DNA of 64,000 nt from an uncultured delta proteobacterium (GTDB taxonomy: Bacteria > Desulfobacterota > Binatia > UBA9968), in the NCBI GenBank assembly GCA_963840855.1, contig CAWJBB010000030.1, positions 128,001 to 192,000 of the forward strand, given 5' to 3'. The notes under the pieces are model-generated. The model saw only the letters and a program-made list of their open reading frames with translations, was not told the DNA's origin and made no database searches. The position numbers were made by a program, and so were the translations under genes. Shown piece after piece: positions 1 to 64,000 of this stretch (position 1 is the stretch's first letter; each line of letters starts with the position of its first letter).

Positions 1-696
1 GAAAGAATCTCGGCGTTTCTCTCGGTGCGCGAATTTCAAGAGGACCGTTACGTGGTCTTCGCGACCAAAAAGGGTCTGATCAAAAAGACCGAGCTGATGC
101 AATACTCCAACCCTCGCGCCAACGGCAAGCGCGCCATCTCCCTGGAGGACAAAGACGAGGTGATCGGCGTCAGGCTGACCGATGGGCAACAGGAGATCAT
201 TCTTTCCACCGCTGACGGACAGAACATTCGCTTCAAGGAAGAGCAGGTCCGGCCAACGGGCCGGGGAGCCTACGGTGTGGTGGGCATGCGCCTGGACGAA
301 GGGGACTGCGTGGTCAGCATGGAAATATTGAGCCTGGGCGCTGATATTCTGACCGTGTCGGAAAACGGCTTCGGCAAACGCACGAAGGCCGATGAGTACC
401 GCATCACTTCGCGCGGCGGCAAGGGCATTATCACCATGAAGACCACCGACAAGACGGGCCGCGTGGTCGGAGTGCAGCAAGTCACCGAAGAGGATCAACT
501 CATGCTCGTCACCAACAAAGGCAAGATCATTCGGCTGCGCATCACGGACATTCGCGTCATCGGCCGCAATACCCAAGGGGTGCATTTGATCGATGTCGAA
601 GAGGGGGAGCGGGTGGTTTCGCTGGCGCGCCTGGCAGAAAAGGAAGAAGACGCCAACGGGGAGAACGGCGCAGCCGAGGAAGACGGGGAAGACTAG
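1..696 (+). CDS. gyrA: DNA gyrase subunit A, C-terminal beta-pinwheel (5' partial)
   Basis: Repeated pinwheel blades (GRGAYGVVGM, SRGGKGIITM, GRNTQGVHLI) and acidic tail; ORF open toward window start. Confidence 0.95.
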   Translation, partial: ERISAFLSVREFQEDRYVVFATKKGLIKKTELMQYSNPRANGKRAISLEDKDEVIGVRLTDGQQEIILSTADGQNIRFKEEQVRPTGRGAYGVVGMRLDEGDCVVSMEILSLGADILTVSENGFGKRTKADEYRITSRGGKGIITMKTTDKTGRVVGVQQVTEEDQLMLVTNKGKIIRLRITDIRVIGRNTQGVHLIDVEEGERVVSLARLAEKEEDANGENGAAEEDGED

Positions 697-790
697 GTCC
701 TGCCTTTCGCAATGAACACGGCGTGAGTGTTTGCACGCTCAAAGCGTATCCGCATGTGGTTAGTCCTGCCAGAGAAGGATCTTTTTCGCC

Positions 791-1804
791 ATGAGTGAGA
801 CCATCGGCGTTGTCGGCGCTGGGGGGTGGGGCATCGCATTGGCGAAACTGCTCGCTGATAAGGGTGAACAAGTGACCCTTTGGTGTCATGGCGGGGACAG
901 CTATCAAGAACTTCAACGCAAGCGAGAAAGTTCCGTATATCTTGGCGGCATCATTCTGCCGCCGGCGGTGAAGTTCACGCGGACGCTCGCGGAGGCCGTG
1001 GCGGAGAAATTTTTGATAATCTGCGCGGTCCCCTCCCACGCGATGCGCGAAGTGATGACGCCGGCAGCGCCTCATGTTGCCGCCCAGGCACGCATAATTT
1101 CCGCCGCCAAGGGGCTAGAGGAAGAGAGCCTCAAGACAATGGGCGAGGTTTTAAGCGACATATTTGGCGCGTCGCGCAAGTCCAGCCACGGGTTTTTATC
1201 GGGGCCGACGTTCGCTATTGAGGTCGCTCGCGGTCTACCCGCGGCGGTAACGGTTGCCGCCGATAACGAGGAGGTCGCCGCGGAAGTCCAGGAAACCCTG
1301 AGCACGCAGAACTTTCGCGTATATACTTCGCGCGACGTCGTCGGCGTGCAGATGGGCGGGGTGGTAAAAAACGTCATCGCCATTGCCGCCGGTATCAGCG
1401 ATGGATTGGGACTCGGTCACAACGCCCGCGCTGCCTTGATCACCCGGGGTTTGGCGGAAATGACGCGGCTCGCGGTTCGCATGGGCGCGGAGCCACTGAC
1501 ATTGGCGGGACTGCCTGGTCTCGGGGACCTGATTCTCACCTGCGCCGGTGATCTCAGCCGAAACCGCAAAGTGGGCCTCGACATCGCCAGCGGGCGAAGC
1601 CTGCGAGAAACTATAGCAGGAGCCAAAACGGTGGCAGAAGGCATCCGCAACACGAGGTCGGTTTATTTGCTTGCCCGGCGCCTCCACGTCGAGATGCCCA
1701 TTGTCGAGCAGATGTTTTGCGTTCTCTACGAGGGCAAGAAGGCGGCGACAGCCGTGCGCGACTTGCTGCACCGCTCGCTCAAGGCCGAAATCCCGCAAAA
1801 TTGA
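791..1804 (+). CDS. gpsA: NAD(P)H-dependent glycerol-3-phosphate dehydrogenase
   Basis: GAGGWG Rossmann motif, SGPTFA, KNVIAIAAG, GLGDLILTC..SRN. Confidence 0.95.
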   Translation: MSETIGVVGAGGWGIALAKLLADKGEQVTLWCHGGDSYQELQRKRESSVYLGGIILPPAVKFTRTLAEAVAEKFLIICAVPSHAMREVMTPAAPHVAAQARIISAAKGLEEESLKTMGEVLSDIFGASRKSSHGFLSGPTFAIEVARGLPAAVTVAADNEEVAAEVQETLSTQNFRVYTSRDVVGVQMGGVVKNVIAIAAGISDGLGLGHNARAALITRGLAEMTRLAVRMGAEPLTLAGLPGLGDLILTCAGDLSRNRKVGLDIASGRSLRETIAGAKTVAEGIRNTRSVYLLARRLHVEMPIVEQMFCVLYEGKKAATAVRDLLHRSLKAEIPQN

Positions 1805-1872
1805 CATTGCGTGGGCACTATGATTGAAATAAATTCCGGGCGATTGCCTCTACCCATGGGAGCTATGTTGCG

Positions 1873-2034
1873 ATGAAACGAACCTATCAACCAAGCAATA
1901 TTCGAAGAAAAAGAACCCACGGTTTCCTTACCCGAATGGCGACGCCCGGGGGCCGTAAAGTCTTGAAGCGGCGCCGGGCAAAGGGGCGGAAGAGGCTGAC
2001 GGTTTCGGTGCCACCGAAGCGGGCGCGCCGCTGA
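1873..2034 (+). CDS. rpmH: 50S ribosomal protein L34 (53 aa; below the ORF-track cutoff)
   Basis: Manual translation [42 protein letters not shown]...; directly upstream of rnpA. Confidence 0.97.
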
Positions 2035-2044
2035 GAGCCGGCGC

Positions 2045-2407
2045 ATGTCGCCCGAGGGTAGGGAGAAATTTCCCAAATCGGCCCGCCTGAGAAAACGCCC
2101 TGAATTCCTGAAGCTTTCACGAAGCGGCAGGAAAATTCACTCCGCCCATTTCGTTACCGTCAGCGGAAAAAATGACCGTGGGGAGACCAGGCTAGGTATC
2201 ACCGTCAGTGGCAAGGTGGGCAACGCGGTGGCGCGGAACCGCATCAAGCGTTCCCTGCGCGAGTTTTTCCGCCGCCGCCGCCACGAGTTAGGCACAGGGT
2301 TAGATTTTCTCGTGATTGCCCGGGGCAGTGCGTCGAAGATTTCATGCCGCGAGATCGCCGAGGAAATGAGCCAGAGCTTGATCGATTGTCGGGGCCAGCG
2401 GAAATAG
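2045..2407 (+). CDS. rnpA: Ribonuclease P protein component
   Basis: RLGITVSGKVGNAVARNRIKR (RNR motif); synteny. Confidence 0.95.
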   Translation: MSPEGREKFPKSARLRKRPEFLKLSRSGRKIHSAHFVTVSGKNDRGETRLGITVSGKVGNAVARNRIKRSLREFFRRRRHELGTGLDFLVIARGSASKISCREIAEEMSQSLIDCRGQRK

Positions 2408-2424
2408 TGGCTTCTTTTTTGCGC

Positions 2425-2628
2425 ATGATTTTTATTTTTTTGCTCCGGGTGTATCACCAGATCGTCTCGCCGCTCTTGCCATCAGCTTGCCGGTTTCACC
2501 CGAGCTGTTCAATTTACTTTTCAGATGCCATTCGAAAATATGGAATTCTAAGGGGCGGGTGGCTTGGACTTGGCCGGCTGGCGCGCTGCCGTCCGGCGCA
2601 TCCGGGCGGTTACGATCCTGTCAGATAG
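2425..2628 (+). CDS. yidD: Membrane protein insertion efficiency factor YidD
   Basis: SPLL..ACRFHPSCS.Y...RC.P.HPGGYDPV; start at ATG 2425 (or GTG 2407). Confidence 0.9.
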   Translation: MIFIFLLRVYHQIVSPLLPSACRFHPSCSIYFSDAIRKYGILRGGWLGLGRLARCRPAHPGGYDPVR

Positions 2629-2637
2629 CTGTTACCA

Positions 2638-4267
2638 ATGGAAAAACGCGCGTTCATTGCGATTTTACTTTCACTGCTGATCCTCGTCGCCTGGCAAGAG
2701 TGGATGTCGCGATTTTATCCCGCGCCGCCGGAGCCGCAGGCGCCAGCGCAAAAGGAAGCGCCGAAGAGCCCGCCGGCCACGCCGCCTGCAGCTGAACTCC
2801 CGCCGGCGTCCGCGCCAAGCGTGCCTGCACCGGTGCGCGCCGCTCAATCCGCCAAGGAGTTAACGGTTGACACCGATGATTACGTAGCGGTCTTTACGAC
2901 CCAGGGAGCGCGGCTCAAGAGCTTCAAATTCAAGCACTATCGGACCTCCGCGGACGACCAGAGCCCGCCCTATGAATTGATCACTGCCGCGCCTGGCGTG
3001 CCGTTTCCACTGGGTATGAGTTGGCCGGCGCCGGCGCCGTTTGATGACGGCACTCTGCTCTACGGCGTCTCAGGCAGTGACATGAAACTTACTGGTGCAG
3101 CTAAGGGAACGCTGTCATTCGAAGGGCGGGGGCCGGACGGTTCCAGCGCGGCAAAGTCGTTCACTTTCTCCGGTTCCGGCTACCAGATCCAGTTGGAAGC
3201 GTCGGTAAGATCGCCGGCGGGCGCCGCGCTCACCCCGGAGATTCTGCTCACGGAAAAGAGCGATCACAACGTGCCCAATCCCGACGCGCCGTTCGAAGGT
3301 TTGATCGCTTTAGTGGACAACAAGATCAAGCGCGAATACGCAGTGGAACCGAACAAGAGCGTGGAGTTCAGCGGCGACGATAGCCTGGGCGGGGTTCGGC
3401 CACACTTATTTCTTTTTCGCGGCATTGCCGGACAGCAGCCCGCAGCATAAACTCTCGCTGACTAATGCCGGGCCCGCGCTCGTCGCCAGCCTCCGCGCGA
3501 TTTCTGGCAACGGGCCTCAGCGTTATACGCTTTTTGCCGGTCCCAAGGAGATTTCCATCCTTGAGGCCGTGGGCAGAGGCATTGAAAAATCCATCGACTT
3601 CGGTTACTTCGCGTTAATCTCGAAGCCGCTGCTCTATTTGCTGCATTTCTCCCATCGCTTCACCGGCAGCTATGGCATCGACATCATTTTGCTGACGATC
3701 CTTATCAAGATCCTCATGGCGCCGCTGACGCACAAGAGCTTCGTATCGATGAAGCAGATGCAAAAGCTGGCGCCGCAGATGGAGCGACTCAAGGAGCGGC
3801 ACAAAGACGACAAAGAGAAACTCAACAAGGAGATCATGGAACTCTACCGCCGCAACGGCGTCAATCCGCTGGGTGGATGTCTGCCCATGGCGTTGCAATT
3901 TCCCGTTTTTATCGGGCTCTATAATGCCCTCAGCACGCCTATCGAATTGCGCCATGCGCCGTTTATGTGGATCAAAGACCTCTCGCAGCCCGATTGGAAG
4001 TCGCTGCCCTTTACAGTCCCCGGCTGGTGGCCGTCTGTCTTGCCTGCGGGTATTCCGGTGCTGACGATTCTGATGGGCGCCAGCATGTTTATCCAGCAAT
4101 GGATGACGCCCAGCGCCGGCGATCCGAACCAGAGAAGAATGATGCTGATGATGCCGTTGATTTTTACCTTCATGTTCGTAACGTTTCCCGCCGGCTTAAC
4201 CATCTACTGGCTGGTCAACAATATTCTCTCCATCGCCCAGCAGTACTGGATCAACCGGCAAAGCTAG
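2638..4267 (+). CDS. yidC: Membrane protein insertase YidC, split by a frameshift near 3380-3440 (likely sequencing indel)
   Basis: ORF 2638-3450 gives N-terminal TM and periplasmic domain; ORF 3425-4267 has GVNPLGGCLP, IELRHAPF, PAGLTIYW. Confidence 0.9.
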
Positions 4268-4289
4268 GCTCGGGAGAAAGGTTGGATTT

Positions 4290-5057
4290 ATGGACTTCGT
4301 GGAGACTGACGGCGAGACCATTGACGACGCTATTAGCAACGCTCTCAAGACTCTCGGGGTGGAGCGGGACAACGTGACAGTGGACATATTGTCCGAGGGG
4401 CGCAAGGGTATCTTTGGCTTCGGCGCCCAAAAGGCGCGGATTCGCGCCACCCTCAGAAGACCTGCGGTTGCCCAGGGGGCGAGCGATGAAAGATCAGAAA
4501 CCAGCCCGCCGCCCGCCACCGCCGCGGAAGTCGCGGCCACCGCGGAGAAGGCGAAAGCGGCGTTGGCGGAAATCCTCAAATTGATGGGCGTTGCAGCGAC
4601 GGTTGAAATCAAGGCCGGTGCAACGGGTGATGAGATCGTTCTCGATGTGCGCGCTGAAAATAACGCGCTCCTGATCGGCCGCAAAGGCCAAACCTTGGAA
4701 GCGCTGGAATATCTCGTCATACGCATCGCTGGCGAGCGACCGGGGGGTGAGGGACCCCATATCGTCGTCGACGTTGAGAATTATCGGGAGCGTCGGCGCC
4801 GAACCTTAGAAGACATGGCGCTCCGATTGGGCGAAAAGGCCAAGCGGCAGCGTAAGACCGTGACGGTGGACGCGCTGAGCGCGGCCGACCGCCGGATCAT
4901 TCATTCCGCGCTTCAAGATGATCCCTGGGTGACGACCAGGAGCCTCGGCCAGGGTTCCTATCGCCGGTTGCTGATCATTCCCGAGGGTGATCGCAAGAAT
5001 AGAAATGAGCCCAAGCCAGCCGGCGCGGAAAAGGTGGCGGCAAAGCAGGGAAAATGA
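4290..5057 (+). CDS. jag: Jag/EloR/KhpB RNA-binding protein (Jag_N-KH-R3H)
   Basis: LIGRKGQTLEALEY KH motif, DRRIIH R3H motif; follows yidC. Confidence 0.92.
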   Translation: MDFVETDGETIDDAISNALKTLGVERDNVTVDILSEGRKGIFGFGAQKARIRATLRRPAVAQGASDERSETSPPPATAAEVAATAEKAKAALAEILKLMGVAATVEIKAGATGDEIVLDVRAENNALLIGRKGQTLEALEYLVIRIAGERPGGEGPHIVVDVENYRERRRRTLEDMALRLGEKAKRQRKTVTVDALSAADRRIIHSALQDDPWVTTRSLGQGSYRRLLIIPEGDRKNRNEPKPAGAEKVAAKQGK

Positions 5058-5171
5058 GTTCAAGGTTCAACGTTCAAAGTTCAGGGTTCAAAGATTCGGA
5101 AATACGAGCTTCAGGTTCAAGATCCCACTCTGAGTCCGAAACCTTGAGCCTTGAACATTGAACCCTTGAAC
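5058..5171. repeat. Intergenic hairpin with tandem GTTCAA(A/G)-type heptamer arms
   Basis: gttcaaggttcaacgttcaaagttcagggttcaa ... ccttgagccttgaacattgaacccttgaac (inverted arms). Confidence 0.7.
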
Positions 5172-5193
5172 CGTGGCCGCTTCGGCCATCAGA

Positions 5194-5222
5194 TTGACCA
5201 TATCCCGCCGCTTCTTTATAGT
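5194..5222 (+). promoter_or_regulatory. Sigma70-type promoter of ispG (probably leaderless)
   Basis: TTGACC-N17-TATAGT, 6 nt before ATG 5229; no Shine-Dalgarno. Confidence 0.6.
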
Positions 5223-5228
5223 GCCTTC

Positions 5229-6326
5229 ATGATACAACGACGCAAAACCAGACAGATCCAGCTGGGCAAGATCAAAGTGGGCGGCGACGCGCCGGTCACC
5301 GTCCAGTCGATGACCAAAACCGATACCCGCGATGTCCGCGCCACCGTGCAGCAGATATGGGACTTGGAAGCCGCGGGTTGTGAGATCGTGCGCTGCGCGG
5401 TGCCGGTGCGCGAGGCAGCGGAACAGCTCGGCGCGATCAAGAAAAAAATTCGCATTCCGCTGGTAGCGGACATTCACTTCAACTATAAACTGGCGCTCAT
5501 CGCCGTCGAACAAGGGGTCGACGGACTCAGGCTCAATCCCGGCAACATCGGCGCCCGGAAATACGTCGAAGAAGTTGTCAGGGCCGCCTCGGAACGGAAA
5601 ATTCCTATTCGCATCGGCGTCAACGCAGGATCGCTAGAAAAAGACCTGCTGCAAAAATATGATGGGCCGACGGCGGAAGGAATGGTTGAGAGTGGTCTGC
5701 GCCACATTCACATCCTGGAAGACGTGGGCTACAACGAAATCAAGATCTCGCTGAAAGCTTCCGACCCGTTGATGATGATCGAGGCCTACCGCATGCTCGC
5801 GGGCAAGGTCGATTATCCTTTTCATCTGGGTGTCACAGAGGCGGGCACTCCGACGGTGGGGACAATTAAGTCCGCAGTGGGATTGGGAACACTACTCGCC
5901 GACGGCATCGGCGATACCATTCGCGTTTCTCTCGCCGCCGACCCGGTCGAAGAAGTGCGCGTGGGCATCGAGATTCTCAAAGCGCTTAGAATTAGAAAAG
6001 AAGGCATGACGTTTGTCGCCTGTCCCTCCTGTGGCCGCGCTGACGTCGATCTCGTCGGTCTCGCCAAAGCCGTGGAAGAGCGCATGTTGCCCTACAGCAA
6101 CTTGAATATCCACGTCGCGGTCATGGGTTGCGAAGTGAACGGTCCTGGCGAAGCGCGCGCCGCCGATCTCGGGGTCGCCGGCGGCAAAGGCATCGGTCTT
6201 ATATTCAAAAGGGGTGAGGTAATTCGCAAGGTGCCGGAAACTCAGATTGTCGACGCGCTCATGGAAGAAGTCGAAAAGTTCGCCGCTGAAAAACAGGCGG
6301 AACAGGCATCGGCCGTCGAAGCCTGA
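5229..6326 (+). CDS. ispG: HMBPP synthase (GcpE)
   Basis: QSMTKT, ADIHF, RLNPGNIG, RIGVNAGSL, CPSCGR, VMGCEVNGPGEA. Confidence 0.97.
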   Translation: MIQRRKTRQIQLGKIKVGGDAPVTVQSMTKTDTRDVRATVQQIWDLEAAGCEIVRCAVPVREAAEQLGAIKKKIRIPLVADIHFNYKLALIAVEQGVDGLRLNPGNIGARKYVEEVVRAASERKIPIRIGVNAGSLEKDLLQKYDGPTAEGMVESGLRHIHILEDVGYNEIKISLKASDPLMMIEAYRMLAGKVDYPFHLGVTEAGTPTVGTIKSAVGLGTLLADGIGDTIRVSLAADPVEEVRVGIEILKALRIRKEGMTFVACPSCGRADVDLVGLAKAVEERMLPYSNLNIHVAVMGCEVNGPGEARAADLGVAGGKGIGLIFKRGEVIRKVPETQIVDALMEEVEKFAAEKQAEQASAVEA

Positions 6327-6368
6327 GCCATTTCTTTCCCGACAGCAGTTCGATTCCACAACAAAGCC

Positions 6369-8096
6369 ATGCGTTGGAGCAAGACGCTTATACCGACACT
6401 GAAGGAAGATCCGGCGGACGCCGAGGTCGTCAGCCACAAACTGCTCGTGCGCGCCGGTTTCATTCGCCAGATCAGCCGGGGCATTTACGATTATTTTCCC
6501 CTCGCTTTGAAAGTGATTCGCAAGATCGAACAGATTGTGCGCGAGGAAATGAACCGCGCCGGAGCGCAGGAATTACTCATGCCGATCTGTTCTCCCGCTG
6601 AGTTGTGGCAGGAAAGCGGCCGCTGGGAAATGTACGGCAAGGAACTGCTGCGTTTTAAGGACCGGCATGAAAGGGATTTCTGTCTCGGCCCGACCCACGA
6701 GGAAATTATCACCGATATCGTGCGTCGAATCGTGCGTTCCTACCGCGAACTGCCCTTTAATCTGTATCAGATTCAAACCAAGTTCCGCGATGAAGTGCGC
6801 CCGCGCTTCGGCTTGATGCGTTGCCGCGAATTCATCATGAAGGACGCCTACAGTTTTCACGCGGACATCGAAGATTGCCGGCGCGAATACGAAAATATGT
6901 TTCAGACCTACAAGCGGATCTTTTCCCGCTTCGGTCTGCGATTCCGCCCCGTGGAAGCCGACACCGGCGCCATCGGCGGCAGCCAATCCCACGAATTCCA
7001 AGTGCTGGCGGAGTCGGGCGAAGACGCCATTGTGAGCTGCGATAAGTGCGAGTACGCCGCCAACGTCGAGAAGGCCGAAATCAGACACCGGCTGCCGGCA
7101 GGCCGTAACTTGTCCGCGGAATCGCCCAAATTGGCGAAGGTCGCGACTCCCGGCAAGAAGAGCGTCACCGAGGTGGCGGAGTTTCTAAAGCTCCCGGCGC
7201 ATAGGTTCATCAAGACTCTCGTTTATAAAACCGACGCGAATGAACTCGTGGCCGTGCTTGTGCGCGGCGACCATGAGGTCAATGAAACCAAACTAAGAGC
7301 CGCATTGGGCTGCAGCGAAGTTGCGCTGGCCGATGATGCCGCGGTGCGCGCTGCGACGCAAACAGCGCCGGGGTTTCTTGGACCCATCGGCATGAAACTT
7401 CGAGTTGTCGCGGATCGGGCGATCCAGGGGATTCAAGGCGCGGCCAGCGGGGCGAACGAGGCCGACGCCCATTATATTCAAGTCGACCAGAAGCGCGATT
7501 TTACGCCGTCCGCCTTTGCCGATCTGCGGCTGGCCAGGGGCGGCGATCCCTGTCCACGATGCGAGAGCGGCACGCTGGAAACCCATCGCGGCATCGAAGT
7601 GGGACAGGTTTTTTATCTAGGCAAGAAGTACAGCGAGGCCATGGGTGCGACCTATCTCGACGCCGAGGGGCGGGAACAGTCCATTGAGATGGGCTGTTAC
7701 GGCATCGGCATCAGCCGGTTGGTGGCTGCCGCCATCGAGCAGAACCACGACGCCAACGGCATCATATGGCCTTTTTCCATTGCTCCGTTTCATGTTTTGC
7801 TGCTGCCGATCAACTACAAAGACAAGACGCTCCAGGAGGTTTGCGACCGACTGTATCAGGAACTGCAGAACGGCGGCGTCGAGGTACTTTTGGATGACCG
7901 CGACGAAAGGCCTGGAGTCAAGTTCAAGGATGCCGACCTCATCGGCATCCCGCTGCGCGTTACAGTGGGCGCGAAAGGACTCGAAAGAGGGTGCGTGGAG
8001 CTGCGCTGGCGGCGCGACGGCAAGAGCGAAGATTTACCCGTCGGCGAGGCGGCACAGCGGATTCGGAAACTCATCGCCGAAGCGTTGGGAGCATGA
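6369..8096 (+). CDS. proS: Proline--tRNA ligase with editing insertion
   Basis: GPTHEE, FRDEVRPRFGLMR, MGCYGIG, DADLIGIP. Confidence 0.97.
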   Translation: MRWSKTLIPTLKEDPADAEVVSHKLLVRAGFIRQISRGIYDYFPLALKVIRKIEQIVREEMNRAGAQELLMPICSPAELWQESGRWEMYGKELLRFKDRHERDFCLGPTHEEIITDIVRRIVRSYRELPFNLYQIQTKFRDEVRPRFGLMRCREFIMKDAYSFHADIEDCRREYENMFQTYKRIFSRFGLRFRPVEADTGAIGGSQSHEFQVLAESGEDAIVSCDKCEYAANVEKAEIRHRLPAGRNLSAESPKLAKVATPGKKSVTEVAEFLKLPAHRFIKTLVYKTDANELVAVLVRGDHEVNETKLRAALGCSEVALADDAAVRAATQTAPGFLGPIGMKLRVVADRAIQGIQGAASGANEADAHYIQVDQKRDFTPSAFADLRLARGGDPCPRCESGTLETHRGIEVGQVFYLGKKYSEAMGATYLDAEGREQSIEMGCYGIGISRLVAAAIEQNHDANGIIWPFSIAPFHVLLLPINYKDKTLQEVCDRLYQELQNGGVEVLLDDRDERPGVKFKDADLIGIPLRVTVGAKGLERGCVELRWRRDGKSEDLPVGEAAQRIRKLIAEALGA

Positions 8097-8099
8097 AGT

Positions 8100-9101
8100 A
8101 TGGCGTCCAACCTTGAGTTGGTGCGCGCGCGGGGGTCGATGCGCGAGCGGCTGATTGCGGCGCTCGACATCGACGGCCTCGATCAGGCGCAGGAGCTGGT
8201 CCGGTTGCTTGCCGGAGACGTGGGCATGTTCAAGATCGGCAAGCAGCTGTTTACCCATGCCGGCCCGCAAGCCGTCCGGTTGATTCAAGAACTGGGCGGT
8301 GAAATTTTTCTCGACCTCAAGTTCCACGATATTCCCAACACCGTCGCCAAAGCGGCCATCGAAGCAACGCGCATGGGCGTCAAGATGTTTAACGTGCATG
8401 CATCCGGAAGCTTGGAAATGATGCGCTTGACGGTCAAGGAAGTGGAACGGGTTTGCCGCCAGGAAAAACGCCGCAAACCTATCATGCTGGCTGTGACGGT
8501 GCTGACGAGCTTGAACCAGGATGACCTCAAACGCGTCGGCGTCGATGGCAAAGTCGCGGACCAGGTGGTCCGTTTGGCGCTCCTGACCAAAGAGGCCGGC
8601 ATGGACGGCGTAGTGGCCTCGCCCCAGGAAGTCGGGGACATTCGCGACGCGTGCGGGCGCCACTTCGTCATCGTCACTCCCGGCATCCGGCCCGCCGATT
8701 CAAAGCGCAACGACCAGCAGCGCGTGATGACGCCCGGGGACGCCGTGCGCGCCGGAGTCGATTATATCGTCGTTGGCCGCCCCATTCTCGAAGCCGAGGA
8801 TCGCGTCGCCGCGGCGCGCGGTATCGTCGCTGAAATGGAACAAGCGCAGAAAATAGATTTTCGCGCCGCCATACAACTGACAGCAACGGAACAAGGATTC
8901 TCGCCGCGCCAACGCGCAGCCGTCTACGAGATCAATTCAATTGGCGGGGCGCGCCGCTACAACTCAGCGCTTTACGCGCCAAAGGGCGTGGAAATGATGG
9001 ACCGGGCCATGGCCGGAGCCGACAGCGAAAGCGTTGGCGATGGCGCGGGTGATGTACTTTTTTGCGTAGGACAACGGCGGGTTCGACTTTATCCCCTCTA
9101 G
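8100..9101 (+). CDS. pyrF: Orotidine-5'-phosphate decarboxylase (homology ends ~8845; the tail overlaps thiD and may be an indel artefact)
   Basis: DLKFHDIPNT, VTPGIRP, DYIVVGRPI. Confidence 0.9.
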   Translation: MASNLELVRARGSMRERLIAALDIDGLDQAQELVRLLAGDVGMFKIGKQLFTHAGPQAVRLIQELGGEIFLDLKFHDIPNTVAKAAIEATRMGVKMFNVHASGSLEMMRLTVKEVERVCRQEKRRKPIMLAVTVLTSLNQDDLKRVGVDGKVADQVVRLALLTKEAGMDGVVASPQEVGDIRDACGRHFVIVTPGIRPADSKRNDQQRVMTPGDAVRAGVDYIVVGRPILEAEDRVAAARGIVAEMEQAQKIDFRAAIQLTATEQGFSPRQRAAVYEINSIGGARRYNSALYAPKGVEMMDRAMAGADSESVGDGAGDVLFCVGQRRVRLYPL

Positions 9102-9770
9102 CCAGATAAGCGGCGATAGCAGCCGAAAACGTGCAGCCCGTGCCGTGCGTGTTTTTGGTGCGGATGCGCGGCGCGTGGAGCGGAGTGAATTTCTTGCCGT
9201 CGTAAAACAGATCAATGGCGGGACCGCTTCGGTGACCGCCCTTAATGACTACGGATCGCGCTCCCATGCGCGACGATCCGCCTTGCCGATTCTTCAATGT
9301 CTTCGGCATCGCGCAGCGCCATGCCCGTGAGCTGTTCGGCCTCTGGAATATTGGGGGTGACCACGGTAGCGAGTGGAATCAGCCGCGAGCGCAGAGCCGC
9401 CACGGCGTTTTTCTTAATTAATAAATCGCCAGACGTTGCCACCATCACAGGATCGACGACCAGGTTCCTGAGACGATGCTCCTGAATCTTCTGCGCCACG
9501 ATTTCGATGATCGCAGCATTGGCGAGCATGCCGGTCTTGAGCGCGTGGGCGCCAATATCCGTAATCACCGCGTCGATTTGCGCCGCAACCATTTTAGGGC
9601 TCAATGCGCAGGATCGCGGTCACCCCAACCGTATTCTGTGCGGTGATCGCGGTGAGCGCCGAGGTGCCGTAGACACCCAGCGCGGCAAAGGTCTTTAAGT
9701 CCGCCTGAATACCCGCGCCTGCGCCGGAGTCGGAACCGGCGATGGTAAGAGCCTTACCTATCGGTTTCAT
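8964..9770 (-). CDS. thiD: Hydroxymethylpyrimidine/phosphomethylpyrimidine kinase, split by ~3 frameshifts
   Basis: [19 protein letters not shown] / KTGML / VVDPVMVA / TPNIPEA / KGGH / [12 protein letters not shown] / GSGHGPV across four ORFs. Confidence 0.9.
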
Positions 9771-9985
9771 CGAAAGCAATCGTAGCAAAGCTCGTTTCCG
9801 CTTGCGAGTGAGTCTCCTTGAAAACCGCCCCGAGGTTGGGCTAAAGAACAAAGCGATGGGCTCTACATTCGAGAATACCGGGGAATTTCTCGTTTGCATT
9901 AAGCGCGATTCGTATCGGCACCAAAGATAGATAGGCAAAGTAAACGGGCGATCTACATCCATTGAACCGAGAGGAGAAGCAATAG

Positions 9986-11833
9986 ATGGAACTATTCGAA
10001 ACGAAGAGAGATCCCTCGCGGAGGGATTTGATTACGACAACGGCGAGCGCCGACGGCGCCGGGGATAGCTTTGGTCCGGGCACACTGGGATCGGCGTTCG
10101 GCAAGATCCCAGCGAGCTGGGACCTGGAAGCGGATGTCGTGGTGGTCGGTTCCGGCGCCGCGGGACTTCCCGCCGCGGTCAAGGCCGTTGACGGCGGAGC
10201 GTCGGTCATCGTCGTTGAAGCCAATTATGACATCGGCGGGCATGCGATCATTAGCGGCGGCAACACCCCCCTCGGCGGCGGCACCAGCGCCCAGAAAAAG
10301 TACGGCATCGAAGATTCTCCCGACCTCGTTTTCCGCGATCTCACCGATTGGACCATCGTTCAGCCCAACGGCTGGCCGGATTACCGCTACAACGACCGCC
10401 AAGTCATGCGCGCCTTTGCCGATAATTGCGCGCCGACCTTTGAATTTCTCCTCGAGAACGGCGTGGAGTTCAAGGACGTTCCCCCGGACAATCAAGGGGG
10501 CCATAATCTCGGCAACTCGGCGCCGCGGGAGAATCACGCGTTCTGGACCAAAGGCGCGGGATATGAAAGTCCGAACAACAGGCCCGGAACCGGTGTCATA
10601 AGGCCGCTGGAGAACAGCGCCCGCGCCAAGGGCGTCAAGTTTCTCCTGAACCATAAGATGACGAGCGTCATTCGTGAATCGCCCGCAGGGCAAAAGGCGC
10701 CGAGAGTGCTCGGCATCACGGCGGAGTACACGCCGAGAATCATGCCGGGACAGTCGACGCCGCTGAAGAGCTTTCGCTCCGACGGCAACATCGACAGCAC
10801 CAAGCCGGCCGTGAATATCCGCGCCAGAAAGGCGGTGATCCTGGCCACCGGCGGCAGTACCGGCAACGTGCATTTCCGTCGCATGTTCGATCCGCGATTG
10901 ACTGACGTACTTCAGCTGGCCGGGGAGCCCTATTCCTTCCAAGACGGCAGCGGCGAGCTTGCCGCCATGGCCGTCGGCGCGTCGCTCTGGGGTTTCGCGA
11001 ACCAGATTGTGGAAAACGGCGATAATATCCGCACCCAGCGGGTGCTCGGAACCAAGTACAATTACATGACCTGGGAGCTCGAGATTCCTATCTTCCCCCT
11101 GGTAAAGGCCACGGGTTTGAGCGTCAAGGACTGGCACGATTTGATACTGGTGAATCAAGTCGGGAAGAGGTTCTATGACGAGACTAAAGGGGATTACCCG
11201 CACGGCAACGTCTACAAGGAGATCGATCCCTACACACCCAATGATTACCGCAACAACGCGAGCATCAAATACAATCCGTCCAAGTACAATTTTTTCAACG
11301 CCGCGGTGGCGATGAACGAGTACTCGAAACCGCCCGATTACTCCGCCGGGCCGGTGTGGGCGATCTTCGATGCGGACGCCGTGGCACGGGAGAAATGGAA
11401 AGTTACGCCGCCATACGTCGATCCGGATGGTTATTTCTTTAGCGCGAATACGCTTACCGAGCTTGCCGCCGCGATTAAGAATCCATATCAGGCAAGGCCC
11501 ATGGACGGCGCGACACTGGAAGCCACGGTAAAAAGATACAACTCTTTTGTCGACTCCGGCGCCGACTCGGATTTCGAAAAGCCGGCGCCGAAATACCGGA
11601 TTCAGACGCCGCCGTTTTACGCCGGGTGGTCCACGCCGCTTGTTCACGACTGTCGCAACGGTCTCAGGATCAATTCCAAATGCCAGGTGATGGACATGAA
11701 TGGCCAGGTTATTCCCGGGCTTTACTGCGGCGGCGAATCGGCCGGCGGCTTCAACCAGCATGGGCTGGGCCGCTGCACGACTCAGGGTTTCATCGCGGGA
11801 AAAAACGCCGTGGGTGAGAAACCGGACGCCTAA
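9986..11833 (+). CDS. FAD-dependent oxidoreductase (FAD_binding_2; flavocytochrome c/KstD/TcuA-like)
   Basis: [34 protein letters not shown]....IPGLY.GGE; degenerate Tat-like SRRDLI. Confidence 0.8.
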
Positions 11834-11928
11834 GCGAAGGCTTTGTCCGGGGCGCAATCGCAGCGGGAGACAAAGCCTATTTTGTGAACATCGGAACGCA
11901 ACTCTAACAAGATCAGGAGGGCACGAAA

Positions 11929-12531
11929 ATGAAAGGTGCACCGTTGCCGCCGATCGGCCGGTCGAACACCGCTTTGGTGTTGCATGACATGCAAAACGAC
12001 TTCATCAAGGCGTCGCTGTCCAAGCCCGAAATGCAGGCCGTCGTAAAGCGAACGAAAGCTCTCATCGATCTCGCGCACAAACTGCCTATTCCCGTGATCT
12101 ACACCAGGGTGGAGAGTGATCCAGCCATGACTTTCCCGAAAGAGCGGGCGCCGTACCTAAGCCGCGCGACTCCGCCGATGTGCGTCAAGGGTACTGCGGG
12201 AGCAGAGGTTATCGATGAATTGAAGCCTGGCGCCGATGACTATGTCGTAACCAAGGTAAGATCGAGCGCTTTTCACGAAACCAAATTGGAAACTCTTTTG
12301 AGGGTCAAAGGGGCTTGGATCTTGATCGTCGCCGGAGGCTCGACCAATTGGGGGGTGGAGTGGCTGGCGCGAGACGCCAAGTCCCGCGATATCGTTACCG
12401 TCGCCTTGCGGGACTGCACCTACTCGGCGACAGCCGAAGCGCAGGATGCCAGCCTTGCGAATATCGATGACTTCCTGGGATACGTGATGGACTCCGGCCA
12501 GATAATGGAAATGCTTTCAAAGCCCGGATAA
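11929..12531 (+). CDS. Isochorismatase-family hydrolase
   Basis: ALVLHDMQNDF, KVRSSAF.ET.LE; the usual catalytic Cys position reads WGVE. Confidence 0.8.
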   Translation: MKGAPLPPIGRSNTALVLHDMQNDFIKASLSKPEMQAVVKRTKALIDLAHKLPIPVIYTRVESDPAMTFPKERAPYLSRATPPMCVKGTAGAEVIDELKPGADDYVVTKVRSSAFHETKLETLLRVKGAWILIVAGGSTNWGVEWLARDAKSRDIVTVALRDCTYSATAEAQDASLANIDDFLGYVMDSGQIMEMLSKPG

Positions 12532-12554
12532 CAATTAATAAAGACGAGATCCTC

Positions 12555-12923
12555 TTATCTTCTTCTTCCCTGCGGGCGTCTAAAGAAGGACGGCTTGAAC
12601 TCCTCCCTCGCCCCAGCGGCCTTTTTCAGCATCTTCGCTACCGTTACTCCCATGACATCCACTACATAGTTCGATAGCAAGTGATCGCGCTTACTCTTGA
12701 TCTTTTGCCGGATCGCATTCTTGACCACGGCGTCCTGCCCCGCCGCTCGCAGGTCGTCGGTCACTAGAGAAACAATTCCTTCGCGCCCGCGCGTTGACAG
12801 CCGAAGAGAGAATCTTCCTTCTTGAGTCTGGTCCATCAAGCTGTACTCGAGCTTTTTGTCTATGCTGCGGATAATGCCTCTTAATAGCTCTGCGGTTTGT
12901 TTAACCACGTCACGTTGAGCCAT
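12555..12923 (-). CDS. Hypothetical protein
   Basis: ORF with GGAGG RBS before ATG 12923 (MAQRDVVKQ). Confidence 0.6.
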   Translation of the reverse strand: MAQRDVVKQTAELLRGIIRSIDKKLEYSLMDQTQEGRFSLRLSTRGREGIVSLVTDDLRAAGQDAVVKNAIRQKIKSKRDHLLSNYVVDVMGVTVAKMLKKAAGAREEFKPSFFRRPQGRRR

Positions 12924-13099
12924 GGAACCTCCCTTTGTTTGCGGATCGACAAAAACCCTGGGGTGCCGATCAAGCATTAGAATCACGGACGTAACCGCAT
13001 CTACTCCCGGGGAATCGGGCCAAACCGATTCGCTTCATGCGAGAAAAGAGGGACAACCCGACGCATTGCCCCTCGGACGATTAGCTCTGGACGAAAAAA

Positions 13100-13402
13100 C
13101 TACCAGCGATTATTTCCGCCGTCGCGGCGGCCGCCACCATCGTTATCGCGCCGCGCCATCGGCTTGGCTTCGTTAACGGTCAGGGTGCGCCCGTCGAGCT
13201 GGGTTCCGTTCAGCGACTCGATGGCTTTTTGGGCCTCGCTGCTCGAACCCATCTCCACGAAGCCGAATCCCCGCGATTGTCCCGTAAACTTATCCGAGAT
13301 CACATTGGCCGATGCGACGGTCCCATGCGCTGAAAAGACTTCCTCCAGGCGCGCCCCGGTCACTGAATAAGGTAGCCCGCCAACATATAATTTATTACCC
13401 AT
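13100..13402 (-). CDS. RRM RNA-binding protein with Gly/Arg tail
   Basis: KLYVGGL (RNP2), SRGFGFVEM (RNP1); AGGAGG RBS. Confidence 0.95.
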   Translation of the reverse strand: MGNKLYVGGLPYSVTGARLEEVFSAHGTVASANVISDKFTGQSRGFGFVEMGSSSEAQKAIESLNGTQLDGRTLTVNEAKPMARRDNDGGGRRDGGNNRW

Positions 13403-13875
13403 GTTCTCCTCCTATGAGAGAATGTTTGTGTCTTTAACCCTGAGATTCAGACTGCTATAGGGCAGAACATGGGCAACTTATCTACTGAAACCACGCTCTG
13501 GTCGGATTGTCCTTTAGAGAACGTTTCGCAAGGAGAGACGATTTGCAGGCCTTCAACTCTGTGTCTTCCTCTTTCAGAAGGCCCGTTACTGAAGTAGGAA
13601 TTATAGCGTACGGGTTAGGAGAGCTGCTGTCAACCTTAAGCGCGACTTTATTCTTAGCGTCAAAACGCGCTTGGATCGCGACGCCAAATGAACGAAACCG
13701 CTTCACGGGCGGGGTCTTGACCCCGCTTTCACCAAGGGGATGCTCGTCCCCTTTGACCTCATAATCTTGTTTCCGCCTCAAGGGGCAGGGTTAACATAGA
13801 ATACATCTGGGCAATGTGGGGCGGTCGGTACAAGGCCGCAAGTAACTGCACAGTTTCGAGTAAATCGTGGACAAA

Positions 13876-15072
13876 TTACTCCGCCAGGTCTCCGGCACAG
13901 CGAAATCCCACATCATCGGCACGATTTGCGGGGCCTGCGTACATGCGCCGGCTCGACTTTAGTCGATCCGGATGGTCGTACCAACCGCCACCGCGAATCA
14001 CTTTTCCCTTGCCGCTCTCCGGCCCCTTTGGATTTCTCACGTCACCGCGGGCGAAACTTTCCGCGTACCAGTCCGCAACCCACTCTGAAGCATTGCCCGC
14101 GAGATCCTGCACGCCATACGGGCTATTACCGGACTCGCGACCGCTCACCGGCATGAGCCCTCCCTTGTAAGGACCTTCGGAGGATTTACCAAAGTTAGCG
14201 CGCGCAGGCGTGGGTTCGTCATTGCCCCAGGGATACTTGCGGCCATCCGCGCCGCGCGCCGCCTTTTCCCACTCGGCTTCGGTAGGTAAACGCTTGCCCG
14301 CCCAACGGCAGTATGCGTCGGCGTCGTGCCAATCCACGCCGACCACCGGCAGCGCACCGGTGCTGTCAAGGCGCGCTTCCTGCCAGTGATCGGGCGGTTT
14401 CACGCCGCCGGTATTCTTTAGATACTTAGCATAGCGCGAAACCGTCACCTCGTGCTTGTCGATAAAGAAACCGTTTAAATAGACCTCTCGCAAGGGTGAG
14501 TCTTCATTATCTCCCATGGTAAAACTGCCGGCGGGAATGACCACTGCAGGCGCTCCGTCCTTGCCGGCGGTCTTCAGTTGCGATGCCCGTTTCATCCAAT
14601 AGGCATACGCTCCGACGAAGACCACGCTCGCGGCTGCCACTCCGATTACCATTATTTTCAGGCGTGCGCGCCATCGCGCCAGAGCAATGCGGTGGACTGC
14701 GTCGGTCACACCGGCCGCCATATTGCCCTCGGGTTCCAGAAATGTGATCGCTTTCAAATAGGCGGGGACCTGATCGAAGCCAATCGGCCGCAAAACCACG
14801 GGTAGAAGCCGGCCGGCGGGATGTTCCCAAGTCTTTTGCGCGATACCGAGTTCGGTCAGCGTGTAACTGCCGGCGTCCAGCGAGTTTGGACTCAGCATGA
14901 AAATAAACAGCTGGGACTTCTCGATGGCCCGCCGGATCCGTACATCAAACTCTTCGCCCGGCGGAAGATCGCCGCGATCGAAAAATACGCTGTGCCGCTG
15001 TGCGCGCAGCGCCAGATAAATGGGTTCCACGAGCTTGCGGTCCTCGGCGGAATAGCTCAGGAACACTCTCAT
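13876..15072 (-). CDS. TIR domain-TM-FGE/SUMF1 (C-type-lectin fold) protein
   Basis: VFLSYS...SPNSL..SYTLTEL (TIR); hydrophobic helix; RLPTEAEWEKAARG, DLAGNASEW, RGGGW, GFRC. Confidence 0.85.
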   Translation of the reverse strand: MRVFLSYSAEDRKLVEPIYLALRAQRHSVFFDRGDLPPGEEFDVRIRRAIEKSQLFIFMLSPNSLDAGSYTLTELGIAQKTWEHPAGRLLPVVLRPIGFDQVPAYLKAITFLEPEGNMAAGVTDAVHRIALARWRARLKIMVIGVAAASVVFVGAYAYWMKRASQLKTAGKDGAPAVVIPAGSFTMGDNEDSPLREVYLNGFFIDKHEVTVSRYAKYLKNTGGVKPPDHWQEARLDSTGALPVVGVDWHDADAYCRWAGKRLPTEAEWEKAARGADGRKYPWGNDEPTPARANFGKSSEGPYKGGLMPVSGRESGNSPYGVQDLAGNASEWVADWYAESFARGDVRNPKGPESGKGKVIRGGGWYDHPDRLKSSRRMYAGPANRADDVGFRCAGDLAE

Positions 15073-15560
15073 CGTCCGAATAACAGCACGCAGGCTACGG
15101 ACTTACAAGCACCGATGTCAGGACTGTTTGTAAGATGCATGCGCGCCTGGAGCATTTGAAAACTCGGTTTTCCGAGCTCGTCGAGCGCAAAGATTTCGCC
15201 GTTGATGATGAAACGATCCCATGGTAAGCGATTGAGCGCGTCTCTCACTTCCGGGTAACGGCTGCTAACGGCAGTTTTGTTGCGCCCGAACAGTTCCACT
15301 GAGTCTCCATGGCGTTCGGCCAACACGCGTACGCCGTCATACCAGCCGTTTCTCTTCCGCGCGCACGGACGGTCCCTTCGGCACAGCCCAACTCTTGAGA
15401 ACCCCCTGCATCTCTAGACGCAGGTCGTAGTGGAGGTTGCGAGCGCCGTGCTGTTGAATGACAAAGCGCCATCCCGGCGCGGCGCTGCCAGATCCGAACG
15501 GTTCGGGAGTGCGCTCGGGATCGCGTTTTTTTCTATAGAGATCGAGCTTGGAGACAGGTG
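15069..15560 (-). pseudogene. ligD: LigD relic: phosphoesterase N-terminus joined to a ligase-domain fragment
   Basis: [43 protein letters not shown], then GVRVLA/YPEV/GEIFALDELGKPSFQMLQ; the rest is missing. Confidence 0.8.
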
Positions 15561-15632
15561 TCACTTTTTGAAAATAACCCATGGATTAAAGGCGATCAAT
15601 TTGATAAATATCGCGATCAAGGAGGACATGCT

Positions 15633-16490
15633 ATGCCCCCACGCGCAGTCGGCTCCGGAGCTATTTCCTTTGGCCTGGTCTCGATCCCTGTCAAGCTTTA
15701 TACCGCCGCTTCATCCGAGTCCCCGAGTTTCAATCTGCTGCACGCGAAATGCGGCAACCGCATCCGCCAGCAGCGCTTCTGTCCGGTGTGCAACGCGGTT
15801 GTGGAGCGTGATGATTTGATCAAAGGATACGAATTCGCGAAAGATCAATACGTCAAGGTTTCCGACGACGAGCTCAAGGCGCTCGAAGGCGAAGCTTCCA
15901 AAGCGATTGAAATTTCCGAGTTCGTCCCTCTATCCACCGTAGATCCGATTTACTTCGAAAAAAGCTACTACCTCGGACCCGACAAGGGCGGTGACAAGCC
16001 GTATCGTCTACTGGCGGATGCGATGGGGGAGGCCGGCAAAGTCGCACTGGCTAAGTTCGTCATGCGCGGGAGGGAAAATCTCGTTCTCATAAGGTCGTCA
16101 CAAAAAGGACTCATGCTCCATACGATGTATTTTGCCGATGAAGTGCGCGACTTCAACGAGATCGAAAAAGGCGAATCGGCCAAGATCAGCGGCGCCGAAA
16201 CGAGCCTGGCTATGCGTCTGATCGACGAATTATCGAACGATCAGTTCAAGCCCGAGAATTATGAAGACGAGTATCGGCAGCGAGTGTTGGATCTGGTTAA
16301 TTCCAAGGCGGAGGGAAAGGAAATCACGGTTGTTGAACCTGGAGCCAAGCGCGCGCAGGTTATCGATTTAATGGCGGCCCTCAAAGAGAGCCTGGGAAAG
16401 AAGCAGTCCAAAGAAAAGAAACCGGCCATCCAGGCCAAAGCGAGCGAGTCGGAAAAAGGCAGGAAAAAAGCTCAATCCTCCAAAAAATGA
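15633..16490 (+). CDS. ku: NHEJ protein Ku
   Basis: GAISFGLVSIPVKLY, IKGYE, DPIYFEKSYYL, VIDLMAALKESL, basic tail. Confidence 0.95.
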   Translation: MPPRAVGSGAISFGLVSIPVKLYTAASSESPSFNLLHAKCGNRIRQQRFCPVCNAVVERDDLIKGYEFAKDQYVKVSDDELKALEGEASKAIEISEFVPLSTVDPIYFEKSYYLGPDKGGDKPYRLLADAMGEAGKVALAKFVMRGRENLVLIRSSQKGLMLHTMYFADEVRDFNEIEKGESAKISGAETSLAMRLIDELSNDQFKPENYEDEYRQRVLDLVNSKAEGKEITVVEPGAKRAQVIDLMAALKESLGKKQSKEKKPAIQAKASESEKGRKKAQSSKK

Positions 16491-17308
16491 AACTTTTCAC
16501 CACCGGCGAGGTGGGAAAGCTGCTCAATCTTCCGGATAGTCGTATCCGTTCGTTCGTGCGGGCGGGTTTTCTTGCGCCCGGCCGCGGAAAAAAAAAGAGC
16601 CTTCAATTCACTTTTCAAGACATGCTTTTGCTAAAGACCGCCAAGGGCCTTCTCGACTCACGTGTGCCCGCGAAGCGGATTATCCGCATGCTGTCTTCCC
16701 TCAAACGCCAGCTTGCCCAGGGCCGCCATTTGGCCAGCGTCAAGATTTATGCAGACGGCAAGCGAGTCGTTGCCTGGGATGGAAACGCTCGCTGGCAGCC
16801 CGATTCCGGACAATTTCTATTCAACTTTGACGTCCGCAGCGTAATCCCGACGGCAAACCTGCCGACAAATCGGGTTAAAGCGCAGAAAGAGAGTTTGAAC
16901 GCGGACGATTGGTTCAACCTCGGCATCGAGTTGGAAGGGACATCGTTGAAGGAAGCACAGCGCGCCTATCACATGGCCCTGGCGATCGATCCGCACATGG
17001 CGGTTGCGCACCTCAATCTAGGCAAGCTCTACCATGACGCGAAGGAGCTGAAGAAGGCTGAAGCGCATTATCGAGCGGCCGCTGAGAGCGCGCCCGAAGA
17101 TTCGGCGCCGCGTTTCAACCTGGGTGTCTTAATGGAAGATATAAATCAACCTCAAAGGGCGCTGAGCGCTTATCGCGAGGCGATCAAGCTCGACCCTTGC
17201 TTCGGCGACGCGCACTATAATCTAGGTCTATTGCTCGACAAGCTAGGCAAAAAATCCGAAGCCTTCTCCCACTTGCGTACGGCGCGAAAAATTTACCTGG
17301 GTAAATAA
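16487..17308 (+). CDS. MerR-like HTH plus TPR protein
   Basis: N-terminal FTTGEVGKLLNL HTH; TPR motifs (AHLNLG, RFNLG, AHYNLG); ATGA overlap with ku. Confidence 0.8.
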   Translation: MKLFTTGEVGKLLNLPDSRIRSFVRAGFLAPGRGKKKSLQFTFQDMLLLKTAKGLLDSRVPAKRIIRMLSSLKRQLAQGRHLASVKIYADGKRVVAWDGNARWQPDSGQFLFNFDVRSVIPTANLPTNRVKAQKESLNADDWFNLGIELEGTSLKEAQRAYHMALAIDPHMAVAHLNLGKLYHDAKELKKAEAHYRAAAESAPEDSAPRFNLGVLMEDINQPQRALSAYREAIKLDPCFGDAHYNLGLLLDKLGKKSEAFSHLRTARKIYLGK

Positions 17309-17386
17309 TCAGTCGCTCTCCGTCTTAAAGCTTACTGAGTCCAACCTGGCGGCTTTGCGGTTGCAGATATCGCTCTGCAGCCTCGT

Positions 17387-17632
17387 TTACGACCTCAGCT
17401 GACTATCGATGTGGGCGCAGGCGAATCGACGCATGTAGTCTTCTGCTTCAGTTGCGGTCGAGAAACTTCGCTGGCTGGAGAATTCAAAATGCTGCCCGTC
17501 GGTGAAGTCGATATGACCATGCCATGTCCATGCGTAGGTGCCCCGGTCTTTACGAACTGTTGCGACGATCGCTTGGTTACGGTGCGAATCGGTAATTTTG
17601 TACCTGGATCGTTCCTCATTATTATTGCTCAT
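17387..17632 (-). CDS. Small hypothetical protein
   Basis: ORF MSNNNEERSRYKI..., natural composition. Confidence 0.5.
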   Translation of the reverse strand: MSNNNEERSRYKITDSHRNQAIVATVRKDRGTYAWTWHGHIDFTDGQHFEFSSQRSFSTATEAEDYMRRFACAHIDSQLRS

Positions 17633-17814
17633 ACCAGCCACTCTAGTGCTCTGCGAGTTTTTTAGCAAACACGCATGACCGCGGTTCGGATTCCGGAAAA
17701 AGCAGCAACCCCCAATATTGATCCCTTTGTTCCCGCTCAGGGCGAACGCTGGCGCGCTTAACTTCGTGCATCAATTGCCATTCATACTGAGCGAGTTGAT
17801 TGCATGCGCCCATC

Positions 17815-18045
17815 CTACTTTCTAATTCCCAGCTCTTTTTGCGCCGCGCGCAGCGGTGCGAGGTCGACAATCTCGTTCACGGGTATGTCCCGCGTGAGCT
17901 TGAGCTCTGTCTTCGCTTGCTCCACCACCATGCGCAAACCTTCCTGGGGAATATTTCCGTCCGGACTGAACACTTTCCAGGCGGAATCGTAGGAAGCCAC
18001 CGCATGCTCACGCTCCACCTTTCCCCATTCCATCAGGACCCTCAC
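17815..18045 (-). pseudogene. C-terminal fragment of an ABC substrate-binding protein
   Basis: SPDG.IP..GL..V.EQAK....EIVDLAPLRAAQKELG typical SBP C-terminus; upstream is low-complexity sequence. Confidence 0.55.
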
Positions 18046-18317
18046 GGCACCTTCCTCCTCCCTACCTCTTCCTTTTTTTCCCCCTCCCTCCCCTCTGTTT
18101 CCCGCTCGCCCCCCCTTCCTATAGTATTCGTTAGGGTCAATGCTGAGCGAACGGGTTTCCAATTGTCGCTGAAGGTCAGCCGGAGAATGTGGTGTAACAC
18201 CAGCCGCCTAGAATGAACTCCGCCATTCTCGGGCTTGCCAACTATCGTGGCTATCCGTACAATCCTGCGCCAGACAATACTCCGCTGCATAACGGCTCCG
18301 AGGGGAGGTGCCTAGGT

Positions 18318-18680
18318 ATGATCCGCTTTCAGATTATCGAACGCACCGGAGCGAATCTTCAGAAGACACTCGTCGATGCGATGCGCGCCGGCGAGCTGCG
18401 CACTTTCGAAGCAACCAGGCGGGGTCGACGGATCCAGCATAAGAACGTACTATATCCCGGTTGGATGAACTGGTCTGTCCACGATGGCATGATCAATTGC
18501 GAAGTCGTCAGTCCGTATAAGCCCGGTCGCGAGTGGCAGTTCTTCAGCGCCTTCCTCGGCCGCCTGGCAGATCGTTATGCGGACCAGATCGTAGGCATCA
18601 ATATTCAATTCCCCGCCGAGACGGCAGAGTCCCGCAGGAAAGTGGTCAAGAAGCGCCGGCGCAAACGCCGCGGCAGGTAA
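18318..18680 (+). CDS. Hypothetical protein with basic tail
   Basis: GGAGG RBS; ORF MIRFQIIERT... Confidence 0.55.
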   Translation: MIRFQIIERTGANLQKTLVDAMRAGELRTFEATRRGRRIQHKNVLYPGWMNWSVHDGMINCEVVSPYKPGREWQFFSAFLGRLADRYADQIVGINIQFPAETAESRRKVVKKRRRKRRGR

Positions 18681-18794
18681 TTTTCCCCTGGGTTCGACAT
18701 CACGGCGGCTGAATAATGTGTGCGGCGTTGATAGACTGAAAAAGGAATTTTGTTCCGGTGCATGGCCGGACCTAGAATCTGGGGGGATTCTTGA

Positions 18795-19304
18795 ATGACG
18801 GTACGCTCCGAAACAAAGGGTAGCGTCTGGCAGGAGAAATCACCGGCGCGGCCCGGCGATAAGAACCGACTTCTTTTTGCCAGATTTTTAGCCGACCTGC
18901 TGGACCAGCGGTTCACGATCCCGGGCACGTCCATACGGATCGGGCTGGATCCTATCCTGGGATTGATTCCAGGGGTCGGTGATGTTCTCGCAAATATCGC
19001 CGGCTCGGCCATTCTCGTGCTTGCCGCCCAACTGAACGTTCCAAAAATCGTCCTGATTCGCATGGGGTTCAACATCGCCGGTAACGCGCTGATCGGCGCC
19101 ATTCCGATCTTCGGCGATATTTTTTCTATCTGGTTTCGGAGCAACGCCAGAAACGCCGAATTGCTCGAGCGCCATGCCGTAACCGGAGCACGCCGCGCCC
19201 GGTTTGGCGACTGGCTGTTCGTGACTGGGATCATTTCGATCGTCGTCTTGATTGTGGCCGGAACTCTACTGGCGATCGTCTGGCTCATACGCTCGCTCGC
19301 ATAG
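18795..19304 (+). CDS. DUF4112 family membrane protein
   Basis: LLD.RFTIPGT.IRIGLDPILGLIPGVGD. Confidence 0.85.
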   Translation: MTVRSETKGSVWQEKSPARPGDKNRLLFARFLADLLDQRFTIPGTSIRIGLDPILGLIPGVGDVLANIAGSAILVLAAQLNVPKIVLIRMGFNIAGNALIGAIPIFGDIFSIWFRSNARNAELLERHAVTGARRARFGDWLFVTGIISIVVLIVAGTLLAIVWLIRSLA

Positions 19305-19344
19305 TCTTCCGCGGAGATATCGTGGTTCCGATCCGTTGGAGATC

Positions 19345-20487
19345 TTATCTATCTTGGCATGCTTTGATGTTCGCAGCGCTGAAAAAGCCGCGGTCACCAC
19401 TGTACCAATCGGGAGCCAAACCGAAAGTCTCCTGATGACGCTTCAGCGACGGTGTGACGTGGATGTGATCGGAGGGATTACCTTCAAGCACGCGGTACTG
19501 GGTGATCAAACCGCGGGCACTTTCAGCGAGAAAGATCTTGTGGCCGAACTCCATCGGTTTTTGTACTTTCCCCCGCTTGATCAGATCACTGTGGGGTTCA
19601 AAGATCGAGTAGATTTTCTCCTCGGTTGGAACCTGCTCTCCCTTGAGCACGCGTCGGCTGCTCTGATCGATGACGCGGGTGCCGAGTTGGCAGTAGTGAT
19701 CGATCTTTCTTCGAAGCTCGTTAATGATAATGTCGTCCATCAGGTCAACAGCGCATTGATCTTTGGTCTTTTCGAGCACCGCTCGGGCATTTTGGACGAC
19801 CTGCTGGGTGGTCCCGATGAGTTGGCGATATTTACCCTTTTGCTGGGTGTGGCGTTGCCTCGCTGTCATGCGTTGGATCTCTTGCATGCGACGCTGTGCA
19901 CAGCGTGTGTGGTTAGTAAAGTTATCGATCCCATTGGGAAGAAGTTTTCCGAGACGATCGATGAGCCGCGTCAGGACGCGCACTACATCCCAGAGCAAAG
20001 TATTATCGGTTGGATGATGGATATCGGTTTCGGTGACCGTCGTATCGACGCGCAGTCTCTTGCCGTCCTCCAGTCCCAGATCGACGGCAGCTTTAAGGAC
20101 CAAGTCATTGATGGCTTGTATGGTTTTGGGGTGAAGTTTATTAAAGGCCCGATTGAAAGCGTCATGCTTGGGTACGCGCCGGCTGTAAAAACCCGTGAAT
20201 CGGCGCAGCGTGTATCCGTCAGCGATTCGTTCGCTGAGTTCCCGATAGTCCCAGTTCTTCACTCGCATCAGGATCAGCGACCGAAGCACCTGCGCCGGGG
20301 TCATGGCTGTGCGGCCGGTGGCAGGCTTTTTCAGACCCAGCTGAAGATCTTGGCGCACCGGCTCGATGATCTGTGGCCGATAATCGAGGAAGTCGGACAT
20401 CCTCTTGAGAATCGGGTCGAGATCGATCCCCTGAGTGAGAAATTCCAGATCAGCGAAGCTGACTTGCGGCTCGACGACTCTTGTCAT
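19345..20487 (-). CDS. DDE transposase (ISNCY/IS5-like), C-terminally truncated
   Basis: LRVDTTVTETDIHHPTD, KIYSIFEPH, EFGHK, GDRGF. Confidence 0.85.
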   Translation of the reverse strand: MTRVVEPQVSFADLEFLTQGIDLDPILKRMSDFLDYRPQIIEPVRQDLQLGLKKPATGRTAMTPAQVLRSLILMRVKNWDYRELSERIADGYTLRRFTGFYSRRVPKHDAFNRAFNKLHPKTIQAINDLVLKAAVDLGLEDGKRLRVDTTVTETDIHHPTDNTLLWDVVRVLTRLIDRLGKLLPNGIDNFTNHTRCAQRRMQEIQRMTARQRHTQQKGKYRQLIGTTQQVVQNARAVLEKTKDQCAVDLMDDIIINELRRKIDHYCQLGTRVIDQSSRRVLKGEQVPTEEKIYSIFEPHSDLIKRGKVQKPMEFGHKIFLAESARGLITQYRVLEGNPSDHIHVTPSLKRHQETFGLAPDWYSGDRGFFSAANIKACQDR

Positions 20488-20831
20488 GGTTTGATCTTTT
20501 GAATCTTTGTGGTCCTTTGATGCTTGAGGGCTTTGGTATATCGAAGAGCGGTTTGATGCAGCAGCTCCTGAAGAACACGGCCGTTGTCGAGGCTAAGCCG
20601 TATCTCTGGGACCAATGGCTCTGGGATGTAAATCGCAAAGCGGCGTCCTTTAATGCGCACGTATAGGATATGACTGGGGTGCTGTTCGCCCGAACGGCAG
20701 GCTGCGCAGTGTTCGCGCACGCAGGGACTTCGCCGCAGGCTCAACGACCCCAGCGCAGCCGGCCACAGCCCTGCGGCTTGTTTTTGGAACCATTGCTCGA
20801 CATCGGCGGCAGTTTCAGTTTTGCGCGACAT
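20484..20831 (-). CDS. IS-associated small protein (DUF6788-like)
   Basis: GSLSLRRSPC..C.AC..GEQHP; overlaps the transposase start. Confidence 0.65.
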   Translation of the reverse strand: MSRKTETAADVEQWFQKQAAGLWPAALGSLSLRRSPCVREHCAACRSGEQHPSHILYVRIKGRRFAIYIPEPLVPEIRLSLDNGRVLQELLHQTALRYTKALKHQRTTKIQKIKP

Positions 20832-20955
20832 GTTCTATGTGTGCCATAAGGCATACATGCTTGTCAAGTAAAAAATGAAACTAAGAAGTAAAAAATTCTT
20901 GATTTAGCAGTGAGTTGCGAGTTTCGCGACAGAAACTAGACTAGCGGGAGGTCGC

Positions 20956-21855
20956 ATGTTCCTTATCAACACACGTAAACGGAATCCCAACAAGACCTTC
21001 GGACACGAAAAAATGCAAAAGGGAGACTATGCGGTGTACGAGATCCACAAGGCATCCGACGGGAGGGAGGCTCAACAGAAAACTTTAGAGGATATTCCAA
21101 CGAACAAGGATCTACTGCTCCTCATACACGGCTTCAACAACGACTTCGATGAGGTAACAGCTGCCTATCTTGGTTTCGACAGAAGAGTTCGTGCGATTGG
21201 ATTTAACGGGAACGTCATCGGATTCACGTGGCCGAGCTATGGTGAATGGTTTCAGTATTTCGGTGATGTAGAGCAGGTCGAGTACGCCTCTTTTGGTTTT
21301 CTAAATTTTCTCTTAGCTCTCCGCCCGCTGCTCGGCGATAAAAAATTTCACGTCAACACCCACAGTATGGGTGCCTATCTTCTAATTCGCGCCTTGGCTG
21401 CGTATTCGGTTATCCACGCAGTCGCGGAACCTCTGCCCGGGCGTTGTGTTATCGATGAGATGACTTTCTTCGCCGCGGATGTTACCAATGAAATTCTTGA
21501 GAGGGGAGAGGACGGAAATGTAGCGGTGGGTGAAGCGAGTCGATTGACGTCATATTTTTCCTATAAGGATCCAACCCTGAGTATTTCACAAGTCGTAAAT
21601 CATGACGGCCGTCTAGGATTAGCCGGAGCTGAAAGACCAAACCGTTTACCCAACAACGCATTTCAGATTGATTGCAGCACTCTCATTGAATCTCATTCGG
21701 CTTACCGAAGCACGCCTGACGTAATGGAGGATCTAGTGAACGTTCTTCGCGGCACTTCTTCGAATGAGATTAAAAAACGGCGAGCCACTGGAGACAAGAA
21801 TACATTTGCTATTGGGCCGGAAGAAGAAGAGGAGATCGATGAAAACGACGACTAA
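20956..21855 (+). CDS. Alpha/beta hydrolase (DUF900-like)
   Basis: IHGFNN, FTWPS, HSMG nucleophile motif; lower GC. Confidence 0.8.
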   Translation: MFLINTRKRNPNKTFGHEKMQKGDYAVYEIHKASDGREAQQKTLEDIPTNKDLLLLIHGFNNDFDEVTAAYLGFDRRVRAIGFNGNVIGFTWPSYGEWFQYFGDVEQVEYASFGFLNFLLALRPLLGDKKFHVNTHSMGAYLLIRALAAYSVIHAVAEPLPGRCVIDEMTFFAADVTNEILERGEDGNVAVGEASRLTSYFSYKDPTLSISQVVNHDGRLGLAGAERPNRLPNNAFQIDCSTLIESHSAYRSTPDVMEDLVNVLRGTSSNEIKKRRATGDKNTFAIGPEEEEEIDENDD

Positions 21856-21953
21856 GACTCGACATGCAGCTTGGGCTCAAGACTATGCATCGCGATGTCG
21901 CATTTTAGATCGGAGCGCTGACTACCACGATCCCCGGCGTTTTTCCCGGTTGA

Positions 21954-22955
21954 TTATTGCCATGCTGCCATCACGCTAAGCAAATCGCAGACGCGATTGG
22001 AATATCCCCATTCGTTGTCGTACCAACTGAGGCACTTGAGATACCGGTTGCCGGTAACATTAGTGAATCCCGCGTCAAAAATGGAAGAATGCGAATTGCC
22101 GATAATGTCGGAGGATACTACGGGTAATTCCACAAATTGCATAATACCCTTCATGCGCGCGGACTCGGCAGCGGCGCGTATCTCAGAATGGACATTTTCG
22201 ACAGTAACGCCTTTTTCCAGTTCCACAAACAGGTCTACGACCGAACCATCGGGGACCGGTACACGCGCGGCGATTCCGTCTAGCCTGCCTTTTAACTCGG
22301 GCAAAACCATGCCGACCGCCTTGGCGGCACCGGTCGATGTCGGGATGATATTCTCCGCCGCAGCGCGGCTGCGCCGCCAGTCCGAGTGCGGCACATCGGC
22401 CAGGCGCTGGTCATTGGTATAGGCGTGCACCGTGTTGATGATGCCTTCCACGATACCAAAGGCATCATGGAGCACCTTCGCCAATGGCGCCAAACAATTG
22501 GTGGTGCAGCTCGCGTTTGAAATGATGCGGTGTTGCGGGTTCAGCCCTTCATCGTTGACGCCAAGCACGACCGTGTAGTCAATCTCGTCCTTCGCCGGAA
22601 CCGTAAGCACTACGCGCTTCGCACCGGCGCGAAGGTGATTGGTGAGCTGTTCCCTGGCGGTGAAAATACCTGTCGATTCCACGACGGCGTCGATGCCGAG
22701 CTCGCCCCACGGCAGCTGGAGCGGGTCCTTTTGACAAAGCATCCGGGTGCGGCCGTGCGAGGTCACGAGATCGTCCCCCTCGAGCTGCAAGGTGCCCTCG
22801 AAAGGACCCATGACGGTGTCATAATTCAGCAAATAGCGTAGCGCTTCGTTGTCGAAGAGGTCGTTAATGGCAACGACTTCAACGTCTCGACGTCTATCCA
22901 GAATGCGGAAGACGGTGCGGCCGATCCGGCCAAATCCGTTGATTGCAACTCTCAT
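21954..22955 (-). CDS. gap: Type I glyceraldehyde-3-phosphate dehydrogenase
   Basis: INGFGRIGR, SNASCTTNCLAP, TVHAYT, WYDNEWGYS. Confidence 0.97.
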   Translation of the reverse strand: MRVAINGFGRIGRTVFRILDRRRDVEVVAINDLFDNEALRYLLNYDTVMGPFEGTLQLEGDDLVTSHGRTRMLCQKDPLQLPWGELGIDAVVESTGIFTAREQLTNHLRAGAKRVVLTVPAKDEIDYTVVLGVNDEGLNPQHRIISNASCTTNCLAPLAKVLHDAFGIVEGIINTVHAYTNDQRLADVPHSDWRRSRAAAENIIPTSTGAAKAVGMVLPELKGRLDGIAARVPVPDGSVVDLFVELEKGVTVENVHSEIRAAAESARMKGIMQFVELPVVSSDIIGNSHSSIFDAGFTNVTGNRYLKCLSWYDNEWGYSNRVCDLLSVMAAWQ

Positions 22956-23970
22956 TTCACACCTCCGATGGCGCCGAGCCTGCTGTAACGCCTTGCCACA
23001 TCGAGCACGCGGCACGCGTGACCCAGGCTTTCGTACCAGGCCAGCACTTTGACGATCCGTTTTCCTGCCTTGAGGGTCGCCCGGCAATCAAAGAGCAAGG
23101 ATTGCCGGCAACCGATGACATCAGAGGAAACCACCGGATCGTCGGTCACACCGATCAGCAGCGGATGATTTTTAGCGGCACTACACATGGCCTCGTTCAC
23201 TTGCTCGACAGTCACTCCGGAATCGCGCAACACGCAGTTCAGATCAAGCAAGGATCCCCGTTGCACCGGCACATTGAGGGCATAACCGCTCAATTTTCCC
23301 GCAAATTGTGGCAGGATGAGCTCCACCCAGCGAGCCGACTCGTTACTGTTGGGGATGATATTCTGCGCGGCGGATCGACTGCGACGAAAATCCTCATGTG
23401 CGTAATCCTGAAGAGACTGATCGCTGCTATAGGCGTGAACTGTCGTCATCGACGCGCAGTCGACTCCCAATGCCTTGTCCAGAGTCTGCAACAAGAGCGC
23501 AAGAGCATTGGTGGTTGCCGACCCTGCCGATATCAGTCTATCTTCGCTGACTGCACTCCCTTCACTGATACCTGGAATTACCACACGATCTATGGGGTCT
23601 GCCGGTAACGATGCCAGAATGACCCGGCCCGCACCGGTCCGCAAATGGGCTTCCAGATACTCACGGCGCCGATAGCGGCCTGTGGCGTCTATAACGCAGT
23701 CGACGCCAAAAACATCCCAGGGGACGTCCCCGGTCTGGCAAGCTGCAGCATTCTTGTCTGGAACTTCTCATTGATTAGGTAATTGTCCCGGAGTTCGCAC
23801 TGCGGCCCATCCAGAGCGTCGCTTTTGAGCAGGTAGTGGATGATTTCCGGTTTGCCGATATCCGCAACCGCGGGGATTTCGATATCGTCATTTTCAAGCG
23901 CAAGGTGATAGATGTGCCGACCAATTTGGCCCAGCCCCATAATCCCGATTCGGATTTTGCCATCACGCAT
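22952..23970 (-). CDS. GAPDH paralogue lacking the catalytic Cys (frameshift near 23700)
   Basis: GIMGLGQIGR, SAGSATTNAL, TVHAYS, RRSRSAAQNIIP, WYES. Confidence 0.85.
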
Positions 23971-24238
23971 GATTGCACTCCGTCCATCTCAAAGATTAAC
24001 AGCCAATTCTTCTGTTGTTTATGCTACATCCACGCGTCTGAAATAGCCATGCGCTACAAGAAGGGGCCAGAATCCTTTCACATTGGACAAAGCCCGCCCA
24101 GCAAATCTTCGGAATGCCGTTTTTTTTATCCTTGACGCGCGCTTTCCGTTTACCCTATTTTACGCGCAGCTAGTGGCCAATCCGGCGGCGCGAAAAATCA
24201 ATAGTGTCAATTGGACACAAGGATGAAAGGAGCTTGCT

Positions 24239-25261
24239 ATGCGTAAAAAGGATTCAGTGACGGAAGACCGACTGACAAGACGAACCGTGCTCAAGGCCGC
24301 CTGCACAGTGGGAGCGACGATCGTCGCAGGCTCTGCGCTAGCGCAGCAGCCTACGCAGCAAACGCCGCGCGTGAAGGGTCCGCACGTCTGGCTCGACATG
24401 GACCAGAAAGAGATCGACGACGCGTACGACCAGAGCGTCTGGGCGCCAAACCAGGCGCACCTCAGCAAGCGGCGCGCGGCATGGAGCGATTCGGTATACG
24501 CTCGTCTCAAACCCGAACGCGCCGCCTATGGTCCGACGGAAATCGAAAAGGTCGATATTTACAAAACCAAGCAGCGGAACGCTCCCATCCAGGTTTTCCT
24601 GCATGGCGGCGCGTGGCGCAGCGGCTCGGCCAAGAACTCCGCGTATCCGGCCGAGATGTTCGTGACAGCCGGCGCGCATTATGTCGCGGTCGATTTCGTC
24701 GACGTGGGAAAGGCAGACGGCAACCTCATGACGATGGCCGACCAGGTGCGGCGCGCGGTGGCTTGGGTTTATAAGAACGCCGCAAGCTTCGGCGGGGATC
24801 CAAGCCGCCTCTACGTCTCGGGACATTCTTCCGGCGGCCACCTGGCCGGCGTGGTTATGGTGACAGACTGGAAAAAAGATTTCGGATTGCCGCCCGACAT
24901 CGTAAAAGGCGGTCTATTGATGAGCGGCATGTATGATCTCAAACCCGTCAGGCTTTCGAAGCGCAGCGAGTATGTCAAGTTCACCGACGAGATGGAGCAG
25001 GCGTTAAGCACGCAACGGCATCTCGATAAACTTAACGCGCCCATTATCGTAAGTCACGGAACGCTGGAGTCGCCGGAATTCCAGCGCCAGGCGCGCGACT
25101 TCGTCGCGGCAGTCAAAGCCGCGGGCAAGCCGGTGCAGCTAATAGTCGGCGAGGGATACAATCATTTTGAAATGCCGGAGACCTTCGGTAACCCTTATGG
25201 TCTTATGGGGCGTGCCGCGCTCCAGCAGATGAAGCTCGCGCCGGCGCAGCCGCAATCATAG
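24239..25261 (+). CDS. Tat-exported alpha/beta hydrolase (arylformamidase-like)
   Basis: TRRTVLK Tat signal; HGGAW; GHSSGG; C-terminal NHF. Confidence 0.85.
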   Translation: MRKKDSVTEDRLTRRTVLKAACTVGATIVAGSALAQQPTQQTPRVKGPHVWLDMDQKEIDDAYDQSVWAPNQAHLSKRRAAWSDSVYARLKPERAAYGPTEIEKVDIYKTKQRNAPIQVFLHGGAWRSGSAKNSAYPAEMFVTAGAHYVAVDFVDVGKADGNLMTMADQVRRAVAWVYKNAASFGGDPSRLYVSGHSSGGHLAGVVMVTDWKKDFGLPPDIVKGGLLMSGMYDLKPVRLSKRSEYVKFTDEMEQALSTQRHLDKLNAPIIVSHGTLESPEFQRQARDFVAAVKAAGKPVQLIVGEGYNHFEMPETFGNPYGLMGRAALQQMKLAPAQPQS

Positions 25262-25472
25262 CGGGCCGCTGCGCTTGCGAGGTTTCGGGTTTCGAGTTGA
25301 ACGAAACCCGAAACCTGTTCGTGCGCTATATCGAGAAATCCGAGAACCTGAGTATCCTCACCTCGACCCTGTCGCGCGCCAGCGAGCCGCGCGCCAAGTA
25401 AGAATATTTGACCCAGAAACTTTGTTCGTGTTATTTTTGCGGTTCTTTTCACACCTGCATTAGGAGCTCCAT

Positions 25473-27164
25473 ATGGCGAAGGCGGAAGTCATCATTTCAA
25501 CTCCCACGGCCGACGCTCTGTTTGTGAACGGCAAAGTGGCCACCGTCAACTCTCGCGATGAAATAGCCGAGGCGTTATCAATTCGGGGCAAGCGCATTTT
25601 ACGCGTAGGGAATCGTCCCTATGTCGAACAGACCGTAGGACCGAACACCAAAGTAGTCGACTTGAAGGGCCGCACGCTTGTTCCAGGATTCATTGAAAAT
25701 CACATCCATATGACGAACTCCCCGCAGCGCCGCTGGGTTGATTGCAGCTACGCTGCTTGTCCTTCGATCTCCGACATCGCGGAAAAAATTGCCGCGCGAA
25801 CTCGCGTTGCAGAGCCGGGCGACTGGATACTCGGCAGAGGTTTTCAGTCGGCCCGTCTAAAGGATGGCCGAAATCCCAATCGTTTCGATCTTGATCCGAT
25901 CTCGCCGAACAACCCCGTCGGTATCGCCAATCGCGAAGGGATGGGCTGGACTTTCAACACTCGCGGCCTGCGACGCATAGGCGTAGAGGACGACACGCCG
26001 GATCCACCCGGCGGCCCCATGGAGCGCGACCTTCGCGGCCGGCCGCTTGGGCCGATGTGGGACAACACCCGCGAAGTATTCATAAGACCCAACTTGCCAA
26101 AATATAGCCTCAACGATCTGCTCGAAGGATACCGCTGGATCGCCGGGGAGCTGAATCGTTGCGGCATCACCACGGCATTTGAGGCGGCGATTCGAAATCT
26201 GGCGGAGACCGCTGCCTGGCAACGGCTTCGGCTGGAGAAACCGCTGTCGTTGCGGGTCGTGATGGGACCTTATCCCGTGTACGGAGAAAAGTGGGAAGCC
26301 AACAGTACGGCCGGAAAGATCTTTGACACAGGATTGGCAACCAGCTTCGGTGACAGCTGGCTGAAGCTGGGAGCCGTCCAAATTGGCATCGACGGAGGTG
26401 TTATCGGCCAAACGGCGGCGCTGCGCGAACCGTACAGCAACGATCCAAGCGGCACATGGCGCGGCAGCTTCCGGCTAAGCCAGGAGACGGCCAATGAATT
26501 CATGATTAAAGTTCAATCAAACGATTGGCAAGCCGGGCTCATATGTCATGGCGACCACGGAATCATGCGCGGCCTTGAGGCGATCGCCCACGCGCGCAAG
26601 CAGGTAAACAATCGCGATCTGCGCCATCGGCTCGAGCACGCTTATCTATGGAATGCCGAAACTATGGATCGAATGGCCGAGCTAGGAGTGATCTGGAACA
26701 CCCAACCGCCATTGCTTGAAATTGTCGGGCGGGATGGGGTGTATGCCCAGTGGGGAGAGCGCGCGCGCTTCGCCTTCCCGTTCAAGTCTCTGGCCGCACG
26801 AGGCGTCATCATCAGCGGCGGATCGGATTGGCCGGTGGGTCTCTACAATCCTCTGATCGGAATAGATATTCTCGTTAACCACCGTTTCGGCCCGGAAGAA
26901 AACGGCGAGGTGCTCAATTCGAATGAAGGCCTCAGCGTTCTTCAAGCGCTCCGCGTTTACACCTACAATGGCGCCTATACAGCTTTTGAGGAACACGAGA
27001 AGGGATCGCTTGAAGAGGGGAAATTGGCGGACATAGCGGTGCTCTCGGACGACCTGCTCACCTTGCCGCCGAGCCAAATTCGCGAGCTGAAGGTCGACCA
27101 GACATATGTTGATGGTCGTTTGGTCTATGACCGATCGACCACTGCAGTGCCGCCGGCTGTATAG
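25473..27164 (+). CDS. Amidohydrolase_3 (YtcJ-like) metal-dependent hydrolase
   Basis: PGFIENHIH, RHRLEHA, GSDWP, GSLEEGKLAD. Confidence 0.88.
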   Translation: MAKAEVIISTPTADALFVNGKVATVNSRDEIAEALSIRGKRILRVGNRPYVEQTVGPNTKVVDLKGRTLVPGFIENHIHMTNSPQRRWVDCSYAACPSISDIAEKIAARTRVAEPGDWILGRGFQSARLKDGRNPNRFDLDPISPNNPVGIANREGMGWTFNTRGLRRIGVEDDTPDPPGGPMERDLRGRPLGPMWDNTREVFIRPNLPKYSLNDLLEGYRWIAGELNRCGITTAFEAAIRNLAETAAWQRLRLEKPLSLRVVMGPYPVYGEKWEANSTAGKIFDTGLATSFGDSWLKLGAVQIGIDGGVIGQTAALREPYSNDPSGTWRGSFRLSQETANEFMIKVQSNDWQAGLICHGDHGIMRGLEAIAHARKQVNNRDLRHRLEHAYLWNAETMDRMAELGVIWNTQPPLLEIVGRDGVYAQWGERARFAFPFKSLAARGVIISGGSDWPVGLYNPLIGIDILVNHRFGPEENGEVLNSNEGLSVLQALRVYTYNGAYTAFEEHEKGSLEEGKLADIAVLSDDLLTLPPSQIRELKVDQTYVDGRLVYDRSTTAVPPAV

Positions 27165-27173
27165 GGATGGAAA

Positions 27174-27357
27174 CTAGTGTGGTGAGCCAGAAATTTTGCA
27201 ACAAAAAAGTCAAGCCCTCAGGTGTCATTGCCGCGAAAGCGGCAATCCAGACTCCTTTGAATTTCCTGGATTCCGGGTCGCGCTAGCTTAGCTATCGCCA
27301 GCTTGCCCGGAATGACGTTTGAACTTTGTTTGCAAATTTCAGAGTCATAACACTAGA
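27174..27357. mobile_element. MITE-like element with CTAG-ended inverted repeats enclosing a REP-like pair
   Basis: CTAGTGTGGTGAGCCAGAAATTTTGCAACAAA ... TTTGTTTGCAAATTTCAGAGTCATAACACTAG; inner GTCATTGCCGCGAAAGCGGCAATCCAG / CTGGATTCC...CCCGGAATGAC. Confidence 0.65.
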
Positions 27358-28411
27358 CCGCAATAGGCTATGGAGGGTTTTGGCCGTGCAACTATTTCTT
27401 AACAGTCTAACGTTTGCGTGTTTCGTCCTGCTCTTCCTGGTCCAAAGCGCAACGACTTGGGCGCAGTCTGACCCGACAAAGCGCCTCATTGAAGGAGCCA
27501 AGAAAGAGGGAAAGCTCGTCTGGTATACTGCCTTGTCAATCCAAGATGCCGAGTTGCTCACTAAACGCTTCGAGCAGCTCTATCCATTCGTTAAAACCGA
27601 AACGCTGAGATTGGTGACGGATTCTCTACTGACGAAAATTCTGACCGAGGCGAGGGCCGGCGCCTTCAACGCCGATGTCATTGAGATACCGGGCATTGCC
27701 GGAAACATCGTAAAAAAAGAAGGCCTGTTTGAAAAATACCTTTCACCGGAAGCCAAGGCTTATCCCGCGTCGATGAAAGATCCGGACGGGACCTGGACGA
27801 GCTTTTTTGTCCACACGCTGGTTCTCGTTTACAACACTCAGCTCATCAAAAAAGAGGAGCTGCCGCGCAGCTATGAGCAGCTCATCAACTCTAAATGGAA
27901 AGGGAAGATTGTCCTGCGGGACGAAGATTTCGAAACCTTCGGCATGATGCTCAAGGTGATGGGTCGAGAGAAGGGATTGAATTTTATGCGCCTCTTGTCG
28001 GCACAAGGAGTGGAGCTCCGAAACAGTTTCACTCTGGCGGTGGGGGCAGTTGCGTCGGGCGAGGTGCCGTTAGGCATGAATCTTTACGGAACCCATACCG
28101 AGGAGTTCAAGAAAAGAGGTGCTCCGGTCGATTGGGTGCCGATGGAATTTGTCCTCACCACAGTAGAACCGCTAGCAGTGGCGGCGCGGGCGCCCCACCC
28201 CAGCGCCGCCCGTCTGTTCGTCGATTTTCTCCTGTCCAAGGAAGCCCAGACGCTGATGCGCGAACGCAGCCGGATTCCATCGCGCCCGGATGTGCCGCCG
28301 GACCCACCGGAGCTCACGCGCGGGCTGAAGTTGATTCCGACTGACCTTTCTCTCGCCGATCAATCAAACCAGCTTGCCAAGGAATTTCGCCAGCTATTCA
28401 AAGGTCAATAA
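27326..28411 (+). CDS. ABC extracellular solute-binding protein (true start likely ~27380)
   Basis: GAKKEGKLVWY, WKGK, APHPSAARLFVDFLLS. Confidence 0.85.
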   Translation: MFANFRVITLDRNRLWRVLAVQLFLNSLTFACFVLLFLVQSATTWAQSDPTKRLIEGAKKEGKLVWYTALSIQDAELLTKRFEQLYPFVKTETLRLVTDSLLTKILTEARAGAFNADVIEIPGIAGNIVKKEGLFEKYLSPEAKAYPASMKDPDGTWTSFFVHTLVLVYNTQLIKKEELPRSYEQLINSKWKGKIVLRDEDFETFGMMLKVMGREKGLNFMRLLSAQGVELRNSFTLAVGAVASGEVPLGMNLYGTHTEEFKKRGAPVDWVPMEFVLTTVEPLAVAARAPHPSAARLFVDFLLSKEAQTLMRERSRIPSRPDVPPDPPELTRGLKLIPTDLSLADQSNQLAKEFRQLFKGQ

Positions 28412-28523
28412 ACGGTTCACTCCGTGTCGAGCGTTGATCGCTATGGAGCAAGGATTGACGCCCGCCGGGAGCAAAGCGACGCCATAATGAGCGGGTCATT
28501 AAATTTATTCTTGGAGGATTGCT

Positions 28524-30350
28524 ATGGAGCACCAAGAACCGCAAGCGGGTAAAGATAATGTGCCAGTAAACTTTGGTGCGAAGTTGCGCCGCTGGTTCGG
28601 CTTTATATGGAAAGCATTGTCATTGCTCTTGGTGGTTGTCGTCATCATAGCAGCGCTCTATGCCGCGATTCGCTTTCTTCCCGACCGGGCGGTGACCTAC
28701 GATACGATGGTCGATCATTTCAAATATGGCTCCACCGGCGGCGATCGTGTCACCGGAATTCCGTTCTGGATCTGGCAGGCAATGCCGCTGGTTTGCGCCG
28801 CGGATTTAAAACAAGTGGCGGGAGACCGGCTGGCCGACGACTATGGCAAGCGCGTCGCAAGGTACGAAAGGGGCGAGAGCGCCCCGGCAAATCGCCGTGA
28901 ACTCTCGCGCGAGGGCTACAAAGCCCTCGGTTTCATCTACGAGCAGAACCCCAACGGGCAGGAGCGGGATCTCCCCATCGGGGTCTCGCAGCGCCGTAGC
29001 CTGGGTATGGACCGTTCGTATATCAACTGCGCGATCTGTCATACGAGCAAGGTGCGCAAGGATGCCAAAGACCCCGGCACCATCGTCGTGGGCATGCCGG
29101 CCAATCTTTTTAGCCTCTATGATTACGAGCATTTTATATTCCAGTGCGGCAAAAACAGACGATTTGGCGCGCTCGAAATTATCCCCGAGATCCAGAGCCT
29201 CGGCGGCAACCTCGGGCTCATCGACCGTTACCTGGTTTATCCCATTGCCATCGAGGCGGTGGAATTTGCGATTCGGTTTCTCGAATACGTGGCGGGCTTT
29301 TCCGTCCGTCAACCTGACTGGGGTCCCGGCCGCAACGACACCTTCACGAACAACAAGATCTTTTTATATGGCGAGCCCTGGCGCGACACCATGCCCGATT
29401 GGTGGAAAACCAGAAAGGTCGATCCAGAAGGCATCGGCATCGTCGATTGGCCGTCCATCTGGCTGCAAGGGCCGCGCAAGAAACGCTCAGACGGCAGGCC
29501 GATGCAACTGCACTGGGACGGCAACAACGACATGGTGGAGGAGCGCAACTTGAATGCCGCGCTGGCGACTTCGGCGCTGCCGGGTTACATCGACCACGAA
29601 GCCATCGAATGCATCGAGCAGTGGCTCGAGACCTTCGAGCCGCCGAAATACGAAAAATTTTTCCCCATCGATCAAGCGCTGGCGAAAAAGGGCGAGCCGA
29701 TCTACGCGAAATATTGCGCCGAGTGCCATGGGCGTGATGGCCGGAATTTCGAGGGTAAGTATGTCGGATTCGTCACCCATATCGACGAAATCGGCACCGA
29801 TCGGCACCGCTTGGACAATTACACCGAGACTCTCGCGCTGAACATGGCGACGACCTACGCCGAGCAAAAACGGAACTTGCGGTCCCATGCTTGTCCCGGC
29901 GGGACCACCTACCAACCGCCGGATCGGTCGGTGGTGGCCGAACCGGGCCCGGGAGGTAAGCGTTTGGCGGCGGTGGAAAAGGAAGAAGGTTCCTACCGCT
30001 ACAAGCATTATCGCAAGACCCACGGCTATGCGAATATGCCGCTTGACGGCGTTTGGCTGCGCGCGCCGTATCTGCACAACGGCTCGGTGCCGACCCTGCG
30101 AGATCTGCTGGAGCAGAGCGGCCCGAGCGGCAAGCGCCCACCCACGTTCTATCGCGGCAACGATCTCTACGACCCAAAAAATGTTGGTTTCGTTTCTAAA
30201 GAGCCGAAAGACGCCAACGGCAAGACATATTTCTTGTACGACACCAAGATTCCGGGCAACGGCAACAAAGGTCACGAGGGCCGCAGATACGGCACCGAAT
30301 TGCCACCGGAACAGAAAGAGGCGTTGATCGAGTACTTGAAAACGTTTTAA
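28524..30350 (+). CDS. Membrane-anchored di-haem c cytochrome, RoxA/CcP-MauG-like
   Basis: TM helix; FKYGSTG; CAICH and CAECH; LDGVWLRAPYLHNGSVPTL; GNGNKGH. Confidence 0.8.
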   Translation: MEHQEPQAGKDNVPVNFGAKLRRWFGFIWKALSLLLVVVVIIAALYAAIRFLPDRAVTYDTMVDHFKYGSTGGDRVTGIPFWIWQAMPLVCAADLKQVAGDRLADDYGKRVARYERGESAPANRRELSREGYKALGFIYEQNPNGQERDLPIGVSQRRSLGMDRSYINCAICHTSKVRKDAKDPGTIVVGMPANLFSLYDYEHFIFQCGKNRRFGALEIIPEIQSLGGNLGLIDRYLVYPIAIEAVEFAIRFLEYVAGFSVRQPDWGPGRNDTFTNNKIFLYGEPWRDTMPDWWKTRKVDPEGIGIVDWPSIWLQGPRKKRSDGRPMQLHWDGNNDMVEERNLNAALATSALPGYIDHEAIECIEQWLETFEPPKYEKFFPIDQALAKKGEPIYAKYCAECHGRDGRNFEGKYVGFVTHIDEIGTDRHRLDNYTETLALNMATTYAEQKRNLRSHACPGGTTYQPPDRSVVAEPGPGGKRLAAVEKEEGSYRYKHYRKTHGYANMPLDGVWLRAPYLHNGSVPTLRDLLEQSGPSGKRPPTFYRGNDLYDPKNVGFVSKEPKDANGKTYFLYDTKIPGNGNKGHEGRRYGTELPPEQKEALIEYLKTF

Positions 30351-30363
30351 CGGGAGAGAGTGG

Positions 30364-31854
30364 ATGGACTCCAACAAAAGTCCGAAAAGGACCAAATTAA
30401 TAATTGGGTTACTGATACTCCTCGTCCTCGGCGGCATCATCGGCTACGTCGCCTGGGACCGCGGATTTCGCGAACACCCGCAGCCCGCCTGGATGACGCA
30501 GGATGACGCCACACGCTTCATGTATGGCTCCATAGGAGCGGAGCATGACGTGGGCATCCCCTATTGGATATTTTACGTATTGCCCCGGATGTTTCCCGAA
30601 AAATTTCCCGGCAATGGCGGTTATGCGTCGCTCGGAATTCCTTGGGAAGAAGGGCAGGAGCTGCCCATCGGTTTTACCAAGAAGACCATCGGCTTTCCGC
30701 GCGTCGCTAACAATTGTGCGGCTTGTCACACCGCGAAATACCGCACGGCGGTGGATGCAAAACCGGTTTTCGTGCCCCTCGGGCCGGGCCATACCAACAA
30801 CGTCCAGGGCTTCATGCGCCTCATTATCGATTGCGCCAAAGACCCGCGCTTCAATGGCAAAAACATTCTTTTTTACATCTCGTTGCACACCAAGCTCGAT
30901 TGGATCGACACATTCCTCTACAGATTCATCATCATCCCGCAAACTAAAAAGGTCTTGTTGGCACGCGAGCGGCAGTTTCAATGGATCTATAACAAAGCCT
31001 ATCCGGACTGGGGCCGGGGGCGAGACGACGCGATGAATTTGACCAAGTATTTTATGATCGCGATCGATCCGCCGGACGACGGCACCTTCGGTCCCACCGA
31101 CTTTCCTTCTATCTGGAACCTCAAGAAGTACGATTCCAAAGAGGGCGACAAAAATCCTCAACGGCTCAATCTCGGAGGCGATACATGGGATGCCTATTCA
31201 GTAATAATGGATTCCGCCCTCGGGCTGCTTGGCGCCGCGCCCCATGACAAGGAGGAATTCATCGGGCATGTGAAGTGGATCACGGACTACGCGAAACGGA
31301 CTCCGCCTCCTAAGTTCCCGTTTCCGATCGACGAGAACAAGGCCAAGGCCGGCAAGGCGGTGTTCGATCAGCACTGCGCTTCCTGCCACGCCGAGGAAAG
31401 TGGCAAGGTGGGACGCCCGTTGCCACTGGCGGAGGTGGGCACTAACAAAGACCGTCTGGATACCTGGGGCAAGAAGTACGCGATTGAGTCCAATAAGGTC
31501 GTCAAAAATTTTGGCATCGAACGGCGCGGGTTGGTCGAAGAGGACTCGCCCGGTTACAACGTTCCTCACCTGGACGGGATCTGGCTGCGGGCGCCCTACC
31601 TACATAATGGCTCCGTGCCGAGCTTGCGCGACCTGCTGAATCCGCCCGCGGAGCGGCCGCGCCTATTCTATCGTGGCTACGATCTTTACGACCCGAAAGA
31701 CGTCGGCTTTGTCACCCAGGGCGACGAGGCAAAAAAGGTCGGCACTCCGCACGACGTCAGCCGGAAGGGCAACGGCAACGAAGGCCATCTGTTCGGCACG
31801 AACCTGCCGAGTAAAGATAAAGAAAACTTGCTCGAGTACATGAAGACATTGTGA
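30364..31854 (+). CDS. Second paralogous membrane-anchored di-haem c cytochrome
   Basis: FMYGSIG; CAACH and CASCH; LDGIWLRAPYLHNGSVPSL; GNGNEGH. Confidence 0.8.
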   Translation: MDSNKSPKRTKLIIGLLILLVLGGIIGYVAWDRGFREHPQPAWMTQDDATRFMYGSIGAEHDVGIPYWIFYVLPRMFPEKFPGNGGYASLGIPWEEGQELPIGFTKKTIGFPRVANNCAACHTAKYRTAVDAKPVFVPLGPGHTNNVQGFMRLIIDCAKDPRFNGKNILFYISLHTKLDWIDTFLYRFIIIPQTKKVLLARERQFQWIYNKAYPDWGRGRDDAMNLTKYFMIAIDPPDDGTFGPTDFPSIWNLKKYDSKEGDKNPQRLNLGGDTWDAYSVIMDSALGLLGAAPHDKEEFIGHVKWITDYAKRTPPPKFPFPIDENKAKAGKAVFDQHCASCHAEESGKVGRPLPLAEVGTNKDRLDTWGKKYAIESNKVVKNFGIERRGLVEEDSPGYNVPHLDGIWLRAPYLHNGSVPSLRDLLNPPAERPRLFYRGYDLYDPKDVGFVTQGDEAKKVGTPHDVSRKGNGNEGHLFGTNLPSKDKENLLEYMKTL

Positions 31855-31867
31855 CCTTTTTGATCTT

Positions 31868-31958
31868 TGTTCAAATCGTTCAATACGTTCAAGCTGTTCA
31901 ACGAACCCATTTCGCTCGGACGGCTTGAACGATTTGAGCGGCTTGAACTACTTGAACA
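31868..31958. repeat. Inverted arms of 9-mer GTTCAA-type repeats between convergent genes
   Basis: gttcaaatcgttcaatacgttcaagctgttcaac ... ttgaacgatttgagcggcttgaactacttgaac. Confidence 0.65.
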
Positions 31959-31983
31959 GGCTGCGTGCAGCATTATATGCGCA

Positions 31984-32955
31984 TCAGTCGAGTGAGAATG
32001 ATGTGCCAATTTTGTTTTCTTTCGCCCACCGATAAGCCCAAGCCGTTGCGGTGGTGTCCAGCAACGGCATGCCGACACACTCGAAGACAACCGTCTCGTC
32101 GGCGTCTTGGCGCGCGGGGACTTTGCCCATAATTACCTCGCCCAATTCGCCGGCGATCCTGTCACCCGACCATATACCGGCGGCGATCATCGCCGCATAA
32201 GGCTGGCGCGGCGCCTCGCCGGCCAAAACTTCTTCTTTCCATGAGACGATGATGCGCGATCGGGTGATTAGATCTTGAGGAAGCTGGCCGCCGGTGATGG
32301 ATACGACCAAAGCGCCGGGAGAAATCCATGCAGTTTCAAGCACCGGCGCGCGGGAACTGGTTGCGACACAGACGACCGTCGTATTTTGAATTGCGTCCCG
32401 CGCGCTGTCTACAGCCTGGATTTCGAGGCCCAGCCAGGCGCTCATTTCTTTTGCGAAGGCGACCCGATGCGCTGCCGTCGGACTGAATACTCGCACGCGC
32501 TCGAGCGACGGCAGAGCGCGGCAGATAGCGACCAACTGTCCGCGCGCCTGGCGGCCGCTGCCCAGGAGTCCCAATGTTTTCGCGTGCGGCGGCGCGAGAT
32601 GACGAGCCGCGACTCCTCCCGGCGCGCCCGTGCGCCAGATATTCAACTCTCGCCCAGCGACCAGCGCCAGGAGATCGCCGCTGTCATTGTCGAACAGCAA
32701 GTGAAAATAGGCGTCTTTGGCGCCGCGAAAAAGCGCGCTGATACGCGCGGCGAAACCCGCCCCAGGCACAGCCGCCGTCATGATGCGATATTTTCGTTTG
32801 GTATCCACCAGGCTGGTTTCGACTCTGATTTGATCGGCCACTTCGTCGCGCCCGTGCGCCCCGAGCGAGGCTTCGATCAGATTCAGCAGCTCGTCCATGG
32901 CTGCCGGAGTTTGATACAGTTGCTTGAGGTCGTTTTCGCTTAATATAATTGCCAT
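31984..32955 (-). CDS. Ornithine cyclodeaminase/mu-crystallin family protein
   Basis: RTGAPGG, GSGRQA, VATSS, GELGEV..G...R, FECVG. Confidence 0.85.
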   Translation of the reverse strand: MAIILSENDLKQLYQTPAAMDELLNLIEASLGAHGRDEVADQIRVETSLVDTKRKYRIMTAAVPGAGFAARISALFRGAKDAYFHLLFDNDSGDLLALVAGRELNIWRTGAPGGVAARHLAPPHAKTLGLLGSGRQARGQLVAICRALPSLERVRVFSPTAAHRVAFAKEMSAWLGLEIQAVDSARDAIQNTTVVCVATSSRAPVLETAWISPGALVVSITGGQLPQDLITRSRIIVSWKEEVLAGEAPRQPYAAMIAAGIWSGDRIAGELGEVIMGKVPARQDADETVVFECVGMPLLDTTATAWAYRWAKENKIGTSFSLD

Positions 32956-33075
32956 GAGATTGCCTATAGCAAAATCATCCGGAGATTGTTACGGCTTTAT
33001 CTAAAGGCGTGTTTGACGGGGTGGCCTCGGACCCATCCGGCGCTGCTTTGTCTTTGTTGAAAGGAGCGGAGTGAT

Positions 33076-33973
33076 ATGGACCACGATTCAAACGTTTTGA
33101 AACTTAAAGCGCTGCTGGGCGACTATCCCAACACGTTGGCATTAAAGAAGGGCGAAGTCCGTTCGCCCCATATCACTTTTGATTTTGCCGACGTGAAGGC
33201 GCCGAGCACCGCTTTCAAAGACGTCGTGCGGCATCTGAAGTATGATGTCGCCGAGCTGGCGATCGTGACTTACCTGCAGGCCAAAGCACATGGCAAACCG
33301 CTGGCGCTGCTTCCCGCCGTCGTCGTCGGCACGTTGCCGCATCCGTTTCTAGCCTATAACGCCGAGCGCGGTCAGCTCACGCCCGCCGATCTCAAGGGCC
33401 GCCGCGTCGGCATCCGCGCCTATTCCGTGACAACCGCGGCCTGGATCCGCGGTATCCTGCAAAACGATCACGGCGTCGATCTCGATAGCATCAAGTGGGT
33501 GACTTTCGAGGATCCCCACGTCGCCGAGTATCATGATCCTGCCACAGCGGAGCGCGCGCCCGCCGGCAAGCAACTCGCACAGATGCTCTTCGATGGCGAA
33601 ATCGATGCGGGACTCGTCGGCGGGCCCGATCTCAAAGACCCGAGACTCCAACCGCTGATTGCCAATCCCAATGAAGCAGCGAAAGCATGGTGCCAACGCA
33701 ACGGCGCATTACCGATCAATCATATGGCTGTGGTCAAAGAATCACTGTTAAAGGCGAACCCATCGGCAGTGAAAGAGATCTTCCGCTTGCTGCGCGAGAG
33801 CAAGCTGGCCGCACCCGACGGCAAGCGGGATAGACCCCATTCAGTTCGGCGTGGAAAATGTCCGGCGCAGTTTGGAATTGATCATCGAGTACTCCGTGCA
33901 GCAGAGGTTGATTCCGAGAAGATTTGAAGTCGACGAATTGTTCGATGACGTCACTCGCGCATTGGGCGGGTAG
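33076..33973 (+). CDS. 4,5-dihydroxyphthalate decarboxylase-like/SBP-fold protein (frameshift ~33825)
   Basis: DVAEL, DLKGRRVG.RAYSVT..WIRGIL, PINH; continues FGVENVRRSLE...ELF in another frame. Confidence 0.75.
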
Positions 33974-34144
33974 TATTCGTATGGGTTCGACGGACCGCCC
34001 TTTTCGAAATGCCGGATCATCGTGTCCGCCAGGAGTTGGACGCCTGGCGGCCGACGGAGGCTCTCGCAACCTGCGAGCAGGAAAACCGAGAGCAAAGGGA
34101 ATAGAGGAAGCAGTATCAGGTCCTTCGTTTGTCCAAGCTTCCCG

Positions 34145-35200
34145 TTAGCGGGGTGGCAGAGGGTCTCCGCCAGCGAGTTTGTTGAAGAACTCGATAACTT
34201 CACGGTCGCGAGGGATTTCCTTCATCGCCTTTTCCTGGTCTTCTGCCGTCAGAGGCGTAGCATCAGCGCCCGTGAGTTTTTTGAAGTCCTTTAGGAACGC
34301 GGGGTCCCGAAAAGTCTTGCGCAAGGCGTCCGCCACAATCTCGACGCGATCCTTAGGAGTTCCCGGGGGAAAGAGATAAGGCGTGCCAACCAGCCTGAAA
34401 GCTCGGTGCATGAGCAAGAGTTTTTGCTCCCTGGCGGATTTAGTAAAGCTCTCGAGCGTAGGCAGCTGAGCGAACCGAGGATGCTTGGGGACTTTGGGAG
34501 TCTCGAGGATGGCGTGAAAATCTACCAGACCCTTGTCAATCCAGCCCGGCGTTCTCTCGACCGATTCCGAGACCTGTGACCGGCCATCCACCTCTCCCTG
34601 GGCGAGAGCGACGACCATCTCCGGGTCGCTGTAGCCGGTAACGAACCTCGGCTCTTTCAAGCCGAGCATGTAGGCAAACGTACGGCCGGTAAGATAAATT
34701 TCGTGCCCGACTGCATGAGCCACAATTCTCAGCCCTGTGTGGGCGCGCAGTTTCTCCAAAGTGCTGAGCCCGAGATTGCTGTTTGTCAGAAAAATATAGT
34801 GAGTCCCGGTGTTCGGCGTGCCGAGATAGATGAATTTGTCGAGATCATATTCGACGCCGGGCTCACCCAGGATGGCATTCGATATGAGCCCGCTACCAAT
34901 GTTAGCGAGGGTTAGACCGTCGGGACGAGCCCTATGATACATGTAATTTCCCGCCTTTCGACCTCCGCTGCCCTCCATGAACTCCATTACGATGGTAGGA
35001 TTTCCAGGAATGTGCTTACTCAGGTGGGGAATGACAGCTCTGACTCTTCTCTCTCCTACCCCGCCGGGGCTACTGCCGCGAACAAGAGTGATGGTCTTCC
35101 CTTGATAAAAGGGGGTTTGTGAAAAAGCGAAATCTGGAGCGAAATGAAAGATGAGCAATAAGCTAAAGGCGACATGCAATAAGCGTCTTTGATCTCTCAT
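34145..35200 (-). CDS. TctC/Bug-like tripartite transporter substrate-binding protein
   Basis: FYQGKTI, KHIPGNPTI, PDGLT, PPGTPKDRV. Confidence 0.85.
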   Translation of the reverse strand: MRDQRRLLHVAFSLLLIFHFAPDFAFSQTPFYQGKTITLVRGSSPGGVGERRVRAVIPHLSKHIPGNPTIVMEFMEGSGGRKAGNYMYHRARPDGLTLANIGSGLISNAILGEPGVEYDLDKFIYLGTPNTGTHYIFLTNSNLGLSTLEKLRAHTGLRIVAHAVGHEIYLTGRTFAYMLGLKEPRFVTGYSDPEMVVALAQGEVDGRSQVSESVERTPGWIDKGLVDFHAILETPKVPKHPRFAQLPTLESFTKSAREQKLLLMHRAFRLVGTPYLFPPGTPKDRVEIVADALRKTFRDPAFLKDFKKLTGADATPLTAEDQEKAMKEIPRDREVIEFFNKLAGGDPLPPR

Positions 35201-35833
35201 GGTTCCCTCCTTGGATTGATAGAGGAATCTAGGCAGCTTGCTTTCGCCGTGTCAATATGGCGCTTGTGACGTAATCGGGTAACCGTAATCGTGTCAGACT
35301 TGCCTAACGCTACTAACTCCAGACTTTGACAAATCAAACAAAGACAATCACGTCCTCAAGCCGGGAACCGCACGGTGATGGTCAAGCAAGGACAATCGAT
35401 TCTGCTGAAAAACCCCCGTTTGATTTTCGATCGACGCTAAGAAAAGGTGCTGCTGCGAACGCGATGTTTGCCAAACGGGAAATGTTTACGGGGTTACGGC
35501 GCCACAACCAAGAGAAGTGGCTCGCTCCTAGCCTAAAGCCGGACTCAATGCCGCTGTTCTCATTTGGAAGGCGAGCAAATTTAGATATCGTTTCACATTG
35601 CATGCAGCCCATCTACAAGCCCACGCGCGCCACTGCGCCTCGCCTTCCCAGCCGCACTCGCGTCGCGATGGCTGCCGGGACTGTTCCCGGAAAAGACGGA
35701 ATAGCCTGCGTCCCATCTCATGGCTGCACATTTCGAGACGAATAGGGTCCGGTCCTTGATCGTGCTATTTGGGAGGCTCAGGAATATCTTTGCTCCCGCG
35801 CCCCGGGCGTGAGTAAACATCGGTCTGTTGGTG

Positions 35834-35851
35834 AGCACCAAATATGGTGCT
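35834..35851. promoter_or_regulatory. Palindromic operator upstream of the phd antitoxin
   Basis: AGCACCA-AATA-TGGTGCT overlapping an extended -10 TGCTATCTT. Confidence 0.55.
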
Positions 35852-35882
35852 ATCTTTGATGTCATCGAAGTGGGAGGACGGC

Positions 35883-36167
35883 ATGCCGATCAATCTTTCA
35901 GAAGACATTCGCTCGGTGACAGATCTTAAACGCAAAACCAAGGAAATTCTAAGTCAGGTTCATCGCACCAAAAGACCGGTCGTGCTGACGCTCAATGGCA
36001 AAGCTGACGCCGTCCTCATGGATACGACAACGTATGAGAAGCACCTGAAGGCCGGCAACATGGCACGGTACCTTGCTCCGGCGGAACAAGATATTGCAGG
36101 CGGGCATAGTCGATGGATGCGAACCTTTCTGAAAGAATTCAAACGTGCCCGCAAAATTCCGCGTTAG
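35883..36167 (+). CDS. Phd/YefM family antitoxin
   Basis: DIRSVTDLKR...KRPVVLTLNGKADAVLMD..YE. Confidence 0.9.
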   Translation: MPINLSEDIRSVTDLKRKTKEILSQVHRTKRPVVLTLNGKADAVLMDTTTYEKHLKAGNMARYLAPAEQDIAGGHSRWMRTFLKEFKRARKIPR

Positions 36168-36459
36168 GATCACGCGCACGGCGGAGCGGAACGTCGAGAA
36201 CATTTAGAGTTTTATCGCGCAAGACAGCCCGGAAGAAGCCAGTCGGTTTATCGACCGTCTGGAAGACTAGATCGCAACCCTGGAGCGGTTCCCCGAAAGA
36301 TGTCCCCTCATTCCTGAAAACGAAATTCTCGGTACGCGATACCGACATCTGCTTTACGGTAGCTACCGAAGCGTGTTTCGCGTTAGGGGAAAAACGGTTT
36401 ACGTTATGCGGATAATCCATGGAGCGAGGCTTTTAGACAGCTCCATGTTCGAAGATTAG
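36145..36459 (+). pseudogene. RelE/ParE family toxin with two in-frame TAG codons (36205, 36268)
   Basis: Manual translation VPAKFRVRITRTAERNVENI*SFIAQDSPEEASRFIDRLED*IATLERFPERCP...YRHL...VYVMRIIHGAR. Confidence 0.85.
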
Positions 36460-36654
36460 CAACGAGCGAGGCGACGGCGCTTGTTCCGTATGCACTATCC
36501 TTTTGCCGGTGCGATTCGCCAGCAAGAGTGTTACACGCACGAATTCTCCGTGCGAAGTCGTGCCGACGAACACGTCTCACGAACACGATCACGACGGCTC
36601 GAAGACAGCGAGCCAATCCCGGAAGAATGTCGAGACGGAGAATCCGGTTAACCG

Positions 36655-39439
36655 TTAAACGTTGTTCTGCTCGGGTGCGTGGGGAGTTGTTCTTCGTCTG
36701 CGTCTCCGTTTGTATTCAGCGAAAGCATCGACGTCTGTCTCGCCCGAACGTAAGAAGTCCAGGAAGCTTACCCCTTTGAATTTGCAGCTTTGGCAAATGC
36801 TAAGAAGAATCAAATACTCGCGAATTCCTTTTTCGTTGGGCAGACCATTAAAATCTCTACGCAGCAACGCAAATGCTTTGATCGCGTGTTCAGCGTTGTT
36901 GTTATTCCAAGGCACTCCGTCAAAATCCAAAAAGGTGAAAAGGCCGCAGCGGTTCTTTTCCAAGCGCGTTTTGCACTTCAGTGCGGTTTCGGTCTGATAC
37001 TCTCGATCAGCGAGGCTCTTGAAATAGCGATCCACAGCCATCTTATGCGCACGCAGGAAGCGGGCTTTCAAGCCAAATCGGTCCACCGTCGCAATTATCG
37101 CCCTCAAGAGCACGGCAAACTCACTAACGAGTCCCTTCATCTCCTCGTTGAAGGGTTCTTTCATCAAGTCGTCGTTCAGGTCCCGAATCAGGTGAACCAA
37201 GCACTTCTGCTGCGGGCAATCCAAGGAGTCATAGGCGGCATAGAAATCAGAAACGAGCACCCCTTTGAAATCCTTGAGGAGAGAATGCACCAAATCCCCT
37301 TCCCTCGAAGCGGCATATACGTACACCACATCTTCCAAGTTCGTGAACGCCCAGACATATCCAACACCAGTCTTCAGGTTAACTCTGGTTTCATCGGCAT
37401 GCACGAGGCGCCCAGTTGCTATCTTCTTAATTAGTCTTTCGTAAGTAGCCTCGTAGAATGCAGCGGCGTTTGCCTTGAATCTGTTTGCCATACTGCGGGG
37501 AAGATCGAACCCAAGCACCTCATTCAGAAAGATGGCCACTCTATTTAGTGGTATCCCAAGTCCAATGTTCTCGTATACGGAGAAAGCACGGAGATTCTCG
37601 CCGAATTTTTTGTTGGTCCAAGTGTGGTCATGATTCCGAAAGACAGCCCTACATTCCGGGCACCGATAGAGGTGGAAGAGATACCTCGTGATCCATCTTT
37701 TGATTCCATAGATACCGAACTTGACGTCAAGCACGGTTTTGCTGCACTTTCGGTGCTTGTAGATTTTTGTGCCGCGACACTTGGGACAGCGTACAGGCGC
37801 AGACCACGTAAGGATTTTGTTTGCGCGGAGCTTGGCCCGCCTCGGTTTGTGAGCTTTCTGTGCGATTTTCCTGAGCCGCTGACTAGATCTAACCAAGATT
37901 CTTTCCCGCTGGTAATTCCAATAGGCGGCTTGGTTGATCGTCTCAAGTTCGGGGACTTGAAACTGCACCTTTTGAAACTTGAAGAGTGAGTTCCGGGGCA
38001 AGGATTCGACGTTGACAACCAGATCGCGGTCCCCATCTGTCGGTACAGCGATTGATGTCGAAAGGCTGCTGAGAAACTCAGTCAAAAGCCGCAGGCCTTC
38101 ACAGTCCTCCGCGTTGTACTCTATCAGCGCTTCCTTTACCGTCGGGTGGCGTGACTTCTCCCATTGGAGCCGCCAAATTACCGCCATCGCGCCCGATGCG
38201 TTCGGCGCTGACCATTTGAACCCCAACGACTTAGCACAGTCTTTGAGGCCGTTTGAGTGACTGGGAAAGTAAATACTCGCAAAAACGACGGACAGTAGAT
38301 TCAATGGTGATGCCACCGCTGTTGCCGCTCCTGAATTCATTGCCGGTTCTCCGTGCCGTTCACACATCCGCTTCAGGAACGTCGTTTCGTAACTGCCGTA
38401 GTGGATCAACACCGGATTATCGAGCCCAGAGAGCACCTCGAGAAAGTCGCTCCAGATTCGTCTCTCTTCGTCCACGCTGTCGGCCCACAAACTGTGCTGA
38501 ACGATTTTTTGCGCAGTTTTGACCCGGACGCCGATGAGGTAATAGAAATCACGATCTGGAAGTCCCTCGACATCTAGATACACAGGCGTCCCCTCAAGCT
38601 TCAAATCCGGACTGTCGACGATGTGGATTTTGCGCTCCCGAATCGCGAGAGCCTTAAGGGCGTGGTGATACTTCCCGCGCTTTTGAGCGAGGCGCTTTGG
38701 CCTGCGGCGTGGCCGGAAGGTGTAAGAGAGTTGGGTAACGCTGAAGATGCCCTTGCTGTGGAACTTTCTTCGCTCCTTCTCAGTCATCCGAGAGAGAAGG
38801 CTGAGGTCGTCTTTCTCAATCGCCTTTTGGCGACATCGGATTTGAAACTCGCATGCTGCACAATGCCGATTCAGAACGAGGTCGGGCGGTGATGGACTGG
38901 AAAGCAGCGCGGCAATCTTCCCGGTCAGCTTTCGCACCTCGCCTGCCAGAGGCGAAGTCTTGACCTTCAGCGTGGCATGGTGATCTCCGTAGATTATCTT
39001 GCCAAGGGCAACGTTACGTCCGTGGATCTCCGACAATATGAGCGCGTCGAACGCGAGCAACACTTTGTCGTCGCGAGTGAGTTTGTTGGTGAAGACGAAC
39101 CGAATCGGAATGAACTGAACGGGCTTGCCGCGCCCCTCTAACGAGAAGCGTTCGACCGCATGCATGCTAGATTCTAGATTCTCCGTATGGGCAACGACGT
39201 CGACAGCCAGTCGCCACTTTGAGGTTTTGAGGCGGCCCATATCGGACGAGGTGCGAACGCATTCACCGGAGGGGAGTCTATCAATTAAGCGTTCACGCCC
39301 CTCGTTACGGTAGCTCTCGCTCTCGGTCTGTATCCAGTTCGCGTAAGGATTGCTTACTGTCAGTTTCGCCCAGCGATTTGAGGAAGCATTTGGTGGGGCA
39401 TTTTAAGTAGGCCTCGAATACACCGGATGTCACAGTCAT
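36655..39439 (-). CDS. TM0106-like nuclease/RNase_H_2 fused to IS66-type DDE transposase (frameshift near 39350)
   Basis: N-terminal FEAYLKCPTK; HCAACEF; YLDVEG, HYGSYE, LKD.A..LGF.W, YNAED; CPKC..CPEC; HADET, SDFYAAY, QKCLVHLIRD, WNNNNAE. Confidence 0.8.
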
Positions 39440-39832
39440 GGCACGAGCACACTCCTGTCCAGGACAAGGGATATCAACATCGCACAAACTGGGCTAGGAG
39501 GGGCCGCTAGTGATGGGATCTTAAAATGACTAGGGGAAGAAAACGAGGGGAAAAAAAGGGGTCGTGAAAAGCGCTGGGATGAACCGGCATGCAGTAGCGG
39601 ATGAGAGAGCCGCACAAGAAAGGAGCGAGCAACTGGATTGTTGTCTTGCTAGAATAAATTCTTAATTTCGCCGCCTTCATAGTAATTCCACTTAAACAAC
39701 AACGTTAATTGCCCCCCAGAGGCATTTATTCTTATTCCTTCTCTCTTGCAAAGCCCGTGACGGATTTTTACCGAGCGCGGGAGTTGTGTTATGGCTCCAT
39801 GTGCAATTAGCTTACATTCCCGTGGAGGTGCT

Positions 39833-40276
39833 ATGGCTGAATCACCAAAACTCTGCCGTTATTGCTTCCAGGAAATAAACCCACTCGCGACAGTTTGCCA
39901 TCACTGTTCAAAATTACAAACCGGATTTTTCAAATTCCTAAATTATATTACGGTCGCGGAGGTACTGTCTTTCTTCATATCCTTAGGTCTCCTATGGTTC
40001 TCTGTAGCACAATTTAATACTGCTAACTCGCAACTTGTTCAGGCCAGCGAGGCAAACTCAAAAGCTGAGAGCGCTCTAAAAAAGGCTACTGCTATAGAAA
40101 CCCAAGTTTTGGACGCCCGTCGCGACGTGTTAAAGGTCGCCGAGTGCGTCATGGAAATTGCTCAAATACTTCCACGCACGGGCGGATTTGGCGGAGGGTT
40201 AGGAGAGCCAGATAAAGAAATACTTAAGAAAAATTTGGATTGTTTGAGAAACTTACCCAGTAAGTCGAAACAATAG
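39833..40276 (+). CDS. Hypothetical zinc-ribbon plus TM protein (low GC)
   Basis: CRYC..CHHC, TM helix, coiled region; GGAGG RBS. Confidence 0.6.
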   Translation: MAESPKLCRYCFQEINPLATVCHHCSKLQTGFFKFLNYITVAEVLSFFISLGLLWFSVAQFNTANSQLVQASEANSKAESALKKATAIETQVLDARRDVLKVAECVMEIAQILPRTGGFGGGLGEPDKEILKKNLDCLRNLPSKSKQ

Positions 40277-40580
40277 ATGAAACTATTCTTCTATCTCCGC
40301 CGGCTTCGGCAAAGTGCACGATGAGTCAAGAAAGCAAGTCAAAAAAGGGGACGATTTTTGGACCGCGGAATCTAAAAGTAGCCTGTTCCCATTTGCTATC
40401 CCTTGAGCTCCTACTACGGAAGCAGACGAGGCGGCTGCAAAAACGATAATGCTCGATAGCCACTTCAAATCGACCTTCTTCGCACAACGTCGCCTACATT
40501 ATCATGGCCCCGCATCTTTCGACCACAACCGTTCGAGGTGGATCCCAGGCACGGTGCGGCGCATGTTGCTATGGTCTGCG

Positions 40581-40677
40581 GCTCAACCCTTAACGCTAAC
40601 CTGCCGCCGACCGGGCAACGCGTGGCGGGACCCAAGAGCAACGCGCTTGGGCGGTCAGGTTGAGCGCCTCGTTAGAT
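40581..40677 (-). mobile_element. Integron attC-like recombination site
   Basis: Minus strand: ATCTAAC-GAGGC-GCTCAACC...GGTTAGC-GTTAAGG-GTTGAGC; extra C in L''; 7 bp after the stop of a minus-strand ORF. Confidence 0.65.
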
Positions 40678-40684
40678 TGCACCG

Positions 40685-41540
40685 TCATTGCGTTGGGGGC
40701 CTCGGGAGTTGAGAGTCCAATCCCCGGCGCGAATCATCGGATGGGACGCGGAACAAGCGCTGAGCATTTTTTAGGTGCGCGGTTGTTCGCAAGCTGAGCC
40801 AGTGCTCGCGAGTCCGGAAGAAGAGCTTACATGAAACCCAAACAAACGTGGCCTCCTGTGGCACCGAAGTGACGTAGCTGTGACGGAACGCTAGCTTAGG
40901 ATTGATGTACGCGGCGTTCGCGAAAAGCCGCTTGCTTCCAATTCGCGTATCTATGGAATTCGGAAAATGAAGCGGGTGATTTATACGCTCATCGCCATCG
41001 CGGATTTCATCCAAGGGCAGGAGATATCGAACGGACAGCTGAAAATCCTCGGTAGAATTGCCTAACCAGTCCTTTGTTCGAGAGAATTGTGGCCACCTCA
41101 ATCAGCCACTGGTGATCTTGGATTCCTGCGAAAGAGACTTCAGATGCTGAGTTCTGTGCTCGGTTCCGCCTCGCGTCGGACGAGAAACAGCCACGATGCC
41201 CATACCCCGAGGCTATCATCCCTAAAGCGGCTAGCAGGACTTGCCAGGTCAGCGAGTGCCATAGAATCAATCTAAGAGTACCTAGTTCTGTATAGTACGC
41301 CATATTCATTAGGCTCGCCTTGCTGTCACTTTGACCGTTTTTATAATGGAGGACGATTTGTAAAGCTTCTCTGATGACACAAGCCGACAAATGCTGAAAG
41401 TTGTTTCTGTATAGTTAGGCTCATCAGGGTTGTGATTCTGTTACCGAACCCAAGGCAAACGTATGGCAACTGGCAAGCTTAGAATACTCGACTCTACAAG
41501 AACGTCCGGACGGCTCGCTGCAAACGAACTCTTAACCATG
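40685..41540 (-). pseudogene. Degraded or frameshifted low-GC cassette-like ORF(s) of unknown function
   Basis: Overlapping fragments 40685-41101 and 41007-41390 ending at the attC-like site. Confidence 0.35.
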
Positions 41541-41576
41541 CAACCATTGGTCGGACCACGCTATATCTTATTTCTT

Positions 41577-41870
41577 TCAGGGTTTTTTCTCCCAGAGAAT
41601 AGTATTGTCCGGCTTTAGCGCGTCACTTTCGCTGACGAAATTACCCGCATAAGCTTCACTCTTTTCGCACAGCGTATACGTCCCGCCCACCGTGACTTGG
41701 TTTTGGTACCCGATCTTGCTCTTGACCTTTTTGACGCCAGCCAAACTGCCAACCGCGATCGCTTCCGACCAGTGATTCACTTGCACCGCCGTCTCGCCGG
41801 TAAGGCGCTTCTCCTAACCATTGGCGGTGTGCTTGCTGAAAGTCCCGGCGATACCACGAGCATCTATAGG
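41577..41870 (-). pseudogene. C-terminal relic of a REP-associated tyrosine (Y1) transposase
   Basis: HWSEAIAVGS...VKKVK...Y.L.E..EAY resembles the RAYT C-terminus. Confidence 0.55.
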
Positions 41871-42125
41871 GTTAGCGACTTCACGGGGGTCGGACCTGCG
41901 TGAGATCTTGATTCCTCAATGTAAGTTTGCAAAATAGGCGTTCTTGAAAGGCTTAGCCGTAGCTTTTTGGCGTTGAAATAGACGATCTAAGGCAAACAGA
42001 AAGCCCGTTCCAGCCGTTCCAAACGTTCCACCGCTTCGCTCCGTTCAAATCGTTTAAGAAATTGAGACTCGGCCAAGACTTTGAGGACGCAACGCCATTG
42101 AACCGCTCACTCTAAGAAATACGCG

Positions 42126-42200
42126 ATGCCGCACACCAACCGCCATTTTCTGCCTGGGCACGTCTGGCACATCACTCGGAATCTGCCTGTCATTTGCTTT
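42126..42200 (+). pseudogene. N-terminal relic of a REP-associated tyrosine transposase
   Basis: MPHTNRHFLPGHVWHITR (cf. MPRANRHFLPG.VWHITHR). Confidence 0.6.
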
Positions 42201-42427
42201 TAAAGAGGCGATGGAGAGTTTGTCACGTCAAAGACAAGCCGTTCTCAGATCAAACTGAAGGATAGCTAAAGCGGCGGTTCCTTGTTGCACTCCTGCGCCA
42301 AATTTGAAGGTGCGGGTGATTCACACCCGCCTCTGCATTCCGGGCATTGACATGGAGACAAACAGTGGTGAAATTTAAATAAAGCTCGCGGTGAGGCGTG
42401 CTTTAGACGAGCGGGAGGTTCAAATTG

Positions 42428-42745
42428 ATGGCTATCAGTCCGACCGGAATGATTAAGAGTCTTGGCTGGGGCCGCTTCTTTCAACTGCTGGTGCATCTGC
42501 CGAGTTTTTTAAAGCTGTTTGCGCAGCTGGTGAAGGATCCAAGAGTAAACATCGCGCCGAAGCTCGTGATCCTGGGTGTTTTAGCTTACGTCGTCCTGCC
42601 GACCGATCTGGTGCCGGATTTTATTCCGGGTTTGGGTTATGCGGACGACTTGGCCGTGTTACTCGCGGGCTTGAAGCTTTTTCTGCGCCTCTGCCCGCCC
42701 GAGGTTGTTCAGGAACATGTAAAGTCGATTGCCGCGGGAAAATGA
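42428..42745 (+). CDS. DUF1232/YkvA family membrane protein
   Basis: DPRV, YVVLPTDLVPDFIPGLGYADD. Confidence 0.9.
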   Translation: MAISPTGMIKSLGWGRFFQLLVHLPSFLKLFAQLVKDPRVNIAPKLVILGVLAYVVLPTDLVPDFIPGLGYADDLAVLLAGLKLFLRLCPPEVVQEHVKSIAAGK

Positions 42746-43116
42746 TTAGCGAAGCCAGCCTTGGGACCAGGTCTAGAAATAATGCAAGTCAGCCAATAGA
42801 ACGATCGGGATCTGGCATAACAATCCTATTAATCTCCACACCAAACTCGATGATCGAATGATTCAGACATAACAATCACTACAATCTTCAAATCACCCGT
42901 CTTTTTTCTCTCGGAAAGCTGCCAAATCATCAGTCAGGATTCGGTGTTTTTTGGAGGCAAAAGAAAATTATGGTAAGTCGGGAGCTTTTCACATCGTGGA
43001 CTCAGCGCTGTGCGGCCTCCAATGCTTATGAGGTGTGAATCCACTACATACGCTGGAAGAACAGGCGCGTCACGACATCTCACTTGCGCTGGTGAATCTC
43101 AGAGTTTTATGACCAC

Positions 43117-44349
43117 CTATCCGACCGCCCGCATCTCCTGCCGCTCAATCTCCGTACCCGCCGCCTTCCTGAAGTCCTCCTCCTTAAAGGAGTACAGTCC
43201 AGCGCCTCCAAGAAAGATCTTCGCAGCTATCTCTCTGGGCACGTTCTGAAGGAGGTTACTGGAGACGTTGGGAAAGTTGGAGTCGAAGTGGGGATAGTCC
43301 GTCGAAATACACATGTGATCGGCGCCAATGAGGCTCGCCGTGGACGCGATCTCGGGTTCGCTGCCCTCAACCCCAGCCCAGCAGTTGCGCTGAAAGTACT
43401 CCTTGGGTGTCAAGGACAGGTAGGGCGCATGGGAATCCCGGTAGTTCGCATAGTCCCACTCGATGCGGCTGAGCAACCCGGGGACCCATGAGTTCTGGGC
43501 CTCCAGGTAGCCCACCCGGAGCTTGGGGTGAAACTCGAAAACGCCGGAGATGATCTGAGCGATCAAAGCCTGCTGCATTTCGATCCAATGGCTGGCTACG
43601 TGGCGGTAAAACCGGTTCTCTCCGTAGAGCTCGTTCATGTGGGAGCTCCAGGCGCCTGTCCCCTCATGGAAGCACCAGGCGACGTCCAGTTCCTCATGAA
43701 GACTGTATAGGGGGTCCCAGTAGTTCGAATGCCAGTAGTGGCCGTTTAGCAGGTTAGGGCGAATAAACGAAGCCACGGCACCCAGCTCACGAACACACCG
43801 CACCAGTTCCTGGCATGCCAAGTTGACATCATGTAGAGGAAGCATGGCAGCGAATTTCAATTGGTTGGCACTGTACTGGCAAAACTCGTGGATCCAGTTG
43901 TTGTAGGCCTGGCTTAGGGCCAGGGAGAGTTGCGGATCCATTCCGTTGCGGGAGATGAGGCTGAGACCACCGGTGGGGAACAGGACAGCAATATCGATTC
44001 CCTCCATCTGCATCGCCATGATTTGGGCTTCGGCGTCGTAATCTCGTTCGATCGCGAAGCGCAACCGCCCTGTCGCAGCCGAGCGGGAGGCCGATAGCTG
44101 ACCCGTCGCACTCCCGAGAATAGGGCCACTGGCACGCGACGATGCGGGCTTTTTGCGGTATTGCTGCAACTCCACGTCCATGGAGGCGGGCAAACCATCG
44201 ATGATCCACGACCGGTGGCTTAGCTTCCCGTCCGCGCCTACTGCCGACGTGACCCGGGACTTGAAAGCCGGGTTCAGGTACTTCTCAAAAAGGTCCCCCG
44301 GCTCCTGAATATGCATGTCACTGTCTACGAACCTCAGTCCTTCTTTCAT
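43117..44349 (-). CDS. Amidohydrolase_2 family protein
   Basis: VDSDMHIQEP, AYNNW, FHEG, STDYPHFD. Confidence 0.88.
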   Translation of the reverse strand: MKEGLRFVDSDMHIQEPGDLFEKYLNPAFKSRVTSAVGADGKLSHRSWIIDGLPASMDVELQQYRKKPASSRASGPILGSATGQLSASRSAATGRLRFAIERDYDAEAQIMAMQMEGIDIAVLFPTGGLSLISRNGMDPQLSLALSQAYNNWIHEFCQYSANQLKFAAMLPLHDVNLACQELVRCVRELGAVASFIRPNLLNGHYWHSNYWDPLYSLHEELDVAWCFHEGTGAWSSHMNELYGENRFYRHVASHWIEMQQALIAQIISGVFEFHPKLRVGYLEAQNSWVPGLLSRIEWDYANYRDSHAPYLSLTPKEYFQRNCWAGVEGSEPEIASTASLIGADHMCISTDYPHFDSNFPNVSSNLLQNVPREIAAKIFLGGAGLYSFKEEDFRKAAGTEIERQEMRAVG

Positions 44350-44742
44350 GGCATCCTCCGTTTCACTGCGTTACAAATTCACGGCGAATTCAGTCCCGCG
44401 AACCTTTGTCATAATCAAATCATGCCGTAACAGAAAGTGAAAAAACACAAGCCGCTCGCTGCGATCAAGAGCCGACTCGGCAAAGGAAGTTCCCACTAAA
44501 CCGATCTCCTCCCTCCTCTTTTTTCTTCTTTTTCTGTGTGATCTGGACTCTCCGACCGTGGGTCAGCCTAAAACAAATTGTACGACTTGACACAGTGATC
44601 CCGCAGGATCTTCCGCTTCGACTCTTCAGAGATGCTCAGGAGCGAAACGAAAGTATCCAATAAGGTGGTCTTGTGTCAACCTATTACAGATAAGCTTCAT
44701 GAAAGAGAAAGTTATCTTGATCAATCGCACTGGATGATTGTC

Positions 44743-45123
44743 TTACAATCTTTCAGCTCCATCGAGTTTTCCAAGATCTCGGTCAAAGGTACCCAAAGGT
44801 ACATGACCGGCCTTCAGAGCTACTTCGAGAATCAAACAATCGGAGAACCCCAGCGCGGGACGGTGGCGGTACTGCTCCAGCGCTGCCGCGACAGTATCGG
44901 ATTCTTGGATTGTGAGATCTTTGTGTTGCAAGAGCATATCGACGGCAGTCGCTATTTCTGGATGAGTGAGTTCGTAGACGGCCGCAAGGACCCGCGATGC
45001 CTCGACGAGGACGAGCGTCGATATCTACGCACCTTTGCTAATGAAGGCTTCCGCCGTAGCGACCTGCTTGCGGTCGTCACGCGTGATAAGGCAAACCAAC
45101 ACGTTGGTATCAACGGCGCGCAT
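44743..45123 (-). pseudogene. VapC/PIN toxin with in-frame TAG at 45025-45027
   Basis: MRAVDTNVLV.LITRDD..Q...AE.FI.KGA*IS.LVL.E...FSDCLILE.A......TFD. Confidence 0.85.
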
Positions 45124-45373
45124 GCTTCTCTTTCATATAGCGCCGCACGCCTCTTTCGAAGTCTTCCAGCTTCTTCGGGGTGGGGACACCTTTCGGAAAG
45201 ATCGCTCGGTGAATATCCTGCGACGAGTATCGGCCGGCCTTGCGAACAACAATCGCATCGCCCTCCTCATCCCACTCCAGAATCGAACCTGGCCCGATAC
45301 CGAGTTTTCGCCGCACCTCAGCGGGAACGGAAATTTGACCTTGAGCCGTAATCTTTGAATGTGCGATGGCCAT
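45110..45373 (-). CDS. AbrB/MazE family antitoxin
   Basis: SKITAQGQISVPAEVRRKLGI.PG. Confidence 0.9.
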   Translation of the reverse strand: MAIAHSKITAQGQISVPAEVRRKLGIGPGSILEWDEEGDAIVVRKAGRYSSQDIHRAIFPKGVPTPKKLEDFERGVRRYMKEKHARR

Positions 45374-45379
45374 GGGTGT

Positions 45380-45397
45380 TAATTACCATGGTAATTA
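45380..45397. promoter_or_regulatory. Perfect 18-bp palindromic operator of the AbrB-VapC operon
   Basis: TAATTACCATGGTAATTA immediately upstream of the antitoxin ATG. Confidence 0.65.
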
Positions 45398-45556
45398 CAA
45401 CGGTCAATCGGACCCCTGCGGACAGGAATATTGGCGGCATGGGCATCGGGCCTGAAGTATGGAGTTCTTTTGGTGTGTCAACAGCCGAAAGACGCGACCC
45501 TAGTAGGATTCTCAAGGCGGAGGTAGACTAACGTAAATTATCTTGGACAGTAGTGA

Positions 45557-46753
45557 TCATCGACCTTTTTTGTCCTTGGCCACCGCGCTCAAGCGCGGCA
45601 AGAACCTGATGGCGTTGTCGCTGAGCAGCTTGATCTTGGCGCTCTCCGGCATGGCTTTATCCCAGATGAGCGGCACTGCGTTGGGCCATGCGCTGCCGTG
45701 GTGCGGGTAGTCAGTCGAGAACAGCCAGGGGTGCTCGCCTAGGGTTTCGACAGCGTACGCTATGTGCTTTTCTTCAGCCTCAACCGAGCAGAAGAGGTTG
45801 CCATCCTTCAGGATTTCCGAGGCGGTACGTTTCAGCTTGGGGGTTTGTGGTGAGCCAGGCTTGTAGCCGTCGTCCAGCTTCTCGATCAGGTAGGGCATCC
45901 AACCACCGAAGCTCTCGAATAGGCCGATTCGGAGCTTCGGGAACAAATCGAAGACGCCGCCGCCGACCAGAGCCGCCAGCGCGTATTGTCCCCCGATGCT
46001 GTGGTAGAGGCCGTTGGGAGCTTCCACCCACGGGGTAAAAGGCGGCCGGTTCGCGCCGCCGTGAACCCACAATGGCATGTCGAGTCCTTGAGCGGCTGCG
46101 TATAGAGGATGGAGGTCCGGATTGTCGAGCATCCTGCCATCCGGGCAGGTACGTGGTATTTGCAGTCCGGCAAAGTGCGGGTCCTCCTTGGTCCAGAACT
46201 CCAACTGCGCGATGGTCTTCGGAACGTCCCGCATGGTGGAGGCCCCTATCCACCAAAGACGGCCGCCTGCATCAGCGCAATAGTTACTCATGAACCGGTG
46301 GAAGGCGTGGTGCAGGGCGCTCTCGAAGCCCACGTCGCGCAACGCGCAAAAGCTGTCAGCCGAGCTCGGGAAGATAACACTGATGTCGACCGCGGCGATT
46401 TCCATGTCTCGGAGGCGAATCGCTGGGTCCCAATTACAAGCGGGGTCTATCCGGACACCAGCATTCGTCGAAGCCCGATCGCCTTGGATGGCTTGCTCAG
46501 ACCGCGAGCTACCGTTCCCCTGAACCTCGTATGCCTCATAGACGCCTAAAGGGCGTGTTGGAAGGGCCGGCCAAAGAAACTCCGAGAAGCCACGTTCTCC
46601 CGCCCGGTGCTTAAGCGCATTCGCTGCTTCGCTAAACCGCCGGTACGTCTCCCGGTATTCCGGGGCCATATATTGTTTGTACGTCCGGTCTAGATCCCAG
46701 TACTGGCGGATGTGGGAATCCATGTCGATCACTACATGTCCGTTGTAGCTCAT
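45557..46753 (-). CDS. Amidohydrolase_2 family protein
   Basis: VIDMDSH, WVHG, FESFGGW, FSTDYPH; start MSYNGH at 46753. Confidence 0.85.
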   Translation of the reverse strand: MSYNGHVVIDMDSHIRQYWDLDRTYKQYMAPEYRETYRRFSEAANALKHRAGERGFSEFLWPALPTRPLGVYEAYEVQGNGSSRSEQAIQGDRASTNAGVRIDPACNWDPAIRLRDMEIAAVDISVIFPSSADSFCALRDVGFESALHHAFHRFMSNYCADAGGRLWWIGASTMRDVPKTIAQLEFWTKEDPHFAGLQIPRTCPDGRMLDNPDLHPLYAAAQGLDMPLWVHGGANRPPFTPWVEAPNGLYHSIGGQYALAALVGGGVFDLFPKLRIGLFESFGGWMPYLIEKLDDGYKPGSPQTPKLKRTASEILKDGNLFCSVEAEEKHIAYAVETLGEHPWLFSTDYPHHGSAWPNAVPLIWDKAMPESAKIKLLSDNAIRFLPRLSAVAKDKKGR

Positions 46754-46854
46754 TACTCGCCTCTCTGAGCGGTGCCTTGAAATAGGCCTCGCGATTTTCT
46801 TTTTAGGGCTACGGCCGAAGAAGTTAAAAAACTCTTTAAAAGGACAACCGCGGC

Positions 46855-47870
46855 TATTAAGGCCCATCACATCCCGATAAAGCTTAAAGTATGTTGTAGC
46901 GCTCATTTCAGGACGCACCGGGACAATCTTGAGGTTAGCTGGGATTTGCTTCAAGATTGGCGCTTCGAAATCTCTTCGGCCGGAATTGTATCCGATGCTA
47001 GCGAATTCTAGCTGGGTTTCTTTGGAGAGCATGAAGTCGATGTATAGCCTCGCCGCGTTCGGATGAGGGGCGCCTTTCAGAAGGGCCAGAACGAACTGCC
47101 GGCTTATCAGTGGTTCGACGGCAACTCAATCGACCGGAGACACCCGCCTATTTAGGAGTTCTATCCCGTGAACCAGGGAGATGGCGACAATCGACGCGTC
47201 TCCCGCGGCGAGCAGGGTTTGCATTTGCGAATGGCCACCGATGATTTTGACGTCCAATGCTGCGAGTTTTCGGAGGAAATCAAAGTTTTTTCTTCACCAC
47301 ACGCGCTGATGGCTGCAGCGATACACTTGCTTTCGTTTTCGTCATGAGAATCTTGCCCTTCCATTTCGGTGCAAGAAGATCAGAGAAGCTCTTGGGAACA
47401 TCTGCGCCTTTGACGAGATTCGTGTTATAGGCAATCACGTTCAGGGTCTCGGCGTTATCGCCCAAAATCCTTGTCATCCTATACTGTGGGCGAAACGCAG
47501 TCCTCTGCGGCGAATCATAGCTGTCTATCAAACCTTTTTTTAGGAGACCATAGAAATCCATTTCAGATTCGTGAATTACATCGGCCTTGGCGCTCTTGGC
47601 TTGGCCCTCGATTACAACTCGTTCGGCAAGCCGTTCCGAACCTAGCCGAATGACATTGACTTTTATGAATGGATACTTCCTAGTAAAAAGCTGGCTAATT
47701 TTTGCGATGTTGACAATTCCAGCGTGCCATAGAAAACAAGCTCGCCCTCTTTCTTGGCGGCTTCGACGACGGGCTGCGCCATCGTACTCGACAAGAGAAC
47801 CAAAAACAGACGCGAAAAGACTAACGGCTGTGAGAAAATTACGTAGTTTTTTCGGGGTCATTATTGGCAT
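46855..47870 (-). CDS. ABC solute-binding protein, multiply frameshifted
   Basis: KYPFIKVNVIRLGSE, NVIAYNTNLVK..VPKS..DLL.PKWKGK, APHPNAARLYIDFMLS fragments. Confidence 0.65.
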
Positions 47871-47889
47871 CTCCCTGCCCAGTGGTTCG

Positions 47890-49157
47890 CTAAACAGCCG
47901 CAAGACTGACGTTGAGACTAGGACCATGCCGTAAGAACTGCTCGACTTCGGTTTCTGTGAGGAAGCGCTTTTTACAGATCTCTTGGTAAAGTGCCTCGCG
48001 GATTTTCTCCATCTGCTCCGGCGAGGGCCGCAGTCCCATCGACTCCACTTTAAGATCCAAAACGTTGCCCCAGAAGGTACTGCTACCCCATACATAACGC
48101 TGCGTCTGCCCTACAACTTCGCCGACAAATGGCACATTAGCCTCGGGCAAACCCTCCTCTTCAGACTGCCCGACCTGAAGCATATGGGCAGCCGACTCCT
48201 CCAAAAAGGCGTTCTCTCCCGTGATAGCCTTGTTACGTTGGCAGACGACGCCGGTGACTTTTTCAGCAAATTTAGACAAAGCATAGAGTTTCTCGAGGTT
48301 GAGACCGGTGTCAACGCCGAAAAGAATCTGCAGCGAGGCGGCCACCTCTTCGAGGGAAGCATTTCCCGCCCGATCGCCCAGTCCGTTGATCGCTACTTCA
48401 CACCAATCGGCGCCGGCCTCGACCGCGGCCAAAGTGTTGGCTGTAGCAAGACAAAATCATTGTGGCAGTGGATCGAGAGGGATGCTCGCTCGCCGACTTC
48501 CTTCTTGAGCTCTTGCACGAAATATTTAACCGTAGTCGGAAAACGCTTCCCCGGCTGTCGTAGATATGGAGGTGGCTGGCACCGGCCTGGGCCGCTTCGC
48601 CGTACATCTTCTTGACAGTGTCCAGATTGGTTCGCGTTGCTTTGGACCAACCGAAAGCAACTTCTCTAGCTCTTTCACAGGCGTAAGGCACGGCCGCATC
48701 GATAGTTTTGTGGATCTCGTCTTTCGATATCCCTTCCTTAAAGTCTGAGAAGATCTCCATCGGTGAAAAGGAAAAATGAAGGTCAAGATATCGGCGTCTA
48801 CTTTCAACGCCGGTCGATATCCTTTTTCCAATCGCCCCGCAACTTAGCGCTAAAATATGCGAGCTTCGTCTTGACGCCTGCGCGGCGTAATTTTTTGACG
48901 AGTTCCGCGACCGCCTCGGTGGAGTGTAGCTTTGGGAGCTCAATCGCGCCAACTCCCAACTCGTCAAGTTTCAATGCCAGTTCTGTCCGCGCATCGGGAG
49001 AAATGATCGCCCCGACGGTCTCCTCGCCTTCCCGCATCGTGACATCGCGCAGAAAGACCTTCTTGGGGAGGCCAGCCATTTGGGCGCGCACCGGCGTTTC
49101 CCAGTTGAGAGGTGAGGTATACCACTTTCCCGGTACATACCATGGTTTTGATTCCAT
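47890..49157 (-). CDS. DRE-TIM metallolyase (homocitrate/isopropylmalate synthase-like), frameshifted
   Basis: RDVTMREGEET, IHCHND, AINGLGDRAGNASLEE, KAITGENAF. Confidence 0.8.
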
Positions 49158-49167
49158 ATTACCCCCT

Positions 49168-49744
49168 GAAAGTTTGATACTGAATGAGATCGCTCCTAAA
49201 TCGGCACTACTAAGTCTCTTAGGAATGCGGCCGGCATCAACTTCCATCTTTAGCAGCGGGACCATGCCGCCTGCTTCCAGTTTCCTTAGGATGAACGACG
49301 GCATGGGTTCGAACTGCAGTTCAACGCTGGATGAAATGTTGGTCAGGCATCCTTTTTCGAGATCAACCTCGAGCTCATCGCCTTGTTTAACCGCATACAG
49401 AATCCCGGAATAGTTCCACCACCGGCAGCCCGCGTTCTATCGAATTCTCAAGAAATATGGAGCCGATGTATCGCATATCACCGCAGCCACACCCGCCCCA
49501 AAATGGATAAACAGGCGTGATCGTGATCATGCCCAAAGCCCATGAACTCGCCGACGATGAAATCCCCTTTCTGGACCTTCTTCGGAAAATCGGGATCTAC
49601 TTTGGTCATGCAGTACTTACCGATCTCCTCCGGCGTATACATGCCTTTGGCCTGCAGCTCGTGAGAAATATCAAATACACATATTTCCCAATCGACATCC
49701 AAAACACCGCGAAATACCCAGGCCTTTCCTCTCATCGGCTTCAT
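49168..49744 (-). CDS. LeuD-like aconitase small (swivel) subunit, divergent, frameshifted
   Basis: GKAWVF, DPDFPKKVQKGDFIV, GFGHDHDHA, GDELEVDL, ILRKLEAGG. Confidence 0.75.
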
Positions 49745-49765
49745 GTCTCACCCTGCAATCTTCGC

Positions 49766-51029
49766 TCACAGATATTTTCTGGGATCCGTGATCTTGCCCT
49801 CCAGGCACGAGGCGGCTACGGTCATTGGGTTAGCTAAATAGATTTGCGCTTCTTGGCTGCCCATGCGCCCAGGATAGTTCGTTTGACCCGACCGCAATAC
49901 ACACTTCGTCGGCCGATAAAGGCGTGTTCGCGCCCCATTCCATACCCTCGTTGGGTGTGGGCACGACACACTCAGCGTCTACGAAGGTGTTTATCAACCC
50001 CTCATCTAAAGCTTGGCGAAGTATTCTTGTCGTACCTGGGGTGATGTTAAGCACACGCGCGGATGAATCTTCTTGCCTTTCAAAATCCGCGCGGCCATGC
50101 GCAAATGTTCTATCCAGCTGGCGGCGTCGCTACCGATGAATCCCCGGTTGATGGGCGTTCCTTCCAACTCCTTGATCGGTTTTACCAGATGGCGCTTTGG
50201 TGGGGGCACGACTTGAGGCTCCAAATTCCCGATATCGAACTCAAAAACCTTTGCATACTGCGCATCCGGATCGCTGCGCTGGGGTTCGAATGGCTCGATA
50301 GTCCGCGCGCGCACGTAGTCGAGAGTCTTTTGTCGGGGTTGATGATCGCGGTCCAGGCACCGGTAAAAATGGCGAAGGAGCAGAGCGAAAACGCTCTCCC
50401 ATACTTAAGGCGTCAATCACCGGTCCCGTCCATTCGAGCGCAGCGCCGCCGGCCCCGGTCGGTCCGATCTGAGATAAGAAATATTCAAATAAATCGCGCG
50501 CGCAAGTCCCGGGAGGGAATTCCCCTTTGACGACAATCTTGATACTCCGAGGAACTCTCATCCAGGTTTTACCAGTTATGAAATATTCCCCGCGTCCATA
50601 GGAAAGAGTGGTGGCGAAGGCGCCTAGTGCGCCGCTACCGCTCGAGTGCCCGTTGACCGCCTGTAAGTAAACCTCCCCGGGTAGCGCCAAGCTCTTTCAG
50701 CGGAAAACATGTTTTCAATGCCGGACCGGCCGAGAGTGTAAATGTTCTCGTCGGGGATGCCGACCGCCTTGGCCCATTTGCGCGCGCCCATGCGAGACCG
50801 CGCGGCATTGTGCGAGCTGTCGCACCGAGGTGACCGTCGACGATTCTGATGAGCTTTGGATTAAAAACGCCAACTTCCCATTCCACGCAGAACTCCACAC
50901 CACCCCGTAAGCCACCAAAATTTCCCATCGGCGTTGGACATCGGCTGCCGACTTCGACGTAGTCACCGGTGAAACGTCTTTGCGGCCGGCAGCTTTAGCG
51001 AGAATTTTTTCGGTAATCGTTTTTCCCAT
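49766..51029 (-). CDS. LeuC-like aconitase large subunit lacking Fe-S cysteines, frameshifted
   Basis: MGKTITEKILAKA, GALGAFAT, WMRVP.SIK, SDPDAQY, FIGSD, PNEGME, NYPGRMG, YLANP..VAAS..G.ITDPR. Confidence 0.8.
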
Positions 51030-51303
51030 ACGTGACTTCCGATGCGTAACCGAACGTATACCGACACGAAGGACGCTGTCAACTTTGCCGGGGATTCAGA
51101 GGAAGCTAAAAATTCGCGCGCGTTCGGTATGAAAAAGCAATTTGCGCGGTATCGAGAAGCCTCGTGAGGTGCGCGGCGGCGCGTAGCACAAAGGCGATCG
51201 AACTAATAGGCGGGTATTGTGTCAACGACGGAGATTCGGGGTCGAGCGGTCTGGACCACGCCCGGCCAGGGAAAAGGAGTTCAAGGGAGCAGTCTAAGAA
51301 TGA

Positions 51304-51624
51304 CTAAAAGACCCCCGTGTCGATCAGCGAAAATATGACCTCCTTCAACGCCGGGTCGATGGTGTCGAGGCGGTCTACTGTGGGGCCGCCGGCCAATGAA
51401 TTGAGAATATCGGGCAAGTCCTCTTTTTTTACGCCCGCGTACCAAACTTTTTGCGGGTGAACCACAATATTGGGACCAGAGTCGCAGCCGCCAAAACAGA
51501 TATACGGTTTCACGTCGACGTCGATTGATCTATCGGCGACCTGGGTGGTGATTTCCTTCAGCAGCTCTTCAGAGCCGCGGCTCAGACAGTCGACGTTTTG
51601 GCACACGAAGCAGGTTTGTTTCAT
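51304..51624 (-). CDS. Thioredoxin-like [2Fe-2S] ferredoxin
   Basis: CQNVDC...CFGGC..GPN.VV.P..VWY. Confidence 0.85.
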   Translation of the reverse strand: MKQTCFVCQNVDCLSRGSEELLKEITTQVADRSIDVDVKPYICFGGCDSGPNIVVHPQKVWYAGVKKEDLPDILNSLAGGPTVDRLDTIDPALKEVIFSLIDTGVF

Positions 51625-51786
51625 TTAGAAGAGTCCCTTCGATGATTGACTTGGTTCGAGCCGTCGGATGTCTTCAAAAGGCCCGGGCTCTTGGCTCAGT
51701 GCCAAATCGGGAGCGTTAGCTCCGATCCAAGTCGCTCCCGGCCTCTCTAAAAGTTTCTACTCAATTTTCCGGAGTCGATCAACTGC

Positions 51787-52269
51787 CTAACCAGCGTCGG
51801 CGCCAAGCCCGCTGGCCTGGGCGATGATTTCGTCCACGCTCTTATCTAGATTGAGCTTCCGGTTGATGCGCGCGTCGTCGCGCTCCTTTATGAGAGCGTA
51901 GATCTCCAGGCAGTTACCTTCCGGGTCGAGGAAATAGCACGACACGGTGTTGCCCATCTCCTCGTAAGCGTGGCTGACGCAGTGATCTATCGGCACGCCT
52001 TGCGCCTTAAATTTTTCGTAGAACTCTTTCACTTCGGCCGGCGTGCCGACCTTCCAGGCGATATGCGCGATGAGCTTGGCCTGGCCTTCGCGTCCCTTGG
52101 TCAGAGCCAGCTCGTGGTCTTCGGTGTTGGGATCGGAGGTCAAAAACACCATACCTCTCGAGTTTTCTCGGTACTTGACCAGCCCGAGAACATCCCGATA
52201 AAACGCGACCATTTTGTCAAGGTCGTTAACGTAGAGCACCACGTGGCTCAGTCCTTTGATCTTTGGCAT
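51787..52269 (-). CDS. VOC/glyoxalase family protein
   Basis: LSHVVLYV, HIAW, YFLDPEGN.LE. Confidence 0.88.
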   Translation of the reverse strand: MPKIKGLSHVVLYVNDLDKMVAFYRDVLGLVKYRENSRGMVFLTSDPNTEDHELALTKGREGQAKLIAHIAWKVGTPAEVKEFYEKFKAQGVPIDHCVSHAYEEMGNTVSCYFLDPEGNCLEIYALIKERDDARINRKLNLDKSVDEIIAQASGLGADAG

Positions 52270-52720
52270 ATGCGATTCCTCCTGCACGCTTAGCGCGTGC
52301 CGTTTTTCCGCTTAGACGGTGATCGTCGCCTCTGGGACGGAACCTATCCGATATCTTCGTCTTGTGTCAACTTGGGACTGGCTAGCGTGAAATCGTCATG
52401 AGGCCTAAAGCAATCGTAAATTCGGATCTGCGAATGGAAGTCGCTTCCATAATCCGTGCGTAAGGTCGTATCTATGTGATTAACCTGGCCGTCGAGAAGG
52501 CGGTGGGTGCGAGGCGGAGCGAGGGCTCGCACCGGAGCGTACATCGGCAGTACGTGAGGATGCGAGTCCGACGTGACAACGAAGCAAGCGCCCCTTATCG
52601 ACGGATCAGGGCTCTTGACGGTATCTCGCACGGCGGGTATAAGCGGGGCACAATCGTTTCCGTAACGCCGCTGATTCCTGCGAGCGCGCGTGGGCACCGG
52701 AAAGGATAAGGAGGTTTCAC

Positions 52721-54250
52721 ATGCGTAAGGGAACCATGGGAATAAATCGACGTCAGTTCCTTAGGCGAGGCGCCGCTCTCGGCCTAGGCACAGTTATTGG
52801 ATCGGCCCATGCACGTGGGATTTGGGCGGCCTCCAAGGAGCGCGTGGTCATTCTTCAAGGAGTCGGCTTGGATTCGCTGCATCCCTACGGTTATAGCGGC
52901 GGCGGGATTACCGGGATCTGGCAGCACATGATCGAGCCCCTGATCTCGATGGACTACACGCGCAACGAATACGTCGGGGTTCTGGCTGAGTCTTGGGAGT
53001 TTCAAGGCAAGAGATGGGTCTTCCGGCTTCGCAAAGGCATCCGTTTTCACAACGGCTCTCCGTTTACTTCAAAGGATGTCCTTTACTCGTTCCAGCGAAT
53101 GAAAACCGACAAGAGCAGTCTTCAGGGGGCTGATATTGCCGGCGTGGAAGTAGAGACCCCGGACGATCACACGGTGGTGTTGACGACTAAGAATGCAAGC
53201 GCAATCCTGCTCGACCGGCTCGACACTCGTTTCATTACGAGCAAGGCGGCCGCGGACAAGTATGGCGATCAAGTGGACAATAATCCGATCGGCACGGGGC
53301 CTTACAAATTCGTCAGCTGGCAGCGCGGCGGAAATTTGGCAATGGTGCGCAATGAGGACTATTGGGGGTCTAAGGCGGAGATTAAGGAAGCGGTCTTGAA
53401 AGGCGTGAAGGAGGAAGCAGCGCGAGTGGCGGGTCTCCTGGCCGGCCAGGGAGACGTGATTAGTAACCTCCCGATTGAAGAAATCGAGCGCGTGGACAAT
53501 CACCCGCGGATCCGGGTTGAAAGGGTGCCGGGATTCAGGATGTATTTTTTGGCCATGAACGTGACGTTCAAACCTTTCGGCAACAAGCTCGTGCGGCAGG
53601 CTTTCAATTACGCGGTGGATCCCGCCGTTATCATGAAACACATTTTTGACGGCAACGGCACCGTCCTCAACGGCCCGTTGAGTTCAAACATGATCGGCTA
53701 CGACCCTAACGTCAAGCGTTATCCTTACGATCCGAAAAAGTCGCGTGAGCTGCTGGCGCAAGCCGGTTATTCCGGTGGGCTGGAGGTGAAGCTCCATTAC
53801 GCCCCGGACCGCCATCTCAAAGGCAAAGAGGTTTGCCAGGTGCTTGCCAGTCAGCTGGCGAAAGCCGGCGTCAAAGTGGAACTGGTCTCGCAGGAGTACG
53901 CGGTCTATTGGGGAAAGGACGGGGTCAATGGCGGGAAGACCGCCTTCTATTATGCCGGGCGGACGGCGAGCGATGCCGACACGCTGTACGATCAATACTT
54001 CCACACCGGCATGAGCAAGCGCATCGGCTACAGCAACCCGGATTTCGACAAGCTAATTGAAGAGGAGCAGCAAACCGGCAATCACAAAAAGCGCATAGCG
54101 CTATTGCAACAGGCGGGGCGCATACTCATGGAGGATGCGCCTTTTGTTCCGCTCTACACCTTATCAGAGATTTACGGCCTGGCGAGAAATATACTCTGGA
54201 GAGGCACGCCGGATAATCGGATTCTCGCGGCTGAAATGAAAATCAAGTAG
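52721..54250 (+). CDS. Tat-exported family-5 (peptide/nickel-type) ABC substrate-binding protein
   Basis: NRRQFL; LAESWE, LRKGIRFHNG, PIGTGPYKF, VRQAFNYAVD. Confidence 0.9.
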   Translation: MRKGTMGINRRQFLRRGAALGLGTVIGSAHARGIWAASKERVVILQGVGLDSLHPYGYSGGGITGIWQHMIEPLISMDYTRNEYVGVLAESWEFQGKRWVFRLRKGIRFHNGSPFTSKDVLYSFQRMKTDKSSLQGADIAGVEVETPDDHTVVLTTKNASAILLDRLDTRFITSKAAADKYGDQVDNNPIGTGPYKFVSWQRGGNLAMVRNEDYWGSKAEIKEAVLKGVKEEAARVAGLLAGQGDVISNLPIEEIERVDNHPRIRVERVPGFRMYFLAMNVTFKPFGNKLVRQAFNYAVDPAVIMKHIFDGNGTVLNGPLSSNMIGYDPNVKRYPYDPKKSRELLAQAGYSGGLEVKLHYAPDRHLKGKEVCQVLASQLAKAGVKVELVSQEYAVYWGKDGVNGGKTAFYYAGRTASDADTLYDQYFHTGMSKRIGYSNPDFDKLIEEEQQTGNHKKRIALLQQAGRILMEDAPFVPLYTLSEIYGLARNILWRGTPDNRILAAEMKIK

Positions 54251-54339
54251 AAGCGCGGTGGTTGCAACTTTCGATACTGCTCAACGCAAAAGTATACAGC
54301 CCGCAAAATGCGAGCCGGAGCGCCAACCAAAGACGATGG

Positions 54340-54481
54340 TAGTAGCTTATTTTCGACAAGATCCCTCACTTCGTTCGGGATGACAATTTGCCCTGCTTGT
54401 CATTTCGAGCCCTTCGACTAAGCTCAGGGTAAACTCCGCGAGAAATCTTTCTTGCTTTCCCGACACCGGCGCGACTGCTAA
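54340..54481. repeat. REP-like composite palindrome
   Basis: AGATCCCTCACTTCGTTCGGGATGAC / GTCATTTCGAGCCCTTCGACTAAGCTCAGGG...CGAGAAATCT. Confidence 0.55.
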
Positions 54482-54586
54482 GTGAACCCTGCCGCCACGC
54501 TATACGGTTTGACAAACCAATGGGCACGGCCCTAAGAATACGAGAAGCTTAGCGACGCTGCGAATTTTATCACTAGAGGCTCTTAT

Positions 54587-55867
54587 ATGCCGCTGACTTT
54601 GGCGAATCACCCCGTCACGAAGATCGACTTCGGAACTCCGACCCGACTCGATGGGACGGTGCTGGTTATCGATCGTGAGGAACTTCGCCGGCTGGTGCTC
54701 GACGACCGTTCTTTTACAGGCGTCGATTTTCAGATCATCGGCGCCGGCGATAAGTGCCGCGCCGGGCCGATCTTCGACATCGTCGAACCAAGAGCGAAAG
54801 CTCCCGGTTCAGGCGCCGATTTTCCCGGCATCTTGGGTCCGCCCGTAACCGCTGGAGCGGGGACGACCCATGTGCTCAACGGAGCGGCGCTCACAGTTTT
54901 GTCGGAGAGACTGCCGGGAGCGGAGCGAAGCGAAACCGGCCGCCTGCTGGAAATGACCGGCGCGGCGGGGGATGCGAGCGATTACTCCTCGCTAAGACAT
55001 CTGGTGATGATTCCGCACACGCAATCGGCATTGCCGTGGCCGGCGATGCTGAAAGCGTATCGCATCGCGAGCCTGAAAGTCTCCGTACACCTGGCTCGCG
55101 CGGCGCTGAATCACCCCCCGGTATCCGTGCAGACCTTCGATGCTGTTGGCCCCGTGGAGCCGGGACGCGAGGGGCTTTTCCGCGTCGCCTACGTCGGCCA
55201 GATTTTTTCGCGCCAGCGCAAACCCGAGGTGGATGAACCGATTCTCTATGGCGCCAACACGGACGGAATGTTGCCCATGGTTCTCCACCCCGACGAATGG
55301 CTCGACGGCGCGATCGTTCCGTCGTTCCATTCCTGGATGGGCAACACCGACACTTACTTCTATCAGAATCATCCTGTCGTCTTGGACCTTTACCGCCGCC
55401 ACCAGGCGCGAGAGCTTAATTTCGTCGGGACGGTGGTGACAATCGCGGGGGCCAACCATTTTGACCGCGAGCGTAACTGTCGAGTGGCGGCGCATCTGGT
55501 GAAGTGGAATCTGCGGGCCGATGGCGCGGTTCTGACCAAGTATGGTGGCGGATTGCCCCACGCGGACCTGGCGGAAACGGCGCGGCTGTTGGAAGTCACG
55601 GGAATCCGAACCGCAGTCATGGTTACTGACACGTCCCGAGACCGTCGGGTGGAGTCGGCATTGCTTTTTAACACGCCGGAAGTGAATGCCATTGTTTACA
55701 ACGGTGGCAACGGCACCCGATGGGAAGTTCCAATGGTGGATCGGATCATCGCGCCGACCCCCGAGTTGCGTGAATTGCTCGCCGGTCCATTAGTTGTCGC
55801 AGCGTCGGACATCGCCGGCGTTACGAATCAGCAAGGGGCATCAAAAATGAGAGCAATGGTCTATTGA
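54587..55867 (+). CDS. Glycine/sarcosine/betaine reductase component B alpha/beta (GrdE-like) protein, divergent
   Basis: DIVEPRAK...FPG.LG, G.THVL.G, LHPDEWLDGA, TY.YQNHP, L.ADGA; adjacent to a GrdB-like gene. Confidence 0.8.
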   Translation: MPLTLANHPVTKIDFGTPTRLDGTVLVIDREELRRLVLDDRSFTGVDFQIIGAGDKCRAGPIFDIVEPRAKAPGSGADFPGILGPPVTAGAGTTHVLNGAALTVLSERLPGAERSETGRLLEMTGAAGDASDYSSLRHLVMIPHTQSALPWPAMLKAYRIASLKVSVHLARAALNHPPVSVQTFDAVGPVEPGREGLFRVAYVGQIFSRQRKPEVDEPILYGANTDGMLPMVLHPDEWLDGAIVPSFHSWMGNTDTYFYQNHPVVLDLYRRHQARELNFVGTVVTIAGANHFDRERNCRVAAHLVKWNLRADGAVLTKYGGGLPHADLAETARLLEVTGIRTAVMVTDTSRDRRVESALLFNTPEVNAIVYNGGNGTRWEVPMVDRIIAPTPELRELLAGPLVVAASDIAGVTNQQGASKMRAMVY

Positions 55868-55962
55868 AATAGGCGAGAGGCGGAAGGCGTGAGGGGAGAG
55901 ACGGAAATATTCCCGCATCCCTCACGCCTGTTGCCTCAAGCCTTGTACCCAAGGAGCCTAAT

Positions 55963-57243
55963 ATGCGCATTGTGCACTACTTGAACCAATTTTTCGGCGG
56001 TATCGGCGCCGAGGAGCACGCGGGCAAGTCATTGGAGATACGCGAGGGCGCGGTGGGACCCGGCCGGCTTATGGAGCAACTTTTAGGCGACGGCGCGCGC
56101 GTCGTCATGACGCTCGTTTGCGGCGACAACTACGCCGTCGAACGCCAGGAGGAGCTGACCGCGGCCGTTTTAGAGAAGGTCAAGGAAACGAATCCGGATT
56201 TGTTCGTCGCCGGGCCCTGCTTCGACGCGGGTCGTTACGGCATGGCGGCCGGCGCGCTGTGCGCGGCCGTTCAATCGACCCTCGGCATTCCCGTTATCAC
56301 CGCGATGAGCGAAGAAAACCCTGGCGCGGATCTCTATCGCGAGGCGCTTTTTATCGTCGACTCGGGCGTCAACGCCGCCAAAATGCGCGACGTGTTGCTC
56401 AAGATGGTGGACCTTGGAAAGAAGCTAGCCGCCAAAAGAGCGGTCGGCCTGCCCGCGGAGGAAGGTTATCTGCGCCGCGGACTTCTGCGCGACCAAATCG
56501 TCGAAGACCGGGCGGCAACGCGGCTCGTCGACATGCTCATGGCGAAATTGCAAGACGAGCCGTTCGAATCCGAGATGTTGCCGACGACTTTTCCACCGGT
56601 TCCCATGCCGTCCGGCGTGAAAGATTTGTCGAAAGCCAAAATCATGCTGATCACTGACGGCGGGCTCGTTCCGAAAGGGAATCCGGATCGGATCTCGGGA
56701 ACCGCCGCGACGCGCTGGGGCGCGTACAACATCGCAGGCGTCGATGATCTGCGCGGCGAAGCATACGAAATCTCCCACGGCGGATACGACACGCGGTTCG
56801 TGCAGGACGATCCCGATCGTTTGGTGCCCCTCGACGCCATGCGCGAGATGGAAACGCGCGGCGTCATCGGTAAACTGCACGAAGAATTTCTCTCAACCTG
56901 CGGGCGATCCAATCCGCTTTCGAATACCCGGCGGCTGGGCAGGGAGATGGCCGAGAAGGTGAAGCGGGAAGGCGTCGATGCGGTGATCCTCACGTCCACT
57001 TGAGGGACGAGCACGCGCAGCGGCGCTGCGATCACGACAGAGTTGGAGAAAGCGGGCATCCCGGTGGTCCAGATCACCTCAGCCCTGCCCATCGCCAAGA
57101 TGGTGGGTTCGAACCGCGTCGTTTTGGGCAACGGCATCGTGCATGTCACCGGCGACGCCAAGCTGCCACCCGAAGATGAGAAGAAGCTGCGGCGCGAGTT
57201 GGTGCAAAAAGCGCTGGACGCGCTCCAGTCGAACGACAAATAA
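55963..57243 (+). CDS. Selenoprotein B (GrdB/GrdF/GrdH-like) with Sec at TGA 57001-57003
   Basis: MRIVHYLNQFFGGIG, GP.F.AGRYG, DGGLVPKGNPD, VILTST-U-GT; the frame continues EKAGIPVVQIT...VGSNR to TAA 57243. Confidence 0.9.
57016..57030 (+). promoter_or_regulatory. Candidate bacterial SECIS hairpin
   Basis: CGCAGC-GGC-GCTGCG, starting 12 nt after the UGA. Confidence 0.55.
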
Positions 57244-57375
57244 GCGCCCCCGGCGAGCATGGCGGTGAAATCCTGAGGCGCTTGCTGTTGACGAGGAACG
57301 CCACTGACCCGCAACGCCTTGACTCAGCCATCGAAATACATCCAATCCATTCTCTTCTAACGCGTACAGACGGCT

Positions 57376-57885
57376 GTGAGTACGACGATTCACGTCAGAA
57401 CTGTCTCTTCCAAAAAAGCTCTGGCAAGGGCCTTCGCCATTCGCGTCCGTGTTTTCGTTAAAGAGCAGGGCGTGCCGGAAGAGATTGAATTGGATCGTGA
57501 CGATGAGCGGGCGACGCATTTCTTGGCTGTCCAATCCGGCAAAGCTGTGGGTACGGCCCGCGTGGTCATGCGACGGAGCAGCGCCAAGATCGGACGAATG
57601 GCGGTGCTGAAAAGCCATCGGCGCAAAGGGGTGGGGAAAAGGCTATTGAAGCGGGCCGTGCAGAAGGCGCGTCAGTCAGGCGCGAAGAAGATTTACCTGC
57701 ACGCGCAAGTGGCGGTGATCGATTTCTATGAGAATTTAAACTTTCGTTGCGTCGGCCCGGTTTTCGATGAAGCGGGGATTTCGCATCGGAAGATGGTCCT
57801 TGAAGAAGAAATTCAACCGCTAAAGAGCGCAAAGAAGAGAGGACTCACCACGAAGGCACGAAGTTCACGAAGTTTAAGAGAATAA
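57376..57885 (+). CDS. GNAT N-acetyltransferase (ElaA/YjcF-like)
   Basis: VFVKEQGVP, KIGRMAV..RRKGVG, HAQ...FY, FDEAGI.H..M. Confidence 0.88.
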   Translation: MSTTIHVRTVSSKKALARAFAIRVRVFVKEQGVPEEIELDRDDERATHFLAVQSGKAVGTARVVMRRSSAKIGRMAVLKSHRRKGVGKRLLKRAVQKARQSGAKKIYLHAQVAVIDFYENLNFRCVGPVFDEAGISHRKMVLEEEIQPLKSAKKRGLTTKARSSRSLRE

Positions 57886-57953
57886 ATATCCGAGCCCTTT
57901 GTGACCTTCGTGCCTCTTTGAAAATACGGGGCGTGAGGATGAGCTTTAGAATT

Positions 57954-58062
57954 GTAGCCTGGATGGAGCGAAGCAGAATCCAGGAAGGTGGCGTGGCGTG
58001 GCAGAGGCAACGGTGCGCGTGAATGAAGAAACCCGGATTACGCTTTGCTCCATCCGGGCTAC
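57954..58062. repeat. Inverted pair of GTAG-type REPs (REPIN)
   Basis: GTAGCCTGGATGGAGCGAAGCAGAATCCAGG ... CCCGGATTACGCTTTGCTCCATCCGGGCTAC. Confidence 0.75.
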
Positions 58063-58267
58063 GAAGGAGAATCCTCCATTTTCATGATCTGTGGGCGAGC
58101 GTAAGATCACGAATCACTTCGGGGTGAATCCTAATTTTGAACGTTTTGAACGATTGAAACGTTTGGAACGACTGGAACACGCGCAGCGTGTTCATTATTG
58201 CGCCTTCGTGCCAATACCGAATCGTTTTGTGAAATCGGCAACACAAGATTTGCGCAAGCTGCGCGAA

Positions 58268-59005
58268 CTAGGTCGGTTTCGATACTAACACCATCGGACC
58301 GGTCGGCGCCGCCGTCGTGCCGACTGGCTCGAGGGTGACGGCGAACGTTTGTATGGGTTTGTCGCTCGGAGCCGCGTTAATATGCACCCCGCCCGAGCCT
58401 TTGGCGTCGGTGCGGATACTCGCGACGTAGCGCGGGGACGACTCTTGAGCGATGGTCCAGACGGCGTACATCTTGCCCTCCGGCGCCGCGGGAAGATTGG
58501 TTACGAAGATATGACCTTCGCCGGATTCATTCCAGAGAAATCGACCCGCTGCTTTCGGTGTGGGACCGGTCCCATAAAGCGGGAAATCTCGGGTAGCGGG
58601 GTCGCGCAAGAGATTTATAACTGATGTGTATAGCGTGTGGCGCGGTTCGTAGCGTTTGGTAATCAATGTACCTGCCAGAACCGCGCCGACAATACCGGCA
58701 GCCAAAGTTCCCGTGATGACTTGCCAGCGTCTCCAAGTCGATCGCGGCTTCCGAGGGAGCGAAACGACCTTCTCGCTAGCGATGTTGTGGAAAAGACGAG
58801 TTTTGACAGACGCCGACGGTGTCATTGGAGTGATGGAGCGATGCAAGATCAATAGGGCTTCGCGGGTCTCACGGACGTACGCTTCACAGATGGGACAGCC
58901 GGAGGCCAGATGAGCTTCGAATTCCTTCAGCTCCTTCTCATCGAGGGCGCCGAGAGCATAGAACTCACTGCGTTCAAGCCATTCTTCGTGGGCTGTTGCC
59001 ATCAT
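58268..59005 (-). CDS. Anti-sigma factor (ZAS HxxxCxxC + TM + RskA domain), copy 2
   Basis: HLASGCPIC; TM; Y.VW, FAVTLEP..APTGP. Confidence 0.88.
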   Translation of the reverse strand: MMATAHEEWLERSEFYALGALDEKELKEFEAHLASGCPICEAYVRETREALLILHRSITPMTPSASVKTRLFHNIASEKVVSLPRKPRSTWRRWQVITGTLAAGIVGAVLAGTLITKRYEPRHTLYTSVINLLRDPATRDFPLYGTGPTPKAAGRFLWNESGEGHIFVTNLPAAPEGKMYAVWTIAQESSPRYVASIRTDAKGSGGVHINAAPSDKPIQTFAVTLEPVGTTAAPTGPMVLVSKPT

Positions 59006-59562
59006 GCCAACTGTGTCCCGAGGATCTCTCTTAATTTCTGAATGCCGGAGCGCATCCGGGTCTTGACAGTCCCCAAAGGCTCCGCCAACCGATCAGCGAT
59101 CTCGTTCTGCGTTAAGCCGTCAAAGTAGGCCAGCTCCAGCACTTTACGTTGCGGGTCTGGCAGATTCGCTAGAGCGCTGTTCATTGTCAGCCTGGTTTCC
59201 GATTCTGCTGCCGAAGACTCCACGTTCTCAGGGGATTCCGCTCGCGCAGGGTCGTCGGTGTGCACAAAGCTCTTTTGCATTCTACGAATAGAACGTATTT
59301 TGTCGATGGCTCGGCTACGCGCAATGTTTATGATCCATGCTTCCGGGCTGCCACGCTCCGCGCTGTAGTTTTGCGCCTGACGCCAAACTTGGACAAAAAC
59401 CTCTTGAAGTAGATCCTCGGCGTCGGAGCGAGCCTTCAGCATCCGCATAGCGAGGGTAAAGACTAGGGTCGAGAAGCGATCGTAAAGCTGGCTGAAGGCG
59501 TCACGATCCTGCTTCGCGACTTGTTGAATAAGATGGAGGGCGATTGTTGGGTTGGGAGGCAC
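59002..59562 (-). CDS. ECF sigma factor (SigK-like), copy 2
   Basis: DAEDLLQEVF, ARSRAID, EPLGTVKTRMR. Confidence 0.92.
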   Translation of the reverse strand: MPPNPTIALHLIQQVAKQDRDAFSQLYDRFSTLVFTLAMRMLKARSDAEDLLQEVFVQVWRQAQNYSAERGSPEAWIINIARSRAIDKIRSIRRMQKSFVHTDDPARAESPENVESSAAESETRLTMNSALANLPDPQRKVLELAYFDGLTQNEIADRLAEPLGTVKTRMRSGIQKLREILGTQLA

Positions 59563-59571
59563 CGGTATCTC

Positions 59572-59660
59572 CTAAACAATCGTCTCGCTTTGCACAGGGG
59601 TCATGAGCAGCATAACAGAACCTTCCTCAGTTCACTGATGAATGCTGCGGTAGACTAGCA
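59572..59660 (-). pseudogene. Vestige of the cupin gene 3' end
   Basis: SIHQ*TEEGSVMLLMTPVQSETIV* parallels SVHLDSRTDDGALMLVISSTQNEML of the 61.3-kb cupin, at the equivalent position. Confidence 0.5.
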
Positions 59661-59749
59661 ATTCTTCGTAAACCAAGGTCCGTCACCTAAACAAGCGGAA
59701 AAAATCTTAGCTCAACGCCGCTTCACTATGCAAACCAACTCTATACTTA

Positions 59750-59776
59750 TTACGAGTGCGATGAGGATTTGGATTT
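59750..59776 (-). promoter_or_regulatory. Candidate ECF promoter (copy 2)
   Basis: AAATCC-N16-CGTAA, homologous to 61872-61899. Confidence 0.55.
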
Positions 59777-59903
59777 ACACTTAAGAATTTTTCTTGAGAA
59801 TCTGGATTAGGCATGGCCCGCGACTCGGTTTGGAGAAAAATGTAGTGTCGGTGACCTTGAATTTTTCTCCGGCCCAAAGGAACCGAGCTTGGTTTGAAAG
59901 ACG

Positions 59904-60662
59904 TCAAAAGCTCCCAAGGAGATGCATCGGGCCGGTGGGTTTAGGAACGCCGCCTGCGGGCTCAAGGGTAACGGCAAACTTGTCGAAGGACTTTCCTTGA
60001 GGAAGTGAGGGGATCTTTAGTAAGGTGTGGGGTTTGTCTTCAACGGAGAAGGTTCCCGCTGGCACTGGCTCGTCGCCGGCAATGGCCCAGAGTTCATAAA
60101 CCTTATCCGGCGTGTTCTTCGGAAGGCCCATTGTAATAAGGACACCCTTGCCGGTTTCGGGATTCCAAAGCAAATGACCCATAGCGTCCGGGCTTGGCGC
60201 TAGTCCCTTCAGGTGCGCGGATCGAGCGTGGGGATCCGAGAGGAATTGAATGCTCGTTTCATGTAGTATCGACCCGGTTTGGATAGAGGCCACCTCTTTC
60301 TGGAGCCTTTGAAGTTCTTGTCGGGTAGTATACAGACTCCACGTCATAGTCATCAGGAGGCCGGCGGCGGCGAACGCGCCAGCGCTTATGCCCCAAGGGA
60401 ACCATCTCGATCTCGTGCCTTCCCGAATCGATGGCGCAACCTCGGGGTTAATCTGATGAAGCAGCCTGGCCTTGACCTGCTGCGGGGGAACCACGGGCGC
60501 AAGCGATCGCGCGAAAACGGCTAAAGTCTCCCGTGTCTCACGGAGGTGGCCTTCACAGACGCGGCAGCCTGCCAGGTGAGCTTCGAATTGGATGCGCTCA
60601 TCACCGTCAAGGGCACCCAGGCCAAAAATCTCTGCTCGTTCAAGCCATTCTTCGTGTGCCAT
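59904..60662 (-). CDS. Anti-sigma factor (ZAS + TM + RskA), copy 1
   Basis: HLAGCRVC; YELW, FAVTLEPAGG.PKPTG. Confidence 0.88.
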   Translation of the reverse strand: MAHEEWLERAEIFGLGALDGDERIQFEAHLAGCRVCEGHLRETRETLAVFARSLAPVVPPQQVKARLLHQINPEVAPSIREGTRSRWFPWGISAGAFAAAGLLMTMTWSLYTTRQELQRLQKEVASIQTGSILHETSIQFLSDPHARSAHLKGLAPSPDAMGHLLWNPETGKGVLITMGLPKNTPDKVYELWAIAGDEPVPAGTFSVEDKPHTLLKIPSLPQGKSFDKFAVTLEPAGGVPKPTGPMHLLGSF

Positions 60663-60668
60663 GAGAAT

Positions 60669-61232
60669 TCACGCTGCCCGAGAGCTGACGATCTCCCGAA
60701 GACGTTGAATGCCGGAGCGCATCCTGGTCTTGACTGTACCTAAAGGTTCCGCCAAGCGTTCGGCGATTTCGCTTTGCGTCAAGCCGTCAAAGTAAGCGAG
60801 CTCCAGTACTTTGCGCAGGGCCTCGGGCAAATTCGCCAGTGCGCTGTTCATCGCCAACCTGGCTTCGGACTCCGCTGCCGATGATTCGACATTTTCACCT
60901 GATTCCGCCCGTGCCGGATCGTCGGTCAGCACGAAACTCTTTTCCATTCTCCGGATAGAACGTATTTTGTCGATTGCCCGGCTGCGCGCAATATTAATAA
61001 TCCATGCTTCCGGGCTGCCGCGCTCCGCGCTGTAGTTTTCCGCCTGACGCCAAACTTGGACAAAAACCTCTTGAAGTAAATCCTCGGCGTCGGAACGGAC
61101 CCTCAGCATGCGCATGGCGAGGGAAAAGACAAGGGAAGAACATCGGTCATACAGCTGGCTGAACGCCTCCCGATCTTGCTGGGCGACTTGTTGGATCAGG
61201 TATGCGGCTGGACTTATCGGATTGGGCGCTCA
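60669..61232 (-). CDS. ECF sigma factor copy 1 (5' end frameshifted)
   Basis: Near-identical to copy 2 (DAEDLLQEVFVQVWRQA...EPLGTVKTRMRSG). Confidence 0.88.
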
Positions 61233-61244
61233 CTGGATTATCCT

Positions 61245-61800
61245 TTATAGCAAGCATCTCGTTTTGCGTGGAACTTATCACAAGCATGAGCGCTCCGTCG
61301 TCCGTGCGACTGTCGAGATGGACACTGCCGGCCTCGGCGCGGTGATAATCGCCGGCTTTGAGCAAGCGCCCGGCGATGTAACAACTTCCCTCAATCACGA
61401 ACATCTCCTCAGTGAGGGCGTGGCGATGATCGGTGTAGCGCGCGCCTTTCTGCATGCGCATGAGCGCCGTAACGCGCTTGCGCGTATCATCCATAGCCAG
61501 GACCTTAACGGCAATCCCTGGGGCGATTTCCCGCCACTCGCCTTCTTGGGCGTGGACAAATAGGTGGCCGGGCTTATCCTTATCGATCTCGGCAAAAATA
61601 TGCGTCTTGACCGCGGATGGCGGCGAAAGCTGTTCTAGAGACTCCGAAAGCTGGGCAAACACCTGGGCGGTCTCGCGGACCTTATCCTCACAAAGGGCGC
61701 AGCCTGCCGCAAGGTGAGCCTCAAACTGAGCCAGTTCCTCTCCCTCGAGGGCACTCACGGCGAAGACCTCGGCCCGCGCCAGCCATTCTTCATGTTCCAC
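61245..61800 (-). CDS. ZAS domain plus ChrR-like cupin (soluble anti-sigma-like); 3' end uncertain
   Basis: HLAAGCALC; W....PGI.VKVL, HRH...EE..VIEG, GDYHRA. Confidence 0.8.
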
Positions 61801-61871
61801 GACGATTCACCTATCGCAGCGGCAAAATTCTAGCCCAGCGCCAACCGCAGTGCAAACAACTCCTATACACA

Positions 61872-61899
61872 TTACGAACGGGGGCTTGGATTCGGATTT
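61872..61899 (-). promoter_or_regulatory. Candidate ECF promoter (copy 1)
   Basis: AAATCC-N17-CGTAA upstream of the ZAS-cupin gene. Confidence 0.55.
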
Positions 61900-61950
61900 A
61901 CTCCGACAAAAATTAATTTGCCGGGCCCGTGTCTTTTTTCCTGATCTGGC

Positions 61951-61977
61951 AATCCGAGCTCACGACTTCCGCCGTAT
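61951..61977 (+). promoter_or_regulatory. Candidate ECF promoter for the divergent cupredoxin operon
   Basis: AATCC-N17-CGTAT. Confidence 0.5.
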
Positions 61978-62031
61978 ATGAATGCAGAGATTACCTCTAA
62001 TTCGACTCAACGAGAGCAAAAAGGAAACGGC

Positions 62032-62436
62032 ATGAAACGATATGGGGCGAGTTTTGCGATCATAACTGCAGCGATTCTACTCGGAAGCTTACCGCTACCC
62101 GCGCATAACGGTCATGATCATGGTCGGAAAAACAGCCCCGCCAACACCGCGCGAGACGGGATTGCGCTTGCGCAATCCGGAGCGCAGTCAAGCGTCGCGA
62201 TCAAGCTATTTCAGTACCAGCCCGGGCGAGTGCAACTGGCGCCGGGGACAACGGTAACCTGGGTAAATGAAGACGATATCTTTCATTCTGTCACCGCGGA
62301 TAAAGGGGACCCTGGATTCGACGCGCCCTTGGACGGCAAAGGGAAGAGCTTCAGCTTCACTTTCTCCCAGCCGGGAATTTACGCCTACCATTGTGAACGC
62401 CACGAACACATGCGCGGCGAGATCGATGTTCGATAA
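62032..62436 (+). CDS. Secreted cupredoxin (amicyanin/plastocyanin-like)
   Basis: Signal peptide; GTTVTWVN, HSVT, YHCERHEHMRG type-1 Cu ligands. Confidence 0.88.
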   Translation: MKRYGASFAIITAAILLGSLPLPAHNGHDHGRKNSPANTARDGIALAQSGAQSSVAIKLFQYQPGRVQLAPGTTVTWVNEDDIFHSVTADKGDPGFDAPLDGKGKSFSFTFSQPGIYAYHCERHEHMRGEIDVR

Positions 62437-62584
62437 TGTGGTGTCTCAAATCCGCGTCATTCCGGCCGAGTCTGCGAGAGCCGGAATCCAGGACAATCAA
62501 GACAATCTGGATTCCCGCCTGCGCGGGAATGACGAGTAAAGGAGTGCCGGCTTTTTAAAAGGACCTCTGAGACATCACGCTAGC
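62436..62584. mobile_element. MITE/REP composite similar to 27174-27357
   Basis: ATGTGGTGTCTCA ... TGAGACATCACGCTAG ends; inner GTCATTCCGGC...GCCGGAATCCAG / CTGGATTCCCGCCTGCGCGGGAATGAC. Confidence 0.6.
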
Positions 62585-62640
62585 AAGTCGATGATCAACA
62601 AAGGCAAAGGAAGTTTCCCAATCAGAAGGAGGAGCAAGAA

Positions 62641-63876
62641 ATGAAAATCAAAATGGTTCGATTAGTTGGCGCTTCGCTGCTCGCGGCCGCCGTGGTGACA
62701 GGCTGCGGCTCGACGAATTCGCCGAGCGGGATGCAGGGCCATTCGATGCATGGCTCGATGATGGGCGCAAAGGAGGCGGCGACGGCAGCAGCGGATCTCA
62801 GGGTGAATCTCAATGCGTTGCTCGGTGAGCATATGCTGATTGCGTCCGTGGCCACGAGCCACGCGCTCGGTGGACGAGAGATCCCATTCAAGGGCGCGGT
62901 GGCGGGACTCGATGCCAACTCGGCAGATATCGCCAAGGCCATCGGCTCGGTCTATGGACCCGACGCCGAAAAGGCGTTCCTACCGTTGTGGCAGAAGCAT
63001 ATCGGCTTCGTGGTCGATTACACGGCGGGCGTCGCGGCCAAGGACAAAGCCAAGCAAGACAAAGCCGTCAAGGACCTAATCGGCTACGCCGATGACTTCG
63101 GCGCTTTCTTAAACTCCGCCAATCCCAACTTGCCCAAGAGCGCGGTGGCGGAGCTGGTCAAAGGTCACATTCTAACCTTGAAAGATGTGATCGATGCCCA
63201 GGCCGCCGGCGATTGGCCGAAAGCGTACTCGGCGATTCGCTCCGCTTATGGCCACATGCATATGATCGGCGACCCTTTGGCCGCGGCGATCGCCAAGCAG
63301 TTTCCACAAAAATTTCCGGGCAGCGCGGATTCGCCGGTGGCGAACCTGCGTAACACCCTCAACTTGGCGCTGCGCGAGCATGCGATCCTGGCCGCGATGG
63401 CGACGGGATCCGCTTTGGGCGGGCGCACCGCGGAGTTCAACGCCGCGGCCAACGCTGTGGACGGCAATTCTATAGATATATCGAAGGCGATTGGCTCGGT
63501 TTATGGTCCGGACGCGGAGAGGGCTTTTTTACCCCTTTGGCGCAAGCACATCGGCTTCGTCGTCGACTACACCACCGGACTTGCGGCGAAGGATAAGGCC
63601 AAACAGGACAAGGCGGTCAAGGACTTGATCGGCTACGCCGACGACTTCGGCGCTTTCTTGAGTTCCGCGAACCCCAACCTGCCGAAGAGCACCGTGGCTG
63701 AGCTGGTCAAGGGGCATATTCTGACTTTGAAAGATGTCGTCGATGCACAGGCTGCGAAGGACTGGCCGAAGGTTTATAGCGATCTTCGTCTCGCCGCCGG
63801 CCATATGGCGATGATCGCCGATCCACTGGGAATGGCGATAGCGAAGCAGTTTCCGGAACGTTTTGCGCAGCGCTGA
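62641..63876 (+). CDS. Lipoprotein with two tandem His-rich helical domains (putative metal-binding)
   Basis: Lipobox VTGC; internal duplication (EH...W.KHIGFVVDY...GHILTL...GHM) visible in protein and DNA. Confidence 0.7.
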   Translation: MKIKMVRLVGASLLAAAVVTGCGSTNSPSGMQGHSMHGSMMGAKEAATAAADLRVNLNALLGEHMLIASVATSHALGGREIPFKGAVAGLDANSADIAKAIGSVYGPDAEKAFLPLWQKHIGFVVDYTAGVAAKDKAKQDKAVKDLIGYADDFGAFLNSANPNLPKSAVAELVKGHILTLKDVIDAQAAGDWPKAYSAIRSAYGHMHMIGDPLAAAIAKQFPQKFPGSADSPVANLRNTLNLALREHAILAAMATGSALGGRTAEFNAAANAVDGNSIDISKAIGSVYGPDAERAFLPLWRKHIGFVVDYTTGLAAKDKAKQDKAVKDLIGYADDFGAFLSSANPNLPKSTVAELVKGHILTLKDVVDAQAAKDWPKVYSDLRLAAGHMAMIADPLGMAIAKQFPERFAQR

Positions 63877-64000
63877 AAAAAAAGTTTTTAGATCAAACAG
63901 GGTGGGTTTACTAAGCAACGATCCAAAACCACATAAGGAGAAAGATTTATGAAATCGATAAAGCAACATGCCATCACCCGACTTACGGCGATGGCTCTGA

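Follow-up and report, generated by a model that had tools for sequence, protein, structure and literature searches.

The main finding of this study is that a LeuC-like large subunit encoded by an uncultured member of the Binatia has Asp, Glu and Glu (D/E/E) where aconitase-type hydro-lyases have the three cysteine ligands of their [4Fe-4S] cluster, and that this replacement is a real, coordinated, inherited and selected state. Alignments and trees place the heterodimer formed with the LeuD-like small subunit in a separate monophyletic clade of wide distribution, and the loss of all three cluster cysteines suggests a changed metal cofactor. To our knowledge, the characterized aconitases, isopropylmalate isomerases and homoaconitases all hold [4Fe-4S] on three cysteines. 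A full-text search of the literature outside subscription journals found no Cys-less LeuCD or aconitase-family enzyme, and the clusters retrieved from ESM Atlas were all generic aconitase or LeuC ones.

The genes form a four-gene operon at positions 46856–51029, on the minus strand, of the window (the whole 64,000-nucleotide stretch of DNA analyzed). It encodes the LeuC-like large subunit (49766–51029, delimited from ORF pieces and Pfam Aconitase matches of 43.5 and 31.6 bits), the LeuD-like small subunit (49205–49744), a DRE-TIM (HMGL-like) protein resembling isopropylmalate synthase (IPMS) and citramalate synthase (47890–49157), and an extracytoplasmic solute-binding protein (46856–47861; SBP_bac_1/6/8 in Pfam). 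All the motifs listed in an earlier note on this DNA are read on the minus strand where that note had placed them. In the large subunit, the first cluster cysteine (GSC) has become GSD through an Asp codon, GAC, at 50126–50128 within GSDAASW (50114–50134), and CxxC has become ExxE (GAG GGT ATG GAA, 49938–49949; Glu codons GAG at 49947–49949 and GAA at 49938–49940) within TPNEGMEWG (49932–49958); VNGHSS lies at 50640–50657 and GQTNYPG at 49868–49888. The small subunit carries GFGHDHDHA, with HDHDH at 49517–49531, and the DRE-TIM gene has HCHND and, as had been reported, REGEE (49020–49034). The downstream solute-binding protein and amidohydrolase described earlier are likewise recovered by Pfam, the latter as an intact Amidohydro_2 gene (45557–46753, minus strand) with its true start at 46753. 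The N-terminal part of an ORF listed from 47032 belongs not to this gene but to the tail of the solute-binding protein, which is fused to the next ORF because its stop codon has been lost.

The D/E/E state is far from confined to the window. The same genome has an intact D/E/E paralog, P0001, on another contig (C59), and when this protein was aligned with its 120 best database matches, the 121 large subunits comprised 74 with D/E/E, 46 with three cysteines (C/C/C) and 1 other, the three columns switching together. Intact homologs of the kind the earlier note had proposed to search for are therefore plentiful, and the dN/dS of the operon genes, 0.03–0.07, is that of selected rather than decaying genes. 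Random decay as the origin of the motifs was ruled out by these intact, selected homologs. The pattern also goes beyond chance: in a broader set of 151 aconitase-type large subunits (the query and 150 representatives at 50% identity), C/C/C accounts for 143, and D/E/E is limited to the query and the one representative of the cluster to which it belongs. The proteins that lack the cysteines group as a single clade inside a grade of Cys-bearing proteins: in a 141-row tree the ligand state changes once, with a clade support of 99, and an IQ-TREE analysis with 10 discriminating columns removed gave an SH-aLRT of 99.8 (33 non-Cys versus 31 Cys rows). P0001 falls inside the D/E/E clade in both trees. 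The clade is defined by Asp303/Glu363/Glu366 together with Asn107, Trp307, Gln384 and Thr385; the window itself shows D/E/E, Gln-Thr (in GQTNY) and Trp307 (in GSDAASW), Asn107 being read in P0001. At the codon level, the three ligands show synonymous variation (GAC/GAT, GAG/GAA) without any change of residue. D/E/E proteins are known from Binatia, Burkholderiales and Actinomycetota, including one from a cultured isolate, Micromonospora sp. NPDC051196, and their genes are patchy and accessory. Close homologs occur in 3 of 40 relatives, and the gene is present in 1 of 121 genomes of the actinomycete genus of another locus (L016), so it is not a trait of that genus.

The three-domain aconitase fold is retained. 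Profile alignments match the large subunit to Methanocaldococcus jannaschii isopropylmalate/citramalate isomerase (4KP1/4NQY; E 8e-108) and the small subunit to 3VBA (E 3e-34), and the AF2 model (pLDDT 86) superposes on 4KP1 with a TM score of 0.91 at 34% identity, being least confident at the ExxE loop (pLDDT ~62, residues 361–370). In these alignments D, E and E fall on the cysteines of GSC and CxxC, which bears out the claim that all three ligands are replaced, and NGH on DSH, (Q/T)xNY on NRNF and GHDHDHA on GSSREHA, which confirms the other correspondences proposed (DSH to NGH, NRNF to GQTNY and GSSREHA to GHDHDHA). P0001 belongs to the aconitase superfamily (Pfam PF00330, 162.4 bits versus a gathering score of 28.7), while the GSC...CxxC cysteines of [4Fe-4S] hydro-lyases are absent from the window, from P0001 and from 74 of the 121 aligned proteins. 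The scores miss the cut-offs of the archaeal-type HacA/LeuC models (PRK00402, 320.2 versus 385; TIGR01343, 309.9 versus 385.7; TIGR02086, 278.7 versus 410.2), and the small subunit lies below that of TIGR02087 (100.3 versus 108.95), which NCBIfam names LeuD/DmdB family; the small subunit had no Pfam match, Aconitase_C included, at E 0.01, its homology still being clear through 3VBA.

Several other positions switch with the ligands: H107N, V108M, R307W, T384Q and C385T in the large subunit, and NxNF to APYF in the small subunit (15 of 15 D/E/E loci versus 0 of 7 Cys loci). A catalytic framework is kept in both groups (H67, H129, D180, R214, D234, D255, R281, N386 and R390). The Cys-bearing sister proteins likewise have GHDHDH and NGH and lack the NRNF arginine, so these features predate the change at the cofactor site and are no part of the switch. 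The coordinated change claimed earlier thus holds for the three ligands and second-shell positions but not for these three features. Across the whole family, Cys-bearing sisters included, GHDHDHA stands in place of GSSREHA, with its catalytic Ser and Arg, and NGH in place of Asp-Ser-His. Together with the catalytic Ser, three of the four aconitase substrate-binding arginines are gone family-wide, which we take to be the equivalents of R447, R580 and R644, so that the reaction may not be a classical dehydration at all.

As assembled, the genes in the window are not open reading frames, a point that the earlier note, right about the motifs, had understated. Compared with an intact orthologous operon (L008), the block at 46856–51029 lacks one base at 17 sites and carries one extra base at 2: six deletions and one insertion in the large-subunit gene, which is split into at least five ORF pieces, two deletions and one insertion in the small-subunit gene, five deletions in the DRE-TIM gene, and at least four in the solute-binding-protein gene, which also has a few gaps of 2–4 bases. 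These ~19 one-base indels are most likely consensus errors of the assembly and not gene decay. Nearly all events are exactly one base, 17 of 19 being deletions; in-frame stops number zero in ~1000 codons of the three enzyme genes; and dN values of 0.055, 0.090 and 0.049 show no excess over those of intact comparators (0.053, 0.085 and 0.060). After frame correction, the large subunit has a dN/dS of 0.04–0.07 and is 90–91% identical in amino acids to intact P0001 and L008 (90% to P0001). Furthermore, the missing bases are present in contigs of close environmental relatives from four independent studies (among the 12 of 53 indel rows listed). All other copies found in the window's genome and its relatives are open; a frameshift was also seen in one database locus, L007. 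A search of public sequencing runs for reads of the region gave a best share of words of 0.21. The opposite reading, somewhat unlikely in our judgment and applying to the window copy only, is that the operon is a genuine block of pseudogenes, inactivated only very recently. The indels end exactly at the operon borders, with flanking genes intact, as decay of the operon as a unit would predict, and 5 of 96 Amidohydro_2 paralog loci in the same genome are also split over frames. Moreover, the C59 copy adjoins a large serine recombinase, and the window operon may have become redundant since this second copy was gained, although C59 carries no further copy of the DRE-TIM or binding-protein gene. 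A genome-wide scan for other broken blocks, based on low cover by long ORFs, was insensitive: the operon region itself, filled by chance ORFs on the opposite strand, came out at 0.53.

The gene neighborhoods of the family point to organic-acid catabolism. The small-subunit gene adjoins the large-subunit gene in every D/E/E locus, and the surrounding genes encode TctC, SBP_bac_1/6 or NMT1 receptors, PrpD and Amidohydro_2 proteins; the solute receptors fit the imported substrate that had been proposed. Four D/E/E loci adjoin PGA_cap/MslH-like genes. The proposal of a conserved pathway with the DRE-TIM enzyme fared less well: this gene lies downstream of the pair only in the window and at 2 of 14 D/E/E loci from genome contigs, and REGEE is a trait of the gene's own IPMS-like clade, so the pathway reading is not supported. 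Claisen-condensing DRE-TIM synthases have an Arg-Asp...His-x-His metal site and a Glu/His pair for acetyl-CoA enolization. The window protein has in common with IPMS, citramalate and homocitrate synthases the HMGL-like TIM barrel (178 bits) and the HxH metal ligands, and its best NCBIfam matches are IPMS subfamilies, although far below the cut-off (279 versus 517). It reads REGEE for RDGxQ (Asp to Glu), has Glu for His at HESGIH and lacks a LeuA_dimer domain.

Aconitase-type dehydratases are textbook Fe-S Lewis-acid enzymes and prime targets of oxidative damage. Judging from sequence and modeled fold, we consider the chances to be evenly balanced that the D/E/E proteins are hydro-lyases in which the [4Fe-4S] site became a carboxylate-ligated metal site. 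The heterodimer would still be a hydro-lyase or isomerase, its substrate an imported organic acid. The three carboxylates would hold one divalent metal (Mg, Mn or Fe(II)), which would replace the unique iron of the cluster and serve as the Lewis acid that binds the hydroxyl and carboxylate of the substrate, in a site that may resemble the three-carboxylate metal site of enolase-superfamily dehydratases. More tentatively, the clade might be the first in the classical aconitase superfamily to swap its catalytic [4Fe-4S] in place for a carboxylate-ligated non-Fe-S metal center, perhaps binuclear with help from HDHDH, and might represent an oxidant-proof, iron-sparing hydro-lyase spread horizontally among aerobes of soil and groundwater (Binatia, Burkholderiales and Actinomycetota). 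Betaproteobacteria and the window's own family both contain D/E/E as well as Cys types, so the split between aerobes and anaerobes is only a hint of O2 tolerance.

An unlikely alternative is a metal-free, cofactor-free enzyme, whose carboxylates would bind a cationic group of the substrate, such as an amine or guanidinium, or act as general acid/base. The loss of most carboxylate-binding arginines and the gain of His/Asp-rich loops would fit a substrate unlike citrate or isopropylmalate, the PGA_cap/MslH-like genes hint at amino-acid-derived substrates, and a colorless, cofactor-independent two-subunit maleate hydratase was reportedly purified from Pseudomonas pseudoalcaligenes in 1993. However, exactly three ligand positions have changed, all of them to metal-binding carboxylates, and the loops and arginine losses are common to the Cys-bearing sisters, so the substrate class was probably unchanged when the ligands changed. 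Still less probable, and indeed very unlikely, is that the D/E/E heterodimer is non-catalytic, with a role in binding, sensing or regulation, in the manner of animal iron regulatory proteins, which act cluster-free. While the loss of the cluster ligands along with the catalytic Ser and Arg, and the patchy distribution described above, would be consistent with this, purifying selection is strong, the His, Asp and Arg residues of the active site do not vary across the two groups, the two subunits are always kept together, and the neighbors are catabolic enzymes and transport receptors, not regulators. That an Fe-S cluster is still bound through the carboxylates is scarcely credible: in other proteins a lone Asp or Glu can serve as ligand of a [4Fe-4S] cluster, and Cys218, Cys356, Cys379 and Cys410 are conserved in the D/E/E group, but these four are also conserved in the Cys group or the M. 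jannaschii enzyme and so form no new ligand set, His107, beside the cluster in the Cys-bearing group, is also lost, and we know of no cluster without any cysteine ligand.

Among the closest known systems are the Cys-bearing sisters, mostly from Chloroflexota MAGs, which are 52–64% identical and annotated as aconitase family protein or 3-isopropylmalate dehydratase large subunit. They share NGH, GHDHDH, the arginine losses, the adjacent small subunit and the solute receptors, but keep C/C/C, His107, Arg307 and Cys385. Their loci often have a second LeuD-like gene and an adjoining ICL/PEP-mutase-type lyase. This arrangement resembles the pairing of a LeuCD-like hydratase with an ICL/PEP-mutase-family lyase in the nicotinate fermentation of Eubacterium barkeri, where 2,3-dimethylmalate dehydratase (DmdAB), an oxygen-labile iron enzyme, acts with dimethylmalate lyase; a full-text search on DmdA returned only papers on DMSP demethylase. 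M. jannaschii LeuCD (MJ0499/MJ1277; 4KP1, 4NQY and 3VBA) has the same two-subunit architecture and fold, but with GSC...CxxC, DSH, NRNF, GSSREHA and FAR where the window's family has NGH, (Q/T)xNY and GHDHDHA. Mitochondrial aconitase and aconitase B, of the same superfamily and fold (E 1e-31, TM ~0.8), differ in being single chains with [4Fe-4S] on three Cys, the catalytic Ser and four substrate arginines. Maleate hydratase activity is ascribed to M. jannaschii LeuCD in a passage of PMC8307300. Aconitase X, which includes cis-3-hydroxy-L-proline and mevalonate-5-phosphate dehydratases, is the superfamily's known example of an altered cluster site ([2Fe-2S] or [3Fe-4S]), and outside aconitase X the ligand cysteines are regarded as completely conserved, as stated in PMC8184944. 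Aconitase X is still Fe-S, with the cluster at other positions, and is only distantly similar (TM 0.45–0.57). Class I (Fe-S) and class II (iron-free) fumarases, as described in PMC6831887, offer a precedent for an oxidant-sensitive hydro-lyase with an oxidant-resistant counterpart; the fumarase classes have unrelated folds, whereas the D/E/E change would have occurred within one fold and at the same three positions.

The D/E/E clade and its Cys-bearing sisters thus make a natural before-and-after pair, which could show how a cluster is swapped for another cofactor without a change of fold, and the member in the cultured Micromonospora isolate makes such a swap directly testable. It would also put right the label 3-isopropylmalate dehydratase that D/E/E genes routinely receive.

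Around the operon, scans for promoters and terminators gave site counts no higher than in shuffled sequence, an Rfam scan found no leader RNA, and a Pfam search of the ORF-poor stretch at 40.3–42.4 kb had no match. A second intact Amidohydro_2 gene lies at 43117–44349 (minus strand; Pfam). Upstream of the operon, an intact gene for a thioredoxin-like [2Fe-2S] ferredoxin (51304–51624, minus strand; Pfam) bounds the broken block on that side.

The Asp/Glu/Glu (D/E/E) residues in the window belong to a five-gene block on the minus strand (51029-45557), delineated from ORFs and Pfam matches, which encodes a LeuC-like large subunit of the aconitase family, a LeuD-like small subunit, an HMGL-like (DRE-TIM) protein closest to isopropylmalate/citramalate/homocitrate synthases, a solute-binding protein (SBP_bac_1/6/8) and an Amidohydro_2 protein. 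All the motifs quoted in the earlier note were found as described, and their coordinates were checked base by base: the Asp codon of GSDAASW is GAC (50126-50128, minus strand), the Glu codons of TPNEGMEWG are GAG and GAA (49947-49949 and 49938-49940, minus strand), the large subunit also contains VNGHSS and GQTNYPG, and GFGHDHDHA and REGEE are present in the small subunit and the DRE-TIM protein, respectively. When the family profile is aligned with the solved isopropylmalate isomerase from M. jannaschii, Asp/Glu/Glu fall on the three cluster cysteines, and NGH, (Q/T)xNY and GHDHDHA correspond to DSH, NRNF and GSSREHA. The D/E/E proteins are homologues with an aconitase fold, in which the three ligands have been swapped exactly for carboxylates and the cluster surroundings remodelled.

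The same residues are found in many intact proteins. A second copy of the pair in the same genome is intact (large and small subunits of 422 and 179 residues), shares 83% nucleotide identity with the window copy over 1.9 kb and has motifs identical in kind. This copy lies on another contig (C59:31657-36222; 5658-10223 of fetched locus L001) between an Hsp20 gene and a gene for a 699-residue serine recombinase, and is not accompanied by DRE-TIM and binding-protein genes; since the bin has 8.3% estimated contamination, the two copies might represent two strains rather than one cell. When a 5.8-billion-protein collection was searched with the C59 large subunit, 3052 of the 8000 sequences scored were matches at E 1e-5; the 120 best are full-length and 52-94% identical. 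In the alignment of these 120 with the query (121 sequences), column 303 is Asp in 74, Cys in 46 and Glu in one, column 363 is Glu in 74, Cys in 46 and Thr in one, and column 366 is Glu in 74, Cys in 46 and a gap in one, the three columns switching jointly in every case. Random decay as the source of these residues, an alternative that the earlier note had set for itself, is thus not borne out, and with an intact C59 copy and intact homologues bearing the same residues it is ruled out. Codons at these positions vary synonymously across loci (GAC/GAT and GAG/GAA for D/E/E, TGC/TGT for Cys). The large-subunit copy of a Binatia MAG (L007 6233-7499, a match of 1267 bases) also has one frameshift near its 5' end, a straight translation giving 12 stops.

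Phylogeny points to a single origin. In a FastTree phylogeny of 141 rows (117 of the 121 proteins, four shorter than 400 aa having been dropped, plus 21 locus translations and three canonical LeuC/aconitase outgroups), one state change suffices to explain Cys versus D/E/E, and 83 D/E/E rows group with two derived "E/T/gap" rows in a single clade (support 99) within a Cys-bearing grade. The split between 33 non-Cys and 31 Cys rows was recovered by IQ-TREE (64 rows, SH-aLRT 99.8) after removal of ten discriminating columns. The long-branched pair inside the non-Cys clade (L020 1464-2717 and protein P0116), with Glu/Thr/gap at the ligand positions and, in L020, a small-subunit gene 3.6 kb distant, may have degenerated further or been repurposed. 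Among 1.84 billion representatives, a profile search recovered the family as two clusters scoring 692 and 552 bits, ahead of the next match at 427, and of 151 large subunits compared, 143 were C/C/C, D/E/E was confined to the query and the representative of the cluster to which it belongs, and the remaining six were odd singletons or fragments.

The earlier note had viewed all of the departures from the canonical motifs as one coordinated package, which holds in part. The two groups are separated almost perfectly not only by the ligands at 303 (Asp versus Cys), 363 and 366 (Glu versus Cys at both), but also by positions 107 (Asn in D/E/E, His in the Cys group), 108 (Met, Val), 307 (Trp, Arg), 384 (Gln, Thr) and 385 (Thr, Cys), which switch with them. 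A further difference is a two-residue insert at 38-39 in the D/E/E clade, whose small subunits read (A/S)PYF past AAVLCE (15/15 loci), as against an NxNF-like sequence in 7/7 Cys entries. However, NGH, the absence of the first NRNF arginine and of the small subunit's FAR arginine, and G(F/Y)GHDHD(H/Q/T/N), with minor variants in three entries (GHDHFH, GHDNDH and GHDHEH), occur in both groups. Because these traits are shared, the whole family is an uncharacterised, atypical LeuCD-like lineage in which the ligand switch is a later event. No alternative cysteine set was found in the D/E/E clade when its conserved cysteines were checked against the Cys group and the M. jannaschii enzyme, Cys218, 356, 379 and 410 all being present in one or the other. 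Five Cys-bearing loci contain a second LeuD-like gene (L009 7847-8371, L015 9888-10415, L017 6424-6960, L022 9842-10390 and L021 6732-7837), which lacks GHDHDH in four, while in L021 both copies have a GHDH-type motif; D/E/E loci have a single small-subunit gene of the family, with L010 having in addition a distant canonical-type one.

What the D/E/E site might do can be considered in light of the residues it retains, which are His67, His129, Asp180, Arg214, Asp234, Asp255, Arg281, Asn386 and Arg390. The three carboxylates would hold one divalent metal, which would serve as Lewis acid in place of the substrate-binding iron of the cluster, reminiscent of the three-carboxylate Mg sites with this function in enolase-superfamily dehydratases. 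We consider this metal reading, proposed from sequence, to be evenly poised, its weak points being the loss of the classical catalytic Ser and of most arginines that bind substrate, and a predicted structure of low confidence at the ExxE loop. A metal-free site is an unlikely alternative, and a non-catalytic protein is less likely still, the heterodimer gene pair being retained under strong purifying selection. That a cluster is kept through carboxylate ligands is highly improbable.

The window copy itself is broken. The reading frames of the first four genes are interrupted as assembled, and comparison of 46856-51029 with the intact orthologous operon in L008 (78% nucleotide identity) reveals 17 one-base deletions and two one-base insertions, with a few extra gaps of 2-4 bases in the gene for the binding protein. 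Sites that lack a base include 50967, 50815, 50688, 50392, 50332, 50055, 49501, 49448, 48810, 48784, 48539, 48452 and 47932. Once placed in the L008 frame, the four genes give dN/dS values of 0.041, 0.033, 0.034 and 0.071, alongside 0.035, 0.066 and 0.031 for the intact pair L003 versus L008; dN is not elevated, and no in-frame stop interrupts the three enzyme genes, which comprise roughly 1000 codons. Since these approximately nineteen frameshifts are nearly all one-base deletions without relaxed substitution, they look like consensus errors in a poorly covered segment, which we think is quite probable. Contigs of relatives from four public metagenome runs (four different studies, 88-99% alike to the region) add a base at 47280, 47470, 47786 and 48451 in 4/4 runs, at 47343 and 47456 in 3/4 and at 50054 in 3/3 covering runs, and lack the surplus base at 49413 in 3/4 (these being among the 12 of 53 rows listed). 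A very recent pseudogene is the less likely alternative, to which several observations leave some weight: the damage stops at the operon borders, the flanking Amidohydro_2 and ferredoxin genes being intact, 5/96 Amidohydro_2 paralogue loci in the genome are likewise split over frames (for example C41:48746-49817, in three frames), and the bin is estimated to be contaminated at 8.3%. When source reads were sought among public runs, no run exceeded a 0.21 share of the region's words. The absence of relaxed substitution and the almost uniform one-base deletions speak against it and for consensus errors.

The LeuCD-like pair is accessory and horizontally mobile. Close homologues occur in 3/40 relatives of the window's genome (two D/E/E, one C/C/C, no stops), and in one actinomycete genus the gene is present in only 1/121 genomes. 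D/E/E sequences come from Candidatus Binatia and "deltaproteobacterial" MAGs, Betaproteobacteria/Burkholderiales MAGs, a MAG labelled Streptomycetaceae, an Actinomycetota MAG and the cultured isolate Micromonospora sp. NPDC051196, and Cys loci from Chloroflexota, Betaproteobacteria and a "deltaproteobacterial" MAG. The two subunit genes adjoin in every locus. D/E/E pairs neighbour TctC, SBP_bac_1/6 or NMT1 receptors, MmgE/PrpD, Amidohydro_2, cupins, PGA_cap (four loci) and DUF4286/EthD (three loci: L011, L012 and L014), and Cys pairs neighbour ICL/PEP-mutase-type lyases (4/7 loci), SBP_bac_5 ABC systems, TctC, family III CoA-transferases and PrpD. Both neighbourhoods use the vocabulary of organic polycarboxylate catabolism, and the hydratase-plus-lyase arrangement resembles the pairing of dimethylmaleate hydratase with dimethylmalate lyase in nicotinate fermentation. 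The PGA_cap (CapA-like) genes, in L007, L010, L011 and L014, are directly upstream in three of the four and by NCBIfam weakly resemble MslH, the Trp epimerase of a lasso peptide.

A full-text literature search turned up no account of aconitase-family enzymes whose ligands are other than Cys, and one paper describes cluster and substrate sites as "completely conserved" in aconitase enzymes except AcnX (PMC8184944). Public annotations call family proteins 3-isopropylmalate dehydratase or aconitase family protein. An old report is said to describe a two-subunit, cofactor-independent maleate hydratase, which bears on the priority of the D/E/E finding.

The DRE-TIM gene, whose REGEE the earlier note had listed alongside these changes, is a separate oddity and does not count as evidence for a common cofactor theme. 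Besides the window, only L003 and L008 have it behind the pair. It scores 279 against an IPMS-family curated cut-off of 517, and no LeuA_dimer domain was found in its 13 closest relatives. REGEE is a conserved trait of its own clade, being present in all 12 closest relatives covering the motif (69-94% identity) and in 7/9 of the next (36-47% identity, the others having KEGEE or REGLE), with Glu at the Asp position in 36/102 more distant homologues. The HxH pair does not vary, and Glu replaces His of the HESGIH motif.

Elsewhere in the window, a stretch of about 2 kb (40300-42400) contains neither an ORF above 140 aa nor a Pfam or Rfam match, and was flagged with 22 other regions by a genome-wide scan for low long-ORF cover. 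At 44743-45373 (minus strand), between two Amidohydro_2 genes, a gene for a MazE/AbrB-type antitoxin precedes an ORF of 64 residues whose match to a PIN domain is confined to the C-terminal half; the ORF has the look of a VapC-like toxin gene that was truncated or frameshifted. About 96 Amidohydro_2 paralogue loci occur in the genome, along with very many SBP_bac_1/6/8 paralogues. Finally, 54587-55867 (plus strand) encodes a 426-residue protein (Pfam Gly_reductase, 228 bits) matching glycine/sarcosine/betaine reductase component B and adjoining an SBP_bac_5 gene, which is unusual for such genomes.
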